A stretch of DNA of 64,000 bases, from contig CP147780.1 of the NCBI GenBank assembly GCA_037310415.1, positions 1,472,001-1,536,000 of the forward strand. The letters are read 5' to 3'. Of this stretch, positions 1 to 64,000 are shown in pieces. The translations under genes and the position numbers were made by a program. Under the pieces are notes generated by a model. It worked only from the letters and a program-made list of their open reading frames with translations, had not been told where the DNA came from and ran no database searches. The DNA comes from Candidatus Atabeyarchaeum deiterrae (GTDB lineage: Archaea; Asgardarchaeota; Atabeyarchaeia; Atabeyarchaeales; Atabeyarchaeaceae). The stretch's first letter is position 1. Every line of letters begins with the position of its first letter.

Positions 1-297
1 TCCCTCCCTGCCACCGGCGACAACCATGGTTACAAAGCAGACTATCTCTCTGGAAATCAAACACAACGACTGCTGCTTGGTTCGAATTGGCCCTAAAGTA
101 GTATTCTTCTAAGAGAAAGAACTCGACTCTCCCATATCATGAGGCATATTTGAATGCCGGGGAAAACGCATTCTCAAATGAATCAACCAAAGGATAAGTA
201 TCCGTCCCCTAAACGAAGAAAGAATCTTGCTTCAAGACACCAATCGACGTCAATCAACCATGGAAGCTCATATGATTTGATCAAAACAACCCTTACT

Positions 298-1458
298 CTA
301 TCTGCTCAGCAGTGCTAGCGGCGTCACGAATCTTCCTAGCCTCTTGATCGCCTCTAGTTGTTCTTTCTGCCCGAGCTTAGCCTTGTTGACGGTGTGTTCG
401 AGGATCTTTGTGGCTTCGTCCATAGCCTTCCTTTCAACTGGGAACGGAACACCATCTTTCCCTCCGAAAGCGAAGCTGAACCTCACCGGATCTCTCCAGC
501 TTGGCTTACTCCCGAAAAGTAGTTCTGAAACCAAAGCTAATCCTCGAACCGTTGCGGCTCCAACCCCTTTTACAGCTATGAGTTCCTCATAGTTCTCAGG
601 ACGAATATCGTAAACCTGCTTCAGGATATCCCAATTCATCCTCGTGGGAAGAAGCCTATAGTGAGTTGCATTCTCCGCGTTCACTTGGATTCCTCCAGTG
701 ATCCAATGCTCCAAAGTCGACCCATTGTCATTATAGGATTTAATTTCAGAGTATGCTCTCCTGATCCTATCGGCTCCGTCATTCACCAAGTCTGTGCAGG
801 TATCTCTGCAGGGTTCGCTCAGTCTTGAAGTCATGTCTAGAACAGTGTTTCCATGATCCTTTGCGCATGCTATCCCCGTATGTGGCTCCTCCACGAAACT
901 CTTCACTTGAGTTGAAAGCCAATGGTACCTTCTCGTCATTTTGATGTCAGGATTCATTCCTTGCTGTATGACTCCCCACTTCCCGTCCTCTGCGACTATG
1001 AGCGAGTGGTGGTACAGGTGATAACCATCTTGAACCGCCGCGTTATCAACTTTTGCAGTCATTCTACTAGCATACTTCAGTCGCGAAATCTCTTCTTGTG
1101 GAAAGTCGAAGATCCTAGCTGTTGCATTGTTCAGCTCGCGCTGAGTCTCAGTGGATTTCCTACCTTTTCCTCCAAAGACGGCTAATCCATGTTTCTTTGG
1201 GTTTAGGATCGTCTTGAGAACTCCACATGTTACGGTAGTTGTTCCGCTTGAGTCCCAATCATAGCCGAGGACACATGAGAGAGCTTGAAACCAGAGTGGA
1301 TCAGAGAGTCTTACGAGTAGCTTCTCCGACCCGAATTCGTCCACAAAAGCATCTACGATGACATCAGCTAACCTAATCATTCGTTTTACTAACCAGCTAG
1401 GAGCAGTTCCAGGATGGAGCCTTAGATCCGCTACTCCTGTCCTCATGAGTCCTTCCAT
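298..1458 (-). CDS. DUF763 domain-containing protein
   Basis: 386-aa ORF. Motifs LRLHPG.AP.WL, WFQALSCVLGYDWDSSGTTT, AKVDNAAVQDGY.LYHH and FSFAFGGKDGVPFPV match DUF763. Confidence 0.88.
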   Translation of the reverse strand: MEGLMRTGVADLRLHPGTAPSWLVKRMIRLADVIVDAFVDEFGSEKLLVRLSDPLWFQALSCVLGYDWDSSGTTTVTCGVLKTILNPKKHGLAVFGGKGRKSTETQRELNNATARIFDFPQEEISRLKYASRMTAKVDNAAVQDGYHLYHHSLIVAEDGKWGVIQQGMNPDIKMTRRYHWLSTQVKSFVEEPHTGIACAKDHGNTVLDMTSRLSEPCRDTCTDLVNDGADRIRRAYSEIKSYNDNGSTLEHWITGGIQVNAENATHYRLLPTRMNWDILKQVYDIRPENYEELIAVKGVGAATVRGLALVSELLFGSKPSWRDPVRFSFAFGGKDGVPFPVERKAMDEATKILEHTVNKAKLGQKEQLEAIKRLGRFVTPLALLSR

Positions 1459-1543
1459 AGGAAAAACAACCTTCCGAACAGAAAATATAACCCCGAATGA
1501 CTTTAAAAACAGTCCATCTGGGGGAACCTATGAATCTGCTTCG

Positions 1544-1861
1544 TTATGCGGTCCCGACCTTTCTTGACTTGTTCTTTGCCACATAGGCGATCAGGATAAG
1601 CTCAACAATGATGTTTCCTAGTGCGAAGAGCATGTACGAACTCATGTTGACCGACACGACGTAAAGAACCAGAAGGCTTAGCAAGATCCAGACAAATATG
1701 AAGTTGCTTCTCAGCCTACTTTTCTCACCTGCTGCTCTGTTAATCTCCCTGCGTCTGGTCTTGCTGTTGACATATAGATAAATAGAAACTATCGTCAGGA
1801 ATACGATGCTGAAGCTGATGCTAGTGACCCACCACTCGAACAGGTCGGGATAATATTGCAT
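1544..1861 (-). CDS. small membrane protein (about 105 aa, about 3 TM helices), probably co-transcribed with the Mg2+ ATPase
   Basis: ATG at 1861 (MQYYPDLFEWW...) lies 15 nt after the ATPase stop with GGAG upstream; hydrophobic segments. The longer ORF-track start (2065) overlaps the ATPase and is rejected. Confidence 0.65.
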   Translation of the reverse strand: MQYYPDLFEWWVTSISFSIVFLTIVSIYLYVNSKTRRREINRAAGEKSRLRSNFIFVWILLSLLVLYVVSVNMSSYMLFALGNIIVELILIAYVAKNKSRKVGTA

Positions 1862-1875
1862 TGTCGATTTCTCCT

Positions 1876-4293
1876 TCAGAACTTGCAGACCTTGTAGAAG
1901 AACACCTTGCCGGCATCTACAAGCAATAGGTATGTAGCAACCATGAGCACCAATAGCACCCAGTACTGCAATGGGAGCTGTGTGAATCCGAGAAAGTCGC
2001 CGAGGATGGTGAATGGCAGTATTGTTCCAAACGCGACACAGGAGAGCGTAAGCAACGTTACCCATTTTCCGGGACGACTCGTGACAAACGGTACCCGTCT
2101 AGTTCTGATCACAAACATTACTAGAACCTCAGTCCAGAATGACTCTACGAACCACCCGCTCTGGAAAAGCGCAGGAGAGGCACCGAATATGAAGAGCATG
2201 ATTCCATACGTAAGGAAATCATACAGAGAGCTAAACGGTCCAAAGAAGAGCGTGAATTTTCTTATGAAACTAATGTCCCACTGCTTTGGTCGTTTCGTCT
2301 CCTCAGGGTCGACATGGTCAGTGGGCAACGTCATGTTGGCTACATCGTACAGTAAGTTCATGAAAAGTATCTGCATAGGTAACATAGGAAGGAATGGCAG
2401 GAATACCGCAGCGACCGCAGCGCTAAGCATATTTCCGAAGTTCGAACTCGTTCCCATCATAATATACTTATTTGTGTTCCAATAGATTTTGCGGCCTTCT
2501 TGTATTCCATTCGCGAGGACAAGTAAATCCTTTTCCAGAAGCACTACGTCTGCTGCATCTTTTGAAACATCAGCTGCGGTGTCAACTGATATGCCCACAT
2601 CCGCCTCGTAGAGGGCGGGTGCGTCGTTTACTCCGTCCCCCATGAAACCAACTACGTGCCCATTTGCTTTCAAAGCTTTGATAATATCCAGCTTCTGTTC
2701 AGGGGTGATCCTTGCAAATATCGTAGCCTCTTCCACCGCTTTTTTGATTTGAGTTGAGCTCAACTCAATTAGATCGGTTCCGAGTATTATTCTTCTGACG
2801 GGTACTTGGAGCTCCTCACAGATCTTTTTCGCAACTAGTTCGTTGTCCCCAGTCAGTATTTTAACGTCCACTCCCATGTCCTTCAACCTGGCTATCGCTT
2901 CACGGGCATCTCTCTTGGGAGGATCAATGAATACTGCGAATCCAAGAAAGGTTAGATTCGCCTCGTCCTCAACCGAGTAGGAAGCCTTGTTCTCCACATC
3001 TCGGTATGCAACGGCGATAACGCGATACCCAACCCCGGAAAGTTCAGATAGCTTGTCTTTGATCCCCTTTAGGACGGAATCGATCGGCTCCTTCTCTCCA
3101 TTCATTTCTGCGTCTCTGCATCTGGGAAAGATTGATTCTGGGGCCCCTTTAGTGATGAGAAGTGACGCGCCGTCTTTTCTCACTACCGTGGACATCATTC
3201 GTCGCTGATAGTCAAATGGGATCTCATCCACGCTCTTGAAGACCTTGAGACCCTTTTGCTTTCTGTTCTTAATGGCGTACTCCCAAATTGCCACGTCCAT
3301 CGCGTTGCCTGTGACTTTCTCGCCTACAACTGCGCTATTGCAGAGAAGTGCATAGGTTAGAATTCTCGGATCTTCCGCCTCGCTGAGTGACCAGTAGTCC
3401 CTGAGAGTGATCTTGCCTTCCGTAAGTGTCCCCGTCTTATCAGAGCATAGGACATCCATGTTGCCGAAATCCTCAATCGAGAGCAAACGTTTCGCGATGA
3501 CACGAACCATAGACATTCTTCTCGCCCCTTGGGAGAGGCCAATGGTGACTATAGCAGGCATAAGTTCGGGAACGAGTCCAATGGCTATTGCGAGAGAAAA
3601 AAGCAATGACTCGATGATCGGGCGCCCAAGGAGATAGCGAAACCCGAAAATTCCGATCGCGAGTGCCAAGGTCAGGATGATAAGCATCCTTCCATAACTT
3701 CTAATTGCTCTTTGAAATTCAGTTTCAGGGTGGGGTCGAACAAGACTCCGAGATATGGCTCCAAACTCAGTATTCTTCCCAGTCGCGACTGCGACGCCGC
3801 GACCACCTCCATTTGTTATCACTGTCCCCATAAACACGTAGTTGACTAGTTGCTGGGGGGTTGGACGCTGAAGGCTGAGACCGTCACAGGACTTCTCAAC
3901 TGTGAAAGATTCCCCAGTAAGAGTTGATTCATCAACTTGGAGGTTCTTGGATTCAATTAGCCTCATGTCAGCTGGAACAATGTCTCCAATATAGACTGAG
4001 ATCAAGTCTCCGGGAACGATCAATCTAGAACTAATCTCTCGTGGCTTGTTGTCTCTGGTTACAACAGCCCTGAGCGCTCCCCTATGTCGAAGGTCTTCGA
4101 CAATCTTCTCAGCCCTATACTCGTTATAGAATCCAAGGACGACGCTGAGAGCAATCATCAAGAGTATTACAATCGCCTGCTCGGGTTCAGCGAAAAAAAC
4201 GGCTACAATTGCGCACGCGATTAGGATAATGAATATCGGATTCTTGAACTGCCTGCCAAGCAGCTTAGCTAGGCTAAAGGATTGTGTTGGCAA
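1876..4293 (-). CDS. mgtA: magnesium-translocating P-type ATPase (P3B); true N-terminus extends to about 4437
   Basis: TGES, PELMP, DKTGTLT phosphorylation site, KGAPE, GDGVND, GTSSNFGNMLS, NLLYD and FQSGWFVES are MgtA-type signatures. Confidence 0.9.
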   Translation of the reverse strand: MPTQSFSLAKLLGRQFKNPIFIILIACAIVAVFFAEPEQAIVILLMIALSVVLGFYNEYRAEKIVEDLRHRGALRAVVTRDNKPREISSRLIVPGDLISVYIGDIVPADMRLIESKNLQVDESTLTGESFTVEKSCDGLSLQRPTPQQLVNYVFMGTVITNGGGRGVAVATGKNTEFGAISRSLVRPHPETEFQRAIRSYGRMLIILTLALAIGIFGFRYLLGRPIIESLLFSLAIAIGLVPELMPAIVTIGLSQGARRMSMVRVIAKRLLSIEDFGNMDVLCSDKTGTLTEGKITLRDYWSLSEAEDPRILTYALLCNSAVVGEKVTGNAMDVAIWEYAIKNRKQKGLKVFKSVDEIPFDYQRRMMSTVVRKDGASLLITKGAPESIFPRCRDAEMNGEKEPIDSVLKGIKDKLSELSGVGYRVIAVAYRDVENKASYSVEDEANLTFLGFAVFIDPPKRDAREAIARLKDMGVDVKILTGDNELVAKKICEELQVPVRRIILGTDLIELSSTQIKKAVEEATIFARITPEQKLDIIKALKANGHVVGFMGDGVNDAPALYEADVGISVDTAADVSKDAADVVLLEKDLLVLANGIQEGRKIYWNTNKYIMMGTSSNFGNMLSAAVAAVFLPFLPMLPMQILFMNLLYDVANMTLPTDHVDPEETKRPKQWDISFIRKFTLFFGPFSSLYDFLTYGIMLFIFGASPALFQSGWFVESFWTEVLVMFVIRTRRVPFVTSRPGKWVTLLTLSCVAFGTILPFTILGDFLGFTQLPLQYWVLLVLMVATYLLLVDAGKVFFYKVCKF

Positions 4294-4536
4294 CTCATTG
4301 TATCCGTGAATTTTGAGGCGTTCGCCCGCTTCCCGCTCAGATAAACCGTGTTCTCTCGTATGGAGAGCACGAAAAACGCCGTCAGGGCCAGTCGACCAGT
4401 AGTCGTCGCGTGTGATTGCCGCCTTCTGTTTTGCCGTATTGTTCCATCCGCCTCACGGAATCAGATCGAAGTGTCAAGATGGTGAGATATAAGGGTTACG
4501 TCGCAATCGATCAATAATGGCATCAGGCGTAATACC

Positions 4537-5367
4537 TCAGGCAGGTTCTTCATGGATGTCTATTCTCTCAACCTGAGGATATTCCCTCTTGATTGCAATC
4601 TCGAGTTTGCTTGAGATCTCGTCAGCTCTTTCTATTCTGATGTCTGGGTCGAAATGGCATCGCAGATCTACGCGGAGACTCTCGCCGATCCTGCGAATCT
4701 TGATCGCATGAACACGTTTGATCTCAGCGAACGACCTTGCAGCGTGCTCAATGTACGCATGTAACCCGGCGTCAACTCCTGTCAGCTCCCTAGACAAGCG
4801 GTCTGTGGCTGATTCAATGTGAATGTCGATCTCGGAGAAACTCGGGTTAGTCATTCTCAGTTTGTTCTCAACTTGGCTAGCTACTTTATGTGCCTGCTTG
4901 ACAGTCATGCCTTCACTTACTTGCAGGTGAAAATCGATACACAGCTTTCTATTAATGTACTGGACATGTATGTTGTGAGCATCCCTTGAGCCGGGAACCT
5001 CCTCAGCTATGTCCTTCACAATCTTCCAAATGCTTTTTCGACCACTCAGTGGCTCAGTGTTGATAGTGACCCTCGCGTTGGGAACGATCTCCTTGACTGC
5101 GCTCTCGATGTTGGAGGCGATCTTGTGCACATCCTCGAATTTCAGGTTGTCATCAAGGGAGACAAGCATATCAACCTCAAACCTCTTCCCAGTCATACGT
5201 GCGCTCAATTGGTCGTAATTCTTGACGCCCTTTATGGCTTCAACTCGATTTCTTATCATCCTCGTAATCTCTTCTTCTGAGCGCCCTACCATGGGAATTG
5301 GCAAATTCAACACCTCGGTTGCCTTGAAGGTATCAGATAAACGCGAAGCATGTTCTGCGTGACTCAA
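4537..5367 (-). CDS. soluble protein of three tandem cation-efflux (CDF/ZT_dimer) C-terminal domains
   Basis: Three roughly 80-aa repeats ending ..VHKIASNIE..INTEP, ..AHKVASQVE..IHIES and ..DEISSKLE..IHEEP; no TM segment. Confidence 0.75.
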   Translation of the reverse strand: MSHAEHASRLSDTFKATEVLNLPIPMVGRSEEEITRMIRNRVEAIKGVKNYDQLSARMTGKRFEVDMLVSLDDNLKFEDVHKIASNIESAVKEIVPNARVTINTEPLSGRKSIWKIVKDIAEEVPGSRDAHNIHVQYINRKLCIDFHLQVSEGMTVKQAHKVASQVENKLRMTNPSFSEIDIHIESATDRLSRELTGVDAGLHAYIEHAARSFAEIKRVHAIKIRRIGESLRVDLRCHFDPDIRIERADEISSKLEIAIKREYPQVERIDIHEEPA

Positions 5368-5596
5368 TCTACGACTCTGGTATTAAACTTGACTTGACAT
5401 CTATTATGACTTGTATATACATTATTCTCTGAATCTGCTTGGTTTAACCCATTTCCAAGCAGAAGCGATATAGTCGCATCTCCATAAAGAACTCCGCAGA
5501 ATTCTTAAGCTTCAGTCCACATTACGAAGTTGAGACAGTTGTGAATGAACTTCGAGCGTCAATTCTAGCCACATTCAGATAGAGAGGTACTCCTTA

Positions 5597-7456
5597 ATGG
5601 ACGTCGAGAAGACTATCGAAGGCATCCCTGAGTCTCCAGGAGTGTATCTAATGAAGGATGCTCAGGAACATATCGCCTACATTGGCAAAGCGAACAATAT
5701 TCGGAAGAGAGTTCTATCTCATTTTCGAAACACTGACAACGAGAAGGATTCGTTGCTCTCATCAATCACCACCAATGTTGAATTCATCGTGGCTCCATCA
5801 GAAGTTGAAGCACTTCTTCTTGAGAACAACCTGATCAAAAAACACAAGCCTCGCTACAACATTAGGCTCAGAGATGACAAGAGCTACCCCTTCATCAAGC
5901 TCTCCATTTCAGAGGAGTTTCCACAGATTACATTAACCAGACGAATCGTCGACGATGGCTCATTGTACTTCGGGCCCATGGGCGATGTTAGCGGTGCCAG
6001 AACGACCATGAAAATAGTAAGAAGGATCTTCCCCATCAGAAACTGCGCTCGAGAGATACACGATGGCAGAAAGAAGGAGCGACCATGCCTAGAATATCAG
6101 CTCAGACAGTGCTCTGCGCCTTGTGCAAATCTGATCACCAAACAGGAATACAAAACCCTAGTTGACGGAATTCGGAAGCTCTTGACCGGGGAATTGGATG
6201 AGCTGATCGAAGACTTCAAGACAAGGATGGCTCAAGCATCAGAGAAACTTGATTTTGAAAGAGCAGCTTTCTACAGAGACCGAATCAAAGATCTCGAAAG
6301 AACAACACTGAAACAAGTCATCGTACTTTCAGCTAGAATCTCCAAAGACATAATGGCCGTAGCAAAGAAAGGCGACGATGCTTGCATTCAACTTCTAATG
6401 ATTCGATCAGGGAAGCTAATTGACCAGGCACACTATTTTCTAGAAGGTGCTGGAGGTAGCTCGGACGAAGAAATATTGTCGGCGTTTATGACCCAGCACT
6501 ATCAGTATGGCGCATCTTCATCAATCCCGCAGGAGATCATGGTCTCTCGCAATCTCGAAGACAAGGAGCTCCTGCAGAGATCTCTGAGCGAAAGGAGGAA
6601 AGGTCTCTCTGAGAGCATGGCTGCCAACCTAGTTCACATAGCCACCCCCGTGAATGATGAAGATCTGAAATTAATCGAAATGGCTGAGCAAAACGCCGAT
6701 GCTTACTTGGAGCAGAACCTTGCTCAGGAGGATAGGCGTAAACTCAGAGCTGAGCAAGCTCTAGTTGAGCTTAAGACTATGCTGAGACTACCTAACCTTC
6801 CCATCAGAATAGAAGCGTTTGATGTTTCAACTGCAGGCGGAGATGCTGCTGTAGGCTCGATGGTCGTGATGCTCAACGGCGAACCCGCTAAGTCGATGTA
6901 CCGAAGATTCAAGATCAAGGGTGTTCAAGGGCAGGACGATTTTGCTATGATTAGAGAGATCGTCAAGAGACGATACAAGCGGCTGACTGAAAAGAAAGAA
7001 AAGAACGTCACTACACTGCCTGAACTAGTGCTGGTTGATGGCGGAAAGGGTCAACTTAATGCTGCATTAGAAGCCGAGAGGGAATTAGACATCTCGATGC
7101 CAACGATAGGTTTGGCGAAAGAGTTCGAAGATGTATATGTCCAGCACCAGCCGAATCCCGTCGACATGCCAAAGGATTCGAAGGCGATGCTCCTGCTGAA
7201 GAGAGCGAGAGACGAGGCTCACAGGTTCGCAGTAGCCTATCACAGAAAGAGAATGGCAAGAAAAACTCTGGAGTCGATACTTGACACCGTGCCAGGAATC
7301 GGTTCCAAGCGAAAAGCGGCGCTATTTCGATACTTCAAGTCACTTGAAGACATCAGTACAGCGGATGAAGCGAGAATTTCGAAGGCTCTAAGGATAAGCA
7401 AGGTAGCCGCGCGAAAACTCATAGAACAGGTGTCGGACATGAGAAGAGGACAATAG
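5597..7456 (+). CDS. uvrC: excinuclease ABC subunit C
   Basis: GIY-YIG (PGVYLM..YIGKA), UVR (LDFERAAFYRD), RNase H-like (IEAFDVS, LVDGGKGQ, RDEAHRFA) and HhH (VPGIG) motifs. Confidence 0.96.
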   Translation: MDVEKTIEGIPESPGVYLMKDAQEHIAYIGKANNIRKRVLSHFRNTDNEKDSLLSSITTNVEFIVAPSEVEALLLENNLIKKHKPRYNIRLRDDKSYPFIKLSISEEFPQITLTRRIVDDGSLYFGPMGDVSGARTTMKIVRRIFPIRNCAREIHDGRKKERPCLEYQLRQCSAPCANLITKQEYKTLVDGIRKLLTGELDELIEDFKTRMAQASEKLDFERAAFYRDRIKDLERTTLKQVIVLSARISKDIMAVAKKGDDACIQLLMIRSGKLIDQAHYFLEGAGGSSDEEILSAFMTQHYQYGASSSIPQEIMVSRNLEDKELLQRSLSERRKGLSESMAANLVHIATPVNDEDLKLIEMAEQNADAYLEQNLAQEDRRKLRAEQALVELKTMLRLPNLPIRIEAFDVSTAGGDAAVGSMVVMLNGEPAKSMYRRFKIKGVQGQDDFAMIREIVKRRYKRLTEKKEKNVTTLPELVLVDGGKGQLNAALEAERELDISMPTIGLAKEFEDVYVQHQPNPVDMPKDSKAMLLLKRARDEAHRFAVAYHRKRMARKTLESILDTVPGIGSKRKAALFRYFKSLEDISTADEARISKALRISKVAARKLIEQVSDMRRGQ

Positions 7457-7504
7457 ACATCATGGAACCGCAATACTTGAATGAGATCTCGAGAGACGAT
7501 GCTC

Positions 7505-7969
7505 TCATACTACCTTGTAGATCTCAGGGAACAGCTTGTTAAACTCTGGAATACTGTCGCTATTGATTATCACTATGTTCCTTTTGCAGTTCAGACAGAC
7601 TGTTGTTTTCTCATTCTCGAATGACAAGAAAGTCAGCTTGTTCTGTCCACAGAACGGGCACTCCCCTCCAGACATGAGCAATTTGCCGACGAGTTCACTG
7701 TGGTTGAATTTCACTTTCACTTTGTCCTGATCCATTATCTTTGCATCTTTGACAGTCTCTTTCACAAGTATCATACTTCTCTCCTGCAAATGATACTCCT
7801 TCTGCATTGTCACATCCGTCACCAGTTGCTTGGCCATATCCTTCATCCTGTCCCATGTTGAATTCGGGCAAACAAGCAAGCACTTGTCGACAGGAACAAG
7901 ATGATATGCTTTCTTCAATAGATCAACTACTCTGGCAGGAAGCTGAGAAGAGACCTCAACGATCCTCAT
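7505..7969 (-). CDS. hypothetical protein with C-terminal zinc ribbon
   Basis: 154-aa ORF with GGGAG RBS; CPFC...CLNC. Confidence 0.65.
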   Translation of the reverse strand: MRIVEVSSQLPARVVDLLKKAYHLVPVDKCLLVCPNSTWDRMKDMAKQLVTDVTMQKEYHLQERSMILVKETVKDAKIMDQDKVKVKFNHSELVGKLLMSGGECPFCGQNKLTFLSFENEKTTVCLNCKRNIVIINSDSIPEFNKLFPEIYKVV

Positions 7970-8161
7970 ACAATTCTCCCCTTAGGCACTCGTTCCGTTA
8001 CACTCCAAATCATCCAGTAGGATTACTAGCAACGGAGCTGCAAATTGAATGATTGAAATCGCACAATACCAAGTAGATTTAGATAATAATAAACTAAAAG
8101 CAATTAAAGTATTTCTGTTCCCGTTATGAAGCTCTCAATTACTCAAAGAGTTCGCATTCGG

Positions 8162-8195
8162 AAAAAAGGATATGTAACGGGTTGCCGTGAACCCG
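8162..8195 (-). terminator. putative terminator downstream of acyl-CoA dehydrogenase
   Basis: Hairpin CGGGTT/AACCCG (8178-8195) followed on the minus strand by a T6 run (8162-8167). Confidence 0.35.
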
Positions 8196-8261
8196 CTAGC
8201 TTCAACCGGACTATGCTGAGGAACAAACGTCCCACCCTATGGCACCATTCAGTTGCCTCAG

Positions 8262-9500
8262 CTAAATCTGTGGTGCATCCTTTCCTTCATATTTCAAGCG
8301 GAAACCTGTGTCTTTTCCAGCGCACTCCTTAATGACAGCGCTACCGGAAACAATCCTCTGGACCTCATTTGTGCCTTCATAGATTTGCAGAAGCTTGGCT
8401 CCACGAAGTATCTGCTCCGCTGGGTACTCCCTCATGTATCCATAGCCACCCATTATCTGCATACAGTCAACTGCGTTCTGCATCGCTGAATCCCCTGCGA
8501 ACGTTTTGGCGAAAGCCGACTCCTTGGAGTTCGGCAATTTGTGGTCCGCAAGCCAAGCCGCATATCGCGTCAACCACCTGGCCGCCTCAGCCCTAGTAGC
8601 CATGTCGGCCACCTTGAAACTTATGCCCTGGAAATTGGCAATCGGCTGCCCAAACTGCTTTCTCGCACTACAGAACTTTGCTGCTTCATCAACAGCGCGC
8701 TGAGCAACACCAGTCGCTATTGCCGCAATGGCTGCCCTTGTCTTGTCTAAGGTCATCATGGCCAACTTGAAACCCATACCCTGTTCGCCAACGAGGCAGT
8801 CCTCAGGAACTCTGACGTCCTTGAATATTACTTCACTTTGGACAGAAGCTTTCTGCCCCAGCTTGCGCTCAATGTGACCAATCTCGACGCCCGGGAGATC
8901 TGCTGGAACAATGAATACTGAGATTCCCTTGTGCTTCAACTCAGGATTCGTAGTGGCGAACACAGAGAAGAGCGACGCAACAGGAGCGCTCGTGATAAAG
9001 CACTTCATGCCATTGATAACCCACTCATCTCGGTCTTTGACTGCCTTAGTTTGAACGCTTGCGGCGTCAGATCCCGACATGCGCTCAGTCAGACCGAAAC
9101 CGGCTAGTTTTACTTCCTTCCCTGTGACCAATGGCTTGATGTATTTCTTCAGCTGATCCATTGTGGCCCCAAGAAGAATCGGTGCAAAGGCAAGATTATT
9201 GCAGGCAACTGAAGTCGCTACGCCTGCGTCACCGTAGCCCACCGCTTCAGTAACAAGGGCTTCTTCAACGAGTGTCCGTTCGGGACCGCCGGCAGCTTTC
9301 GGTACGTGAAGGTTCATGAGCCCCATTTCATATGCTTTCTGAATGACTTCCATGGGGAAGTCGTCCTTGTCATCTAGTTCTTGCGCTCTTGGTGTAACGT
9401 ACTTGTAGGTGTATTCCTCGGCTTTCTTCTTGATATCTGACTCCTTGTCATCTAGAGCGAAATCCACCAACTGATAATCAACCTCCATTCCTACGTCCAA
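8262..9500 (-). CDS. acyl-CoA dehydrogenase
   Basis: GLTE..SGSDA, INGMKCFIT, RKQFGQPIANFQ, GGYGYMREYP and QIYEGTNEVQR (catalytic Glu). Confidence 0.95.
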   Translation of the reverse strand: MDVGMEVDYQLVDFALDDKESDIKKKAEEYTYKYVTPRAQELDDKDDFPMEVIQKAYEMGLMNLHVPKAAGGPERTLVEEALVTEAVGYGDAGVATSVACNNLAFAPILLGATMDQLKKYIKPLVTGKEVKLAGFGLTERMSGSDAASVQTKAVKDRDEWVINGMKCFITSAPVASLFSVFATTNPELKHKGISVFIVPADLPGVEIGHIERKLGQKASVQSEVIFKDVRVPEDCLVGEQGMGFKLAMMTLDKTRAAIAAIATGVAQRAVDEAAKFCSARKQFGQPIANFQGISFKVADMATRAEAARWLTRYAAWLADHKLPNSKESAFAKTFAGDSAMQNAVDCMQIMGGYGYMREYPAEQILRGAKLLQIYEGTNEVQRIVSGSAVIKECAGKDTGFRLKYEGKDAPQI

Positions 9501-9593
9501 TCGGAAGCATTCTCGATTTGGTCATAGAAATACTGTTACACTATCCGTGTTCATTAAACCATCCTTTTAAGCGTTTAGCAAGCAAGACACGAT

Positions 9594-10244
9594 CTAGTGA
9601 GCTATTGCCTTCATTATTGATTCCCTCACTTCATCTATTAATTGAGAACCATCTACGTCCCTCAGGAGTTTTCGCTTGGCATAGAACTTGAGGAGCGGCT
9701 TAGTCTGATCCGCATAGATTTTGAGTCTGTTTCTGACGACCTCCTTCTTGTCGTCGTCCCGCTGATACAGTTGCCCTCCACAAACATCGCATTTTTCATC
9801 GACTTTGGGAGGATTAGCTATGAGGCTATAGACTGCGTTGCATGATCTGCACACTCGTCTAGCTGCCGATCGCTTGACTAGCTCATCGTCACTCACCTTG
9901 AGATTTATCACATACGATAAGGGAGTTTTCCTCTCTGCAAGCAACTTGTCCAATGTCTCCGCTTGAGCAATCGTTCTTGGAAACCCGTCGAGTATGAATC
10001 CATTCGCACAGTCTTTCCGTTTGATTCTCTCCTCAATCATCCCTATTACAACCTCATCCGGTACAAGCGCCCCCTTACCCATGTAGTTCCGCGCTCTCTT
10101 ACCGAGTTCTGTCTCATTCTTCACTGCCGCTCTCAGGATATCTCCTGTCGATATCTGTGGAATGCCATACTTCTCAGAGAGAAAAGTGGCTTGGGTTCCC
10201 TTACCAGCCCCTGGGGGACCAAACATCACAAGAATCATCTGCAC
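9594..10244 (-). CDS. adk: adenylate kinase (bacterial-type, Zn-LID)
   Basis: GPPGAGKGTQA, ISTGDILR, LDGFPRT, LID CxxC...CxxC and QRDDD. Confidence 0.96.
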   Translation of the reverse strand: MQMILVMFGPPGAGKGTQATFLSEKYGIPQISTGDILRAAVKNETELGKRARNYMGKGALVPDEVVIGMIEERIKRKDCANGFILDGFPRTIAQAETLDKLLAERKTPLSYVINLKVSDDELVKRSAARRVCRSCNAVYSLIANPPKVDEKCDVCGGQLYQRDDDKKEVVRNRLKIYADQTKPLLKFYAKRKLLRDVDGSQLIDEVRESIMKAIAH

Positions 10245-10552
10245 CTCTCTAACACACCACCTAATACGTCACTTCATAACCAGACAATTTCCGCAGAACT
10301 CAATACGAAAGTCTAATATGATTTGTCTTCTTTCGCGTACCCTTGTTGAAAGAATGAGTAGAAAGTACGAACAATATAAAGTTTCACGCTGTTCTTTCTC
10401 CTCCTTACAAGTGTGATCGGTGAAGGGTCTCGCTTTGCATCTTCAGTTACTGCATAATTCGGTGAAATGATGCTGGGAGCACGAACCCAGCGGACTTTCT
10501 CAGTTATTTTATATCTTGACTCGCCAATATACATAACGAGGACTGATGACAC

Positions 10553-11701
10553 GTGACAGAACACGTTGAGTTAATAGACAAGCATGTGGAATCGCTAAGT
10601 AAGCGCATCTCAAGCATTGCGTCACCCGTCAGGGTTGCGATAATGCCTGACTTCTTCTTAGACCATATCGTAACATATGATGGTTCATTCAAGTCTCTTC
10701 AAGAGCGGATGGAAGAGGTTGCAAACCAAGGTGGAGGCAATATTCCGCTCACTACACAGTGTGTTATGAGAGGCGGAAACTCCGTGAACTGTGTATCCGC
10801 TTTGGCGGCATTAGATGCTAATGTGTTTTTTGTAGGTCGTACGAGTGACCTCGGATTGCAGCTTCTGAAGTATTTTCTAAATCGTGAGAACGTTGACCTC
10901 TCTGGCGTGAAGACAGACGGGGAGCTTGCCTTGACTGTAGCTTTGGAAGCTAAGGTGCATGGGCGCAAGTCGAACGTCATGTTGAACTATCCAGGCTCCG
11001 TTAAGGATTTTGGACCTGATTCAATCACAAGCGAAGACTGGGAGAAGATATTGAAGGCAGACATGGTTTGTTGCTTCAACTGGCTACAAAACAAGATGGG
11101 CACCAAACTCGCGGAGTCCGTGTTTAGAAAGGTCAAAGCCGAAGGCGCAGGTAAGACATATTTCGATACATGCGACCCGTCATCCAGAAAAGATGAGATC
11201 GGCAAGGTCATGAGCGGAGTCCTAAAGAAACCTTTTGTCGACATCTTCGGAATGAATGAAAGCGAAGCATGCTGGTATGCAGGATTCTTCGACAAATCAT
11301 TAGATAAACGCAGAAAGACCGAAGATTTGAAGAAGCTCGCACTTGAGGCCGCACTACTTCTGTACAACAAACTCAAAATCCGGATAGATCTGCACACAAT
11401 GGACTACTCAGCCAGCTTCTCTCAAGGAAACAGGTATGTAGCTCCAAGCTTCGAAGTCGAAGCAAAACGTGTGACCGGAGCCGGAGATGCCTGGAATGCA
11501 GGAAATATATTCGGCGAACTTGTAGGAATGCCTCACATCGAGCGCCTGCTCTTCGCAAATGCCTCAGCAGCGTACTACATTCAAAGCGAGGACGGCAAGC
11601 ACGCAACAAGAAAGGACTTGGTTACCTTCATGCAAGAGGCGAAACCTGAGACAATGGGTATTACCAACATCGTGGAAGGCGAAGAGATAAAGGAGGAATA
11701 G
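10553..11701 (+). CDS. PfkB/ribokinase-family carbohydrate kinase
   Basis: GGNSVN N-terminal motif, MNESEA and VTGAGDAWNAG anion-hole motif. Confidence 0.85.
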   Translation: MTEHVELIDKHVESLSKRISSIASPVRVAIMPDFFLDHIVTYDGSFKSLQERMEEVANQGGGNIPLTTQCVMRGGNSVNCVSALAALDANVFFVGRTSDLGLQLLKYFLNRENVDLSGVKTDGELALTVALEAKVHGRKSNVMLNYPGSVKDFGPDSITSEDWEKILKADMVCCFNWLQNKMGTKLAESVFRKVKAEGAGKTYFDTCDPSSRKDEIGKVMSGVLKKPFVDIFGMNESEACWYAGFFDKSLDKRRKTEDLKKLALEAALLLYNKLKIRIDLHTMDYSASFSQGNRYVAPSFEVEAKRVTGAGDAWNAGNIFGELVGMPHIERLLFANASAAYYIQSEDGKHATRKDLVTFMQEAKPETMGITNIVEGEEIKEE

Positions 11702-11899
11702 GTCGGCAGTTCAGTCAAGACAGTTCGTGACATTAATCTTGATACCGGAATGATCGTCACTCACAAACTCGAACGATGGCACTAGTTCGAGACATTAAGA
11801 GGTTCTGAGTCACGGCAAATTGGGGCCAATCACATCATGTACTTGGGGAGAGAACAAGTAAGAGTGAGAGACCAGCGATCGACTGTGAATGAATCGTTT

Positions 11900-13381
11900 C
11901 TATTCAATGTCAAGTATCTCCTTTACCAGTTTCTCCTTTTCTTCGAGATTCGCTTGTTTCGCAATCATGATCCTCTGTGCCTGAGGTGACCCCGCTCCGT
12001 GCAGAGATTCAGTTTTATAACTGAGAGAGGCGGTGCCCATGGAGATGTTCTCAAGGAATCTTAGGAGTTTGTAACGATTTTCTGGAGGCACATCATCGCA
12101 AGTTGAAAGGTACTTCTTCACTAGTGGTCCAATCTTTGGGTTATCGAAGTCTGCTTGTGAAGGCATTGTGCAGATGATGCCTCCGGCTAGGTCTTCTGCC
12201 AATCGCCCAATCTCGTAAGGGAATCTTGTGACGTTCTGTTTGTTAACATTTGCGAGTAACATGTCCATTTCATAGTTTCCTGCTTCCCGCTTAAAGCCTT
12301 TGACACTGCAGGCCAAACTACAGCTGAAGAGTGTCTCGTTGAGATGAACCATTTCGACAAGCTTGTCTTTAATGTGCGAGGCTTCTTCTACCCCATTGTA
12401 TCTTGCACTTAGGGCTGCTGCACCTATTAGAACATCCCCGACGCCAGTCTTGCAGGCATATGACTGTCTGTGGAAACCCGCAAATCGATTTACTAGTTCA
12501 CCCGTGAATTCAAATTCGCCTTGCATGAAGATCTGTTCTCTGGGAATAAACACATCGTCAAAGACAACGAATATCTCTTGCCCACCATATTTCCAGTTGC
12601 CTGCGTCTAACTTGTCTTCCTCCATTTTCCGAGTATCGGATGTCTGCCTGCCGTAGATCATGGTTATCCCTTTTTCATTTGTGTCCACTCCGAAACTCAC
12701 CGCATATCTTTCTTCTCCGGGTTTCATGGCTATCGTGGGCATCACGATTGCTCGGTGAGAATTCAAGAAACCAGTTTGGTGTATTTTGGCGCCGCGCACC
12801 ACGATTCCATCATCGCTTGAGTCGACGACGTGTAGATATGCATCTGGATCTGTCTGCTTGCTGGGCCTTTTGCTTCTATCCCCCTTCGTATCAGTCATCG
12901 ATCCAGCGACGAATAAATCCTGCGTCTGCACCTCAGTCCAGTATCTTCTGAATCTTTCATGGTAGCGGGAATCATATTTCTTGTCGATTTCCCAAGTTAT
13001 GCTGTAAAGGGCGTTTGCTGCATCGAAACCGACACATCGTTGAAAGCAACAGGCGGTCTTCTGTCCCACTAGTCGTTGCATTTCAACTTTCTTGACTAGG
13101 TCGTCCACTGATTGATGAATATGATTGAACCTGTTTATTGTCTCACCTGTCATGTGAGATTCAGTTGTCATCAGATTCCTATAGCGATCCATCTGAGCGA
13201 GTTCATAGGTTTTCTTCGCGGCATTAATGGATGGCTCTATGATCCTGTAGTATGGGTGTTTCCAAAACTGAGTGATCTTTTCCCCAAACATGTACAGATT
13301 AACTTCTCTCCGAATGCTCTCCAAGTATTGTTGAGGCGTTTTGAGCGGCATATTCAACCACCAAGCTGAATTTATCTGCAT
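11900..13381 (-). CDS. abfD: 4-hydroxybutyryl-CoA dehydratase / vinylacetyl-CoA isomerase (likely start 13351)
   Basis: GQKTACCFQRCVGFDA ([4Fe-4S] Cys pair), MTDTKGDRS, VRGAKIHQTG, FHRQSYACKTG (His/Cys ligands) and ESLHGAGSPQAQRIMI. Confidence 0.9.
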   Translation of the reverse strand: MQINSAWWLNMPLKTPQQYLESIRREVNLYMFGEKITQFWKHPYYRIIEPSINAAKKTYELAQMDRYRNLMTTESHMTGETINRFNHIHQSVDDLVKKVEMQRLVGQKTACCFQRCVGFDAANALYSITWEIDKKYDSRYHERFRRYWTEVQTQDLFVAGSMTDTKGDRSKRPSKQTDPDAYLHVVDSSDDGIVVRGAKIHQTGFLNSHRAIVMPTIAMKPGEERYAVSFGVDTNEKGITMIYGRQTSDTRKMEEDKLDAGNWKYGGQEIFVVFDDVFIPREQIFMQGEFEFTGELVNRFAGFHRQSYACKTGVGDVLIGAAALSARYNGVEEASHIKDKLVEMVHLNETLFSCSLACSVKGFKREAGNYEMDMLLANVNKQNVTRFPYEIGRLAEDLAGGIICTMPSQADFDNPKIGPLVKKYLSTCDDVPPENRYKLLRFLENISMGTASLSYKTESLHGAGSPQAQRIMIAKQANLEEKEKLVKEILDIE

Positions 13382-13388
13382 TGTAGGG

Positions 13389-13410
13389 GACCAATAATGT
13401 TTTATTGGTC
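13389..13410. promoter_or_regulatory. perfect 9-4-9 palindrome upstream of abfD, candidate operator
   Basis: GACCAATAA-TGTT-TTATTGGTC. Confidence 0.5.
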
Positions 13411-13416
13411 ATCTAG

Positions 13417-14639
13417 CAAGAAGACCACCCCACTTGTAGGGTGGATGAATTGCGTTGGGAATAAGATGGTTTAGTTAAATGTGGGTGATGCTTAGTTGTT
13501 AAGCATGTTCAGAACTATTAAGGTTGCTCTCCCCGGTGACCCTGCTCTGGTTGAGACAGCGCTCGTATTCAACAAGGCTTGCCAAATAGTTCTGAACTAC
13601 GGCTCTCAACACAGAACCTACAACAAGAACGCCTTGAATAAGGCAACGTACCGCCAAGTGCGGGAAGCCTTGCCGAGACTGTCCTCTGCACTCGTTCAGA
13701 CTGCAAGAGATGAAGCCTCAGAAGTGCTGAAGAGAACAGACTGCGCCGCCTCAGTCAAGAAGCGCCTATCCGTTCGCTACGACAACCGCACCTTCAAGTT
13801 CTACCCCGACTCAGACAAGGTGTCGCTGACTACTGTCAGCGGTCGCCTGAGCTTTCCCTTCAAACACTATGACTACTTGGACACTTGGAGAGGAGAGTAC
13901 ACAAGCGCGCAGCTACTCGTCCGATGCGGCAGAGTATTCCTCAACGTTCAGGTGAAGATGCCGGACGTGAAAGAGAATGCGGCTGGCAAGGTTTTAGGCA
14001 TCGACAGAGGCATACTCAGGATTGCAGTCTGCTCGGACAACACCTTCTATGCTTCCGGGAATTTGAGGGCTGTGAAGGGGCGCTACCAGCACCTTGGGCG
14101 GAGGCTTCAGCGCGTAGGCACTCGCTCCGCCCGCCGTAAGCTGCGGAGGCTCTCGGGGCGAGAGAGACGGTTTGCGCTGAACACTAACCACTGTATATCC
14201 AAAGCCATAGTGAATAAGAAGGGGTTTGACGTATTCGCCCTGGAAAACCTCCGTATCAAGAGAAGGAAGATGAATGGGAGACGGTTTAACAGGTTGTTGG
14301 GCTCCTGGTCGCCTAATGAGTTGCGTCGCCTCCTAGTCTACAAGGCGGAGGCAAAAGGAAAGATTGTTGTTGAGGTTAACCCTCGACATACTTCTCAGCG
14401 TTGTTCGCGTTGCGGCTATGTCAGCAAGTTGAATAGGCGTGGGTTGGATTTTCACTGCGTCGTCTGCGGCTTCGCGTTGAATGCGGATTTGAACGCGGCG
14501 CGGAACATCGGGGCACTTGGCAAGTCTGAGTACCTCAGGCTCTTCGTCAACGAGCCAATAGTAGCGCTAGGTGAAGCCTCGCCTGTGGGCGTGGTGGACG
14601 GCAGCTGCAAGCCACCTAACTTGTTAGGTGGCAGTTGAC
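13417..14639 (+). mobile_element. IS200/IS605-family, tnpB-only (IS1341-like) element
   Basis: Left hairpin CCACCCCAC-TT-GTAGGGTGG (13425-13444); right hairpin GCCACCTAAC-TT-GTTAGGTGGC (14611-14632) followed by TGAC end. CTAG lies immediately 5' of the left end; no tnpA. Confidence 0.88.
13496..14638 (+). CDS. tnpB: RNA-guided endonuclease TnpB
   Basis: RuvC D (GIDRG), E (ALENL) and D (NADLNAARNI) all intact; Zn finger CSRC...CVVC; HTSQRC. Confidence 0.95.
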   Translation: MLSMFRTIKVALPGDPALVETALVFNKACQIVLNYGSQHRTYNKNALNKATYRQVREALPRLSSALVQTARDEASEVLKRTDCAASVKKRLSVRYDNRTFKFYPDSDKVSLTTVSGRLSFPFKHYDYLDTWRGEYTSAQLLVRCGRVFLNVQVKMPDVKENAAGKVLGIDRGILRIAVCSDNTFYASGNLRAVKGRYQHLGRRLQRVGTRSARRKLRRLSGRERRFALNTNHCISKAIVNKKGFDVFALENLRIKRRKMNGRRFNRLLGSWSPNELRRLLVYKAEAKGKIVVEVNPRHTSQRCSRCGYVSKLNRRGLDFHCVVCGFALNADLNAARNIGALGKSEYLRLFVNEPIVALGEASPVGVVDGSCKPPNLLGGS

Positions 14640-14717
14640 TAAGTCTCGCTTGCGCTCCACTGTAAACTAATCTTAGAGAAACAAGGCAGAAAAAAGACAT
14701 CTGGTCAACTTTTGTTC

Positions 14718-15569
14718 CTAGGCTTTGGTCACTAATGCGCTAGCGAACGCTATCGCTGAAACGTACTCGTCTATCGGTCCAACCCGCGAGGTGTCTACAA
14801 CGGGTTTTGGCAGTCCAAGGAAGGGAGCTCCGCATGATCCTCCTGCTCCAAGGTGGATCAAGGTGCGATAGATCAGGTTTCCAGAAATCCCATCGGGAGC
14901 GATTATCAGGTTGGCTTTATCGGCGATTGCATTCTCGATTAGTATTTCGTAGTGTTTGATGTCTGTATCACCGATTTCACGTTTAGCTTCCTTCACTACG
15001 TTCTCAGCTTCCTTGATAGTGTTGTCAACCCTCTTGTCACGACCGACGTCACTTGTTCTTCCACCAGACAGCACAGCCACCTTCGGCACATTTCCCAACG
15101 ACTGGATTAGCTTTACTCCCTCACTTATGAAATAGACTTTCTCTTTCACAGTTCTCCCTTCATCTATTCCAATAGGGGCGAAAAAGAACCTATGACTACC
15201 AGAGGTTTCCAGTAGTGCTAGACGTGCTAAGAATGAGAGCCTGAATTTGGATTTCAGCGCAGCCAGCATTTTGTTCGCATCGAGAGACCCCCGCACTATT
15301 CCGTTTACCTCTCCATCAAGGAGTTTGATCAGATCGGTTTCGGGATCTTCGCTGACAATGGATACGAGGGATGTATCAACAGCCCCTATCTCTTCGAACG
15401 TTTCACTTGTTGCAACTATCAATATGCGTTTCGCGTAGCCATTCCATTGAGCTCGCATGGCCGAATCCACAGTCTTCTTGGCATGGTCAACGAGGCCTGA
15501 GACACCAATCCCTATGATTCCTGGCACTTTCTGGGCCATCTTGAAAATGTTCTCTAGCATATTTACCAC
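14718..15569 (-). CDS. MtxX / methanogenesis marker protein 4 family (phosphotransacylase-like fold)
   Basis: IVRGSL, RLALLET, FFFAPIGIDEG, LSGGR..DVGR, APDGISGNLIYRTL and VDTSR. Confidence 0.82.
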   Translation of the reverse strand: MVNMLENIFKMAQKVPGIIGIGVSGLVDHAKKTVDSAMRAQWNGYAKRILIVATSETFEEIGAVDTSLVSIVSEDPETDLIKLLDGEVNGIVRGSLDANKMLAALKSKFRLSFLARLALLETSGSHRFFFAPIGIDEGRTVKEKVYFISEGVKLIQSLGNVPKVAVLSGGRTSDVGRDKRVDNTIKEAENVVKEAKREIGDTDIKHYEILIENAIADKANLIIAPDGISGNLIYRTLIHLGAGGSCGAPFLGLPKPVVDTSRVGPIDEYVSAIAFASALVTKA

Positions 15570-15808
15570 TTCCGAAGATTCGAAATCTGGGCGATCATTG
15601 TAGGAAGTTCATGAGTGACGACCGCATTTTCTGTTCTCAGATATCTCCTTATGAGATTACCTGACTTTTCTCACCAATTCCGTTAATGTTTTCTACAAAC
15701 ACGCTTAAAAACTATAAGCCAACTCTTAAATGTCAGGACACTTAGTTAGGAATACGCGTAGTCCCTCCACCTTAGTAATGGATCAACGTGGAATAGGTGA
15801 CTTAAGGC

Positions 15809-17017
15809 ATGACTACTAATAATAGAGACCCAGTGTCTTTTCTCCGACAAGAGTACCAGGCTCTTGTTGACCAAGAACTGGATTGGAGACTTCGAATTCT
15901 TGAAGGTCCAAGTTCAACAAGGTGTATCGTCGACGGCAAGAAGGTGCTAATGTTATGTTCAAACAATTATCTCTCTCTTAGCACACATCCAAAGTTGAAG
16001 GAAGCCGCCATAAGGGCCATTCGAACTTATGGAGTAGGATCTGGCTCAGTTAGGCCCATAGCAGGCAACATGGATCTACACGTTGAACTTGAGAAAAGGC
16101 TCGCTGCATTCAAACAGGCTGAGGCGTCGCTCGTTTACACGAGTGGCTTCACAGCCAACTCCGGTCTGATACCCCAACTTGTCGGTAAGGAAGACCTCAT
16201 TATAAGTGATGAGCTGAACCACGGTAGCATCATCGACGGGGTAAGACTCTCAACTGCTGAAAGAGCAATCTATAGACACAGAGACGTCTCAGACCTTGAG
16301 AGAGTACTCGGAGAGGCAGAGAAACATACGCCCACCTATAGGAGAATCCTCATCATAACTGACGGCGTTTTCTCGATGGACGGGGACATAGCGCCCCTCG
16401 ACGGGATCGCAAAGGCAGCTGAAGAACACGGCGCAATGGTGTACGTCGACGATGCACATGGAGAAGCGGTCCTAGGTGAGGGCGGACGAGGCATAGTCTC
16501 ACACTTTCATCTTGATCATAGAAGAGTTCACGTTGAGATGGGAACATTCTCAAAGGCCTTTGGGGTCCTTGGAGGACACGTGAACGGAAGTAGGGATCTC
16601 ATCAACTTTGCATACAACAAATCAAGAACTTGGCTCCTTACAGGATCGCATCCCCCTCCTGTTGCGGCAGCATGCATAGCAGCAATAGATGTGTTAGAGA
16701 AAGAGCCTGGACACGTTAAGACGCTTTGGGATAACACGAACTACTTCAAGAGTGCGTTGAACAGCTTTGGCTTCAACACGGGTGGAAGCCAAACGCCAAT
16801 AACGCCTGCGATCATAGGTGAGAACACGAAAGCGAAACAGTTTAGTAAGATGCTTTTCGAAGAAGGCGTATTTGCCTTGCCAATAATATACCCGATGGTA
16901 CCGAAGGGAACTGCTAGAATCAGAACAATAATGAACTCGGCCCTATCGAAGAAAGACTTGGACGAAGCGCTGGCGGCATTCGAAAAAGTGGGAAAAGCAC
17001 TCCATGTGATATTGTAG
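15809..17017 (+). CDS. kbl: glycine C-acetyltransferase (2-amino-3-ketobutyrate CoA ligase), PLP class II
   Basis: CSNNYL, SDELNHGSIIDG, DGVFSMDGD, DDAHG, GTFSKAFG (PLP Lys) and PKGTARIR; adjacent to threonine dehydrogenase. Confidence 0.88.
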   Translation: MTTNNRDPVSFLRQEYQALVDQELDWRLRILEGPSSTRCIVDGKKVLMLCSNNYLSLSTHPKLKEAAIRAIRTYGVGSGSVRPIAGNMDLHVELEKRLAAFKQAEASLVYTSGFTANSGLIPQLVGKEDLIISDELNHGSIIDGVRLSTAERAIYRHRDVSDLERVLGEAEKHTPTYRRILIITDGVFSMDGDIAPLDGIAKAAEEHGAMVYVDDAHGEAVLGEGGRGIVSHFHLDHRRVHVEMGTFSKAFGVLGGHVNGSRDLINFAYNKSRTWLLTGSHPPPVAAACIAAIDVLEKEPGHVKTLWDNTNYFKSALNSFGFNTGGSQTPITPAIIGENTKAKQFSKMLFEEGVFALPIIYPMVPKGTARIRTIMNSALSKKDLDEALAAFEKVGKALHVIL

Positions 17018-17193
17018 TTGAAACCAGAAAGCTCTCCAATTGATAAGTTACTTGCCATAACTCTCCTCCACTTTTCTTGAAAGAAGCATTGGACGGCGGT
17101 TGAACGCCTCTGCCTCCACTCGCGAGAACCAAGCAGCCTCCTCAACTTCCGTAGATTCTGGAGACTCCCTCGGGGTTTCCCAGAGGGGGAGAA

Positions 17194-18138
17194 TCACTTG
17201 AGTTTTTTGCCCAGCTTCTTGATCATGTCTTTCGTCATGGTTGCGAGATTATAACTTGGACTCCAATCCCACTCTTCTCGTGCCAGGGAATCATTAATAG
17301 ACCTTGGCCAAGAATCCGCGATTTCTTGCCGGAAGTCTGGCTTATACTCAATCCTGAACTCCGGGATTTGTTTTCTGATTTCTGCAGCAAGATCTCCAGC
17401 CGCGAAGCTCATTCCTGCGACATTGAAGACACGATGCTTCAATTTCGAACCATCGGCCTCTGTAAGATCAATGAAGGCCTTTATGCAGTCAGGCATATAC
17501 ATCATTGGAAGCATTGTCCTTTCTTCAACGAAGCAAGTATACCTCTTCTGCTTGATTGCTTCATAGAATATCTCCACAGCGTAATCCGTCGTTCCGCCTC
17601 CTGGCGGTGTCTCACTGCTGATTATTCCTGGCAGTCGCATTGAACGAGTGTCAAGACCGTATTTCTTGAAGTAGTATTCCACTAGCAATTCGCCAGCAAC
17701 CTTGGTAATCCCATACATTGTAGTAGGTCGCAAAATAGTGTCATCAGGTGTGTCTTCTCGCGGAGTTGATGGACCAAAAACAGCAATCGAGCTTGGCCAG
17801 ATAATTCGTTCAATTCCATATTTCCTTCCAACTTCTAGCACGTTCAACAAGCTGTTCATGTTGGTATTCCAAGCTGTCTGTGGCATTTTCTCCCCAGTCG
17901 CTGATAGAATTGAAGCCATGTGATAGATTGTACCTATTTCCTTTTCACAGACAACTTTTGTAAGTGCTTCTGAGTCCAGAGCATCCAAGTAAAGGAACAA
18001 ATCCGTTTCGCGTAAAACTGGAGGAGGCTTTATGTCAGTTGCAATGACATTCTCATTTCCATATTTCTCTCTCAGTGCTGGAACGAGTTCACTACCGATC
18101 TGGCCATACGAGCCTGTTACAAGAATCCTTCTCATCAT
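17194..18138 (-). CDS. tdh: L-threonine 3-dehydrogenase (SDR/epimerase type)
   Basis: GSYGQIG, LSATGE, PSSIAVFG, YGITK, PPGGGTTDYAV, LPMMYMPD and IADSWP. Confidence 0.9.
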   Translation of the reverse strand: MMRRILVTGSYGQIGSELVPALREKYGNENVIATDIKPPPVLRETDLFLYLDALDSEALTKVVCEKEIGTIYHMASILSATGEKMPQTAWNTNMNSLLNVLEVGRKYGIERIIWPSSIAVFGPSTPREDTPDDTILRPTTMYGITKVAGELLVEYYFKKYGLDTRSMRLPGIISSETPPGGGTTDYAVEIFYEAIKQKRYTCFVEERTMLPMMYMPDCIKAFIDLTEADGSKLKHRVFNVAGMSFAAGDLAAEIRKQIPEFRIEYKPDFRQEIADSWPRSINDSLAREEWDWSPSYNLATMTKDMIKKLGKKLK

Positions 18139-18518
18139 TATCCCGAACCTGTTAGTTTTGGTATTTGCCTCTCATCAGATTTCCTAAATCGCGATCAACC
18201 TGAAGCAACGTGTTGGACTTGGCGGAGCGCTCATATGGATCATTGTGGTGATTGGTCTGCTTGCAACGTTTTCGGAAATGTCGCGGAGTAGTTTGTTGAC
18301 CGTTTCGGACTCAACTCTTCGCTCATTCGACTCTCTTTTGCTGACAGTGCTTTTTTGAAGCGTTCAAGGATGATGTCAATCCAGTGAATTGACTTTGTAT
18401 TTTAGTTTTTCTCTACAAGCGGTCATATGCTCGATCGAATGGCTCTTCTTGTGGTCATCGATCCTAGATCCGATTGTGACTCTTCACTGCAAACAATCCT
18501 TATAACGGATCATAAATC

Positions 18519-19115
18519 ATGGTCACGATCATGACAAACAAGAAGCTACCTCCAGATCAGCAGGAAGTAGATGGCATACTCCGGTGGAATATAGACCACC
18601 CTGGAATCATACCAGAGAACCCAAAGATAGACCTAGAAAAGTGGGTCTTGACTGTCGACGGAGAAATAGAGGGACCAGCAAAGCTAACCTGGCAGGAATT
18701 CGTAATGGTTCCCTCAAGCGAATCCAAGAGCGACTTCCACTGCGTAGAGGGGTGGAGTGTCATGGACTGCAAATGGCACGGAGTCAAATTCACAACGTTG
18801 GTGCAAATTGTGAAGCCTAAAAAAGGAGCAGAATCTGTCTTCTTCAAGTGCTCTGATGGGTACACCACGTCTTTAGATCTCAAGGATCTTCTCCGAGATA
18901 ATGTCATTCTAGCATACAAGCTCAATGGCGAGAATCTTGACGAGTCACTTGGCGGTCCGCTTCGACTAATAGTTCCAGATAAATACGCGTATAAGAGTGC
19001 GATGTGGATCGAGCGCATAACGTTCATGAAGAAGAAAGAGCTAGGATACTGGGAGAAACGAGGCTACAGCGACACTTCTGATGTTTGGAAAAATGACCGT
19101 CGCGCAAGATGGTAA
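18519..19115 (+). CDS. molybdopterin-dependent oxidoreductase (sulfite oxidase-like, YuiH-type)
   Basis: DFHCVEGWS, WHGV, GGPLRLIVPDKYAYKSAMW and GYWEKRGY. Confidence 0.88.
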   Translation: MVTIMTNKKLPPDQQEVDGILRWNIDHPGIIPENPKIDLEKWVLTVDGEIEGPAKLTWQEFVMVPSSESKSDFHCVEGWSVMDCKWHGVKFTTLVQIVKPKKGAESVFFKCSDGYTTSLDLKDLLRDNVILAYKLNGENLDESLGGPLRLIVPDKYAYKSAMWIERITFMKKKELGYWEKRGYSDTSDVWKNDRRARW

Positions 19116-19230
19116 ATTCGCGAGCCGTTTCGAAATATCCTCCTTTTCTCGATACAATCTTTCCCACTAGGCACCTGCGAGAAGAGAGCTTTATATTAAT
19201 GGTAGCGTCAAAAATCCATAACTGAGGAGG

Positions 19231-19812
19231 CTGGATAGATCGAGCAAAATCTCAGAGAGTGAAGCTGCCGAGGCGATTGTCGGCACGGTTGAATGGTTCA
19301 GAGCAATCCCTGGGGTCTCCCTTTTTATCATCTTTCTCGCTTGGGTCTATTTCTTTGACTATTGGTTTGTGGCGAACGCGGCAGGCACGTTTGTGGTCGC
19401 AAATGGTTACGAACTGTTGGCCGGGATCTGCAGAGTCAATACGACAGGCCGGGTCTACACGACCTACTTGGGTCACAATATCTTCTGGATGATCTCCGTT
19501 TTTATCGGATTACTATTAATGACAGTTACTGTGGTAAATGCATTGCGATCGTCTAATACAACATTAAATGCAAGAAGAATTGCGCGACAGTACATCATTC
19601 TAGGGATATTAGTGACAATCGGAACCATAGTTGCGACCGTCGAAATCAACTCTCTACCTGCTACCTTTGTGATAATGGTGAATTCCACTCCTTTTTCAGT
19701 ATCTGGCGGAGTGGGATTTGCTCCATCTGCCGTGATGGCAGTTGGAATAGTAGGGATGGTTCTTGGATTCATGCTGCTTCAATCGGCGAGGGAAAACATC
19801 AAAACAGACTGA
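19231..19812 (+). CDS. hypothetical multi-pass membrane protein (start uncertain: CTG 19231 or GTG 19369)
   Basis: The frame stays open from 19222 and encodes an extra TM helix (PGVSLFIIFLAWVYFF) upstream of the called GTG; GAGGAGG at 19224-19230. Confidence 0.55.
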   Translation: MDRSSKISESEAAEAIVGTVEWFRAIPGVSLFIIFLAWVYFFDYWFVANAAGTFVVANGYELLAGICRVNTTGRVYTTYLGHNIFWMISVFIGLLLMTVTVVNALRSSNTTLNARRIARQYIILGILVTIGTIVATVEINSLPATFVIMVNSTPFSVSGGVGFAPSAVMAVGIVGMVLGFMLLQSARENIKTD

Positions 19813-20077
19813 TGTCAAGTAAGTCCGCATTTGTGATGGTCGCAAATCTGGGAAATGCCAAGTCAGGCATTTGTCGTAACAATTATAAGAGTCCTCAAAC
19901 TATTTTCGCTGTCTGAGGCATCGGTGAAGTAGCCCAGCACTTGACGCTCCTCGTTATGGATCATCGGGACTAGTTAGGCACTTCTCGTTCTGGTCTATGT
20001 TTTGCTGATGCTTAAATACAACTAGCGCAATACCAGAGAAATGGTTCTGAAAGCGACACATCGAGCGAAGAATAACG

Positions 20078-23000
20078 GTGGTAAGTCGCGTGAACGAGAT
20101 CAGCTCCCCCGCAAACAGAGAAGATAAGCACTTCGATGGCGAGTACGCTGAGATGTGTGCGCTTTCCTTAGAGGATCTGTCAAAACAATTGAAAACCGAT
20201 CCCAACAAAGGACTTTCCGGCAAAGATGCGGAGGACAGACTTGGGGAATTCGGACCAAATGTGATTCCACGAGTTAAACCCAGCTTCTACAAGGTGTGGA
20301 TCGCGCCTTTCATGAATCTGCTCATAACCATATTCCTAGTAGTCAGCATCATCCTCTTGTTTTTTGCCATATTCATATTGCCTGAAGCCGGAGCGCGACT
20401 CTTCATATGGATCCCACTGATTGGCATTAACGCTGCTCTTGCAGTCGTACAGCAAGCAAGGGCACAAAGGAAACTTGAAGCTCTGCAAAAACTATCTGCT
20501 CCCAAATGCGAAGTCCTCCGAGACCATAAGATCGTGGAGATTCCGTCCGAGCAGGTGGTCCCGGGAGACATATTGAAACTGGAAAGGGGAGACAGGATTC
20601 CCGCCGATGCTCGGATAATCACTGCTTCCAGCCTTAGAGTGAACGAAGCAGCTCTCACTGGAGAATCTAACGAAGTAGAGAAGACTGAGGTCGACCTTCC
20701 CGTCGATGAAGGGGCGCCAATTCATGCTATCAAGAATATGGTGTTTCTGGGGACATATGTCACAGCGGGTCTTGCAAGAGCTTTGGTCATGAGAACTGGA
20801 AAAGAAACTCAGCTCGGAAGAATATCAACGACCTTAGGAGAGCTCGACACAGGCGAAATACCCCTGCGTCAAAAAGTTAACAGGCTCGCGAAATATCTTG
20901 GAGTTGCGGTGATTTTCTATCTGGTTTTCTCACTTGCATATAACTTGATTGTTCTTCAATTGGCAAATGGCATCTTTGCTGGAGGCGTTTTCAACACCAA
21001 GCTGGTCTCGGAGACGATAGTGAGAAGCTTGCAGACAGCGATGACTATAATGCCAATCAATATTCCACTATTGACAACAATTATCCTGCTTACGGGAATT
21101 CTTGCCATGGTTCAGCACCATGTTCTCATACGCGACCTGAGCGCTGTTGAAAGCCTTGGTCGAATCTCAGTTGTTTGCTCAGACAAAACTGGGACAATAA
21201 CAAAAAACGAAATGACGGCAAGATGGATATGCCTTCCATCTGCCGATCTGAAGAATACCACATATGGTGTAACAGGCGTAGGCAACCAACCCTCTGGCGA
21301 GGTTATGACGGTCGATCCTTCATCAGATTTGCGAGAGGTCATAAGAAGGAGACCTGAGGAACTCGGCTCTAGTAAAGTCCAGATTGAGCCGGAGACGTCT
21401 CTGGAATGCGTTCTCGCGTCAGGCATGCTTGACAACGAAAGTAGCATCATCAAGGAGAAGGTCAAAATCTCTGACAGAGAGCAGGAAGTCTACAAGGCAT
21501 CAGGCAACGCCACTGATGTCTCACTGCTGGTTCTTTTTCAGAAATCGGGACTTGACGAGAAAGTGTACAAGTCCCGATTCAAGGAACAAGTCAACTACCC
21601 GTTCGAATCAAAGCTCAAGCGCACAACAAGAGTCTTCAAAGATAGTAAGAACGGTAAGTATGTGATATTCTCAAAAGGAGCCACGGAAGTCCTCTTACCT
21701 CGTTGCAGCCGCATAGCAGAAAAGAAAATCACTGAAGCTGGACTTTTGAGAGACAAGGATAAGACCCTTGTCGACAAGAAAGTCGATCTCTTCGCTTCAT
21801 CTGGCTACAGGGTGATCTCATTTGCTTTCAAATATCTAAACGAATTACCAACAACGTACAAGACAGATAGAGAGCAAATTGAGAAGGATTTGACTTATCT
21901 CGGCTTCGTCGCTATCATGGACCCGCCAAGGGAAGGCGTTCTTGAATCTGTCACCGAAGCTAAGAATGCAGGAATCAAACCGATCATGATAACGGGTGAC
22001 AGCGTAGAAACGGCGAGAAGCATCGCACAAGAAGTGGGCATAGCTGACAAAACGGATCTTGCAGTAGAAGGACGTGAAATCGAATCTTTGTCGGACAAGC
22101 AATTCCTGAAGACATCCGTGTTTGCTAGAGTTTCACCAGAAAACAAGATGACAATAGTCGAACGCTACAAAGATCAGAAACGCGTCGTCGCAATGACAGG
22201 TGACGGCGTGAATGACGCACTAGCAATCTCTAGGGCGGATGTTGGCATCGCCACTGGAATCACAGGAACAGACGTTGCAAAACAGGCTGCAGGTATGATA
22301 ATCACTGATGACTCGTTCACATCAATCATTTCAGGAATCAGGGAAGGTAGAGGCCTCTTTGAGAAAATCCGGGCAATCATCTTCTTCTTCATTGCCGTCA
22401 ACTTTGCCGAGGCTCTCATCTACTTCGGTTCAGCCTTAATCCCCGGATTCTACTTGCTAAATCAATGGCAGCAAATATACATCTTCGCCACTGTCCACTC
22501 CATACCTCCCTTCGCAATCATAATCAGCTTGCTTGACAGAGATGTCATGAAAGAAAAGCCGCGGGACGGAGAAGGGATCTTCAACAAACGGTTGGCATTT
22601 GGTTTGGTTCTCTTCTCAATAGCGCTTGCATGCGTGTTCTACCTTGTCTATTTTAGTACACTGAATGGCGTAATACCTTTGTTTGCAGAAAACCAGATGG
22701 GCTACATTCCAAGATTTGGTGGTCCTGCTAGCTTGGCGAGCCCACTGAACTGGGATCAAGCGAAAGCCCGCACAATGCTGCATTCGGTCGCAATTGTTGC
22801 AGAGGCAATGTTGGTAATCTCTTTGATTCGGATTAACAAACCATTTCACAAAGCTTTGAGGGGAAAAGATCGCGTGGCTTTGCTGGTCCTGATACTATCA
22901 GTTCCGATAGCGCATGTGATCCTAATGTACATCCCCGCAATCCAGCTATTTCTGTTGAACGCGGTCGGGATTAATCTCGAGATTATTCAGCTTACTTGGA

Positions 23001-23095
23001 TAGACTGGCTCATTGTCATGGGTTTCGCATTTTTCCCGATCTTGCTTTTTGAGCTGTACAAGGGACTGGTTCGAAAGTTGGGCAGGTTCTTCTAG
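20078..23095 (+). CDS. cation-transporting P-type ATPase (P2-like)
   Basis: TGES, DKTGTIT, KGATE, MDPPR, TGDGVND and about 10 TM helices. Confidence 0.92.
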   Translation: MVSRVNEISSPANREDKHFDGEYAEMCALSLEDLSKQLKTDPNKGLSGKDAEDRLGEFGPNVIPRVKPSFYKVWIAPFMNLLITIFLVVSIILLFFAIFILPEAGARLFIWIPLIGINAALAVVQQARAQRKLEALQKLSAPKCEVLRDHKIVEIPSEQVVPGDILKLERGDRIPADARIITASSLRVNEAALTGESNEVEKTEVDLPVDEGAPIHAIKNMVFLGTYVTAGLARALVMRTGKETQLGRISTTLGELDTGEIPLRQKVNRLAKYLGVAVIFYLVFSLAYNLIVLQLANGIFAGGVFNTKLVSETIVRSLQTAMTIMPINIPLLTTIILLTGILAMVQHHVLIRDLSAVESLGRISVVCSDKTGTITKNEMTARWICLPSADLKNTTYGVTGVGNQPSGEVMTVDPSSDLREVIRRRPEELGSSKVQIEPETSLECVLASGMLDNESSIIKEKVKISDREQEVYKASGNATDVSLLVLFQKSGLDEKVYKSRFKEQVNYPFESKLKRTTRVFKDSKNGKYVIFSKGATEVLLPRCSRIAEKKITEAGLLRDKDKTLVDKKVDLFASSGYRVISFAFKYLNELPTTYKTDREQIEKDLTYLGFVAIMDPPREGVLESVTEAKNAGIKPIMITGDSVETARSIAQEVGIADKTDLAVEGREIESLSDKQFLKTSVFARVSPENKMTIVERYKDQKRVVAMTGDGVNDALAISRADVGIATGITGTDVAKQAAGMIITDDSFTSIISGIREGRGLFEKIRAIIFFFIAVNFAEALIYFGSALIPGFYLLNQWQQIYIFATVHSIPPFAIIISLLDRDVMKEKPRDGEGIFNKRLAFGLVLFSIALACVFYLVYFSTLNGVIPLFAENQMGYIPRFGGPASLASPLNWDQAKARTMLHSVAIVAEAMLVISLIRINKPFHKALRGKDRVALLVLILSVPIAHVILMYIPAIQLFLLNAVGINLEIIQLTWIDWLIVMGFAFFPILLFELYKGLVRKLGRFF

Positions 23096-23146
23096 CTATG
23101 AGGTTTCTGCAGCTCTGCGATGAACCATCCCTGAAGAAGGGATTTG

Positions 23147-24025
23147 CTACCTAGCATTAATTTCAGAGGGGATTCCCGACTCGCAGGGCACGCCTGTTTG
23201 GCATAGTCCACAGCCATAGCCCTTGAAGCCGTAATGAGTTCGAACGTACCCCCACATAGAATCAACGTACCGGGAGCATTTCATTTTGTCGTGACCCGCT
23301 TTGGAGATTGCCCCGACGGGGCACCGGTCGATGCATTTGCCACATATGCCCTTGGAGTAGAAGAGGCAGTATGCGTGGTGACTTGTATATGGTCTCTTGG
23401 ATGGTGGAACAGCAATCTTGGCAATTACCGAGCCGCAGCGCATTGCCTTGCCTACTGGCGTGATTAGACCGTCGCAGAGACCAAAGGTTCCAAGACCGGC
23501 AGTATATGCAGCGTGACGTTCTGACCAATTTGACGTGATGAAGTACTTCCCGAAGGCTCTGGTTCCCCAGAGAGACGAGAGCGATGGCGCCACCGCCTCG
23601 TGCCCTTCCTTCGTGAAAGCGGCAACAACATGTCGCCGAAGTGCATCATTGAATTCCTCGCCGAACATCCGAGCTCTGGCCCACCTCTCAGTCGGGAATC
23701 TCGTCTCTTTTCTATGTTCGTTCTTAGTGGCTTCGGTGTGAGGCAGGATCCAGCTCACTACTGCAAGTTGATCCGCCGTGGTCTCAACTTTCGGAAAGGT
23801 TCTTGAGAACATCTCTAAGGGCGAGAAGTAGAATTCTCCGATATCCTTCTTGTAGAACTGGTAGAGAGGGTCGACCCCACTTGATAGAGCCACTAGGGGC
23901 TCAGCCCATGCTCTTTCGTTGTCCTTGTTCTTTAAGGAATTATCAGGGGATTCTCTGACAAACTCTTTCACAACTGACTCAATCCATTTGGCCGAGCTCA
24001 TGCCTTTGTTGGTCAATTCTGGCAC
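23147..24025 (-). CDS. QueG / reductive-dehalogenase-like 4Fe-4S protein
   Basis: SERHAAYTAGLGTFG, CGKCIDRCPVGAI and CGLCQTGVPC. Confidence 0.75.
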   Translation of the reverse strand: MPELTNKGMSSAKWIESVVKEFVRESPDNSLKNKDNERAWAEPLVALSSGVDPLYQFYKKDIGEFYFSPLEMFSRTFPKVETTADQLAVVSWILPHTEATKNEHRKETRFPTERWARARMFGEEFNDALRRHVVAAFTKEGHEAVAPSLSSLWGTRAFGKYFITSNWSERHAAYTAGLGTFGLCDGLITPVGKAMRCGSVIAKIAVPPSKRPYTSHHAYCLFYSKGICGKCIDRCPVGAISKAGHDKMKCSRYVDSMWGYVRTHYGFKGYGCGLCQTGVPCESGIPSEINAR

Positions 24026-24137
24026 CGCTTAAGAAGACTTGACTTGCCCTCGCATCGTATTGGTGACCTTAAATGATATATGTATCCGCTTACCTATCCT
24101 AGTATGAACTCGGAAATGTGGGAGATAGAGTTCAAGT

Positions 24138-25379
24138 TTGAGTGTTGAGTCTGGCCTCTATCATTTTCCCGATGGATTCCTTTGGGGTTCTGCTATTACA
24201 GACTATGAGGCCTTTGGAGGGGCCGAAAGTGATCTACCAATCCGTTGGACATCTAGGCATGTCGATCATTACGCCGAAGACTTCGACTTGATTAGAAACA
24301 AGTTGCATCACAGTGCCTTCAGAACAGCTATCGAATGGGCTAGGATCGAACCCAAAGAGGGTAGGATCAACAAGGACGCCATTAGCTTCTACCACAAGTA
24401 TTTTGATTCTCTCAAGAAAACTGGTATGAAGGCATTCGTAGCGCTCCAGGATTCTACCAACCCTATGTGGGTTCAGGAGCAGGGAGGATGGCTTTCTAAG
24501 AAAACCGTTGAGAGGTTTTCTCGGTACGTCGAACTTGTCTGCAGAGAGTTTGGTAGCTATATCGACTACTGCCTCGTCGTAAATGATCCCGCTGGGTCTG
24601 CGCTCAAATCATATTTCGTCGGGGCAAGTCCTGACAGAGGGTTACCTCCATACCACCATGATTTCGCGGAAGCAATGATCTGCCTCGGAAACTTTACTGA
24701 TGCTATTCTTGAGGGCAGTGAGGAACTTCACAGTGTCACTAAGGCAAAGGTGGGATCTGGCAACTACTATGGAGTTTTCGTGCCCCTTGATCCAAAGAAC
24801 AAAAGACACCAAGACTCTGTCTACCTAGCGAGTCAAGCCTTGATCTATCAAGTTCCAGATGCTATTAGGAGAAAGGTTGACTTCATGGGCATCGAATACT
24901 ACTCGAGGCTTGTTATGGCCGAAGACAACAAAGTTGTCAGAACAGAGGTCTATCCTCAAGGAATTAGAGAATCGGCAAGAGACTTCTATAAGCGCTACAG
25001 ATTGCCATTGGCAGTAGTTGATAGTGGATTTCCAACACGGGACGATGATGAGAAGATCAAGTTCCTCCTGGAACACTTGAGAGAGCTTCACAATGCGATC
25101 AATGAGGACAAGGTCGATGTCTTTGGCTACAACTGGTGGTGCACCCTCCACAGTTATTCATGGGGATACGGGTTCAAACCCTTCTTTGCCCTCATAGATG
25201 TTGAAGGCGAGGAAGAAGACGTTGGCGGATACGAAGACCTAGTCGGTTCGTTCAAAAGGAGGATAACGAAGGCTGGGGAATACTATGGTTCAATCTGCAG
25301 AAACAACGGTTTTTCTCAAAAAGACTATGAGAAGTACCACGCGATGAAAAAACCTTTAAAGCAATGGCTAGAATTCTGA
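24138..25379 (+). CDS. glycoside hydrolase family 1-like protein with altered catalytic residues
   Basis: FPDGFLWGSA, HYAEDFDL, FRTAIEWARIEP, GGW, VYPQGI and VFGYNWW; NEP is NDP and TENG is VDSG. Confidence 0.85.
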   Translation: MSVESGLYHFPDGFLWGSAITDYEAFGGAESDLPIRWTSRHVDHYAEDFDLIRNKLHHSAFRTAIEWARIEPKEGRINKDAISFYHKYFDSLKKTGMKAFVALQDSTNPMWVQEQGGWLSKKTVERFSRYVELVCREFGSYIDYCLVVNDPAGSALKSYFVGASPDRGLPPYHHDFAEAMICLGNFTDAILEGSEELHSVTKAKVGSGNYYGVFVPLDPKNKRHQDSVYLASQALIYQVPDAIRRKVDFMGIEYYSRLVMAEDNKVVRTEVYPQGIRESARDFYKRYRLPLAVVDSGFPTRDDDEKIKFLLEHLRELHNAINEDKVDVFGYNWWCTLHSYSWGYGFKPFFALIDVEGEEEDVGGYEDLVGSFKRRITKAGEYYGSICRNNGFSQKDYEKYHAMKKPLKQWLEF

Positions 25380-25603
25380 GTAAATCGCAACTAAACGAAA
25401 GACGAAAAACTGGTACGAAGGGCGTGTCATCAAATCAGTAATGTCCAGATTCAAAACTCAATGAAACCTCTGCTTCCACAACAACAGTTGTGAAGTCGAC
25501 CTTGAAACTAGATCTTGTCAGCAGATTTGCAGCACATACTTCAACGGGATTCTTGGATTTCAAAGGTACACTAAGATGGAAGTAACAACAAGGTGATATT
25601 CTC

Positions 25604-26074
25604 ATGAATAATGCCTTCCTTGGGAAGGAAACAAAGGTCAGATTGCGCAAGATCACTTCTAGAACGGTGAGAACTATCTGCAATCTAAGCGTCTCCGAAG
25701 ACCAGAAGAATTTCGTCGCGCCGAACGCTGTGTCAATCGCACAAGCGTACTTCAGCAAGGCAGCGTGGTTTCGCGCTATATATGCCGATGAAACACCAGT
25801 CGGGTTCGTCATGTTGGTTGAAATTCCAAAGCGCGAGTACTACTATCTCTGGAGGTTCATGGTCGATGCCAGATACCAAGGCAAAGGTTACGGACGCAAA
25901 GCACTTGAACTCATAATCAAGCGCGTGAGGAGAAGACCAAAAGCGAGCGCCTTATGTTTGAGCGTTGTCAGGGCAAAGGGCAGTGCCGAAGAATTCTACA
26001 AGAGCTTTGGCTTTGAGTTCACGGGGAAGATGGACGGAATCGAGCATGTAATGAAGCTCTCACTAAGAAGATAA
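25604..26074 (+). CDS. GNAT N-acetyltransferase (diamine/spermidine acetyltransferase-like)
   Basis: QKNFVAPNAVSIAQA, LWRFMVDARYQGKGYG and FYKSFGF. Confidence 0.9.
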   Translation: MNNAFLGKETKVRLRKITSRTVRTICNLSVSEDQKNFVAPNAVSIAQAYFSKAAWFRAIYADETPVGFVMLVEIPKREYYYLWRFMVDARYQGKGYGRKALELIIKRVRRRPKASALCLSVVRAKGSAEEFYKSFGFEFTGKMDGIEHVMKLSLRR

Positions 26075-26142
26075 CACTGTACTTGGCATAAGGATACAAC
26101 AAACGCTAACCTCATTGCATGAGAAGGAGGAGATTCTGAAGT

Positions 26143-26466
26143 ATGTGTGCCCCAAAGAATCTGGTTGTCATCAAAGATGCCAGTGATCTTGAGAACTATG
26201 TAGGGAAGAAAGTGGCTGTCGAGGGAACCATATCAAACATCTATTGGCAACATCTCATAGACAGTCCCCCTACGCATCCAAAGTCCTCGTACTTTGACAT
26301 CGGGAACAGCCAAATCGTAATCTACTCCAAAGAAGACATCAATTGCAGTGAGAAGCTAAGAATAGTAGGCACCGTTATCAAGCTTGGAGGCCAAAGAAAA
26401 CCAGATCGGAAAGAAACTGCAACCGAATATCACATTGTTGTGGATAACTGCGAAAGCATGGAATGA
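26143..26466 (+). CDS. hypothetical protein, possible OB fold
   Basis: GGAGG RBS; pattern YVGKKVAVEGTI...LRIVGTV...YHIVVD. Confidence 0.6.
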   Translation: MCAPKNLVVIKDASDLENYVGKKVAVEGTISNIYWQHLIDSPPTHPKSSYFDIGNSQIVIYSKEDINCSEKLRIVGTVIKLGGQRKPDRKETATEYHIVVDNCESME

Positions 26467-26748
26467 TTGCGTCTGGGAAAGCAATGCCTCATGTCTTCTA
26501 CCTGATTGTGGTCGCTGGCATGACGCTCAGCGACACTCTTGCTTCTTGCTTTGAAGCTCTAGGTCCGAGGCAGTTCTCATGAATGAGATGCCGCCATAAT
26601 CATATTGTGCGTTGCGAACACCCTCTTTACCTTGTGATGATCTAAGTGAGCCTGTCTTGGCAGACTTGATTGTTTCCCACCATCATCCAAAGGTAATTAT
26701 CGTGGAATTTCTTCTATACGCGGACACTGGAAAAATGGCTGCTAGAAG

Positions 26749-27939
26749 TTGGCAAAACAAAAGATAGCTAGAGGCGCAGTGAAAATGCAGTATCGAAGAT
26801 TCGGAAGGCTGGAATGGAAAGTTTCAGCCTTGGGATTCGGGTGCATGCGCTTGCCGACAAATGACAAGATTGGCACTAGTGGAAACGTGGACGAGAAAGA
26901 AGCGATACGAATGATACGGTACGCAATTGATCAGGGAGTCAACTACGTCGACACCGCCTACCCGTATCACGACGGGAATGGTGAGATTATCGTGGGAAAG
27001 GCATTGAAAGACGGATACAGGGAAAAAGTCAAACTCGCTACAAAGTCTCCCATCTGGACAATTCGTAAGGCGGAGGATTTCGATAACTACCTAAGCGAAC
27101 AATTGAAGAAACTGCAAACGGATCACATTGACTTCTATCTTTTCCATGGTTTAGAAAAGCAGAGGTGGAACACCGTTCTGAATCTCAACTTACTGCAGAA
27201 GGCGGAAACTGCCATCAAGGATGGCAGAATCAGAAACGTAGGATTCTCGTTTCACGACAAATATGAAACTTTCAAAGAAATAATAGACGGGTATAGCGGA
27301 TGGACTCTATGCCAAATACAGTACAACTACATGGACGCAGAAAACCAGGCAGGAACGAAGGGGCTGAGATACGCAGCTTCAAGAGGATTAGCCGTTGTGG
27401 TAATGGAGCCCATACGGGGTGGACGATTATCGAATCCGCCAACGTCAGTTCAAGGGATATTTGACAGTTACGAGAGAAGACGCTCTCCTTCCGATTGGGC
27501 TCTGCAGTGGGTGTGGAATCAACCAGAAGTATCAGTTGCGCTGAGCGGAATGAGTAAAATGGGACAGGTTGAAGAAAACATTCACTCAGCAAACATATCA
27601 AGCGTGAATTCTCTCGGAGCAAGAGATCTACAGATTGTCGAACGTGTTCAGAGAAAATACAGAGAAAGAACCGCAGTTCCATGCACAAAATGCGGTTATT
27701 GCATGCCCTGTCCAAACGGAGTAAACATACCAGGAAACTTCGAATTATACAACGACGGCATCATATATGACGATCTGAACATCGCTCGAATGAGATATAC
27801 AAGATTCTTCAGTCAAAAAGATCGCGCGAGTGCTTGCATTCAATGCAAAACATGTGAGGAGAAATGCCCTCAGAAAATACCAGTTAGCGAACTGATGCCC
27901 AAAGTGCATGCACTCCTCGGAGAGGTCAAATCAGACTGA
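26749..27939 (+). CDS. aldo/keto reductase with C-terminal 4Fe-4S dicluster (likely start 26785)
   Basis: MQYRRFG, LGFGCMRLP, YVDTAYPYH, LATK, GFSFHD, MEPIRGG, CTKCGYCMPCP and CIQCKTCEEKCPQ. Confidence 0.92.
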   Translation: MAKQKIARGAVKMQYRRFGRLEWKVSALGFGCMRLPTNDKIGTSGNVDEKEAIRMIRYAIDQGVNYVDTAYPYHDGNGEIIVGKALKDGYREKVKLATKSPIWTIRKAEDFDNYLSEQLKKLQTDHIDFYLFHGLEKQRWNTVLNLNLLQKAETAIKDGRIRNVGFSFHDKYETFKEIIDGYSGWTLCQIQYNYMDAENQAGTKGLRYAASRGLAVVVMEPIRGGRLSNPPTSVQGIFDSYERRRSPSDWALQWVWNQPEVSVALSGMSKMGQVEENIHSANISSVNSLGARDLQIVERVQRKYRERTAVPCTKCGYCMPCPNGVNIPGNFELYNDGIIYDDLNIARMRYTRFFSQKDRASACIQCKTCEEKCPQKIPVSELMPKVHALLGEVKSD

Positions 27940-28034
27940 AGAATTGGAGATTGGGAGAACCTTTTTGCACAAGCAGATGAACAAACAAGAGGGGAAGTTG
28001 GGCCTGCTCGTTCCCCTGATACTCTTGTGTGCCA

Positions 28035-28442
28035 CTATTCCGTTGTTCGACCGTCGAATTCTTCTGGACTCGAAATCGCTTCTGCCTTAGTATGGCGCAC
28101 TATTTTGTCTTGGTGCTCAGGCGGCGAGTAAATCGTGTACAGTTTGAGTTCCGATTGCTTAGAAGCATTGACCACATTATGCTTGGCGCCAGCTGGGACG
28201 ATAACCCCGTCTCCGTCTTTGACTCGATGTTCAACGCCATCAATAATTACCTTTCCTTCTCCTCCCTCAAACCGAAAGAACTGATCGACAGATTTGTGCG
28301 TTTCCATTCCGATTTCTTCCCCCGGCTTCAGGCTCATGAGCACGAGTTGGCTGTACTTCCCCGTGTACAGCACACGGCGGAAATCGGCATTCTTCCTCGT
28401 CTCTTTTTCAAGAGTGGTAACATATCCTTTCAAATCTATCAC
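28035..28442 (-). CDS. cupin domain protein
   Basis: FRRVLYTGKYSQLVLMSL, ETH..DQFF, VPAGAKHNV and YSPPEH. Confidence 0.9.
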   Translation of the reverse strand: MIDLKGYVTTLEKETRKNADFRRVLYTGKYSQLVLMSLKPGEEIGMETHKSVDQFFRFEGGEGKVIIDGVEHRVKDGDGVIVPAGAKHNVVNASKQSELKLYTIYSPPEHQDKIVRHTKAEAISSPEEFDGRTTE

Positions 28443-28738
28443 CTATTTTGCTCTGAGGTTCGAAGCTTAGCTTCCACAAGCAGCATTGTGCCGTCCACCC
28501 TTATTAAAACCTTTGAACTCCTTGCAAGTACAAGAGAGTAACGGTACAAAAGGAGTGCAATACGCGGCAGCATTTGAGTCTAGATCCCCGTCAGGTCTCA
28601 TTTTCGGTCGATCTTGGACGGGTTTAAGTAGTGGACTCCCTCCAGTTGTTCTAAACAAGGAAGAATGGGTCATGCCTTTCTTCAACTTGAAAGGAGACGC
28701 GAAAATGTTCTACAGCATGCGCTAATGGAGTTGATTCG

Positions 28739-30079
28739 ATGAATAGAGTTGCCGTAGAGAAGATTCTGCGAATGATAGGCATTGTAGGAATTCTGGTTTG
28801 TGGAATTGTGTTTCTTATTGTCATTATTCCTCTGGCTAGCATAGTCTCCTATGACATTATGCTACCCGCGATAATCATGGACGTATTGCTTGGGTTATTC
28901 GTAATAGTCACATTAATCCTAACTTTTTCGATGATTGCGTCCATCAAATCTCCAGCGCGCATTAAATCCCTAATTAGAACCAGAAGGAGGCATTCTCACC
29001 TAATACTGAACGCGTCTACAATTCTCTTCTTAATTATCGTTCCGTTTTGCGTAGTGACAGTTTCAAATGCCTACCAAGAACCTCACACCTATGTACCCCT
29101 TAGTGTCTTTGACCGAACCAACTGGGTTCATTTCAATGCAACCACTTGGCAACAGAGTCAAGGAAATGTTTTGAATGAGTTAGACTATCTCTGGGGGGAT
29201 AAACCCCAAGTCGTGCCTTTAAACCCGCAAATCCTCGAAGAAACACATTTGCAGGGGTATACACGTTTCAAAATGCAAATTGCTGTTGAAAACTCTGGGA
29301 TAATCCAATGGGACTTGGTGCCCTTTTACCTCTTGATTCCCGATATACCGCAAGCTAATCCCTGCCCAGTTGTGATTGTGCATCATCAGCATAATGGAAG
29401 GTATGAATTTGGAAAGATGGAGCCCTACGGCATAGCGGGAGACCCGCGACAGGCAATCGCTGTGGGCCTTGTTCAACGCGGATACATTGTCGCCTGTCCT
29501 GACGCTTTGTGTTTTGGTGAGCGCCAGGTGCCTTACGGTGAAGCATATACTGGGATGCTAATGTTCATGCTCAATCGCACGTTGAATTTCAAGTATGTCT
29601 GGGACATCAGTCGCCTCACAGATTACTTAGTGACACGTTCTGATGTTAATGCATCGCGCATCGGTATCATAGGTCATTCATTGGGAGGTCAAATGGCAGT
29701 ATGGTGTGCCGTCTATGACTCTCGGATAAAGGTAGTTCTTTCGAATTGCGGAATCGGAAAAATCAATGGAAGTAATTCAATTGTCGAAGAGGGGACTTTC
29801 CAGAATTATGCATTCTACTTACCAGGCATAGTGAAGTCAAATCTGAAAATGGAAGAGATAATTGGGCTCATTGGGAACCGATCGCTCTTTTTGTCAGCGG
29901 GAACGGAGGATTATGGCTTGCCGATTAACGGCGTGGCAGAAATTCATAATTGGCTTGAAGAGAAATATGCACACTATGATCATTCAGGGAACATCATCAC
30001 CTTGCGGTTTGTCGGCGGGCACATGCTTCCAACTGACGTAAAATTGAGAATGTATGATTTCTTGGATCAGCATTTGTGA
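28739..30079 (+). CDS. membrane-anchored alpha/beta hydrolase (dienelactone hydrolase / acetylxylan esterase-like)
   Basis: About 3 N-terminal TM helices; GHSLGG nucleophile elbow, GTED (Asp) and GGHM (His). Confidence 0.82.
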   Translation: MNRVAVEKILRMIGIVGILVCGIVFLIVIIPLASIVSYDIMLPAIIMDVLLGLFVIVTLILTFSMIASIKSPARIKSLIRTRRRHSHLILNASTILFLIIVPFCVVTVSNAYQEPHTYVPLSVFDRTNWVHFNATTWQQSQGNVLNELDYLWGDKPQVVPLNPQILEETHLQGYTRFKMQIAVENSGIIQWDLVPFYLLIPDIPQANPCPVVIVHHQHNGRYEFGKMEPYGIAGDPRQAIAVGLVQRGYIVACPDALCFGERQVPYGEAYTGMLMFMLNRTLNFKYVWDISRLTDYLVTRSDVNASRIGIIGHSLGGQMAVWCAVYDSRIKVVLSNCGIGKINGSNSIVEEGTFQNYAFYLPGIVKSNLKMEEIIGLIGNRSLFLSAGTEDYGLPINGVAEIHNWLEEKYAHYDHSGNIITLRFVGGHMLPTDVKLRMYDFLDQHL

Positions 30080-30120
30080 ATTGTTCGGCTAGTCTCAGGT
30101 AAAGGGCTGGATCTTGAAAA

Positions 30121-30486
30121 ATGAAAATAAGTGATTTCTTAACTATATTGAAAATAACATTGAGTATGCTCATAATCGTCTTGGCGATTCTCTTAGGCGA
30201 TGCATTTCAGCGCTTAATGAGCATCAGCTGTCAAGCAGGATATACGTTTGAGGTTCCAATTTGCAGTCAGATGAGCAACTTGGGCACCTTTTTGTTGGTT
30301 TCGATGCTTCTTCTGATTGCAAGTTGGGGTATATTCAGCAGTATTCTTCCGAGATTTGGGAAAAGCGAATTAGCGAGAAAGAGAGAACTGCGAATTATCA
30401 TTTTTCTTAGCCTCCTAATTCTATTGATTGGAATTGCAATTGTTGGCAATTATTTTGTTCAAAGAATCGATCGGATGTTCTTTTAG
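30121..30486 (+). CDS. hypothetical membrane protein
   Basis: 121 aa, three hydrophobic helices. Confidence 0.6.
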   Translation: MKISDFLTILKITLSMLIIVLAILLGDAFQRLMSISCQAGYTFEVPICSQMSNLGTFLLVSMLLLIASWGIFSSILPRFGKSELARKRELRIIIFLSLLILLIGIAIVGNYFVQRIDRMFF

Positions 30487-30630
30487 TACGAAAAGAACTT
30501 TTCTCTTGATTAAGCATTCAACCTGAAGTTCCTTGAGCGTGTAGGATTGGTTTCATTGTCACAATCTGATATCTGGGTCTTGGGTCAAAAGAAGGAAAGT
30601 GCAGGCAAAGAAGGATGTTCCTCCGTTGCC

Positions 30631-32079
30631 CTAGAGTTTTAGTCCTGCTGCAACGCGCTTGCCAAACTCGGCGTCGGCTTTTGTAAGGTTTGCAACCATG
30701 CGTTGTTGAATCTGCTTGGTCGCTTTTCCAAGAGGATCAACTATGTTGTCAACAAGATGGTCTTGTTCTACTTTGCTCAGTGAATGGTAGCGTTCGCCTG
30801 CTTGCTGGAAGTCGTTGGCGAGGCTGATCTTCTTGCGCACCATGTCGCCTTCTAGATGGGGGTGACTCACGATGATGCTCGGTGTTTCATGTGGCATTCC
30901 ATCCGCCAATGTATTTGGTTCGTAGTTAACCGTTCCTCCGCCGTATGGTGCATATTGCATGAAGCCGTCACGCTGGTTGTTGTCAACTGGTACTTTCGGT
31001 TGGTTTATTGGAATCTGTAAGTAGTTTGGGCCGAGCCTGTGTCGTTGTGTGTCCGCATAGCTGAAGATTCTACCTTGCAGGAGTTTATCAGCAGAGAGCT
31101 CTATTCCTGGCACGATTGAGGCGGGGCAGAAGGCAGCTTGCTCTGTTTCGGCGAAGAAGTTTTCTGGGTTGCGGTCCAGCACCATCTTGCCTACTGGCAT
31201 CAGCGGGAACTTGGTCTCAGGCCACGTCTTCGTAGGGTCAAGCGGGTCGAACTCCTGCTTCAATTCGTCAGCAATCTCCATGATTTGAACGTTCAATTCG
31301 TATTCTACAGTCTTGCCCGATGCGATTGTGTCATGCAGGTCTCGGGTTGCGACGTCCGGGTCTTCACCGGCGAGGCGGGTTGATTCGTGGCGGTCGATTG
31401 TTTCTATTCCTGCCATTGGCTTCCAATGATACTTGATATAGACGGTTTTGCCTTCCGCGTTCACCCACTTGTAGGTGTTCACACCGAATCCTTCCATTTT
31501 TCTGTAGCTCTTGACTGTTCCTCGATCGGAGAATAGCCAAGTTATCATGTGGGTCGACTCAGGTGTCAACGAGATGAAATCCCAGAAACGACTGTTCGCT
31601 GACGAGCTAGTGGGTATGCCTGTGTCAGGCGCAGGTTTAAAGGCATGCACCATGTCAGGGAACTTGATAGCGTCTCGAATGAAGAACACTGGCAGATTAT
31701 TGCCTACCAGATCGTAGTTCCCGTCTTCGGTGTAGAACTTCGTCGCAAAACCCCTAGGATCGCGTGCCGAATCAGCCGATCCTCGGGAGCCTACTACAGT
31801 GGAGAAACGGACGAAAACCGGTGTTTTCTTCTTCGGGTCCTGAAGGAATTTCGCGCAGGTGTACTTCGCCATACTCTTATAGACTTGGAAGTAGCCGTGG
31901 GCACCGGCGCCCTTGGCGTGCACTACACGCTCTGGAATGCGCTCACGGTCGAAGTGAGCGAGTTTCTCAATGAGGTGCACATCTTGTAGTAGAACGGGAC
32001 CACGTTCGCCGACTGTGAGTGAATTCTGGTTGTCGCTGACAGGAACTCCTTGATTCGTGGTAAGTTGCTTTTCTTTCAT
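30631..32079 (-). CDS. katA: monofunctional heme catalase (small subunit)
   Basis: FDRERIPERVVHAKG (distal His), VGNNLPVFF (Asn) and RIFSYADTQRHR (proximal Tyr). Confidence 0.96.
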   Translation of the reverse strand: MKEKQLTTNQGVPVSDNQNSLTVGERGPVLLQDVHLIEKLAHFDRERIPERVVHAKGAGAHGYFQVYKSMAKYTCAKFLQDPKKKTPVFVRFSTVVGSRGSADSARDPRGFATKFYTEDGNYDLVGNNLPVFFIRDAIKFPDMVHAFKPAPDTGIPTSSSANSRFWDFISLTPESTHMITWLFSDRGTVKSYRKMEGFGVNTYKWVNAEGKTVYIKYHWKPMAGIETIDRHESTRLAGEDPDVATRDLHDTIASGKTVEYELNVQIMEIADELKQEFDPLDPTKTWPETKFPLMPVGKMVLDRNPENFFAETEQAAFCPASIVPGIELSADKLLQGRIFSYADTQRHRLGPNYLQIPINQPKVPVDNNQRDGFMQYAPYGGGTVNYEPNTLADGMPHETPSIIVSHPHLEGDMVRKKISLANDFQQAGERYHSLSKVEQDHLVDNIVDPLGKATKQIQQRMVANLTKADAEFGKRVAAGLKL

Positions 32080-32146
32080 TTTTCTCGATATCCTCCTCTC
32101 TTTCTGTATCCTTGCTTAAGGACTAATACGAAAGCTTATTTAAGAC

Positions 32147-32163
32147 CTATTATTACCTAATAG
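32147..32163. promoter_or_regulatory. AT-rich palindrome in the katA/fur divergent promoter, candidate Fur/PerR box
   Basis: CTATTA-TTACC-TAATAG just downstream of BRE/TATA (GAAAGCTTATTTAA). Confidence 0.4.
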
Positions 32164-32639
32164 TGACTATGAACGAATACAGGGAATCTGACCTATCAAT
32201 AATCGAGGCTTTCCGCAAGAAAGGATACAGAGCCACTCCACAGCGGATCGCGATTTGCCGACTCGCCCTCCACACTCGACAACATCCAAGCGCACAAACA
32301 ATATACCAAGAAGTAAAAACACTTTTCCCAACAGTCAGTCTTGCAACAGTTTACAAAACTCTCCAGACCCTGAGTGAACTCGGTTTAATCCAAGAACTGG
32401 ATTTCCCGCAGAGTAGGGCTAGATTCGATTCCTACATGAAACCTCACATAAACCTTGTGTGCACGCAATGTGGCAGCATCAAGGATCTAGAAGATGGCAC
32501 TGCACGGGAATTAGTCGACAAGGTCACTTCAGCCGCAAAATTCACCACGACAGGACAGCGCCTCGACATATATGGCATTTGTGATTCCTGTCGCAAAAAG
32601 GGAAGATCGATCCCAGTCGCAACTGCTTTAGGTGAATAG
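32163..32639 (+). CDS. Fur-family regulator, PerR-like
   Basis: TPQRIAI, HPSA, SLATVYKTL, RFD, HINLVCTQCG and GICDSC; divergent from catalase. Confidence 0.9.
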   Translation: MTMNEYRESDLSIIEAFRKKGYRATPQRIAICRLALHTRQHPSAQTIYQEVKTLFPTVSLATVYKTLQTLSELGLIQELDFPQSRARFDSYMKPHINLVCTQCGSIKDLEDGTARELVDKVTSAAKFTTTGQRLDIYGICDSCRKKGRSIPVATALGE

Positions 32640-32755
32640 AATTCTTGCACTTAGCTATGTTTGGGTCCTGTTCTCCCACAGGCTTCTTTTTGTTTGATTT
32701 CAGTAGTTGACTCTACAGTTGTCTGAGGTTAGGAGGTGCACTCAACCAGTCTGAG

Positions 32756-33883
32756 CTAGAGCGGAAGCAGAATCATACTCTCTGGAGGCAGTAGCTTGTT
32801 GATCTGCGCGAATACCAACATTGGTATACCCATTTTCATCAAATTAGGAAGAGAGAAACTTCTCTCAAGGGCCTCGTTTGTGGCGAATCTTCTGTTCTGC
32901 TTCTTTGCATTCTTTTCAATCGTGTGAACAATGCCTTTCGTGTACCGTTGATAAGGTTGGATAGCTGGGCGGCCGGTCTCTTCAGCTTTAGCGATTGACC
33001 TTGCAGCCAGTCGTCCGCTCAGAGCCGCGTTGTCCATGCCGAGTCCACGATAAAGGTCAATGAAGCCAGCCGCGTCTCCTGTCATTAGCAGGTTTCCGTG
33101 GCCCAGATAAATGCCAGTTCCCAACGGTGAGGTGAAACCTTCCTTCTTAACAGTTTTCCCGCGGAGACGGTACTTATCCTTAACGTGTTTGAAGAATCGG
33201 TTGGCATACCCCATAGGATCTTGGTCTTTGTCTGAACCTGTGCCTATGACCCACATGTCGTCTTTGAGGTACACCCATGCAAACATGACAGGACAGAAAT
33301 CTCGATTGTTGAACATGTAGAGGGTGTTGGGATCCAAGTCACCTTCCCCAGCGAAGTAGAAGTTTACCGCAGCCCCAGAGACTCTTTTCCCAAAATCCAT
33401 CGGTCGAAGCCTTCTTCTTATTCTGGAGTTGGGTCCGTCGGCACCAATGAGATACCGAGTCTTGATCTCTTTCTCTCCGTCTTTTGCAAGGATCTTAACC
33501 TTGAAACACCCAGGGTGCTCGTGGAAGTCCATGAATATGGTTTCATCTCGGAAATCTGCTCCAGCATCAGATGCCAACTCGTTTAGCCAATTGTCAAACG
33601 TCGATCTCCAGAAGTTAAGCATTTTCATTCCCGTTCTAAAAGAACGCCCGCTGGGCGTTATCATCTCCACTTTGGTAAGCTCATTGGAGCATAGTTTTTC
33701 CTTCGGTATGGGTTTGCCTACAAGCTTCTCAAAGAAGCCAAATTGAATCCCTGAGCAAGGTTTGTTTCTTGGGGTCTTGAACCTCTCGATGAGTAGCGTC
33801 TTAAATCCATATCCAGCTGAGAACCTCGCGGCGACAGAGCCAGCTATGCCGCCACCAACCACGACAACATCATAGTCTTTCAT
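32756..33883 (-). CDS. geranylgeranyl reductase-family FAD oxidoreductase
   Basis: VVGGGIAGS, KPCSG, IGADG and GDAAG...GLGM. Confidence 0.85.
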   Translation of the reverse strand: MKDYDVVVVGGGIAGSVAARFSAGYGFKTLLIERFKTPRNKPCSGIQFGFFEKLVGKPIPKEKLCSNELTKVEMITPSGRSFRTGMKMLNFWRSTFDNWLNELASDAGADFRDETIFMDFHEHPGCFKVKILAKDGEKEIKTRYLIGADGPNSRIRRRLRPMDFGKRVSGAAVNFYFAGEGDLDPNTLYMFNNRDFCPVMFAWVYLKDDMWVIGTGSDKDQDPMGYANRFFKHVKDKYRLRGKTVKKEGFTSPLGTGIYLGHGNLLMTGDAAGFIDLYRGLGMDNAALSGRLAARSIAKAEETGRPAIQPYQRYTKGIVHTIEKNAKKQNRRFATNEALERSFSLPNLMKMGIPMLVFAQINKLLPPESMILLPL

Positions 33884-34113
33884 GGTCTCTCTTCTCTGTG
33901 GGGAATGCTTCTACTTCTGAGGGTGCACGGTCTCTCCCGTTATATAAAGTTTGATAAGAGATATCAAAGCGTACGGAGTCACAGGTTGCAATTGTTATTC
34001 CGACGCCACGGAAAGACTTCAATACTCGGCAGAATTTGAGCCTGGTTCTCCTAACACTATAGACAACGCTTTATGGAATTGATGACAGGGGTACATAGTG
34101 GAGGCTTGGGATT

Positions 34114-34524
34114 TTGAGTTTCAGATTTATCTACACCGGAATAAGAGTCAAGAATATGGATGAGTCAATCAGGTTCTACACTGAGGTTTTGGGAATGAGA
34201 GTTGCGGAAAAACGTGAAAGAATGGAACCGACTAAAGGCGAAGTAGTCACTCTGAAGAGCTCGAACTCCAATCAACTTTTGGAACTGAATTACTGCGAAG
34301 AAGAGAGCCCATTCTACGCTGCGTATCTGAATGGCGAAGATCTTGATCATCTAGCCTTTGATGTTGAGAATTTGGAGAGTTCTGTTTCAACCTTGAAGAG
34401 AAAAGGTGTTGAGGTAGCTGTTGAACCGTACCAGATTGGCGGGTGGAGAGAGGCTTTCGTGAAGGATCCAAACGGTATCTGGATAGAACTTCTTCAGAGA
34501 AGACAAGTCCATGCTCCACCATGA
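34114..34524 (+). CDS. VOC (glyoxalase) family protein
   Basis: YTGIRV..MDESIRFY, LELNY, DHLAF and KDPNGIWIEL. Confidence 0.9.
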   Translation: MSFRFIYTGIRVKNMDESIRFYTEVLGMRVAEKRERMEPTKGEVVTLKSSNSNQLLELNYCEEESPFYAAYLNGEDLDHLAFDVENLESSVSTLKRKGVEVAVEPYQIGGWREAFVKDPNGIWIELLQRRQVHAPP

Positions 34525-34867
34525 GCACCTGAGAAAGACAAGTCGATAGGACGGACCGCGACCTTTGTAGCAGAAAAGGCGCTCCGGAGCAAGATGGGGA
34601 ACTAAGACCCCAATACCTGTAGGTATTTGGCACCGAAAGACTCAAAGACTCGACGGCATTGATTCTGATTCCCCTGAGGCTCTTCCATGTGTTTTGGTGT
34701 CGGAGGCAAAGCGCGACCCGAGTCATCTAGTGCAAGGTCAATTAACTATCTATGGTTCTCGACCAAGGTTCTACTTCTCGCCTCTGGCATCAAGGATGCT
34801 GGCGTAAGTATCCTATCATGCCAACACTTATATTCTATAACTATAACTACTCTAGGTGATGATTCCC

Positions 34868-35068
34868 ATGCCGACAACAGTTCAAGTATCAGAGAAAACG
34901 CTCCAGATGCTCAATGAGCTCAAGGAAGAAATGAGGGCGCGAAGCCATGATGAAGTCATAAAGAAGCTCATTACCAAGAGAAAGAAGATCCCAAGCTCGA
35001 TGTTTGGCTCTAATAAGAAACTGAAACCTTTCTCAAGTGAGGATGAGGCTGAAAGTCATGAGCTATAA
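34868..35068 (+). CDS. VapB-type antitoxin (RHH-like)
   Basis: MPTTVQVSEKTLQMLNELK..SHDEVIKKLI; GGTGA RBS; overlaps the start of the PIN gene. Confidence 0.8.
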   Translation: MPTTVQVSEKTLQMLNELKEEMRARSHDEVIKKLITKRKKIPSSMFGSNKKLKPFSSEDEAESHEL

Positions 35069-35467
35069 ATATGTCATAGACTCATACGCATGGATGGAGT
35101 ACTTTAGAGCCTCTCAAGCCGGAGAAGTTGCAAGACAGTACATAGAGAGCGAGGAGTCAGCCACACCAACAATAGTGGTCTCCGAAATCAGCAGGAAGCT
35201 TTTGGGAGAGATCGACCTTGGAAATGAAAGCCAAGAGGGGAGGCTCAAGCGCTTGGCGTTCATAAGAGCAACCACCTACGTGATAGACTTGATTTCAAGA
35301 TTGCGGTCGAAGCAGGTGAAATCGATCCCTTCATGAAAAAGAGTAGGCGCGGCTGGGGACTGGCAGACTCGATAGTTCTCTGCACTGCAAAGGTCACCAA
35401 AGCAAGAGTAGTTACCGGCGACGAGCATTTCAAGGGACTCAATGAAACTATCTTCATCAGACACTAG
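35058..35467 (+). pseudogene. VapC PIN-domain toxin with a 1-nt frameshift near 35289
   Basis: N-half YVIDSYAWMEY...VVSEI; the C-half (DFKIAVEAGEI...WGLADSIV...VVTGDEHF) continues in the -1 frame to TAG at 35467. Confidence 0.82.
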
Positions 35468-35886
35468 CAAGCACGTCTAAACTGAAGCCAATCCAGCACG
35501 TGCTTCAATGGTTGAAGAATTCGCTCTGCAATATGGGCAAGAGTAAAAGGGAGACGGCACCGAAAGGCTCAAATACCAATGTTTTTACTAATCTGAAAAG
35601 GCAGCTTTCGTTTCAGACTTGCTTGGGGTGAGTTACTGTTGGCTTGGAGGGATATACAAACCATCGGCTAATGCTTACAAGCTTCTTTTGCCCGGTGGCT
35701 ACTCCGCCAAACGTGGTCTACAAGGTCCTCAAGTAGGTTTTTATGCGTTCTCTGTTGAGATCTCTTGTTCTCATTCAAGTCACGTCAGAATGCAGATTGA
35801 GAAAAGCTCAGCAGAGGCTATCGCAGCGATCAAACTGGGAGAGAAGAGTAGAAGAGATCTAGAGATTTGGGAGATGGCATGACAAA

Positions 35887-37806
35887 ATGTCGAAAAGAAG
35901 CAAGGAATCCAGTTCGGTGGAACTCACGTTTCCAGACGGATCAAGGAAACAACATCGTAGTGGGATAACGCCACTCGAAGTTGCCAACGAGATAGGCCAC
36001 CGGCTTGCAGCAGACGCCATAGCAGCGAAACTCGACGGTGTTCCAGTTGACCTTAACACACCAATCGAAAAGAACAGTAAATTCGAGATTCTTACCTTTG
36101 ATTCAAAGGATGGAAAAGAGGTTCTTAGGCACTCAGCAGCGCATGTGCTAGCCCACGCAGTGACCGAACTCTACCATGATGCTCTCCCAACAATAGGACC
36201 CGCTGTTGAAGACGGATTCTACTATGACTTCGACATGAAGCCTCTAAGCTCGGATGACCTGGCTAAGGTTGAGGCAAAGGTTAAGGAAATCATCAAAGCT
36301 GACCTACAGTTCAAGAGGATCATGGTACCAAAAAAGAAGGCACTTGAACTCTTCAAAGGCAACAGATACAAGGTTGAACTCATCAATGAACATGCCGGAG
36401 AAGAAGTCTCAATTTACCAACAAGGCGAATTCAAAGACTTCTGCAGAGGCCCGCATGTTCTAGGCACAGGAAAAATCGGAGCAATCAAACTCACGAAGGT
36501 TGCAGGGGCATATTGGCGCGGCGACGCAAAGAACCAACAACTTCAGAGACTCTATGGAATCGCCTTTCCCACCGAGAAAATGCTAAAAGAATATATCCAC
36601 ATGCTCGAAGAAGCAGAGAAAAGGGATCATAGGAAGCTCGGACGCGAACTTGAACTATTCAGCTTCCACGAAGAAGGACCGGGAATGCCTTTCTTCCTGC
36701 CCAGAGGACTATTCTTGAAGAACAAACTCATCGAACTTGAAAGAGAAGAACATAGGAAAAGAGGCTACGTGGAAATACTAACTCCCCAGATACTCAGCGA
36801 TAGCCTGTGGAAGCAATCAGGGCACCTTGACTGGTATAAGCAGAATATGTACTTCACCGAAATCGAGGGAGCACAATTTGTAGTAAAGCCAATGAATTGC
36901 CCAGGAGCAATGCTGGTCTACAATGAAAGAAAACATAGTTACCGTGAATTACCAGTACGAATAGCTGAATTTGGTATAGTACATAGGCACGAGCTTTCAG
37001 GAACGTTATCAGGTCTCTTCAGAGTAAGAACCTTCACACAGGATGATGCCCATCTTATCTTTGCCCCGGAGCAGGCTAGAGCTGAGATAACCAGCTTAAT
37101 TGACTTCATTGCGCATATGTACAGGATTTTTGGCTTCGACTTCCATGTAGAACTTAGCACGAGGCCCGCTGGATCGATAGGATCAGACGATGCTTGGGAG
37201 ACGGCTACGAATGGGCTCAAGGACGCACTTGAATCCAAGAAGATGAGGTACAAGATCAACCCAGGAGAGGGAGCTTTCTACGGGCCGAAGGTTGACTTCC
37301 ACATCAAGGATGCCATAGGAAGGACTTGGCAATGCGCAACAATTCAGCTGGACATGAACTTTCCTGAAAGATTTGACTTGAAATACGTCGGTGAAGATGG
37401 GAGGGAGCATCGCTGCGTCATGATCCATAGAGTGATCTATGGAAGCCTGGAGCGATTCATTGGAATACTCATTGAGCACTACGCAGGTAAGCTACCGCTC
37501 TGGCTGAGTCCGCTCCAAGTTGTATTGATCAATGTGGCTGAGAGACACTCTGAGGCATGCATGAAACTGAAGGAGAAACTTGAAGGGAACGGGTTGCAGG
37601 TGCACGCTGACTTACGAAACGAAACGGTGGAAGCGAAGGTAAGAGATGCTCATCTCCAAAAAGCAAACTACATTCTCGTCGTAGGCGACAGAGAAGTTCA
37701 AGAAGGTACGGTCACGCCCAGAACAAGAGACAATGTCGTACAAGGTGCGCTGAAGATCGACGAATTCGTTGAGAGGATCAGCAAAGAGATCAAGGAAAGA
37801 AAGTAG
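35887..37806 (+). CDS. thrS: threonine--tRNA ligase, bacterial/eukaryotic type (TGS plus editing domain)
   Basis: TFPDG, HSAAHVLA, DFCRGPH, RDHRKLG, KPMNCP, FTQDDAH, GAFYGPK and HRVIYGSLERF. Confidence 0.97.
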   Translation: MSKRSKESSSVELTFPDGSRKQHRSGITPLEVANEIGHRLAADAIAAKLDGVPVDLNTPIEKNSKFEILTFDSKDGKEVLRHSAAHVLAHAVTELYHDALPTIGPAVEDGFYYDFDMKPLSSDDLAKVEAKVKEIIKADLQFKRIMVPKKKALELFKGNRYKVELINEHAGEEVSIYQQGEFKDFCRGPHVLGTGKIGAIKLTKVAGAYWRGDAKNQQLQRLYGIAFPTEKMLKEYIHMLEEAEKRDHRKLGRELELFSFHEEGPGMPFFLPRGLFLKNKLIELEREEHRKRGYVEILTPQILSDSLWKQSGHLDWYKQNMYFTEIEGAQFVVKPMNCPGAMLVYNERKHSYRELPVRIAEFGIVHRHELSGTLSGLFRVRTFTQDDAHLIFAPEQARAEITSLIDFIAHMYRIFGFDFHVELSTRPAGSIGSDDAWETATNGLKDALESKKMRYKINPGEGAFYGPKVDFHIKDAIGRTWQCATIQLDMNFPERFDLKYVGEDGREHRCVMIHRVIYGSLERFIGILIEHYAGKLPLWLSPLQVVLINVAERHSEACMKLKEKLEGNGLQVHADLRNETVEAKVRDAHLQKANYILVVGDREVQEGTVTPRTRDNVVQGALKIDEFVERISKEIKERK

Positions 37807-37934
37807 AAACTGATCGGGCCTTATTGCGGTGAGCTTCAGGTTAGCTCTCCACTTTTTTGTTATGTTCTATTCAACAAAACTCTTAAGTTGCGGGTTAGCT
37901 CTCCGTAGCTTCGAGGAACGGGAAGGTAGACACC

Positions 37935-38786
37935 ATGGAACTCAATGCCCTAGTAGAGAAACTGAAAGGTTTTGGCTTAATGGAAAATGAGGCGAAAGTC
38001 TACCTTATGCTTGTTCTGAAAGGACCGCTCAGGCCGAGTGAGATTTCTGAGAATAGCGGAGTTGCCAGAGCCGAGGTTCACAGACACCTCCGATCGCTTC
38101 AGAAGACAGGCTTTTGTGTGGTCGTTGCCAGCGAAGGCAAAAGATACTCAGCAATCCCTCCCGACGTAGCGCTCGGTTCCGTCATTGAAGAAGAGGAAAA
38201 CAGACGCGACCTTATGACCAAGAAGAAAGAGGATATACTGTCCAAGTGGAATGCTACACAGCATCCTATTGTGCTGACCGAAAGTTGGCAACAGAAACTC
38301 CAGATCATAACTGATGGTCAGGTGGCGCTTGAACGAGGGATTAGGCTAATAGCTGCCACTAAATCACTTGCAAGAATGATCCTGCATGAAATGACTCTTA
38401 GGAGCTATTTCTCTTCCAGAAGTCTCCAACGTGTCGACTTTCTTAAAATGCTTGGCGAGGGAGATCCTAAATCGCTGGCAGAGATGCGAGTTCTTCTTGT
38501 CTCGACAGCGGAGAAGAAAGACGATCTTAGAAGCATGTTGGCGAATGTTGAGATACCATCAAACATAATATTCAAATTCGTCTCTTCGCTGGTTCTGGAG
38601 TCCCTGCCAGACGCCTTGATTATCGATGAGAACGATTTGCTGATCCATATTGTCCCAACAAAGAAATCAGAATATGTTACTTCCAAAGGCAGGCAAGCCG
38701 AGGCCATCGTAACTAATGTCTCATCAATGATAAAACCGTTCATTATTATCTTCGATGAAAACTGGGACAGGGCGACTGGCCTGTAA
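37935..38786 (+). CDS. TrmB-family transcriptional regulator
   Basis: FGLMENEAKVYL...SGVARAEVHRHLRSLQKTG wHTH; C-terminal effector-like domain ending FDENW. Confidence 0.82.
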   Translation: MELNALVEKLKGFGLMENEAKVYLMLVLKGPLRPSEISENSGVARAEVHRHLRSLQKTGFCVVVASEGKRYSAIPPDVALGSVIEEEENRRDLMTKKKEDILSKWNATQHPIVLTESWQQKLQIITDGQVALERGIRLIAATKSLARMILHEMTLRSYFSSRSLQRVDFLKMLGEGDPKSLAEMRVLLVSTAEKKDDLRSMLANVEIPSNIIFKFVSSLVLESLPDALIIDENDLLIHIVPTKKSEYVTSKGRQAEAIVTNVSSMIKPFIIIFDENWDRATGL

Positions 38787-39005
38787 ACTGATAGGAATTC
38801 GAGTGGTCCTTCTTTGAGAGGCAATCGACATGTTGCTGGAGATCACGGCGTTGAAAGTATCTTCGATGACAGTAATACGGAGTGATTCCCGAGCAGAAGA
38901 CCTGCTCCATGTGTCAGTGGAGAATTCTTTTTTGCCGTCCGAAAGCTGAAATAGGAAGATAGTTGCATGTTGAATCAGACAATCGCTACTGAGGGTCACT
39001 AAACC

Positions 39006-39791
39006 TTGGATCTTGGAGACTTCGAGGATCAGCTAGTGTTTTATGGCTTATCGAAGAAAGAGGCAAAGATATACCTCTACTTGCTGAAGAGCGGGGCCGC
39101 GGAAGTCTTAGAGATATCACGTGGATTAGACATCACTAGGGCAGACATCTACAAGCACCTCAACGAACTTGAAGGAAAAGGGATTTGCAGGGAGATACTC
39201 AGCCACCCCACCAAATTCGAGGCATCTCCGCTGAATGTGACGCTAGAGACACTCATACTCAAACAAAAGGAAAAGACCGAGACACTTTCAAACGTGAAGG
39301 ACGAGGTCGTTTCCGCCTTGGGAAAAGTATCACTGCCGACGCCAGAACCGAAGTTTCAGATCCTGCAAGGTAGAGAGCCGACAACTAACAAGATTAGAAG
39401 AATAAGAAGAAGCTCCAACGATGTTGTTATCTACGTCCGAGAAAGAACACTAACATTCCTTCACACCCTTGGGCTGCTCGACGTAAGCCGAATAGCACCA
39501 GGACTTTCAATAAGGATCTTGTCAAGGCTGACACCCAAGACTATGAAGATAGTCGAAGAATGTGGACACTGCCGGTTCAGAAACATCCGTGAGGATTTGG
39601 ACATGGGTCTGCCAGAATTCGCGGTCTTCGACAAAAAAGAAGCCTTGGTAGCGCTGTCAGCAAGTGACAAGAGTGCTATAATTGATAAGGACGAGTTGGC
39701 ACTTTGGAGTGATAGTCACGCTCCAGTAATGCTACTAGTTGCGCTCTTCGAGAAGATGTGGGAGAATGGAGAAGAACTGAACCCCAAATGA
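39006..39791 (+). CDS. TrmB-family transcriptional regulator
   Basis: YGLSKKEAKIYL...ITRADIYKHLNELEGKG, P.KFEA, VFDKKEAL and FEKMW. Confidence 0.85.
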   Translation: MDLGDFEDQLVFYGLSKKEAKIYLYLLKSGAAEVLEISRGLDITRADIYKHLNELEGKGICREILSHPTKFEASPLNVTLETLILKQKEKTETLSNVKDEVVSALGKVSLPTPEPKFQILQGREPTTNKIRRIRRSSNDVVIYVRERTLTFLHTLGLLDVSRIAPGLSIRILSRLTPKTMKIVEECGHCRFRNIREDLDMGLPEFAVFDKKEALVALSASDKSAIIDKDELALWSDSHAPVMLLVALFEKMWENGEELNPK

Positions 39792-39824
39792 AAATGCCAT
39801 CAATGCATTCTTCTTTTAGAGTCC

Positions 39825-41285
39825 CTATTTTTCAGGCGAGGTATCAGCATATTTCCAGCTTGTTCCTTTGGCTGTGTCCTCAATCACTATACCCATCTTC
39901 CCTAATTGGGCCCTGATGTCATCGGATTTTTTCCAGTTCTTCTTCTTTCTTGCCTCCTCCCTTTCCTCGATCAGTTTCCTAGCTTCGTCAGGCAGTTCTG
40001 TCTCAGTCTTTTCAACTTCAGCGCCAATACTTGACAATCCGAACACAAGTGAAAGTCTTCTCAAGGTCTCAAGTATGAGAGTGAGTGAGCTCTTGTCTGC
40101 TCCAGAAGTCAATGCCTTGTTGCCGAGTTTGACGAGATCTTGGAAGGCGACAACGGCTTCGGGAGTGTTGAAGTCGTTATCCATGGCCTCAATGTATCTT
40201 CGCTCGATCTCAGCTGCACCATGTTCATATGAACTGACATCCTCACCTTGTTTCTCGTTGCTTAGCTCTTCTACTTGCTTCTCTAGTCCTTGAACGACGC
40301 TTGTTACCCTTGTGAGGTTCCTTTTTGCTTGCTCTAGGATCTTCTTCTCGAAATCAATCGGGCTCCTATAATGAGCAGAAAGGATGAACAACCTGAAGGC
40401 ATCGGCGTCGCACTCCTGCAGAAGGTCGCGGATCGTGACGAAGTTACCAAGTGACTTCGACATCTTCTCCCCTCCAGCATTGAGAAAACCAGTATGTAGC
40501 CAGTACTTTACGAAGGGCTTCTTTCCAGTGGCAGCCTCAGACTGTGCAATCTCATTCTCATGATGGGGGAATATTAGATCTTTAGCTCCGCCGTGAATGT
40601 CGAACCTGTCACCAAGGTACTTCGTCGACATCGTTGAGCACTCAATGTGCCACCCTGGGCGTCCCCGACCCCAAGGACTCTCAAAGGACAATTCACCCTT
40701 CTTGGAGTTCTTCCAAAGTGAAAAGTCAACAGGATCCTTCTTCTTCTCATCGATCTCAACTCTGGCTCCAGATAGAACTTCATGAATAGACTGATGAGAT
40801 AGATCACCGTACCCTAGGAACTTCTTGACAGAGAAGTAAACATCACCATTGGCTTGGTAAGCATAGCCCTTCTTGATCAGAGTCTGAATGAATTTGATGA
40901 TCTCAGGAACATGGTCGGTAACACGCGGGTAGATGTCAGCCTTCTCGATCCCAAGTGCATTGAGATCTTTCTCCGCTTCTAGTGCAAATCGAGATGCTAG
41001 CTCAATAGGGCTGATTCCGAGTTCATTGGCCCTAGCAATAATCTTGTCGTCAACATCAGTTATATTCTGGACATGATAAACATCGTATCCTCTATACTTT
41101 AGATAGCGCTTTATCACGTCAAATGCGACGTATGTTCTCGCATGGCCAATATGAGCATAGTCATACACGGTGACCCCACACACATACATTTTCACTTTCT
41201 TTCCTTCGAGTGGCTTGAACTCTTCCAGCTTCTCAGTTAAACTGTTGTAAACTGCAAGCACCATCTCAAATACACACTCCTTCAT
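39825..41285 (-). CDS. cysS: cysteine--tRNA ligase, canonical copy (likely start 41264)
   Basis: CGVTVYD..HIGH, GRPGWHIECS, FPHHENE, KMSKS, HYRSP and anticodon domain R..AR...W..SD.IR. Confidence 0.96.
   Translation of the reverse strand: MKECVFEMVLAVYNSLTEKLEEFKPLEGKKVKMYVCGVTVYDYAHIGHARTYVAFDVIKRYLKYRGYDVYHVQNITDVDDKIIARANELGISPIELASRFALEAEKDLNALGIEKADIYPRVTDHVPEIIKFIQTLIKKGYAYQANGDVYFSVKKFLGYGDLSHQSIHEVLSGARVEIDEKKKDPVDFSLWKNSKKGELSFESPWGRGRPGWHIECSTMSTKYLGDRFDIHGGAKDLIFPHHENEIAQSEAATGKKPFVKYWLHTGFLNAGGEKMSKSLGNFVTIRDLLQECDADAFRLFILSAHYRSPIDFEKKILEQAKRNLTRVTSVVQGLEKQVEELSNEKQGEDVSSYEHGAAEIERRYIEAMDNDFNTPEAVVAFQDLVKLGNKALTSGADKSSLTLILETLRRLSLVFGLSSIGAEVEKTETELPDEARKLIEEREEARKKKNWKKSDDIRAQLGKMGIVIEDTAKGTSWKYADTSPEK
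40489..40559. repeat. 71-bp exact repeat shared with 41983-42053
   Basis: CCAGTATGTAGCC...GCAATCTCATTCTC is identical in both cysS copies. Confidence 0.9.
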
Positions 41286-41297
41286 GTTGCATTTGTA

Positions 41298-42758
41298 CTA
41301 GGTAGGCTTCCTCTTCCACCTTGTTCCTTCTGAACTGTCTTCAAGTACATATCCTATCTTTTCCAGTTTCTCTCTTATCTCATCAGCTTCTTCCCAACGC
41401 CTGCGTCTTCTTGCCTCTTCTCGTCTCTTGATTAAAGTCGCGACATCCTCAGGTAGATCTTCTTGACTTGTGGTTTGCGCCTTACTTATGCTGGATAATC
41501 CAAAGACTGCAGCTAATTCCTTGATTGTTCTTAGAATAAGTTCTAAACCACTTGGACTTGCGTTGCTGCCGAGTGTCTTGTTGGCGAATTTCAGGAGATC
41601 CCTGAATACGACCAACGCCTGGGGACTATTAAAGTCGTTATCCATGGTGTCAACAAATCTATCCTCGATTCTGGTAAGTTCGGCTCTGACTGTTTCAATC
41701 TCCCGGGTTTCCTGATTATGTTGGGCACTAGTAGATACATCTCGGTTCTTTCTCGAAGTTTCGCTGACACTTGTTTCCAATTGCTCTACCGTATTCTTTA
41801 TCCCAGCCAACATGCTTGAAGCATTGTCTAGTGCACGCTCGCTGAACTCGATTGGGGTGCTGTAGCGAGTTGAGATAATGTAAAGCCTGAATGCATCAGG
41901 GTGCCACTTCTTTATGAGATCTCTCACTCTAATGAAGTTGCCCAGTGACTTGGACATCTTTTCTCCATTGATGTTGAGCAACCCAGTATGTAGCCAGTAC
42001 TTTACGAAGGGCTTCTTTCCAGTGGCAGCCTCAGACTGTGCAATCTCATTCTCGTGGTGCGGAAAGATCAGATCCGTGCCACCCCCATGTATCTCTATCT
42101 GCTCACCGATGTACTTCATTGCTAGGGTGGAGCATTCGATGTGCCAACCTGGGCGGCCTCTTCCCCAAGGACTATCAAAGGACAACTCTCCAGGTTTTGC
42201 TGTTTTCCACAGGGCGAAATCCACTGGGTTTCTCTTTCTGTGATCTACTTCAACGCGGGCCCCTGACATGACCTCGGCAGGAGACTGGCGGGATAGAACT
42301 CCATAGTCTTTGAATTTCTCAACGGAGAAGTAAATGTCTCCGTCAGCCTGATAAGCGTATCCTCTTTTCATCAACCTGCCTATCAATTCGATGATATCTG
42401 GTATGTGCTCAGTAACACGAGGGTATGCATCTGCTCTTTCGATTCCAAGTGCATCTAGATCTTTCAGGGATTCTGCTGTGAACTCTGATGCAAGTTCCAG
42501 CGGATCGACACCAAGCGTCCGCGCTTTTGAGATAATCTTATCTTCGACATCGGTGGTATTCTGAATGTAAGTGACATCGTAGCCTCTGAAAATCAAATAG
42601 CGCCTAATCAAGTCGAAAGCAACGTAAGTTCTTGCATGACCTAGATGTACGTAGTCTTGAACCGTCATACCACATACATACATTCCCACCTTTCCTTCAT
42701 TGAAGGGCTTGAACGTCTCCAACTTTCGGGTCAGTCTATTTAGAACCTTCAGAGCCAA
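41298..42758 (-). CDS. cysS: cysteine--tRNA ligase, second diverged paralog
   Basis: CGMTVQD..HLGH, GRPGWHIECS, FPHHENE, KMSKS and intact anticodon domain; HYRSP is replaced by RYSTP. Confidence 0.9.
   Translation of the reverse strand: MALKVLNRLTRKLETFKPFNEGKVGMYVCGMTVQDYVHLGHARTYVAFDLIRRYLIFRGYDVTYIQNTTDVEDKIISKARTLGVDPLELASEFTAESLKDLDALGIERADAYPRVTEHIPDIIELIGRLMKRGYAYQADGDIYFSVEKFKDYGVLSRQSPAEVMSGARVEVDHRKRNPVDFALWKTAKPGELSFDSPWGRGRPGWHIECSTLAMKYIGEQIEIHGGGTDLIFPHHENEIAQSEAATGKKPFVKYWLHTGLLNINGEKMSKSLGNFIRVRDLIKKWHPDAFRLYIISTRYSTPIEFSERALDNASSMLAGIKNTVEQLETSVSETSRKNRDVSTSAQHNQETREIETVRAELTRIEDRFVDTMDNDFNSPQALVVFRDLLKFANKTLGSNASPSGLELILRTIKELAAVFGLSSISKAQTTSQEDLPEDVATLIKRREEARRRRRWEEADEIREKLEKIGYVLEDSSEGTRWKRKPT
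41983..42053. repeat. 71-bp exact repeat shared with 40489-40559
   Basis: Second copy of the identical tract. Confidence 0.9.
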
Positions 42759-42975
42759 ATTAGTTCCACTTCTCCTTCATCTCCAGTCTAACACCTCAGC
42801 CACGTATGGGTCGAAAAGAGATAATGAGTCTAGCGAAATCCCTCTCAACCAAGTTGGCTAGAGCCAGTTGCGTGGTGCACTCTGCCAAACGCATCAGGCA
42901 CAACAGTTATACCGACACGAGGCTTTTTGAGTTGACAATTACGACCAACTCAGAGAGAGATTGCACATTTACATA

Positions 42976-43102
42976 TGGAGGGGAGTAGGGGAATCGAACC
43001 CCTGTCGCGGACTATCCACGGTGTGGGTACTGCAGGCCTTAGAGTGAGCTTGGCTAGGTCGGCCAGAAGCTCATCGCCCCTAAGCCACTCGGACAACTCC
43101 CC
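42976..43102 (-). tRNA. tRNA-Cys(GCA) with two introns (43074-43039 at position 28/29; 43029-43014 at 37/38), CCA encoded
   Basis: Acceptor GGGGAGT/ACTCCCC, discriminator U73, T-arm AGGGG-TTCGATT-CCCCT. Removing both introns gives anticodon arm CGGGC-CTGCAGA-GTCCG and a 75-nt cloverleaf. Confidence 0.9.
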
Positions 43103-43149
43103 AACATTGCTGATGTACCTCTCCCACGATAGTGAGGTTTATGATTAGT

Positions 43150-43169
43150 ATTTTAAACTTGTGGATTTC
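43150..43169 (-). promoter_or_regulatory. probable TATA/BRE of the tRNA-Cys gene
   Basis: Minus strand GAAATCCACAAG-TTTAAAAT, about 50 nt upstream of G1. Confidence 0.5.
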
Positions 43170-43313
43170 GGTTCTGTCAAGTCTTCGATTGATGCCTAGT
43201 TTTCCTCTCCCTGTAAAGTTTCGGTTGATATCCTTGTTAATTTGGCCTAGGATGAGAAATAGCATTAACCGTCGTAGGATGCTATCAAAAATCGGTCTCA
43301 CGGGACTAGATTC

Positions 43314-43883
43314 TCAGAGTGTGTTGTCACATTTTGCGCAGAGGTGTCTTTTTGAAGAGATAATAGTTGCCGCCTCTTTACCACATCTCTCACAAATATA
43401 GGGGACTATTCCAAACTCGTCTTTGCCGTTTGGTTCTCTTAACCCCTTTTTGACTTCGTAAAGATACTTATTGAACCTTACAAAATCTCTTTCAGGCCTG
43501 AAACTTCCCCATTCTCTTAGTTTTCTGCTTTCTTCATCCTCCCTTATGAAGACCATATCAAACAGAGCATCTTTTCCCTCGTTCTCATTGCTAACCCCGT
43601 ACGCTATCACTGTATATTCTTCTCCGTTAACTCTGAATGAAACCTCATCCCAAAGTGGGTATCCACCGTTGATATCAAGAGATCCTCTCTGTTCATGCTC
43701 TATCAGTTTTTCTGCGCTCACTCTATCCATTGTATTCTCAAAACTGTTGTTTTCAAGAAGATACTGTGCTTCAAACCAGAAAGCAATATTATCATATGGG
43801 CCTTCCCACAATCTGTCTTCCTTAGGAATCTCAGTTACTATTCTTCTAAACCTTTGCAATTTCTCTGCATATTCTTTGTCCAT
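43314..43883 (-). CDS. hypothetical transposon cargo protein with C-terminal zinc ribbon
   Basis: 189 aa; CERC...CAKC; GGAG RBS. Confidence 0.7.
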   Translation of the reverse strand: MDKEYAEKLQRFRRIVTEIPKEDRLWEGPYDNIAFWFEAQYLLENNSFENTMDRVSAEKLIEHEQRGSLDINGGYPLWDEVSFRVNGEEYTVIAYGVSNENEGKDALFDMVFIREDEESRKLREWGSFRPERDFVRFNKYLYEVKKGLREPNGKDEFGIVPYICERCGKEAATIISSKRHLCAKCDNTL

Positions 43884-43911
43884 CTTGCAGTGTCGCTCTC
43901 CTAACTAACCC

Positions 43912-44667
43912 TTACAACATTAATAGGCCTCCATTCTTTTTCAGCATGAACATTCTGCCTTCTTCCATCGATCCATTATGCCTAATACTGAATGGCCTAG
44001 GAATACCGATGTCCGTCCAGTATCTCGGTTTGGTCATGATTTCTTCAGCGGCGAGTATTCCACTAGCACCTATCTCTGACCAACCTTTTTTCTCAGTAAT
44101 AATCCATTCCGTAGAAAGTGTTGATCTGATCTTCAAAAGCTCACGCTCTGACATAGTAAAGCCATGGCTAAGAAGTTGTCCTTTAATGATCCTATAAGGG
44201 TTGACTATATCGGGTATCCCAGACATCTGCCGCTTTCTATGTACCATATTACTGTAAGCATTCTGCCTATAGAAAATCTGAGCACTACCGTCCAACTCTT
44301 TCAGTGATGCTAGACTGCCCTTGATTGGTTCCGTAACTCCACGGGTCTTAATCACCACATCTGGCACTTCACCAGAAACCCCAAGAATGTCCTCAAGAAT
44401 TTCCTTTTGTGTCACTGGTGCTACATCATCAGGCTCTGGGTTCCCCATCTGATAGCAATACTTATCGACATCGTATGGATGCTTCACTATTTCGCCAAAT
44501 GTCGTCCTCTTCTCGCTAATTCTCCTAGTATTGACTTGAGATACTTCTGCCCCACACCAGAAAAGCTCTGTCTTCTTTTCACCGACGTCACACTGCTTCC
44601 TTAACAAGGGTAGAAAATCCATTCGCCTTATCCATGAATCTGGATATGGTTTAATTTCTACACTCAT
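43912..44667 (-). CDS. hypothetical transposon cargo protein
   Basis: 251-aa ORF with GGAGG RBS; no recognisable motif. Confidence 0.7.
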   Translation of the reverse strand: MSVEIKPYPDSWIRRMDFLPLLRKQCDVGEKKTELFWCGAEVSQVNTRRISEKRTTFGEIVKHPYDVDKYCYQMGNPEPDDVAPVTQKEILEDILGVSGEVPDVVIKTRGVTEPIKGSLASLKELDGSAQIFYRQNAYSNMVHRKRQMSGIPDIVNPYRIIKGQLLSHGFTMSERELLKIRSTLSTEWIITEKKGWSEIGASGILAAEEIMTKPRYWTDIGIPRPFSIRHNGSMEEGRMFMLKKNGGLLML

Positions 44668-44718
44668 TTCTTCCCCCTCCGTACTGAACTCTTCCTTCTA
44701 TTCCTTCAGATGGTTTGT

Positions 44719-46059
44719 TTATTTCTTCATCTTCTCAGAGAGTCCTTTCTCAGCGGTTCTTAACTTAGCTAGTTGTTCCACACGCATCTTTTCGTATGCC
44801 TTCTCTGCCTGTGTTATCCTGACATTGTGGCATAGCCAGCCTAGATGGTTCGGCTCACCGCAGACTGGACAAAATAACGCTTTATCGTCTACATGATCCA
44901 GAGCCTTCTGTGCCTCAATAGTTCTGGACCAAGCTTGGTACTCTGGAAGCATCTTCTTTGCGAGGAGTTCTATTTGACTCTCCCTAGATGCATCCACTAT
45001 AGCTTTGACTCTCTCTGGTGAGTAAATCTCTCTTGCTTCCTCAACACTGGTCTTAATCTCGTCTACACGCTTCAGTTGTTCATCCTTAGATTGCTTGGTT
45101 GCATCCAACTCATTCAGGACTCTCTCATGGAACTCCCTTGGAAGTTCTGAAACAACCTTCCCAACAACCTCTGGCTCCATACCACTCTTCGGGTTGATGG
45201 TGGCTTCAATGACTCTGCGTGGCGCACCAGACTTCTCAGCTTCCTTTATGATCTTTGGAATCGCCTGAATGCTATCTGCTTCTAGCCCTGACGCACGTTT
45301 GACAAGCCTTTCCTTATCCTTCGTTGGCAAACTCTGAATCTCTGGAGTCTTCGAGATCTTCACAAGTGTTTCTATTTGTTCTCCCTTTTTTATCTCACCA
45401 GAACCAAGAGCTTTGAATGCCTCTTTCCTCATAGTCTCATCCACAATCCGATCTGCGTCTCTTATGGAGGTAACTCCTACTATGCCATCCTCCACAAGTT
45501 TCCATTGTTCAGGATGCCCCAAAAGTTTGATGTAGATGTTGATTGTCGTTCGCGGCACTCCAATATCGTTTGAAAGCTCGGATTGACCCTGTGGCTTAGT
45601 TCCACCCTCTCCACCTTTTTTCGCATCTGCTAAGCTTAGCAGATGCTCCCGATCCTTCTCATACATCTTCTTGACTTCTGCGATGGTGTGGAACTTACCA
45701 CTGTTGATATTCACGACACCCGTTGCATACGCCCACATGCGGTCTAACTCGTTCAGACTTTTCCTTAACGCATCATCTGCGAGCTGACGCTCAAACCATT
45801 GTTGATCAGACAACCCAACTTTCTTTCGTACTGGGACTTTGACACCAACTTTTATCGCCGCTAAAACTCGATTGTGGCCTCTACGAATCATATTATGCTC
45901 ATCAACCTCTATCGGCTCTATTACTCCTTGATGCTTGTAGTTCTCTGAGAGACTAGCTATGAAGTCTTGGTCAAAGACTGTTCTTGGGTTGTTTGGATCA
46001 GACTTCAGAGATTTCGGATCGGTATAGTTTATTTCAATTCTCGATTCGGGTTCAGCCAT
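44719..46059 (-). CDS. ParB/Srx N-terminal domain protein with HTH and C-terminal Zn site
   Basis: PNNPRTVFD...GVIEPIEV..RRGHNRVLAA (ParB box-like), HTH QSELSNDIGVPRTTIN and CPVC...CH. Confidence 0.8.
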   Translation of the reverse strand: MAEPESRIEINYTDPKSLKSDPNNPRTVFDQDFIASLSENYKHQGVIEPIEVDEHNMIRRGHNRVLAAIKVGVKVPVRKKVGLSDQQWFERQLADDALRKSLNELDRMWAYATGVVNINSGKFHTIAEVKKMYEKDREHLLSLADAKKGGEGGTKPQGQSELSNDIGVPRTTINIYIKLLGHPEQWKLVEDGIVGVTSIRDADRIVDETMRKEAFKALGSGEIKKGEQIETLVKISKTPEIQSLPTKDKERLVKRASGLEADSIQAIPKIIKEAEKSGAPRRVIEATINPKSGMEPEVVGKVVSELPREFHERVLNELDATKQSKDEQLKRVDEIKTSVEEAREIYSPERVKAIVDASRESQIELLAKKMLPEYQAWSRTIEAQKALDHVDDKALFCPVCGEPNHLGWLCHNVRITQAEKAYEKMRVEQLAKLRTAEKGLSEKMKK

Positions 46060-46207
46060 TTCCTAATTCACCTTTTGAGCATTTTTTTACCATTTCAATG
46101 AGCTTCTTGATTATAATATCGTAGGTGTCACCTTTTTTACCCATGTCTGCGAGGATTTCGCGTGTCTCCTTTGAAATTTGAATGGTGGTTATGTCTTCTC
46201 TATTCAT
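46052..46207 (-). CDS. small RHH-like DNA-binding protein (51 aa), not in the ORF track
   Basis: MNREDITTIQISKETREILADMGKKGDTYDIIIKKLIEMVKKCSKGELGNG; its stop overlaps the ParB-like start (ATGGCTGA). Confidence 0.75.
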   Translation of the reverse strand: MNREDITTIQISKETREILADMGKKGDTYDIIIKKLIEMVKKCSKGELGNG

Positions 46208-46213
46208 TTATAT

Positions 46214-46303
46214 CGCCTGTAGATTCTATAGGCGTTATTTCCATTTAAGTTTTTCCGTAGTCCCCATAACACTTATATGCCATAGTGGCTATAGTTACTA
46301 TGG
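46214..46303. promoter_or_regulatory. divergent promoter with two palindromic candidate operators
   Basis: CGCCTGTAGA-T-TCTATAGGCG (46214-46234) and CCATAGT-GGCTATAGTT-ACTATGG (46280-46303) flank TATA-like elements. Confidence 0.55.
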
Positions 46304-47469
46304 TGATGAAGATGTTGACTCTGCAAGAGCTTGAGAAAGTCCGTGAAGAAAGAGGCTTAGAAATCGCGAAGGCAAAGGAAACCCAAGTAACTCGAATTGA
46401 TGATGCCAGTTACAAGGTTCTCTCCCAGAGTGGCAACGGAGCTTACCTCGTCTCTCTTACTGAGGATGGATGGGTGTGCGAGTGCCCAGACTACGGGTTC
46501 AGAGGGGTTAAATGTAAGCACATCTGGGCTGTGGAGATCAGCATCACCCTCAAGGAACAAGTTAGGAAGAATGTTGTCCTTGAGGAGGTTACGGTTTCAA
46601 AGTGCCTCTTCTGCCACTCCGAGAACATAAAGAAGTTTGGAGTCAGACGAAACAAGAGCGGCGGTATTCAGCGTTTCCTCTGTGGTGCATGTGGAAGGAC
46701 TTTCAGCGTGAACATAGGCTTCGAGAAGATGAAGCATAATCCTCAAGCCGTCACGTCAGCTATGCAACTATACTTTAGCGGTGAATCTCTGCGTAACACT
46801 ATGAGGTCTCTGAGGTTGCTGGGTGTCGGCGTTTCACATCAGACGGTTTACAACTGGATTAGCAAGTACGTGAAGCTGATGAAGGAATACGTTGAGAAAC
46901 TAACTCCTAATGTGGGCGATACATGGAGAGCCGATGAGCTATACGTGAAAATCAAAGGTGACATGAAGTACCTGTTTGCCTTAATGGATGATGAGACACG
47001 GTTTTGGATTGCTCAAGAGATAGCCGACACCAAGTATAGACACGATGCGGGAAACCTCTTCCGAAAGGGAAAGGAACTCACGGGGAAGAAGCCTCTAACC
47101 CTGATAACGGATGGTCTCTCAGCTTATCACCTTGCGTACAAGAAGGAGTTTTACACGAACTCCAAACCGAGAACGGAGCACATCCAACACATCACTATTA
47201 GAGGAGACCATAACAATAACAAGATGGAGAGGTTCAACGGAGAAATCAGAGGCAGAGAAAAAGTCATAAGAGGACTAAAGAAAAGCAACACGCCAATCCT
47301 TAAAGGCTACCAAGTATTTCACAACTTCATAAAACCACACGAAGGATTAGACGGCAAGACCCCTGCGGAAGCCTGCGGGATTGAGGTCAAGGGGGACAAT
47401 AAGTGGATAACTCTGATCAAAAACGCAACCCAGATGACGAAAGTTGACAGGAAGACGGAGAACACCTAG
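46285..47469 (+). CDS. IS6-family DDE transposase with N-terminal SWIM zinc finger and zinc ribbon (likely start 46312)
   Basis: SWIM CECPD...CKH, CLFC...CGAC, HTH VSHQTVYNW and DDE motifs WRADELYVK / ITDG / NNKMERFN. Confidence 0.9.
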   Translation: MAIVTMVMKMLTLQELEKVREERGLEIAKAKETQVTRIDDASYKVLSQSGNGAYLVSLTEDGWVCECPDYGFRGVKCKHIWAVEISITLKEQVRKNVVLEEVTVSKCLFCHSENIKKFGVRRNKSGGIQRFLCGACGRTFSVNIGFEKMKHNPQAVTSAMQLYFSGESLRNTMRSLRLLGVGVSHQTVYNWISKYVKLMKEYVEKLTPNVGDTWRADELYVKIKGDMKYLFALMDDETRFWIAQEIADTKYRHDAGNLFRKGKELTGKKPLTLITDGLSAYHLAYKKEFYTNSKPRTEHIQHITIRGDHNNNKMERFNGEIRGREKVIRGLKKSNTPILKGYQVFHNFIKPHEGLDGKTPAEACGIEVKGDNKWITLIKNATQMTKVDRKTENT

Positions 47470-47473
47470 ATGG

Positions 47474-47491
47474 CGAATACTTGACAGAACC
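47474..47491 (-). repeat. internal copy of the transposon right inverted repeat
   Basis: CGAATACTTGACAGAACC; its reverse complement matches the left end at 17/18 positions. Confidence 0.85.
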
Positions 47492-47770
47492 AATTCTAGC
47501 CCCTTTGAAGTAAGCTCAGCTTTTTGGACAATAAGAACAACGCAACCAACCCCAGAAGGCGCATGGTAAGCATGTAAAGACTTAAATACCCTGAGCTGCC
47601 TAAAAATCAAACATATAGGAAGATACATGCGCGTTTACTTCATTTTAGGCGGGAAGGGAGTAGTTGAACTTGGCTGGAGCGCGTGTGCTAAATTGTAAAG
47701 CAACGCATATCCACCTCGGATGGGGATTATTCTGAAACTAACCAGAATCAAGATACTAAGTTGATGAATT

Positions 47771-48412
47771 ATGACTAGAACGCTTAAAGAAAAGGCTATA
47801 GACTATTTTCTTACCCTTTATTTGGTTGATGATGCGTTCTCTCGCTTGAAAATAGGTTTTCTACCTGACACGAAATTGCAGAAATTAGTTTTCCTATCAG
47901 AAAAGTCGATGATTCATGAACGCGAGAAAGGATTCAATTTCAATTTTATCAAGCTCACGCATGGCCCATTCAGTCAAGAGCTTAAGACTAGTTATGACAA
48001 TCTATCTCAAATAGGAATCCTAGGCGAGTTTGGATTAACACCAACAACTAATTCCAAAATAATTTTAGAGGATTTTCAAGAGATAATCAAAAGAAATACG
48101 ACATTCTTTCAGAAAATCACAACCGTGAACAACGATTTTGCTAGAATGCCACTAGAAGAACTTCTCAAGATAATATACGCAATGCCATGGGGTGGAAAAG
48201 ACCAGACCATTGCAGATCTACAACCACGGACACCCATGCTTTACCCATTGAAACCGAACAATGTCAAAATCGAATTTGAATTGACAAATGACGATGTTGA
48301 AAACTTGCTCATGAATTTTGACGTCAAAACAGTCAAAATGTCACTCCAAGCGATGAAAGAAATGAGAGCTGGGGGTTTGCTTACTCATGAGCAGGTCTTC
48401 TCCAATCTATAA
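47771..48412 (+). CDS. Panacea/SocA (DUF4065)-like antitoxin
   Basis: TKLQKLVFL...FIKLTHGPFS motif; C-terminal tail AMKEMRAGGLLTHEQVF resembles type II antitoxins; overlaps the downstream toxin-like gene. Confidence 0.7.
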   Translation: MTRTLKEKAIDYFLTLYLVDDAFSRLKIGFLPDTKLQKLVFLSEKSMIHEREKGFNFNFIKLTHGPFSQELKTSYDNLSQIGILGEFGLTPTTNSKIILEDFQEIIKRNTTFFQKITTVNNDFARMPLEELLKIIYAMPWGGKDQTIADLQPRTPMLYPLKPNNVKIEFELTNDDVENLLMNFDVKTVKMSLQAMKEMRAGGLLTHEQVFSNL

Positions 48413-48719
48413 GGATGTGTATACACCTCTTTTTGTTAGCCAGCTTGAGAAACTTGAGAAGAAAGCTAGGGTACGCGCGGAACATATAAGAGACGAGACA
48501 CAAGCCATTCTCGTTGACCCCTATAGGAACATAAAGTTTGGCAAAGCCATATACCGCGGAAAAAGAGAATGGAAAGTTGACGGCGATAGAATACTCTTTG
48601 TTGTATGTAAGCAATGCAGGAAATTGGGCCATCAGAAGTACAATTTATGTGGCGACTGTGAAAGTACTGCTGATGAGACTGTTGTGTTCGCATCTATTGT
48701 AGAAAGCCACAATTACTAA
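48387..48719 (+). CDS. RelE/ParE-like toxin with Cys4 insertion
   Basis: YTPLFVSQLEKL...ILVDPY...REWKVDGDRILFVV...VVFASI..H.Y; CKQC...CGDC inserted. Confidence 0.65.
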   Translation: MSRSSPIYKDVYTPLFVSQLEKLEKKARVRAEHIRDETQAILVDPYRNIKFGKAIYRGKREWKVDGDRILFVVCKQCRKLGHQKYNLCGDCESTADETVVFASIVESHNY

Positions 48720-48851
48720 GCTTGAACCTGTTTTAGGGTCTTCACGTAGGCGCGCTTAACCATATCGTCAATCGTTTTTCACCGCATTTTGCATCAACCG
48801 AAGGGTAACACCCTCACACATCACTCAGATCAACCGCAGAGGTAAATCACC

Positions 48852-49250
48852 TTGGGTAATGTGGCAAAAAAGAAACTATCAACCAAAGAAATCGAAAATA
48901 AGGCAATAGAATGCGTAGAGGGTTATCTGAAGAGCAGGGGAGAAAAGCCAGAAATCACTAAGAAAGGCATCGATGTTATTTCTGGCGAAAAATGGATTGA
49001 AGTTAAGGGAAGTATGAAAAAGGAAACCAATCTAAGAACAACATGGCAAACATTAAAATATGTTGAGAAAAACGATAAACTCCGTGATTTCTTCATTTAC
49101 TATGTCTTTGACATGGAATCAGGGAATCCGAAACTGCTGATTTTCGATCATGATACCTTCGAGAAATATAAACTCAAAGAAATAAGATGGATAATACAAC
49201 CCAGGAAGATAATAAGGGAAACAGGTAAACCTGAGATAATTCGATTGTGA
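48852..49250 (+). CDS. small PD-(D/E)XK nuclease (DUF3883-like)
   Basis: IENKAIE...GIDV...IEVKG...FFIYYV. Confidence 0.7.
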   Translation: MGNVAKKKLSTKEIENKAIECVEGYLKSRGEKPEITKKGIDVISGEKWIEVKGSMKKETNLRTTWQTLKYVEKNDKLRDFFIYYVFDMESGNPKLLIFDHDTFEKYKLKEIRWIIQPRKIIRETGKPEIIRL

Positions 49251-49756
49251 AAACTACCTGATAGTACCATCAACCGACTTTTGACAGCCCACCGAGAAAC
49301 AGCGATCAACCTAAGACTTTACAGAACCTGGATTTCAAGCACATTGAATTTGTGTTGGGCTTTCAACCCAGTCAACGAATCTCCTTTCTGAACACTCTCA
49401 GCCATCTATGAAACTCTAGTTTATGCCTTATTGCTAACCTAGTCAGCCGACTTCCAGATGATTTGCCAAAGATTCTCTAAAATGGCCGACTGTGTTCAAT
49501 ACCATTCTATCAACTACAATAGGCCTGCTTCTCTTGCCTGCCGAGAAACGGCACGGAGTCTCTTAATGGCGAGCTATGATCTATTGCGCGAGTGCAACTC
49601 GCTTTGACTCCCTCCGATGATAAGATGTACGCGCAATCTGACTGTTTGTGGAAGTCGACAAGTGGTGTTGCCGAGGGTTGACCGCGAAGAGGCTGTCTAG
49701 AGGCGATAATCTTAAATGCTCCAGTCTTCTCAAGTCTTCTCAGATAACTTCATAAG

Positions 49757-50485
49757 TTGACAACGTTAACGGAGGGGACAACATTACAGAGAAGATCCGT
49801 CTGTGCTCTTATGCTGCTTCTTGGAGTTCTGCTAACGATATCATGCGTACCTTCGCAAGGTGTTAACTATCCGAAAATAGGGGTAAAGATAGGAGACTAT
49901 GCAGACTACTCATACACATTTTGGTTCAACGGATCATATCATACGCCCTTCGATTGGTATAGAATTCTTGTCGCTAACATTAGCCTATCGTCGATCCCTG
50001 GTTACACTGAATTGAGCATTGAGTTCGATGGACATTTTGCCAATGGAACGTGGTATTCTCCATGGACGGGTCACTTGGACTTGAGCAATAATAGCGTCTT
50101 GACTGGCGGGGTTGTCGACGATATCATGTGGATTGTCCCGGCAGATTTGGTTAATGGGCAATTGGTTTCAATCCCATATGTGATAAACGAGACTACCTCA
50201 ATGTTAGTTGCAGGTGCAGTCAGGACTGTCAACCATCTGAGAATTGCTGCAGATAACTTTGGCGCAGGAGACTATCACCCAGACATCTACTGGGACAAAG
50301 CTACTGGAGTGCTGGTCAAAGCCAACATACTTAGACATAATACTTGGACGAACCTCACAATGTTGTCAACAAACATGTGGTCAAATGGTGACTGGACAAC
50401 CTTGCTCCTGATAAGCGGTGGAGTTGCCCTAGTCATAGGAGTTGCGTGCTTAGTTGCTTTTGTGATTCGAAAGAGGCGAAGCTAA
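49757..50485 (+). CDS. secreted protein with C-terminal membrane anchor
   Basis: Signal-like hydrophobic N-terminus, GVKIGDYADY, YWDKATGVLV, many NxS/T sequons, C-terminal TM plus RKRR. Confidence 0.75.
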   Translation: MTTLTEGTTLQRRSVCALMLLLGVLLTISCVPSQGVNYPKIGVKIGDYADYSYTFWFNGSYHTPFDWYRILVANISLSSIPGYTELSIEFDGHFANGTWYSPWTGHLDLSNNSVLTGGVVDDIMWIVPADLVNGQLVSIPYVINETTSMLVAGAVRTVNHLRIAADNFGAGDYHPDIYWDKATGVLVKANILRHNTWTNLTMLSTNMWSNGDWTTLLLISGGVALVIGVACLVAFVIRKRRS

Positions 50486-50803
50486 TCGTCAATTAAGAGC
50501 GATAACGACGCGGTAGCTGCGTGGCGTGTCCTCGAAGCAAACCGTGTCGATTCAAGTACTCTTTTTCGTAATTCTTGGTGTGTCAAATCAATCTTAGCAT
50601 CAATTGCTTAGGAGCTACGAGCAGGCTCTGAGCGCCTGATTGGCATCACGTTCATATAGTGTATTTTTTCCTCTTGGATATTTGTTTCAGTCTGCAACTT
50701 GATATCATTGCGGAGCATAGTTGCCTTTGAATTCTTTCGCTAAGAAGACTTATGCTTGCGAACACGCATATGGAGCCTTTGAGACTGCCAACTACCAAAG
50801 GAA

Positions 50804-51727
50804 ATGCGTGACGGAGCAACATTCGAGAACTCAGAACAATCTGAATCTGGGGAAGAAACTCCCATGACGAACAGACTAACAAAGGCGGAGTTCACTAATC
50901 TAGGCAAGATCATGTATCCAGAGGCGAAAATCACGAAGGCTCAGACAATCGAGTACTATATCCGAATGGCCCCTGCGATGCTGGATCTGCTTCATGATAG
51001 ACCATTGGTTTTGACCAGATTCCCAAATGGGATCAATCGGGAAAGCTTCTACGAAAAAGACGCGCCTCTTGGTGCACCATCTTGGATCAAGACTTTCAGG
51101 AAGTATTCCGAAGCGGCTGAAAGAGACATAAACTATGTCCTCTGTAATGATCTTGACACACTTATTTGGCTTGCTAATCTTGCTGCACTCGAGATCCATG
51201 TTACTCTCTCAAAGGCAACTTCTCTTGAAAACCCGGATCTATTGCTTTTTGATTTGGATCCTCAGCCTCCAGCAAGTTTTGATGATGTTGTCTCTGTTGC
51301 TCTACTACTTAAGGAAACCTTAGAAGAACTAGGTTTGAAATCTTTCACAAAAACCTCTGGAAAGAGAGGGCTTCACATCGTGGTTCCTATCGTTAGTGAA
51401 TACAGTTACCGGCAAACTAGAGAGTTCGTTCATCTCATCGGAAAACACTTAGTTAGGAGATCAGAAATCGTAGTCTCCGAGTTTTCAAGAGAAAAGAAGC
51501 CAGGCACCATATATATAGACTACTTGCAGAATTCTCATGGAAGGACTATGGTAAGCCCTTACAGCCTCAGAGCTACACCTGAAGCTACCGTGTCGACACC
51601 GATTGATTGGAAAGATGTCAAGAAAGGATTAAAACCTGAGACGCTGAATCTGTTCACTGTGCCCAATATTAATGAGCGGCCATGGGAGGGCATGCTACGG
51701 GACAGCCAAAGGCTGGATGTGGATTAG
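50804..51727 (+). CDS. NHEJ primase-polymerase (stand-alone LigD PolDom; likely start 50864)
   Basis: TNLGKIMYP, RFPNG..FYEK, FDLDP, KTSGKRGLH, YIDYLQN and PYSLRA. Confidence 0.93.
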   Translation: MRDGATFENSEQSESGEETPMTNRLTKAEFTNLGKIMYPEAKITKAQTIEYYIRMAPAMLDLLHDRPLVLTRFPNGINRESFYEKDAPLGAPSWIKTFRKYSEAAERDINYVLCNDLDTLIWLANLAALEIHVTLSKATSLENPDLLLFDLDPQPPASFDDVVSVALLLKETLEELGLKSFTKTSGKRGLHIVVPIVSEYSYRQTREFVHLIGKHLVRRSEIVVSEFSREKKPGTIYIDYLQNSHGRTMVSPYSLRATPEATVSTPIDWKDVKKGLKPETLNLFTVPNINERPWEGMLRDSQRLDVD

Positions 51728-51728
51728 C

Positions 51729-52529
51729 ATGGCAAAGAAACAAGGGGAAAAACGAATCTCAAGAAGACCGATCTGGACTGGTAGCATAACAATTGGCTTA
51801 GTGAATGTTCCAGTGAAGCTACTTACCATGATATTCGATAAAGGCATCTCCTTCAGATTCCTGCATAAACACGATGGGCAGCCACTTAGATACGATAAGG
51901 TTTGTATCGAGGAAAACAAGGTTGTTCCTTGGGAAGAAATAATCCGAGGATACGAAGTCAGGAAAGGCCAATTCATAACCTTCGAAAACGATGAACTTGA
52001 AGCCGCTAGACCAGAATCTGATCAGAGGATTCGCATTGACAAATTCGTCGACTACTCTACAATAGACCCAATCTACTTTGATAAATCCTATATGCTTACG
52101 CCCGACAACAGTGAAGATGCCTACAGCTTGCTTCTAGCGGCTTTGGAGATGATGGGCAAAGCTGGAACCGGAAGAATCACACTCAGAACAAAAGAATATC
52201 CCCTCATCGTGCACGCCTACAAGGGGGCATTGGTTCTGACAACACTGCGCTATGCCTATGAAGTCGCAGATCCAGGTGACCTAGAAGAGCCCATGAAGCT
52301 AAAGCAGCCAAGAAAGGACGAATTAGATCTAGCGATGAAAATCGTCACTGATCTCTCCGGACAATTTGATTCAGCTCAGTACAAGGACGCATATAGAGAA
52401 AGAATAGAGAAACTCATCCAGATGAAACTCAAAGGAGAGCGCATCGTTTTCGAGAAGCCTGTCAAAGAGGAAGCAAAGGAATTAATGATAGCCCTCAAAG
52501 AAACTCTCAAGCAGCTGAAAAAGAAATGA
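51729..52529 (+). CDS. ku: NHEJ DNA end-binding protein Ku
   Basis: RPIWTGSITIGLVNVPVKL, IIRGYEV, IDPIYFDKSY.L.P and YKDAYRERI. Confidence 0.95.
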   Translation: MAKKQGEKRISRRPIWTGSITIGLVNVPVKLLTMIFDKGISFRFLHKHDGQPLRYDKVCIEENKVVPWEEIIRGYEVRKGQFITFENDELEAARPESDQRIRIDKFVDYSTIDPIYFDKSYMLTPDNSEDAYSLLLAALEMMGKAGTGRITLRTKEYPLIVHAYKGALVLTTLRYAYEVADPGDLEEPMKLKQPRKDELDLAMKIVTDLSGQFDSAQYKDAYRERIEKLIQMKLKGERIVFEKPVKEEAKELMIALKETLKQLKKK

Positions 52530-53920
52530 GACAATACTACAAGCCAATGCTCGCAAATTCTGCAGCAGCACCCTTCACATCAAGAGACTGGATTTTCGAG
52601 ATCAAATGGGATGGGATCAGAGCCATCAGTTATGTTGACAACGAACTGAGCGTACGAAGCAGAAACGGGAAGGAAATGAAAGACAAGTTTCCAGAGCTGG
52701 AAGAACTGAAGAGCGTAGCGATGAATACTGTCCTTGATGGCGAGATCGTCGTCATGCAAGAGAAGAGACCGGATTTTCAGACTCTTTTGGAGAGGAGCAG
52801 AGCTACCTCTATTCGTGATGCACAGTATATCGCCAGTAGCGTCCCGGTTACATATGTGGTCTTCGACATTCTTGAGAAAGATGGTGAGCGTCTGGCCAGC
52901 CTTCCGTTGGTAGAAAGAAAGAGAATACTAAGAGAACGAGTCAAGGATGGGAAATATGTCGTGTTGTCTGTCTTCGTAGAAGAGGATGGAGACACATACT
53001 ATAAGGAAGCTATCAAAAGAGGCGTCGAGGGCATCGTCGCCAAGAAAAAAGACAGTCCATATGAATCAGGTGTGCGAAGCAAGAATTGGCTAAAGGTAAA
53101 GAAAGTTCAGACGTGCGACTGCGTGATCTTTGGATATACTAAGGGCGAAGGATTCAGGGAAGGAACTTTTGGAGCCCTAATCCTGGGACTATATGACAAC
53201 AAGACTCCAGTGTTCGTAGGCAAAGTTGGAACTGGATTTTCCGATAGCACCATGCGGACGCTTCTTGAAGCATTTGAGGAGCTTAAGGCAGGCAAAGAGA
53301 CTCTCGCTGGCGTTGATGTCCAAGAGGAGATCACATGGCTCAAACCAGAGCTAGTCTGCGAGGTTGCATATCAGAATCTCACAAAAGAAGGTAAGCTGCG
53401 CATGCCAAGGTTCCACGGACTTCGACCAGACAAGATTCCGACTGAGTGCACCCTGGATCAAGTGAAACAAAGTGGCCTCTCAGAGTACGGCTCAAAGAGA
53501 GACTTCACCGTCACACCGGAGCCAAAAGGTGTCTCAAAGGTTACCGGCGGTAGAACCTTCGTCGTACAGGAACACCATGCAAGAAGACTCCACTATGACC
53601 TGCGATTAGAAAATGAAGGCGTCCTAAAGAGTTGGGCTGTTCCAAAAGGAGTCCCCGAGAAACCTAGTGAAAAGAGACTCGCAGTCGAAGTCGAGGATCA
53701 CCCACTAGAGTACGGACGATTTGAAGGAGAAATACCCAAAGGACAATATGGAGCAGGAACAGTTAGAATCTGGGACAAAGGCACTTACGAGCAAAAGACA
53801 TGGACAGCAGATAAAATCGAAGTTTTCCTAAAGGGAGAAAGACTGTCTGGAAGGTACGTGCTCGTGAAGTTCAAGAAAGCGGGCGAAAAGGGATGGATCC
53901 TCATGAAAGCGAGAGATTGA
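52526..53920 (+). CDS. ligD: NHEJ ATP-dependent DNA ligase fused to C-terminal 3'-phosphoesterase domain
   Basis: EIKWDGIR, LDGEIV, FDIL, EGIVAK, WLKVK and OB domain, then FVVQEHHARRLHYDLRLE, SWAVPKG, EDHP..Y and WDKG (PE). Confidence 0.93.
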   Translation: MRQYYKPMLANSAAAPFTSRDWIFEIKWDGIRAISYVDNELSVRSRNGKEMKDKFPELEELKSVAMNTVLDGEIVVMQEKRPDFQTLLERSRATSIRDAQYIASSVPVTYVVFDILEKDGERLASLPLVERKRILRERVKDGKYVVLSVFVEEDGDTYYKEAIKRGVEGIVAKKKDSPYESGVRSKNWLKVKKVQTCDCVIFGYTKGEGFREGTFGALILGLYDNKTPVFVGKVGTGFSDSTMRTLLEAFEELKAGKETLAGVDVQEEITWLKPELVCEVAYQNLTKEGKLRMPRFHGLRPDKIPTECTLDQVKQSGLSEYGSKRDFTVTPEPKGVSKVTGGRTFVVQEHHARRLHYDLRLENEGVLKSWAVPKGVPEKPSEKRLAVEVEDHPLEYGRFEGEIPKGQYGAGTVRIWDKGTYEQKTWTADKIEVFLKGERLSGRYVLVKFKKAGEKGWILMKARD

Positions 53921-53921
53921 T

Positions 53922-54662
53922 ATGAAGAACCTCCACATAGGCACAATGGGCTGGAGCTACAATTTCTGGACCGGCAACTTCTACCCAGCAGGACTCAAAT
54001 CAGACGAGTTCCTAGCTGCATATTCGAAACACTTTGATACGGTCGAAGTAGACAACACGTTCTACAGAGTCCCCTACAAGAGCTCAGTTGAAAAATGGAA
54101 AGAGCAAACGCCAGCAGATTTCATTTTCTCTGCAAAATTCCCTCGAAAAGTGACACATCTCAAAGTGCTAAGGGACTGTGAGGAAGAGGTGCGATACTTC
54201 CTCGAGACGATGACAACTCTTCAAAACAAGCTTGGGCCACTACTACTTCAATTTCCCCCGAAGTTTGGGCCAAAAGATATTCCTGCTCTCAAAGATTTCA
54301 TTCCGATTTTGCCCAAAGGCTACAGATTCGCAGTGGAAGTAAGAAACAAGAACCTGCTTGTTGATAAGTTGTACTCGCTTCTGAGAGAAAACGGGATTGC
54401 ATTGGTCTTGCTAGATAGTCCAATTATGCCACGAATGGAAGAAGTGACTGCTAGTTTTCTCTACACAAGATGGGAAGGAGACAGAAACAAACTGAATGGG
54501 ACACTGGGAAGAGTCGAGATTGACAAAAGAGAAGATCTTCGCGATTGGAGCAAGAGAATAAGGAAAATGCTCGATGACTCAATCGAGGTTTTTGGGTACT
54601 TCAGCAAGTTCTACTCAGGTTACCCTCCATCAGATGCCATGGAACTCTTGAAGCTGATTTGA
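53922..54662 (+). CDS. DUF72 domain-containing protein
   Basis: IGTMGWSY, VEVDNTFY, KFPRKVTH, LLQFPP and AVEVR. Confidence 0.92.
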   Translation: MKNLHIGTMGWSYNFWTGNFYPAGLKSDEFLAAYSKHFDTVEVDNTFYRVPYKSSVEKWKEQTPADFIFSAKFPRKVTHLKVLRDCEEEVRYFLETMTTLQNKLGPLLLQFPPKFGPKDIPALKDFIPILPKGYRFAVEVRNKNLLVDKLYSLLRENGIALVLLDSPIMPRMEEVTASFLYTRWEGDRNKLNGTLGRVEIDKREDLRDWSKRIRKMLDDSIEVFGYFSKFYSGYPPSDAMELLKLI

Positions 54663-54759
54663 CCTGAATTTGACCCATAAAACTCGGACAAATCAAAAAG
54701 ACTAATATCCCGTGGAGAACATAGGCAATTCTAACAATCACATCCTCGGAGGAGAGCGA

Positions 54760-54906
54760 ATGGCCAAACTCTGTGCAAAATGCCCAAACTGTGGATCCAC
54801 CTTGCATATAAATGCGTTCGGAGTGGGGGCTATGAAGTTCCCGTCGGGAATATGCGAGAAATGTGGAAAAAGGATTTACACTACAATTTTCTGGCAGGAA
54901 GACTGA
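54760..54906 (+). CDS. small zinc-ribbon protein (48 aa)
   Basis: GGAGG RBS; MAKLCAKCPNCG...CEKCG. Confidence 0.65.
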   Translation: MAKLCAKCPNCGSTLHINAFGVGAMKFPSGICEKCGKRIYTTIFWQED

Positions 54907-54912
54907 TAGAGT

Positions 54913-56313
54913 TCAGTTCTTAGAAATTGAAGTTGAGCTTTGTTCTCTTTCGATCCGGTATCCTGCTTTTTTCCATGCTGCCATCCCGCCCAAGACACTT
55001 GTAACGTTTTCATATCCATTTATCTTCAAGACGCTTGCAGCAACCCCGGTTTTGAATCCAGGGTCGCAGACAACACATACTTTCTTGTTCCTTGGGACTT
55101 CCTTCAGATGCTCAACTAAGTGTCCAACGTAGATATGGTTGGCGCCTTCAACGTGACCGCCCTCTTGCCAGTTGCCCTCATCTCTTACATCGAGAATGAA
55201 AAGAGTTTGGTCACTCTTATGCTCTTCAAGGTTTCTTACAGTCCATTCGTCGATCATTCCTATTCTTTCAGCATTCTTATACCAGGTTGGAAAGCCCTTT
55301 GCTAGGTAGCCGATGATGTTATCATATCCGAGCCGAACGAGATACCTCGTGATCTCGTCTATACTCTGATCGTTTTCTTTCACAATAAGGATTGGTTTGT
55401 CGTAACTCAGCATCCAGCCGGCAAAGATTGGTAACCCGTCTTTCCAAATGTTGATGCTTCCTGAAATGTGCCCAGCTGCGAAGGCTGTCGGCATTCTTGT
55501 GTCAACGATCAGCGCGCCATCTTTCATCTGCTCCTTAATCTCCTTGACTGTCAGCGCCTTTGGTGATGGCAATTTGCTTAAAACGGGTGGTCCATTCTTG
55601 TTGTAGATCTCCATTTTGGCGAAGTAGGGCGGCCTTTCGAGTCTTTCCTTCATCTTGTAAGCAACGAAGCTTTCTTCATCCTTGTTTTGGAGGACGCGGT
55701 TGTTTCCCTTTTCAAATCCTATTGTTGTGAACTCGAACCCAGCGATGTCTCCTCCACAGACAGATCCTGCGCCATGCGCAGGGCAAACTATGATCTCATC
55801 GCCCAATCTTAGAATTCTGTTGAATAGGCTGTTATACATGCTTCGAGCAAGTCTCTGCCTCTGGGCTTCGCCGTAGAGATCGGTTCTGCCTACGTCCCCG
55901 GAGAACAGGGTATCACCGGTGAAAACTGTATGCATGCTATCTGAAGATTCCTTGTCTTTTAGCGTGATTGAGATGCTTTCATCTGTGTGTCCTGGCGTTT
56001 CAATGATTCCTAGCTCGAGCATACCAATGTCGAACTTTTCTCCTTCGGTGGCTGTGTTGCCATATGAGAAATCTAGCTTCGCCCCATGGTAGATCTCCGC
56101 ATCAACAATGTTAGAGAGTTCCAATGACCCTATTACATAGTCCTCATTCCTGTGTGTTTCAAAGATGTGCGTGATCTTTATTTCGTACTTCTTGGCTAGC
56201 TCCAAGTAAACATCGCAGTCTCTTCTTGGGTCAATAACAGCAGCTTCGGAGATCGACCCCACAAAATACGAGTTGTGAGCAATGCCCTCAGACTTTACTT
56301 TTTCAAAAATCAC
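54913..56313 (-). CDS. MBL-fold metallo-hydrolase with two rhodanese domains
   Basis: ETHRNEDY, TPGHT, FTGDTLF, PAHGAGSVCG, GHISGS and VCDPGFK...GGMAAW. Confidence 0.9.
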   Translation of the reverse strand: MIFEKVKSEGIAHNSYFVGSISEAAVIDPRRDCDVYLELAKKYEIKITHIFETHRNEDYVIGSLELSNIVDAEIYHGAKLDFSYGNTATEGEKFDIGMLELGIIETPGHTDESISITLKDKESSDSMHTVFTGDTLFSGDVGRTDLYGEAQRQRLARSMYNSLFNRILRLGDEIIVCPAHGAGSVCGGDIAGFEFTTIGFEKGNNRVLQNKDEESFVAYKMKERLERPPYFAKMEIYNKNGPPVLSKLPSPKALTVKEIKEQMKDGALIVDTRMPTAFAAGHISGSINIWKDGLPIFAGWMLSYDKPILIVKENDQSIDEITRYLVRLGYDNIIGYLAKGFPTWYKNAERIGMIDEWTVRNLEEHKSDQTLFILDVRDEGNWQEGGHVEGANHIYVGHLVEHLKEVPRNKKVCVVCDPGFKTGVAASVLKINGYENVTSVLGGMAAWKKAGYRIEREQSSTSISKN

Positions 56314-56484
56314 TTTGCACCCTCTCCTTTCTCAATCGATTGAATGCTCTAGGCGCGCGGTCTTGGAGAGGTAACGGATTGCTCTTTTGAGTTTCTGATG
56401 ATCGATTTGTAATGAGCTATGTTATATATTCATCCACTATTGTATACCCACAGAAATGGTTTCTTTTGAAGGTGTCATAGAAAC

Positions 56485-57180
56485 TTGGCAAGTATGTTCA
56501 AAGCAATGATGGAGTCGATGGAAGGCGAAACACACAAATTCCTACTGATTGGAGAGAAAGCTCCTAGTTTCGAGGCTCAGACGACGAGGGGAAAGGTGAA
56601 TTTCCCTGACGACTACAAGGGCAAATGGATTGTGTTGTTTTCTCATCCAGCAGACTTCACGCCAGTTTGTACTACTGAATTCGTGGCGTTTCAGAAACGG
56701 TTCGAGCAGTTCGAGGAACTCAACGCACAGCTGATCGGACTCAGCATAGACCAAGTGTTCGCCCACATAAAGTGGGTTCAGTGGATCAAAGAGAATCTCG
56801 GAGTCGAGATCCAGTTTCCAGTAATCGCAGATGATAGAGGGAAGATCGCCGAAATGTTCGGAATGATTCATCCTGCGAAGGCAACAAACACAGTTCGAGC
56901 GGTATTCATAATTGACCCAGAGGGAATAGTAAGGCTGATAATATACTATCCACAAGAAGTTGGACGCAACTTCGACGAAATAATAAGAGTACTCAAAGCC
57001 CTGCAAGTAGTTGACAAGAACAAAGTTGCCACACCAGCGAACTGGCCAAACAATGAACTCATCGGCGACGAAGTTATCATCCCGCCACCAAAAGATGTCG
57101 AAGCCGCCGAGAAGAGAAAAGACGAGTACGAGTGCTATGACTGGTGGTTCTGCCACAAGAAACTCTTGGACAGAAACTAG
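56485..57180 (+). CDS. peroxiredoxin (archaeal Prx6-like)
   Basis: [30 protein letters not shown] and DWWFC. Confidence 0.95.
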
Positions 57181-57419
57181 GAAGATCAGTTGTCGTCTCT
57201 CAGGAGGCGCATTACTCCTGATTGGACACAATCATCTTCTTTTTCCGAATGTGCGCTCAGGTGCTGCAACTTCCACGCGAGCTTGTCGAGTGGCGAATCA
57301 TTTATCCATCTGCGTGGGATTTCGAGAACAAAACCGATATCTGAGAAATCTATTAGGTAGTCACAGGCAAGATACTGAAATATGCAGATCCGTATTCTCG
57401 GCATGGATCGGGTTGTTTC

Positions 57420-58100
57420 ATGCTTTCATTCAACAGTGAATTGGCAATAAAGATCCCTAATTTGAAGATTGCGATTCTGAAAGTGGCAGTCCGCAAAGTC
57501 GAAGACAGAAACGAGAAACTCGAAGAGCTAAGAAAATCGCTAGCAGAGGAGGTCAGATCCGAGTATTCATTGGATACAGTCAAGGATGCAAGAAGTTTCA
57601 GGGCTTACAGAGATTTCTTCTGGAGGCTTGACATAGATCCCACGAAAATCAGACCCGCATCAGAAGCACTGATTAGAAGAATCCTACAAACAGGAACAAT
57701 CCCCACCATAAATACTGCTGTCGACGTAGTGAATATTGTATCTATTGAAACAGAGACAGTAATTGACGCATTTGACGCGAATAAGATGGCCAAGCACGCG
57801 GAGATCAGATTCGCATCAGAAGGAGAGAGATTCCTCGGAATAGGTATGGCGCATGATTTGGCGTTAGCTGGAGGAGAGATCGTAATCGCTGACAATAGGG
57901 GTCCAACCGCATTGTACCCGCATCGGGATGCAGAAAGAACAAAGATCACACCCAAAACAAGTGAGATTCTGACGGTTGCCTGTGGCGTTCCCGGAATAAA
58001 CACAGAAGAACTGGTGAACGCAGAAAGAGAAGTCTCAAGAATGATGATTCAGTTCTGCGCTGGGGAGCAAATAGGTGAGATAGTAGTTCTACCAACGTGA
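57420..58100 (+). CDS. B3/B4 domain protein (PheRS beta-related, trans-editing type)
   Basis: RAYRDFFWRLDIDPTKIRPASEALIRR, INTAVD..N and YPHRDAERTKIT. Confidence 0.88.
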   Translation: MLSFNSELAIKIPNLKIAILKVAVRKVEDRNEKLEELRKSLAEEVRSEYSLDTVKDARSFRAYRDFFWRLDIDPTKIRPASEALIRRILQTGTIPTINTAVDVVNIVSIETETVIDAFDANKMAKHAEIRFASEGERFLGIGMAHDLALAGGEIVIADNRGPTALYPHRDAERTKITPKTSEILTVACGVPGINTEELVNAEREVSRMMIQFCAGEQIGEIVVLPT

Positions 58101-58189
58101 CTATATCTCATGGAATCCTTGTTAATACATCATAAGACCTATTTGGATGGGCTCAATTTAACAATTCGACTTGAAGGTGGTTCTCTGGC

Positions 58190-59287
58190 TTGCTATACTT
58201 TGTCATCTTAACTCAAAAATGTAACTTGCGATGCACTTACTGTGGCTACGGAGAAGATGACGACGAATCAACACCTTCCGAAGTCAACTACACAGTCGAG
58301 GACCTCAGGAAGTTCATTATGCAAGACCCAGAAGCATCAATCATATTCTATGGCGGCGAACCCCTACTTCGCCTCCCGCTCATGCAGACAATAATGAACT
58401 CGATTCACGCCAAGAGATACATGCTCCAGACAAATGCGTTCGGACTAGAAAACTTGAAAACCGAGTACCTGCGTAGATTTGACGCCATACTTGTTTCGAT
58501 CGACGGTCGAAAAGAAACAACGGATTACTACCGAGGAAACGGAGCCTATGACAAGATCACTGGAAACCTGAAACTGGCGAGGAAAAGAGGATACTCAGGT
58601 GACCTCATAGCCAGGATGACTGTATCTGAGCGGACTGACATATTCCTTGACGTAATGCATCTTCTTGAACTCAAGGATCCGAAGTTCGATCATGTTCACT
58701 GGCAACTTGACGCTCTCTGGGATTATCCACCAGAGGTACGTTGGAGAGATTTCAAAAAGTGGATGACTGATTCGTACTGTCCAGGGATTGTGAAGCTTGC
58801 AAGAACTTGGGGTGACACGATTTACGTGGAGAAAAAGGTTCTCCCCATAGTACCATTCATGGGTGTGCTCTGGACCATTCTTAATGATGGAAAAGTAGGT
58901 TTAAGATGTGGCTCTGGAATTGGCTCATTTGCAGTCACCACCTCTGGCGTTATAACGGTCTGCCCGATAGCGCCGGAATGGGAGTTCGCCAAGGTGGGAG
59001 ATATTTTTCAAAGTAGACCACAGGATCTTCCTGGCAAGGTTGTGGTAGGTACTCCATGCACTGAATGCGACACGTCTGACATATGCGGCGGTAGGTGCCT
59101 CTTCACAAATAAGACCAAACTATGGGGTGAGACAGGATTCGGCGAGGTTTGCAAGCCCACGAAGATCATGATTAATGAACTCGCAAAACTGAAAACCAAA
59201 ATCATAGAAATGATCATAGAGAAGAAGGCATCAAGAGAAGACTTCAACTATCCCACATTCAATAACGGTCTCGAAATCATACCATAG
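58190..59287 (+). CDS. radical SAM/SPASM protein (archaeal TIGR04084-like)
   Basis: CNLRCTYC, FYGGEP, DLIARMT, HVHWQL, CGSG, CxxCxxxxxCGGRC and C-terminal EIIP. Confidence 0.85.
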   Translation: MLYFVILTQKCNLRCTYCGYGEDDDESTPSEVNYTVEDLRKFIMQDPEASIIFYGGEPLLRLPLMQTIMNSIHAKRYMLQTNAFGLENLKTEYLRRFDAILVSIDGRKETTDYYRGNGAYDKITGNLKLARKRGYSGDLIARMTVSERTDIFLDVMHLLELKDPKFDHVHWQLDALWDYPPEVRWRDFKKWMTDSYCPGIVKLARTWGDTIYVEKKVLPIVPFMGVLWTILNDGKVGLRCGSGIGSFAVTTSGVITVCPIAPEWEFAKVGDIFQSRPQDLPGKVVVGTPCTECDTSDICGGRCLFTNKTKLWGETGFGEVCKPTKIMINELAKLKTKIIEMIIEKKASREDFNYPTFNNGLEIIP

Positions 59288-59355
59288 CACTGAATAAGCT
59301 CGTTGTCTCCGTTGAAAATGCGGCGCTATCATAATACGACTCCTTAACCCACGCT

Positions 59356-60267
59356 TCATCTAGGGCTCCTCCCCATTACAGTTGGATTCTCAGGGTGACA
59401 CGTCCACTCAGTAAACGAGCCTTCATATAGTCTGACACTAGGATAGCATAAATACCACTTCAAAACGGCGAAACTAAGTGACGCAGAGCGACCGGATCCG
59501 CAGGAACAGATGACCATTTTCTCTGGCTTGATACCCTTTTTATCTATTGCGGATCTTATCTCGGTCATTGGCTTCAGCAGTCTCCTGTTATTTTCATCCA
59601 TAAGGTCGGTCCAAGGTAAGTTTATCGCGCCAGGAATATGGCCCAATTTGATCCAGGGACCTTCGCCTTCATAATGACGCGAAACTCGCGTGTCAAGATG
59701 AATAACGTCTTTCCGATCCTTAACAGCCTTGAAATCCTCATATTCCAAGAAATGGTCGGAGTTCACTTTAGCCTTGAATTTGGATACGATAGGTTCGGGA
59801 AAGACTTTTGTTAGCGTTTTTCCTTCACCTTTCCACTTGTCCAAACCACCATCAAGTATGTACACCTTGTTGTGTCCGAAACGCAACAACGTGTAGGCAA
59901 CCACGTACTGCTCATACCCATCGCCCTGGACCTTGAAATTGCCTGCGCTTGTGTACACAATTGCAGGTTGATCGGTCTTTAGACCTATGTTGCGTACAAC
60001 ACTTTCGAAGACCTCTGGGCACACATACTGATTCGGCACGCCTTTCAGAGGCGCTCTAAACAGCTTCTCGCTCAAATATGCCGCGCCTGGAACATGTTCA
60101 TCAATGTAATCATGCATGTCGGGCTGCGCATCAATAATCGTGAGACCAGCGTTCAAGTGCTCCTCCAACCAGTCGGTGGAAACCCATTTAACCCCGCCCG
60201 CTCCCGGAGGGTATGGAAAGTTCTCCAATATCCGTTCACTCCTTTCACATATGCTTGAGGACCTCAA
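59356..60267 (-). CDS. tandem-domain sulfurtransferase (rhodanese)
   Basis: VSTDWL, HVPGA, LDGG..KW, GHIPGA, CGSGRSA active loop and YEGSFTEW. Confidence 0.92.
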   Translation of the reverse strand: MRSSSICERSERILENFPYPPGAGGVKWVSTDWLEEHLNAGLTIIDAQPDMHDYIDEHVPGAAYLSEKLFRAPLKGVPNQYVCPEVFESVVRNIGLKTDQPAIVYTSAGNFKVQGDGYEQYVVAYTLLRFGHNKVYILDGGLDKWKGEGKTLTKVFPEPIVSKFKAKVNSDHFLEYEDFKAVKDRKDVIHLDTRVSRHYEGEGPWIKLGHIPGAINLPWTDLMDENNRRLLKPMTEIRSAIDKKGIKPEKMVICSCGSGRSASLSFAVLKWYLCYPSVRLYEGSFTEWTCHPENPTVMGRSPR

Positions 60268-60457
60268 CTATTTGACCAATAGGGGTTCGGTGCCTATCTT
60301 AACTTTGCTGAGGCTTCTCTTCTCGGTCAAGTTATATCGCCGATTATGGTTAACCTTAAATACCCGCGAAACCGCTCAAAGTCTGAACATCTAAGGCTTT
60401 CAAAACGGTTATTGATCCTGCCGCTCGGCAGGTATTGCTGTAAGGTGAAGAAACAAC

Positions 60458-60925
60458 ATGGCCGAATACAAACGAGGAATAGAAGCAGGAATTCTCGCTG
60501 GACTAATCGAGGGGATAATTGCTGGCATACTATTTTACGCATTGTATCAGTTTTTGTTCACAGACATGATTGCTGCAGCGCAAGCGGATGCTGTTTCGCA
60601 TGGGTATAGTGGACCTGCGCTTCAAGCATACATGAGTACGTGGGTCGGGAATGCCTCGCTAATCATGTTAGTAATCCAGTTCATTGGCGCGGTAGTATGG
60701 GGCGTAATTATCGGCTCGATCTACGCTAATGCCTACAAGCCAGTCGCAGGCGGCTCAATTGTCAAGGGCATCATCCTTGGGTTCATCTTCTGGATACTTG
60801 TTCTGATACCATCTTTCTCTTACGTCACCGCCATACTATACGATATCATAAGTATGTTGCTCGGAGTGTTCTTGTTCGGCGTACTCATTGGATTCTTCTG
60901 GGACAAATTGGGCGGGAAGAAGTAG
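60458..60925 (+). CDS. hypothetical membrane protein (about 4 TM)
   Basis: Gly-rich hydrophobic helices; GGTGA RBS. Confidence 0.7.
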   Translation: MAEYKRGIEAGILAGLIEGIIAGILFYALYQFLFTDMIAAAQADAVSHGYSGPALQAYMSTWVGNASLIMLVIQFIGAVVWGVIIGSIYANAYKPVAGGSIVKGIILGFIFWILVLIPSFSYVTAILYDIISMLLGVFLFGVLIGFFWDKLGGKK

Positions 60926-61340
60926 ACGGTCAATCGTCGTCGGGACAGGAATGTCCAATCCTCTTTTTTCATGTTTGTTGAATCCAGAAGTGGAAAGACT
61001 ATCTCAGCGTTGGAATCCGATTGGGATTCGTGGGCGAATATGCTGAAGAGAGAACCAGTTCCTCTTTGTTGGAGATGGGTCGCACCGAAGAGAGCAACCC
61101 ATGGTGTTTCCTCAACAGAAAGCTTTTTATTAATGCATCTGACTATCTAATGCGATATTCAGAAGACGTAATGACGATTTTCCATTTGTATAATCTGGAT
61201 GAGTAACATCCTTCCGAATCACTCACTAATTGAATAATGTTACGCAAGTAATATCCCTGAGCATTGATGGACATACGGAAGACCGCACCAAAAGATGGAA
61301 ATCTTGGTTTCAGCCTGACGGTTGTGGAGGTAGACACACG

Positions 61341-62036
61341 ATGTCAGATCAATTCGTGGTAGAAGCGCACAACTTAAAGAAGATCTACAAGTTGGGCAAG
61401 ACTGAAGTTCAGGCTTTAAGAGGCATAGACTTCACAGTCTCGGCAGGCGAGTTCATAGCTGTAATGGGCGTCTCAGGCAGTGGGAAATCAACACTTCTGC
61501 AGCTACTAGGAGGACTCGACCGCCCTTCAGGAGGAACCATAAAGATCGATGGCGTGGACATATCAACTCTGAAAGACAACCAGTTGGCTGAGATCAGATC
61601 AAAGAAGATCGGCTTCGTTTTCCAATTCTTCAACCTGCTGAATAGAGTAACAGCGCTGAGAAACGTACGACTACCATTGGAGATCGCTGGAGTATCAGGC
61701 AAGGAAGCGGAGAGTCGAGCACTAAAGATGTTGGGTGTAGTTGGTCTCAAGGGGAGAGCCAATCACCGCCCCACGGAGCTGAGCGGCGGCGAACAGCAAC
61801 GAGTGGCAATAGCTCGCGCGCTGATAAATAACCCGAGAATAATCCTAGCAGATGAGCCCACAGGCAACTTGGACAGCAAGACGGGCTCAGATATATTGCA
61901 GTTACTTAAACGAATAAACAAGCAAAACAATCAGACGATCGTCATCGTGTCACACGACTCGCGTGTAGCTGGACTCGCAGACAGGACACTTAGTCTAAAG
62001 GACGGACAAATACTAAATGAGAAAACAAACAGGTAG
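61341..62036 (+). CDS. ABC transporter ATP-binding protein (MacB/LolD type)
   Basis: [35 protein letters not shown] and SHD; GGAGG before ATG 61341. Confidence 0.95.
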
Positions 62037-62069
62037 GCTCACTAGTCGATGCAGCAATGAGAACGGAGG

Positions 62070-63356
62070 TTGCGTTTGCAAATGAGGAAGAGAAGTATAG
62101 TCTCGATGTCTTTCAGCGCCCTGAAACAAAGAAAGCTGAGAACCAGCCTGACAACCCTGGGAATAGTTGTCGGAATAATGACAATAGTAGCAATATCTTC
62201 CCTCAGCGGAGGCTTTCAAACACAAATCACTGGTATGCTTACAAGCGGTTTTGAAACTGACGTGATCACTGTCAACTCGGGCTCGATCTTAGGTGGAGGC
62301 GGAGTCACTATCGTGCAGCAGGATGTGCAAAACATAAGCCACATTTCAGGGGTCAAGGTTGCAACGGGAATGATTCAGACGTCGGTCAAGATATTCGAGG
62401 GCAACAGAAACGTCTCAACAGCCATATATGGGGTAAACTTCACTGAATTCTTCGAGATATATCAGAGTAAACTATCCTTCGCTAGCGGTTCCTTGCCAAA
62501 CCCAGTCACTAACGATACAGTGATTCTTGGGTACAGTGATAATCCAATAGCAACCGTAGGCCAGAATGTGTCAGTGCAGTTCTTCATAAGTGGGATCATT
62601 GGAAACAAGAACCTTACAAATGTGAAAGTCGCTGGAGCCTTCAACAAAGTTGGCTTCGCTGGACTAACAATAATAGATGGAGCAGCGTTTGTTCCTTTAG
62701 ATACAATAACGAGTTTCTATAGTAAATACAACAAAACTAGAAATCTCGACACGGTCTTAGTGAAGGTCTTAGATGCAAACAAGGCAGAACAGATCGGAGA
62801 TCAGATTAAGAGCTATTTTGGCAACCAAGCGACTGTCATAGTTCCATCTAGCTTCATACAAACGATGCAGAGGATCCTCAATATTGTAACCATCTTCTTG
62901 CTGGGAATCGGATCGATCGCTCTGCTCGTTGCTGGGATAGGCATAATGAACATAATGACGGTTGCCGTTATGGAGAGAACCCGAGAGATCGGTATACTAA
63001 AGGCATTGGGAGCAAAGAATAGGACGGTGCTAGCGCAATTTCTCACAGAAGCAGCCTTAATAGGCCTGATCGGGGGTCTAATAGCAATTCCCGCTGGAAT
63101 AGGCGTCGCCTATATTATGGGAAGAGTGCTGCCAGGACTATTCTCATCGCAGACGATGGGAGGCACATTCGGCGGCGGTGGCGGCGGAGGATCAATCTTT
63201 GGCAATGGAGGAGATTTCGTCCTTACCCCTGTTATTGACCCGATGAACATGTTGATTGCAATATCGTTTGGTCTCATCATCACGGTAGTCTTCGCACTCT
63301 ACCCAGCTCGCAAGGCTTCGAAACTTCACCCTGTGCAGGCACTTAGATATGAATAA
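62070..63356 (+). CDS. ABC transporter permease (MacB/FtsX type)
   Basis: KLRTSLTTLGIVVG, GIGIMNIM..AVMERTREIGILKALGA and YPARKASKL.PVQALRYE. Confidence 0.95.
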   Translation: MRLQMRKRSIVSMSFSALKQRKLRTSLTTLGIVVGIMTIVAISSLSGGFQTQITGMLTSGFETDVITVNSGSILGGGGVTIVQQDVQNISHISGVKVATGMIQTSVKIFEGNRNVSTAIYGVNFTEFFEIYQSKLSFASGSLPNPVTNDTVILGYSDNPIATVGQNVSVQFFISGIIGNKNLTNVKVAGAFNKVGFAGLTIIDGAAFVPLDTITSFYSKYNKTRNLDTVLVKVLDANKAEQIGDQIKSYFGNQATVIVPSSFIQTMQRILNIVTIFLLGIGSIALLVAGIGIMNIMTVAVMERTREIGILKALGAKNRTVLAQFLTEAALIGLIGGLIAIPAGIGVAYIMGRVLPGLFSSQTMGGTFGGGGGGGSIFGNGGDFVLTPVIDPMNMLIAISFGLIITVVFALYPARKASKLHPVQALRYE

Positions 63357-63508
63357 GGCGCACCACCGAGAATTCAGCTGGAAAGCTGCTAGTGCAAACA
63401 ACACCCTTGCCTTGGGGAACTGAGGAGGCTCCTCTAAGCCTCCACCAAATTTCTTCTGGTCGTTGTTCTGCTTTTATGACAATACTTGGAAAGGAGGTGC
63501 GCTGGTCT

Positions 63509-64000
63509 CTATTCTGCAACTTCTCGCACTCTGAGCTGATTAGAAATGTACCAAATTACGTCGCTAGGTGTAATCTTGACTCCGAGTTTTCCCCCAATCT
63601 GATAAGCCTTAACGAATTTAGCGGCCCAGATTGTCTTGAATCTACCAACCTCTGTCGGGAACTCCCTCAGCTTTCTGACCTCCTCTTCGGTCAGATTACA
63701 TCCTTCTCTTAGTGCAACTCTCCGGGATATTTCTGTTTCCAACCCTTCTTTGTGGGTAGTCGAGATCTTTTCTGTGAACTCAGTTAGCTTTCCCTTCGTT
63801 GCTGCGTTCTCCCATTGGCTTATTAGCTCCGAGATGACTATCCTCAAGGCTTCATAGATTGGGGTTGACGCTATTCCCCTGTCAATTAAACTATGTATAA
63901 TCGGGTTTAAAGTGTAACGTGTCTTGACATTGAGAAGACCCAACTGACTTGGGACCCGTGCCATTGTTCTGGGGTTCTGGTCGCTCAGCCTCGCGGTGAC
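63509..64000 (-). CDS. hypothetical protein, possibly truncated by the window edge
   Basis: The frame is open from 64000 to the stop at 63509; internal ATG at 63964. Confidence 0.55.
   Translation of the reverse strand, partial: VTARLSDQNPRTMARVPSQLGLLNVKTRYTLNPIIHSLIDRGIASTPIYEALRIVISELISQWENAATKGKLTEFTEKISTTHKEGLETEISRRVALREGCNLTEEEVRKLREFPTEVGRFKTIWAAKFVKAYQIGGKLGVKITPSDVIWYISNQLRVREVAE

Follow-up and report, generated by a model that had tools for sequence, protein, structure and literature searches.

A 6.2-kb block of the Candidatus Atabeyarchaeum deiterrae chromosome, at positions 43170-49328 of the 64,000-nt stretch of contig CP147780.1 analysed here (the window), is best read as the insertion of a cargo transposon with an IS6-related DDE transposase, a reading to which we assign a probability of roughly 0.85. 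The element proper spans 6,159 bp and eight ORFs and is in this respect not the compact transposase-only element of the IS6/IS26 family. One transposase is accompanied by seven passengers, four minus-strand ORFs to its left and three plus-strand ORFs to its right, so that all seven are directed outward. Elements of the IS6 family are the standard example of cargo movement that needs two copies, and cargo enclosed by the ends of a single element departs from that rule. The central transposase, the outward passengers and an exact flanking 8-bp repeat had been put forward in an original prediction made on this DNA; the ORF list places every gene where it had been expected, and the repeat, TGGATTTC, is present at 43162-43169 and 49329-49336. 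Searches of the 2.76-Mb genome with the transposase and the end sequences return the block as a single copy. Its features and those of its flank, numbered from the first nucleotide of the window, are as follows.

42979-43102, minus strand: flanking tRNA gene with an intervening sequence of about 50 nt (Rfam RF00005, ARAGORN with introns)
43150-43161, minus strand: target promoter motif, caaG-TTTAAAAT when read away from the element, with a BRE/TATA-like box starting 4 nt past the duplicated 8 bp
43162-43169, no strand: left copy of the 8-bp target-site duplication, TGGATTTC
43170-43229, plus strand: left end in two parts, a 24-nt terminal inverted repeat GGTTCTGTCAAGTCTTCGATTGAT and a subterminal copy CTGTAAAGTTTCGGTTGAT finishing at nt 60
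43314-43883, minus strand: passenger ORF of 189 aa, with weak C-terminal zinc-ribbon-like matches only, all below cut-off
43912-44667, minus strand: passenger ORF of 251 aa, no family match
44719-46059, minus strand: passenger ORF of 446 aa with an N-terminal ParB-like domain (TIGR00180, PHROG 4715)
46052-46207, minus strand: DUF7557/RHH-like protein of 51 aa (Pfam, just under cut-off)
46285-47469, plus strand: transposase of 394 aa (SWIM, Cys4 zinc ribbon, HTH, IS6-type DDE(R))
47432-47491, minus strand: inner right end, intact and two-part, tip GGTTCTGTCAAGTATTCG, 17/18 to the left end
47492-47499, no strand: the 8 bp past the inner right end, AATTCTAG, different from the outer duplication
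47771-48412, plus strand: passenger ORF of 213 aa, SocA/Panacea-like antitoxin candidate (Atlas, PADLOC)
48387-48719, plus strand: passenger ORF of 110 aa, RelE/ParE-like toxin candidate (Atlas), overlapping the preceding ORF
48793-48852, minus strand: middle right end with a decayed tip, 60-nt two-part layout retained
48852-49250, plus strand: passenger ORF of 132 aa with a NOV_C (restriction-endonuclease-like) domain (Pfam)
49269-49328, minus strand: outer right end, two-part, tip GGTTCTGTAAAGTCTTAGGTTGAT, pairing best with the left end (21/24)
49329-49336, no strand: right copy of the 8-bp target-site duplication, TGGATTTC

The ends of the element read GGTTCTGT(C/A)AAGTCTT and agree with the terminal inverted repeats that had been predicted: the left-end 16-mer GGTTCTGTCAAGTCTT (43170-43185) finds its inverted partner GGTTCTGTAAAGTCTT at 49313-49328 with 15/16 matches, or 21/24 across 24 nt, and similarity between the left and outer right ends reaches 60 nt at 70% identity. 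With up to three mismatches the 16-mer occurs four times in the window against 0.82 expected, and a scan of the whole genome (2.76 Mb) places it in three places only, every one inside the block. As in the IS6/IS26 family, the terminal inverted repeats start with GG and carry a cTGTt motif, at 24 nt being longer than usual, and the target-site duplication measures 8 bp; IS257-type ends begin GG..CTGT, like the GGTTCTGT ends of the present element.

The transposase, which would be 389 aa long from an alternative start at the ATG at 46300, is likewise of IS6 type, with an HTH and a DDE core followed by K/R seven residues after the E. Pfam recognizes SWIM (27.3 bits, cut-off 19.6) and DDE_Tnp_IS240 (61.9 bits, cut-off 27), NCBIfam recognizes an IS1/IS1595-type zinc-binding domain (33.3 bits, cut-off 28), and the NCBIfam IS6 transposase model is covered from 1 to 202 of its 202 positions at 118.3 bits, under the equivalog cut-off of 125. 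Across 55 aligned family members the residues C65/C67/C77/H79, C107/C110/C133/C136 and D217/D276/E315/R322 are at least 95% conserved. These domains and residues agree with the enlarged SWIM, zinc-ribbon, HTH and DDE enzyme originally proposed. Passenger DNA of IS6/IS26 elements is normally mobilized between two IS copies via cointegrates (PMC7986276), and a classical pseudo-compound or cointegrate remnant, one of whose two flanking IS copies has since been lost, would follow this usual route and suit the several right ends within the block. Such an origin is nevertheless very improbable: no second transposase copy or fragment accompanies the one gene in the block or the genome, the three right ends are co-oriented with a single left end and no directly repeated IS copies, and about 96 relatives share the one-transposase layout with cargo inside their ends.

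Homologues of the transposase number more than 5,000, many of them 70-84% identical, and 96 other elements of 2.0-8.1 kb were found in which a single homologous transposase is combined with GGTTCTGT ends and an exact duplication of 8 bp; the bounded elements derive from genome contigs (56) and metagenome contigs (42). An exact 8-bp direct repeat at offset 0 accompanies 61 inverted-repeat pairs, compared with 0, 0 and 0 at offsets 8, 16 and 24. The hosts include Asgard archaea, Bathyarchaeia, Methanoperedens, Methanoregula, Nitrososphaeria and Thermoplasmata. Tabulating the cargo beside homologous transposases, a check suggested by the original prediction, gave 96 relatives with cargo within the inverted repeats: every element found carries genes beyond the transposase, and each relative holds 0.85-7 kb of variable genes, mostly unique to that element. 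Type IIG restriction-modification enzymes account for 9/101 large passenger ORFs and N6_N4 methylases for 4/101, with further matches to MmeI, Tsp45I, GmrSD and Mrr.

Relatives of the window element are mobile as whole units, with passengers between one pair of ends and a single transposase, as seen from empty and occupied alleles and from identical copies. One relative, of 4,223 bp, carries a type IIG restriction-modification gene and has a transposase 73-74% identical; the sequence predicted for its empty site, with AATTTTAG present once, is matched at 140/140 positions in the same metagenome that holds the occupied contig. Two 100% identical copies of 2,434 bp with different duplications lie in one genome. 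The window copy, to judge from its duplication and its best-matching outer ends, probably also moved as a unit transposon. For this copy the search gave neither an empty allele nor an excision joint or circle junction, and every contig reaching the site (two studies, at least eight runs) is occupied; the empty site anticipated by the original prediction is thus perfect in a relative, and neither it nor the anticipated circle junction was recovered for the window copy.

Insertions of the family lie 5 bp upstream of a TATA-like box. The motif YTTAWAWA stands at offset 10-14 in 27/90 free flanks versus 1.6% of random positions and at other offsets in 1-5/90, the commonest offset overall being 13; the enrichment was replicated in a second set (17/79), and a motif model trained on the first set scored one flank above the random 99th percentile in 29/40 elements of the second. 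The left flank of the window element beats all 20,000 random controls under a model trained on other elements, its BRE/TATA-like motif (43150-43157) lying 3-4 bp from the duplication. Outward ORFs near insertions often begin 31-45 nt past the box and encode thermosome (5/29), RadA, ribosomal proteins L3 and S13, GAPDH, TBP, TFB and a proteasome subunit. Sequence and gene geometry together suggest that these boxes are housekeeping promoters.

In the window the gene that the targeted motif would serve, 55 nt further on, is a tRNA, recognized by Rfam RF00005 at 30 bits with a 65-nt insert and, in agreement, by ARAGORN with introns; default ARAGORN and Rfam at the gathering threshold, both over the whole window, missed it. 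The insertion had been described as abutting a tRNA-Cys promoter, and a promoter-like motif does face the tRNA; the sole perfect 5-bp anticodon stem, UGAGC/GCUCA, gives the anticodon CUG, and the gene is probably tRNA-Gln and not tRNA-Cys. Transcription from the predicted start site would give this tRNA a leader of ~24 nt, which counts against the explanation favoured here. A tRNA gene only 60 bp away, together with the integrase-driven elements among published Atabeyarchaeia mobile elements (PMC11529989), could recall an integrative island that targets tRNA genes through a site-specific recombinase, the repeat then being an att site. This reading is refuted by the anatomy and its probability is negligible: none of the eight ORFs is an integrase by Pfam, NCBIfam or PHROG, the repeat lies outside the tRNA, is 8 bp long and is bounded by IS6-type inverted repeats, and relatives occupy dozens of different sequences.

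Two extra right ends, absent from the original prediction, are nested in the block, both with the 60-nt two-part layout. The inner one overlaps the transposase stop codon, like the right ends of relatives without a right arm; its tip (47474-47491) starts 5 nt past the stop, its inner half is of a different flavour (..CGCCATCT), and it matches the left end at 18/24 over 24 nt. The AATTCTAG beyond it is possibly the fossil target sequence of an earlier event. In the middle right end the tip reads AGGTGATT where GGTTCTGT is expected, and the match is 19/24 to an inverted repeat of the TTACCTCT class (class reference from L016 and L021). Across the family, an exact subterminal repeat copy is found at 52/192 ends versus 0 in controls, internal ends occur inside 13/98 elements, and 21/111 element flanks pass directly into the end of another element after a shared 8 bp.

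We propose that the single transposase would bind two-part ends, each composed of the 24-nt GGTTCTGT repeat and, some 50-60 nt further in, its second copy. The left end would be paired with the outermost right end and joined to a target cut with an 8-bp stagger, and everything between the two would therefore ride along. The target 8 bp would lie at about -44 to -37 of a promoter whose box fires away from the element; the promoter would survive the insertion, and the same spot could be hit again. Repeated use of one spot would produce tandem arrays of different members, separated by the same 8 bp only, and fusion or deletion within such arrays may have created the right arm of the window element, in which a candidate RelE-type toxin-antitoxin pair and then the NOV_C gene form two cassettes, either of them ending in a former right end. 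The TATA region might be recognized by its sequence or through TBP/TFB-bound DNA, and the chemistry may be either cut-and-paste or copy-in via cointegrates as in IS6; the two identical copies of 2,434 bp fit copy-in without proving it.

Given nested right ends and target sites that are used repeatedly, an exact duplication is not by itself proof of a single-step arrival of the whole 6.2 kb: since the members of an array have one 8-bp sequence in common, identical outer repeats are also expected from assembly on the spot. Under this alternative the block would be a composite that was never mobile as one piece: an older family member would have entered the 8 bp near the promoter; of the two copies thus made, the one proximal to the TATA box would then have received a 4.3-kb element running from the left end to the inner right end, and a transposase-mediated adjacent deletion or recombination would have eliminated the 8 bp shared by the two elements together with the facing half of the older one. 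Target re-use and the arrays with a shared 8 bp suit this scenario, as do the location of the TATA box next to the 4.3-kb unit, as expected if that unit is the newest insertion, and an inner right end that is intact next to one with a decayed tip. The junction between the inner right end and the following sequence was not found elsewhere in genome contigs, and IS6-family deletions starting exactly at an element end are known (PMC7986276). Assembly in situ nevertheless requires two deletions, each exactly at an element tip, and two-armed relatives move as units; moreover, the left end fits the outer right end (21/24 and the 60-nt similarity) better than the inner one (18/24), although this is weak evidence because about one fifth of family end pairs score 18/24 or less. 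We regard such an assembly as possible but unlikely, and arrival of the window copy as one 6.2-kb unit as the better account.

The closest known systems are IS6/IS26 elements (IS26, IS257, IS6100 and the archaeal ISH14 and ISC774), which likewise have one gene, an HTH-DDE(K/R) transposase and an 8-bp duplication. They differ in size (0.7-0.9 kb versus 2-8 kb; PMC7986276, PMC6807381) and in a transposase of about 210-250 aa, as opposed to 370-394 aa with SWIM and zinc-ribbon modules (PMC6807381 Table 5, PMC7986276), while variable passengers inside the ends, two-part 60-nt ends and a strong preference for sites 5 bp upstream of TATA boxes set the present family apart. The IS6 reviews record long zinc-finger transposases in Clostridia only and a single passenger-carrying member, ISDsp3 (PMC7986276, PMC6807381). 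Clostridial clades h and i share an N-terminal zinc-finger extension on the IS6-type core, and ISDsp3 shares the carriage of a passenger, in its case one gene; by their description these are compact bacterial elements of 1.2-1.8 kb with 0-1 passenger (PMC7986276), in contrast to an archaeal family with extra genes in all elements found and with cargo turnover. Tn7-family elements, including recent archaeal ones, are also defence-rich DDE transposons with cargo and tightly chosen, non-disruptive sites, but use TnsABC+TniQ, 5-bp duplications and specific-gene or guide-RNA targets (10.1101/2025.07.27.667033) instead of a single IS6-type protein, 8-bp duplications and a generic promoter target. 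Casposons are archaeal and form tandem arrays sharing one duplication (PMC6563490), yet rely on Cas1, and aloposons, also archaeal, encode giant proteins and have tRNA genes as their specific integration sites (PMC8813620); neither group has a gene family in common with the window element except distant ParB-like cargo. According to a 2019 survey, no passenger-carrying DNA transposon had yet been detected in archaea (PMC6563490), and we found no prior description of an archaeal promoter-seeking IS6-like cargo family in that survey or in the IS6 reviews (PMC7986276, PMC6807381).

The family represents an abundant archaeal clade in which one IS6-type enzyme would move large, fast-changing cargo, mainly restriction-modification and toxin-antitoxin genes, land safely at a set spacing upstream of strong housekeeping promoters, and stack and fuse there, providing a concrete vehicle for defence-gene flow among archaeal phyla. 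It also offers a testable case of promoter-directed transposition under eukaryote-like TBP/TFB transcription, and a single-protein, site-biased integrase might serve archaeal genetics. The yeast elements Ty3, Ty1 and Tf1 integrate at a fixed or narrow distance upstream of start sites, with promoter-bound factors as the safe-haven signal; they are eukaryotic retroelements whose integrases are tethered to TFIIIB, Pol III or Sap1, and the likeness to the present family is one of analogy. It is tempting to speculate, with considerable reserve, that the SWIM and zinc-ribbon modules read promoter-bound TBP/TFB or bent DNA and that arrays fuse into defence transposons. If so, the family would be a prokaryotic counterpart of Ty3/Tf1-type promoter-tethered integration, and its arrays, through fusion and loss of inner ends, an assembly line of multi-cassette defence transposons across archaeal phyla, including Asgard.

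Among the passengers of the window element, the predicted ParB-like protein and nuclease are both recovered: the ORF at 44719-46059 matches TIGR00180 (1e-9) and PHROG 4715 (2.7e-14), with Pfam ParB_N below its cut-off at 2e-4, and NOV_C, a nuclease-type domain, scores 26.6 bits on the ORF at 48852-49250 (Pfam cut-off 22.1). The 251-aa ORF (43912-44667) has no match in Pfam, NCBIfam, PADLOC or PHROG. The addiction module that had been proposed stands as a candidate toxin-antitoxin pair, with RelE-like and SocA/Panacea-like leads from Atlas and no Pfam or NCBIfam match at cut-off: the antitoxin candidate (47771-48412) reaches 0.95 by Atlas features and a structure TM of 0.88, with PADLOC PDC-M19A at 3.9e-6 and the C-terminal part of DarG at 9e-4, and the toxin candidate (48387-48719) 0.94 and a TM of 0.84. 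The pair is homologous to the left-arm gene pair of another family element, L053b (antitoxin 58% and toxin 51% identical), in inverted orientation, and probably stabilizes the element. As for the proposed regulator of the element's own, a small RHH-like gene of 51 aa is present, its DUF7557 match of 24.7 bits falling just under the Pfam cut-off of 25; it is divergent from the transposase gene, heads the left-arm operon and probably regulates the transposase gene. In most of the 55 elements inspected a small ORF of about 50-140 aa occupies this position, those of the relatives being of varied weak types (RHH, AbrB/MazE, zinc ribbon).

The window holds the 8-bp duplication, the inverted ends and the gene layout that the original prediction had assigned to a cargo transposon, together with two further ends (the third and fourth below) that it had not listed.

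Features of the element, in window coordinates
43162-43169: left copy of the 8-bp duplication TGGATTTC
43170-43185: left end, GGTTCTGTCAAGTCTT
left arm, minus strand: four ORFs of 189, 251, 446 and 51 aa
46285-47469, plus strand: central ORF of 394 aa, the transposase
47474-47491, right-end orientation: third end, 17/18 to the left end
right arm, plus strand: three ORFs of 213, 110 and 132 aa
48793-48852: fourth end, 19/24 to the related TTACCTCT end class, with a scrambled tip
49313-49328: inverted partner of the left end, GGTTCTGTAAAGTCTT
49329-49336: right copy of the duplication

The two outer arms are complementary at 70% over 60 nt, and the left end and all three right ends share a two-part 60-nt layout, in which a 24-nt terminal repeat is followed by a second copy ending at nt 60. 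The third end starts at about the transposase stop codon, from 2 bases into the stop to 5 nt past it. Throughout the 2.76-Mb one-contig genome the transposase is present as a single copy, and the end motif occurs at only three places, all within the element block.

The transposase carries a SWIM finger (Pfam, 27.3 bits) and a Cys4 ribbon (NCBIfam IS1/IS1595-type domain, 33.3 bits), both scoring above their cut-offs, followed by HTH and DDE parts that span the full NCBIfam IS6 model at 118.3 bits, slightly below the cut-off of 125; the score against Pfam DDE_Tnp_IS240 is 61.9 bits. An alignment of 55 family members places the conservation of the zinc ligands, D217, D276, E315 and R322 at 95% or more. 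The transposase type, the GG..CTGT ends and the 8-bp duplication are those of IS6 elements, whereas the compact, transposase-only build of that family is not found here, and the element is filed as an IS6-related yet distinct clade. Harmer and Hall argued that neither the archaeal nor the long zinc-finger groups sit well in the IS6/IS26 family (PMC6807381). Identification as an aloposon or as an integrase-type island was rejected on gene content.

Several passenger proteins could be placed in families. The 446-aa protein is ParB-like, another carries a NOV_C domain (Pfam), and the 51-aa product, encoded divergently from the transposase, is DUF7557/RHH-like at 24.7 bits, slightly below the cut-off. 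The overlapping pair is grouped by the ESM Atlas with SocA/Panacea antitoxins and RelE toxins, assignments that serve as leads only, and two proteins gave no family match. At the small upstream-gene position, an HMM derived from the DUF7557-like and AbrB-like groups matched just 13/56 elements, and for this reason a single conserved accessory family at that position is not claimed. In the divergent region between the RHH-like and transposase genes (46208-46299), TATA-like boxes are present on each strand, together with two near-palindromes, CTATAGGCG and GGCTATAG; these may form a candidate operator for the small RHH-like protein. In a Logan contig from one run (L202, corresponding to about 46991-51190) the antitoxin-like and toxin-like genes are broken into four short ORFs of 127, 76, 33 and 80 aa, a right-arm variant that represents either a decaying allele or assembly errors. 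In wetland runs, contig depth over the transposase gene (46616-47518) is 2-6x that of the rest of the element, with many contigs only 90-95% alike; related transposases of other organisms abound in these samples.

Homologues of the transposase number more than 5,000, including many proteins of 375-395 aa at 70-84% identity. Eighty loci from genome contigs and 80 from metagenome contigs were scanned for GGTTCTGT-type inverted repeats with an identical 8-mer on either side, yielding 56 bounded elements in the first set (the window's included) and 42 in the second, with sizes of 2.0-8.1 kb. Exact 8-bp direct repeats were found for 61 pairs at offset 0 and for none at the control offsets of 8, 16 and 24, and at 52/192 ends (controls, 0) the repeat recurs exactly in a subterminal position, some 51 or 60 nt in from the tip. 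Every element has one transposase, and the remaining ORFs are mostly unique to their own element. The right end overlaps the transposase stop, as the inner end of the window does, in ten elements, and the others have right arms of 0.3-3.9 kb.

When 101 passenger ORFs (140 aa or longer) were classified with Pfam and PADLOC, restriction-modification functions predominated, among them type IIG enzymes (nine elements), N6_N4 methylases, MmeI, Tsp45I, GmrSD, Mrr and type I S subunits. GNAT acetyltransferases, ParB, proteasome-like proteins and a TBP paralogue are also among the cargo. Homologous elements with cargo inside their inverted repeats, which the original prediction had called for and whose absence it had named as grounds for its rejection, therefore exist, and no such absence was seen at family level. 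The TBP paralogue (L034:2961-3518, minus strand; Pfam TBP, 1.2e-29) is cargo of a 7.6-kb member in a Bathyarchaeia genome, is 32% identical to host-type TBP, and merits attention because the transposon family itself targets TATA boxes.

Whole-unit mobility in relatives is proven by an empty site and by identical copies. A 4,223-bp element (L021, L022 and L023), consisting of a type IIG restriction-modification gene, a DUF7557 gene and the transposase, is flanked by the duplication CTAAAATT and has a thioredoxin gene on one side and the rps13 operon on the other. One of the occupied contigs shares its JGI sample with a 16-kb contig on which the thioredoxin gene and the operon are adjacent; this 16-kb contig agrees with the predicted empty site at 140/140, with the 8 bp present once. 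In another genome, two 2,434-bp copies are 100% identical and end exactly at the repeat tips, their duplications being different (CTGTTCGA vs AGAGAGAG). The expectation of an empty site with a single 8-bp junction thus held for a relative, and the window's own empty allele was not found in the contigs searched. In four runs from two studies, Logan contigs span the left and the right junction of the occupied site and include neither a joint skipping 43170-49336 nor a circle-type back-joint, rare variants being beyond what contigs can show. The predicted empty-site 23-mer was absent from metagenome and genome contigs, and exact-protein look-ups with the right-flank genes returned contigs that were occupied or too short, with no empty allele. 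Six metagenome contigs (L131, L146, L163, L174, L126 and L152) consist of one element with only about 100-128 bp of flank per side. An assembler break at a polymorphic insertion is expected to give contigs of this form, which suggests that the populations concerned are still polymorphic for many of these insertions.

On one side of the reconstructed empty sites, a TATA-like motif lies at a constant distance. Going outward, the element tip is followed by the 8-bp target, about five bases (often caa or aaa) and YTTAWAWA, and the motif may face either element end. In the first set, YTTAWAWA (at least 7/8) occurs at offsets 10-14 in 27/90 free flanks, most commonly at offset 13; other offsets gave 1-5/90, and random positions in the same loci 1.6%. 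The second set has the motif in 17/79 flanks, again at offset 13. The first set, with the window left out, was used to train a position matrix; applied to the second set, it placed one flank above the random 99th percentile in 29/40 elements and above the 95th in 36/40. By this matrix the left flank of the window scores above all 20,000 controls, and its right flank is at the random level.

Outward ORFs often start 31-45 nt past the box. Judged from these positions, the boxes would act like promoters firing away from the element, and the spacing would fit leaderless or short-leader archaeal mRNAs. The products of the outward ORFs include thermosome subunits (5/29, in different lineages), RadA, ribosomal proteins L3 and S13, GAPDH, SufB, TBP, TFB, a proteasome subunit and ProRS. 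The extra Zn modules could read the TATA region directly, or what is recognized could be bent DNA bound by TBP/TFB. No description of such targeting by archaeal transposons was found in the literature searched.

The insertion in the window is an instance of this target rule. As had been proposed, it abuts a tRNA promoter: the box at 43150-43157 (minus strand) is directed at an intron-containing tRNA gene 55 nt away. The identification as tRNA-Cys is not supported, since the sole perfect anticodon stem yields CUG; default ARAGORN and Rfam at the gathering threshold report no tRNA in the whole window. The gene (42979-43102, minus strand) is interrupted by about 50 nt, which seem to comprise an anticodon-loop intron and another insertion ahead of the T arm. 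Its orthologue in Atabeyarchaeia-1 (L108:1481-1620) is 98% identical over 116 nt and differs after the T arm, as if it carried a further insertion there. This sister genome (G001) keeps the left-flank synthetase gene and the tRNA, and diverges straight after the tRNA.

Insertion would leave the promoter-side 8-bp copy at an unchanged distance from the box, and the site would therefore remain a target. At 21/111 element flanks, the shared 8 bp is followed directly by the tip of another family member, and all of these neighbours have a transposase of their own, often with a different end class. Five loci (L049, L053, L065, L095 and L096; e.g., L049:4715-16046) contain two or three different autonomous members, head to tail or tail to tail, with the same 8 bp between them and a TATA box at one edge of the array. 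Internal end-like sites occur in 13/98 elements, several of which have serial right ends like those of the window. Proteins of the first right-arm cassette (47492-48852) share 58% and 51% identity with those of the left-arm pair of the family member L053b, in inverted orientation, and in both elements the pair lies about 130-165 nt from an element end. From the arrays, the internal ends and the L053b homology we infer that the right arm consists of two cassettes from other family members, each closed by a former end.

The composite probably (about 65%) formed elsewhere and was transposed here through its left end and outermost right end. Slightly in favour of arrival in one piece, the left end is matched best by the outer right end (21/24; inner right end, 18/24). 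Alternatively, serial insertion here at one hot spot, followed by deletions starting at element tips, could have produced the same arrangement; the promoter adjoins the 4.3-kb part, as fits assembly in situ, and we regard this course as possible, if the less probable of the two. An inner right-end relic straight after the transposase was seen in the window and in none of 40 other two-armed elements, and the junction 24-mer (inner right end, AATTCTAG and following bases) was found in no genome contig.

The published Atabeyarchaeia-1 chromosome (L029) is the nearest complete genome to that of the window, which places the latter in the same Asgard family. For these genomes, PMC11529989 counts four integrated elements in Atabeya-2 and, in total, five "IS-like transposons"; its text does not describe an IS6-type cargo element. 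About 1.5 kb downstream of the element, a tight operon (50804-54662) encodes, by Pfam labels, a LigD primase-polymerase, Ku, a ligase with a LigD_N domain and a DUF72 protein. It is an NHEJ-type set, of a kind uncommon in archaea.
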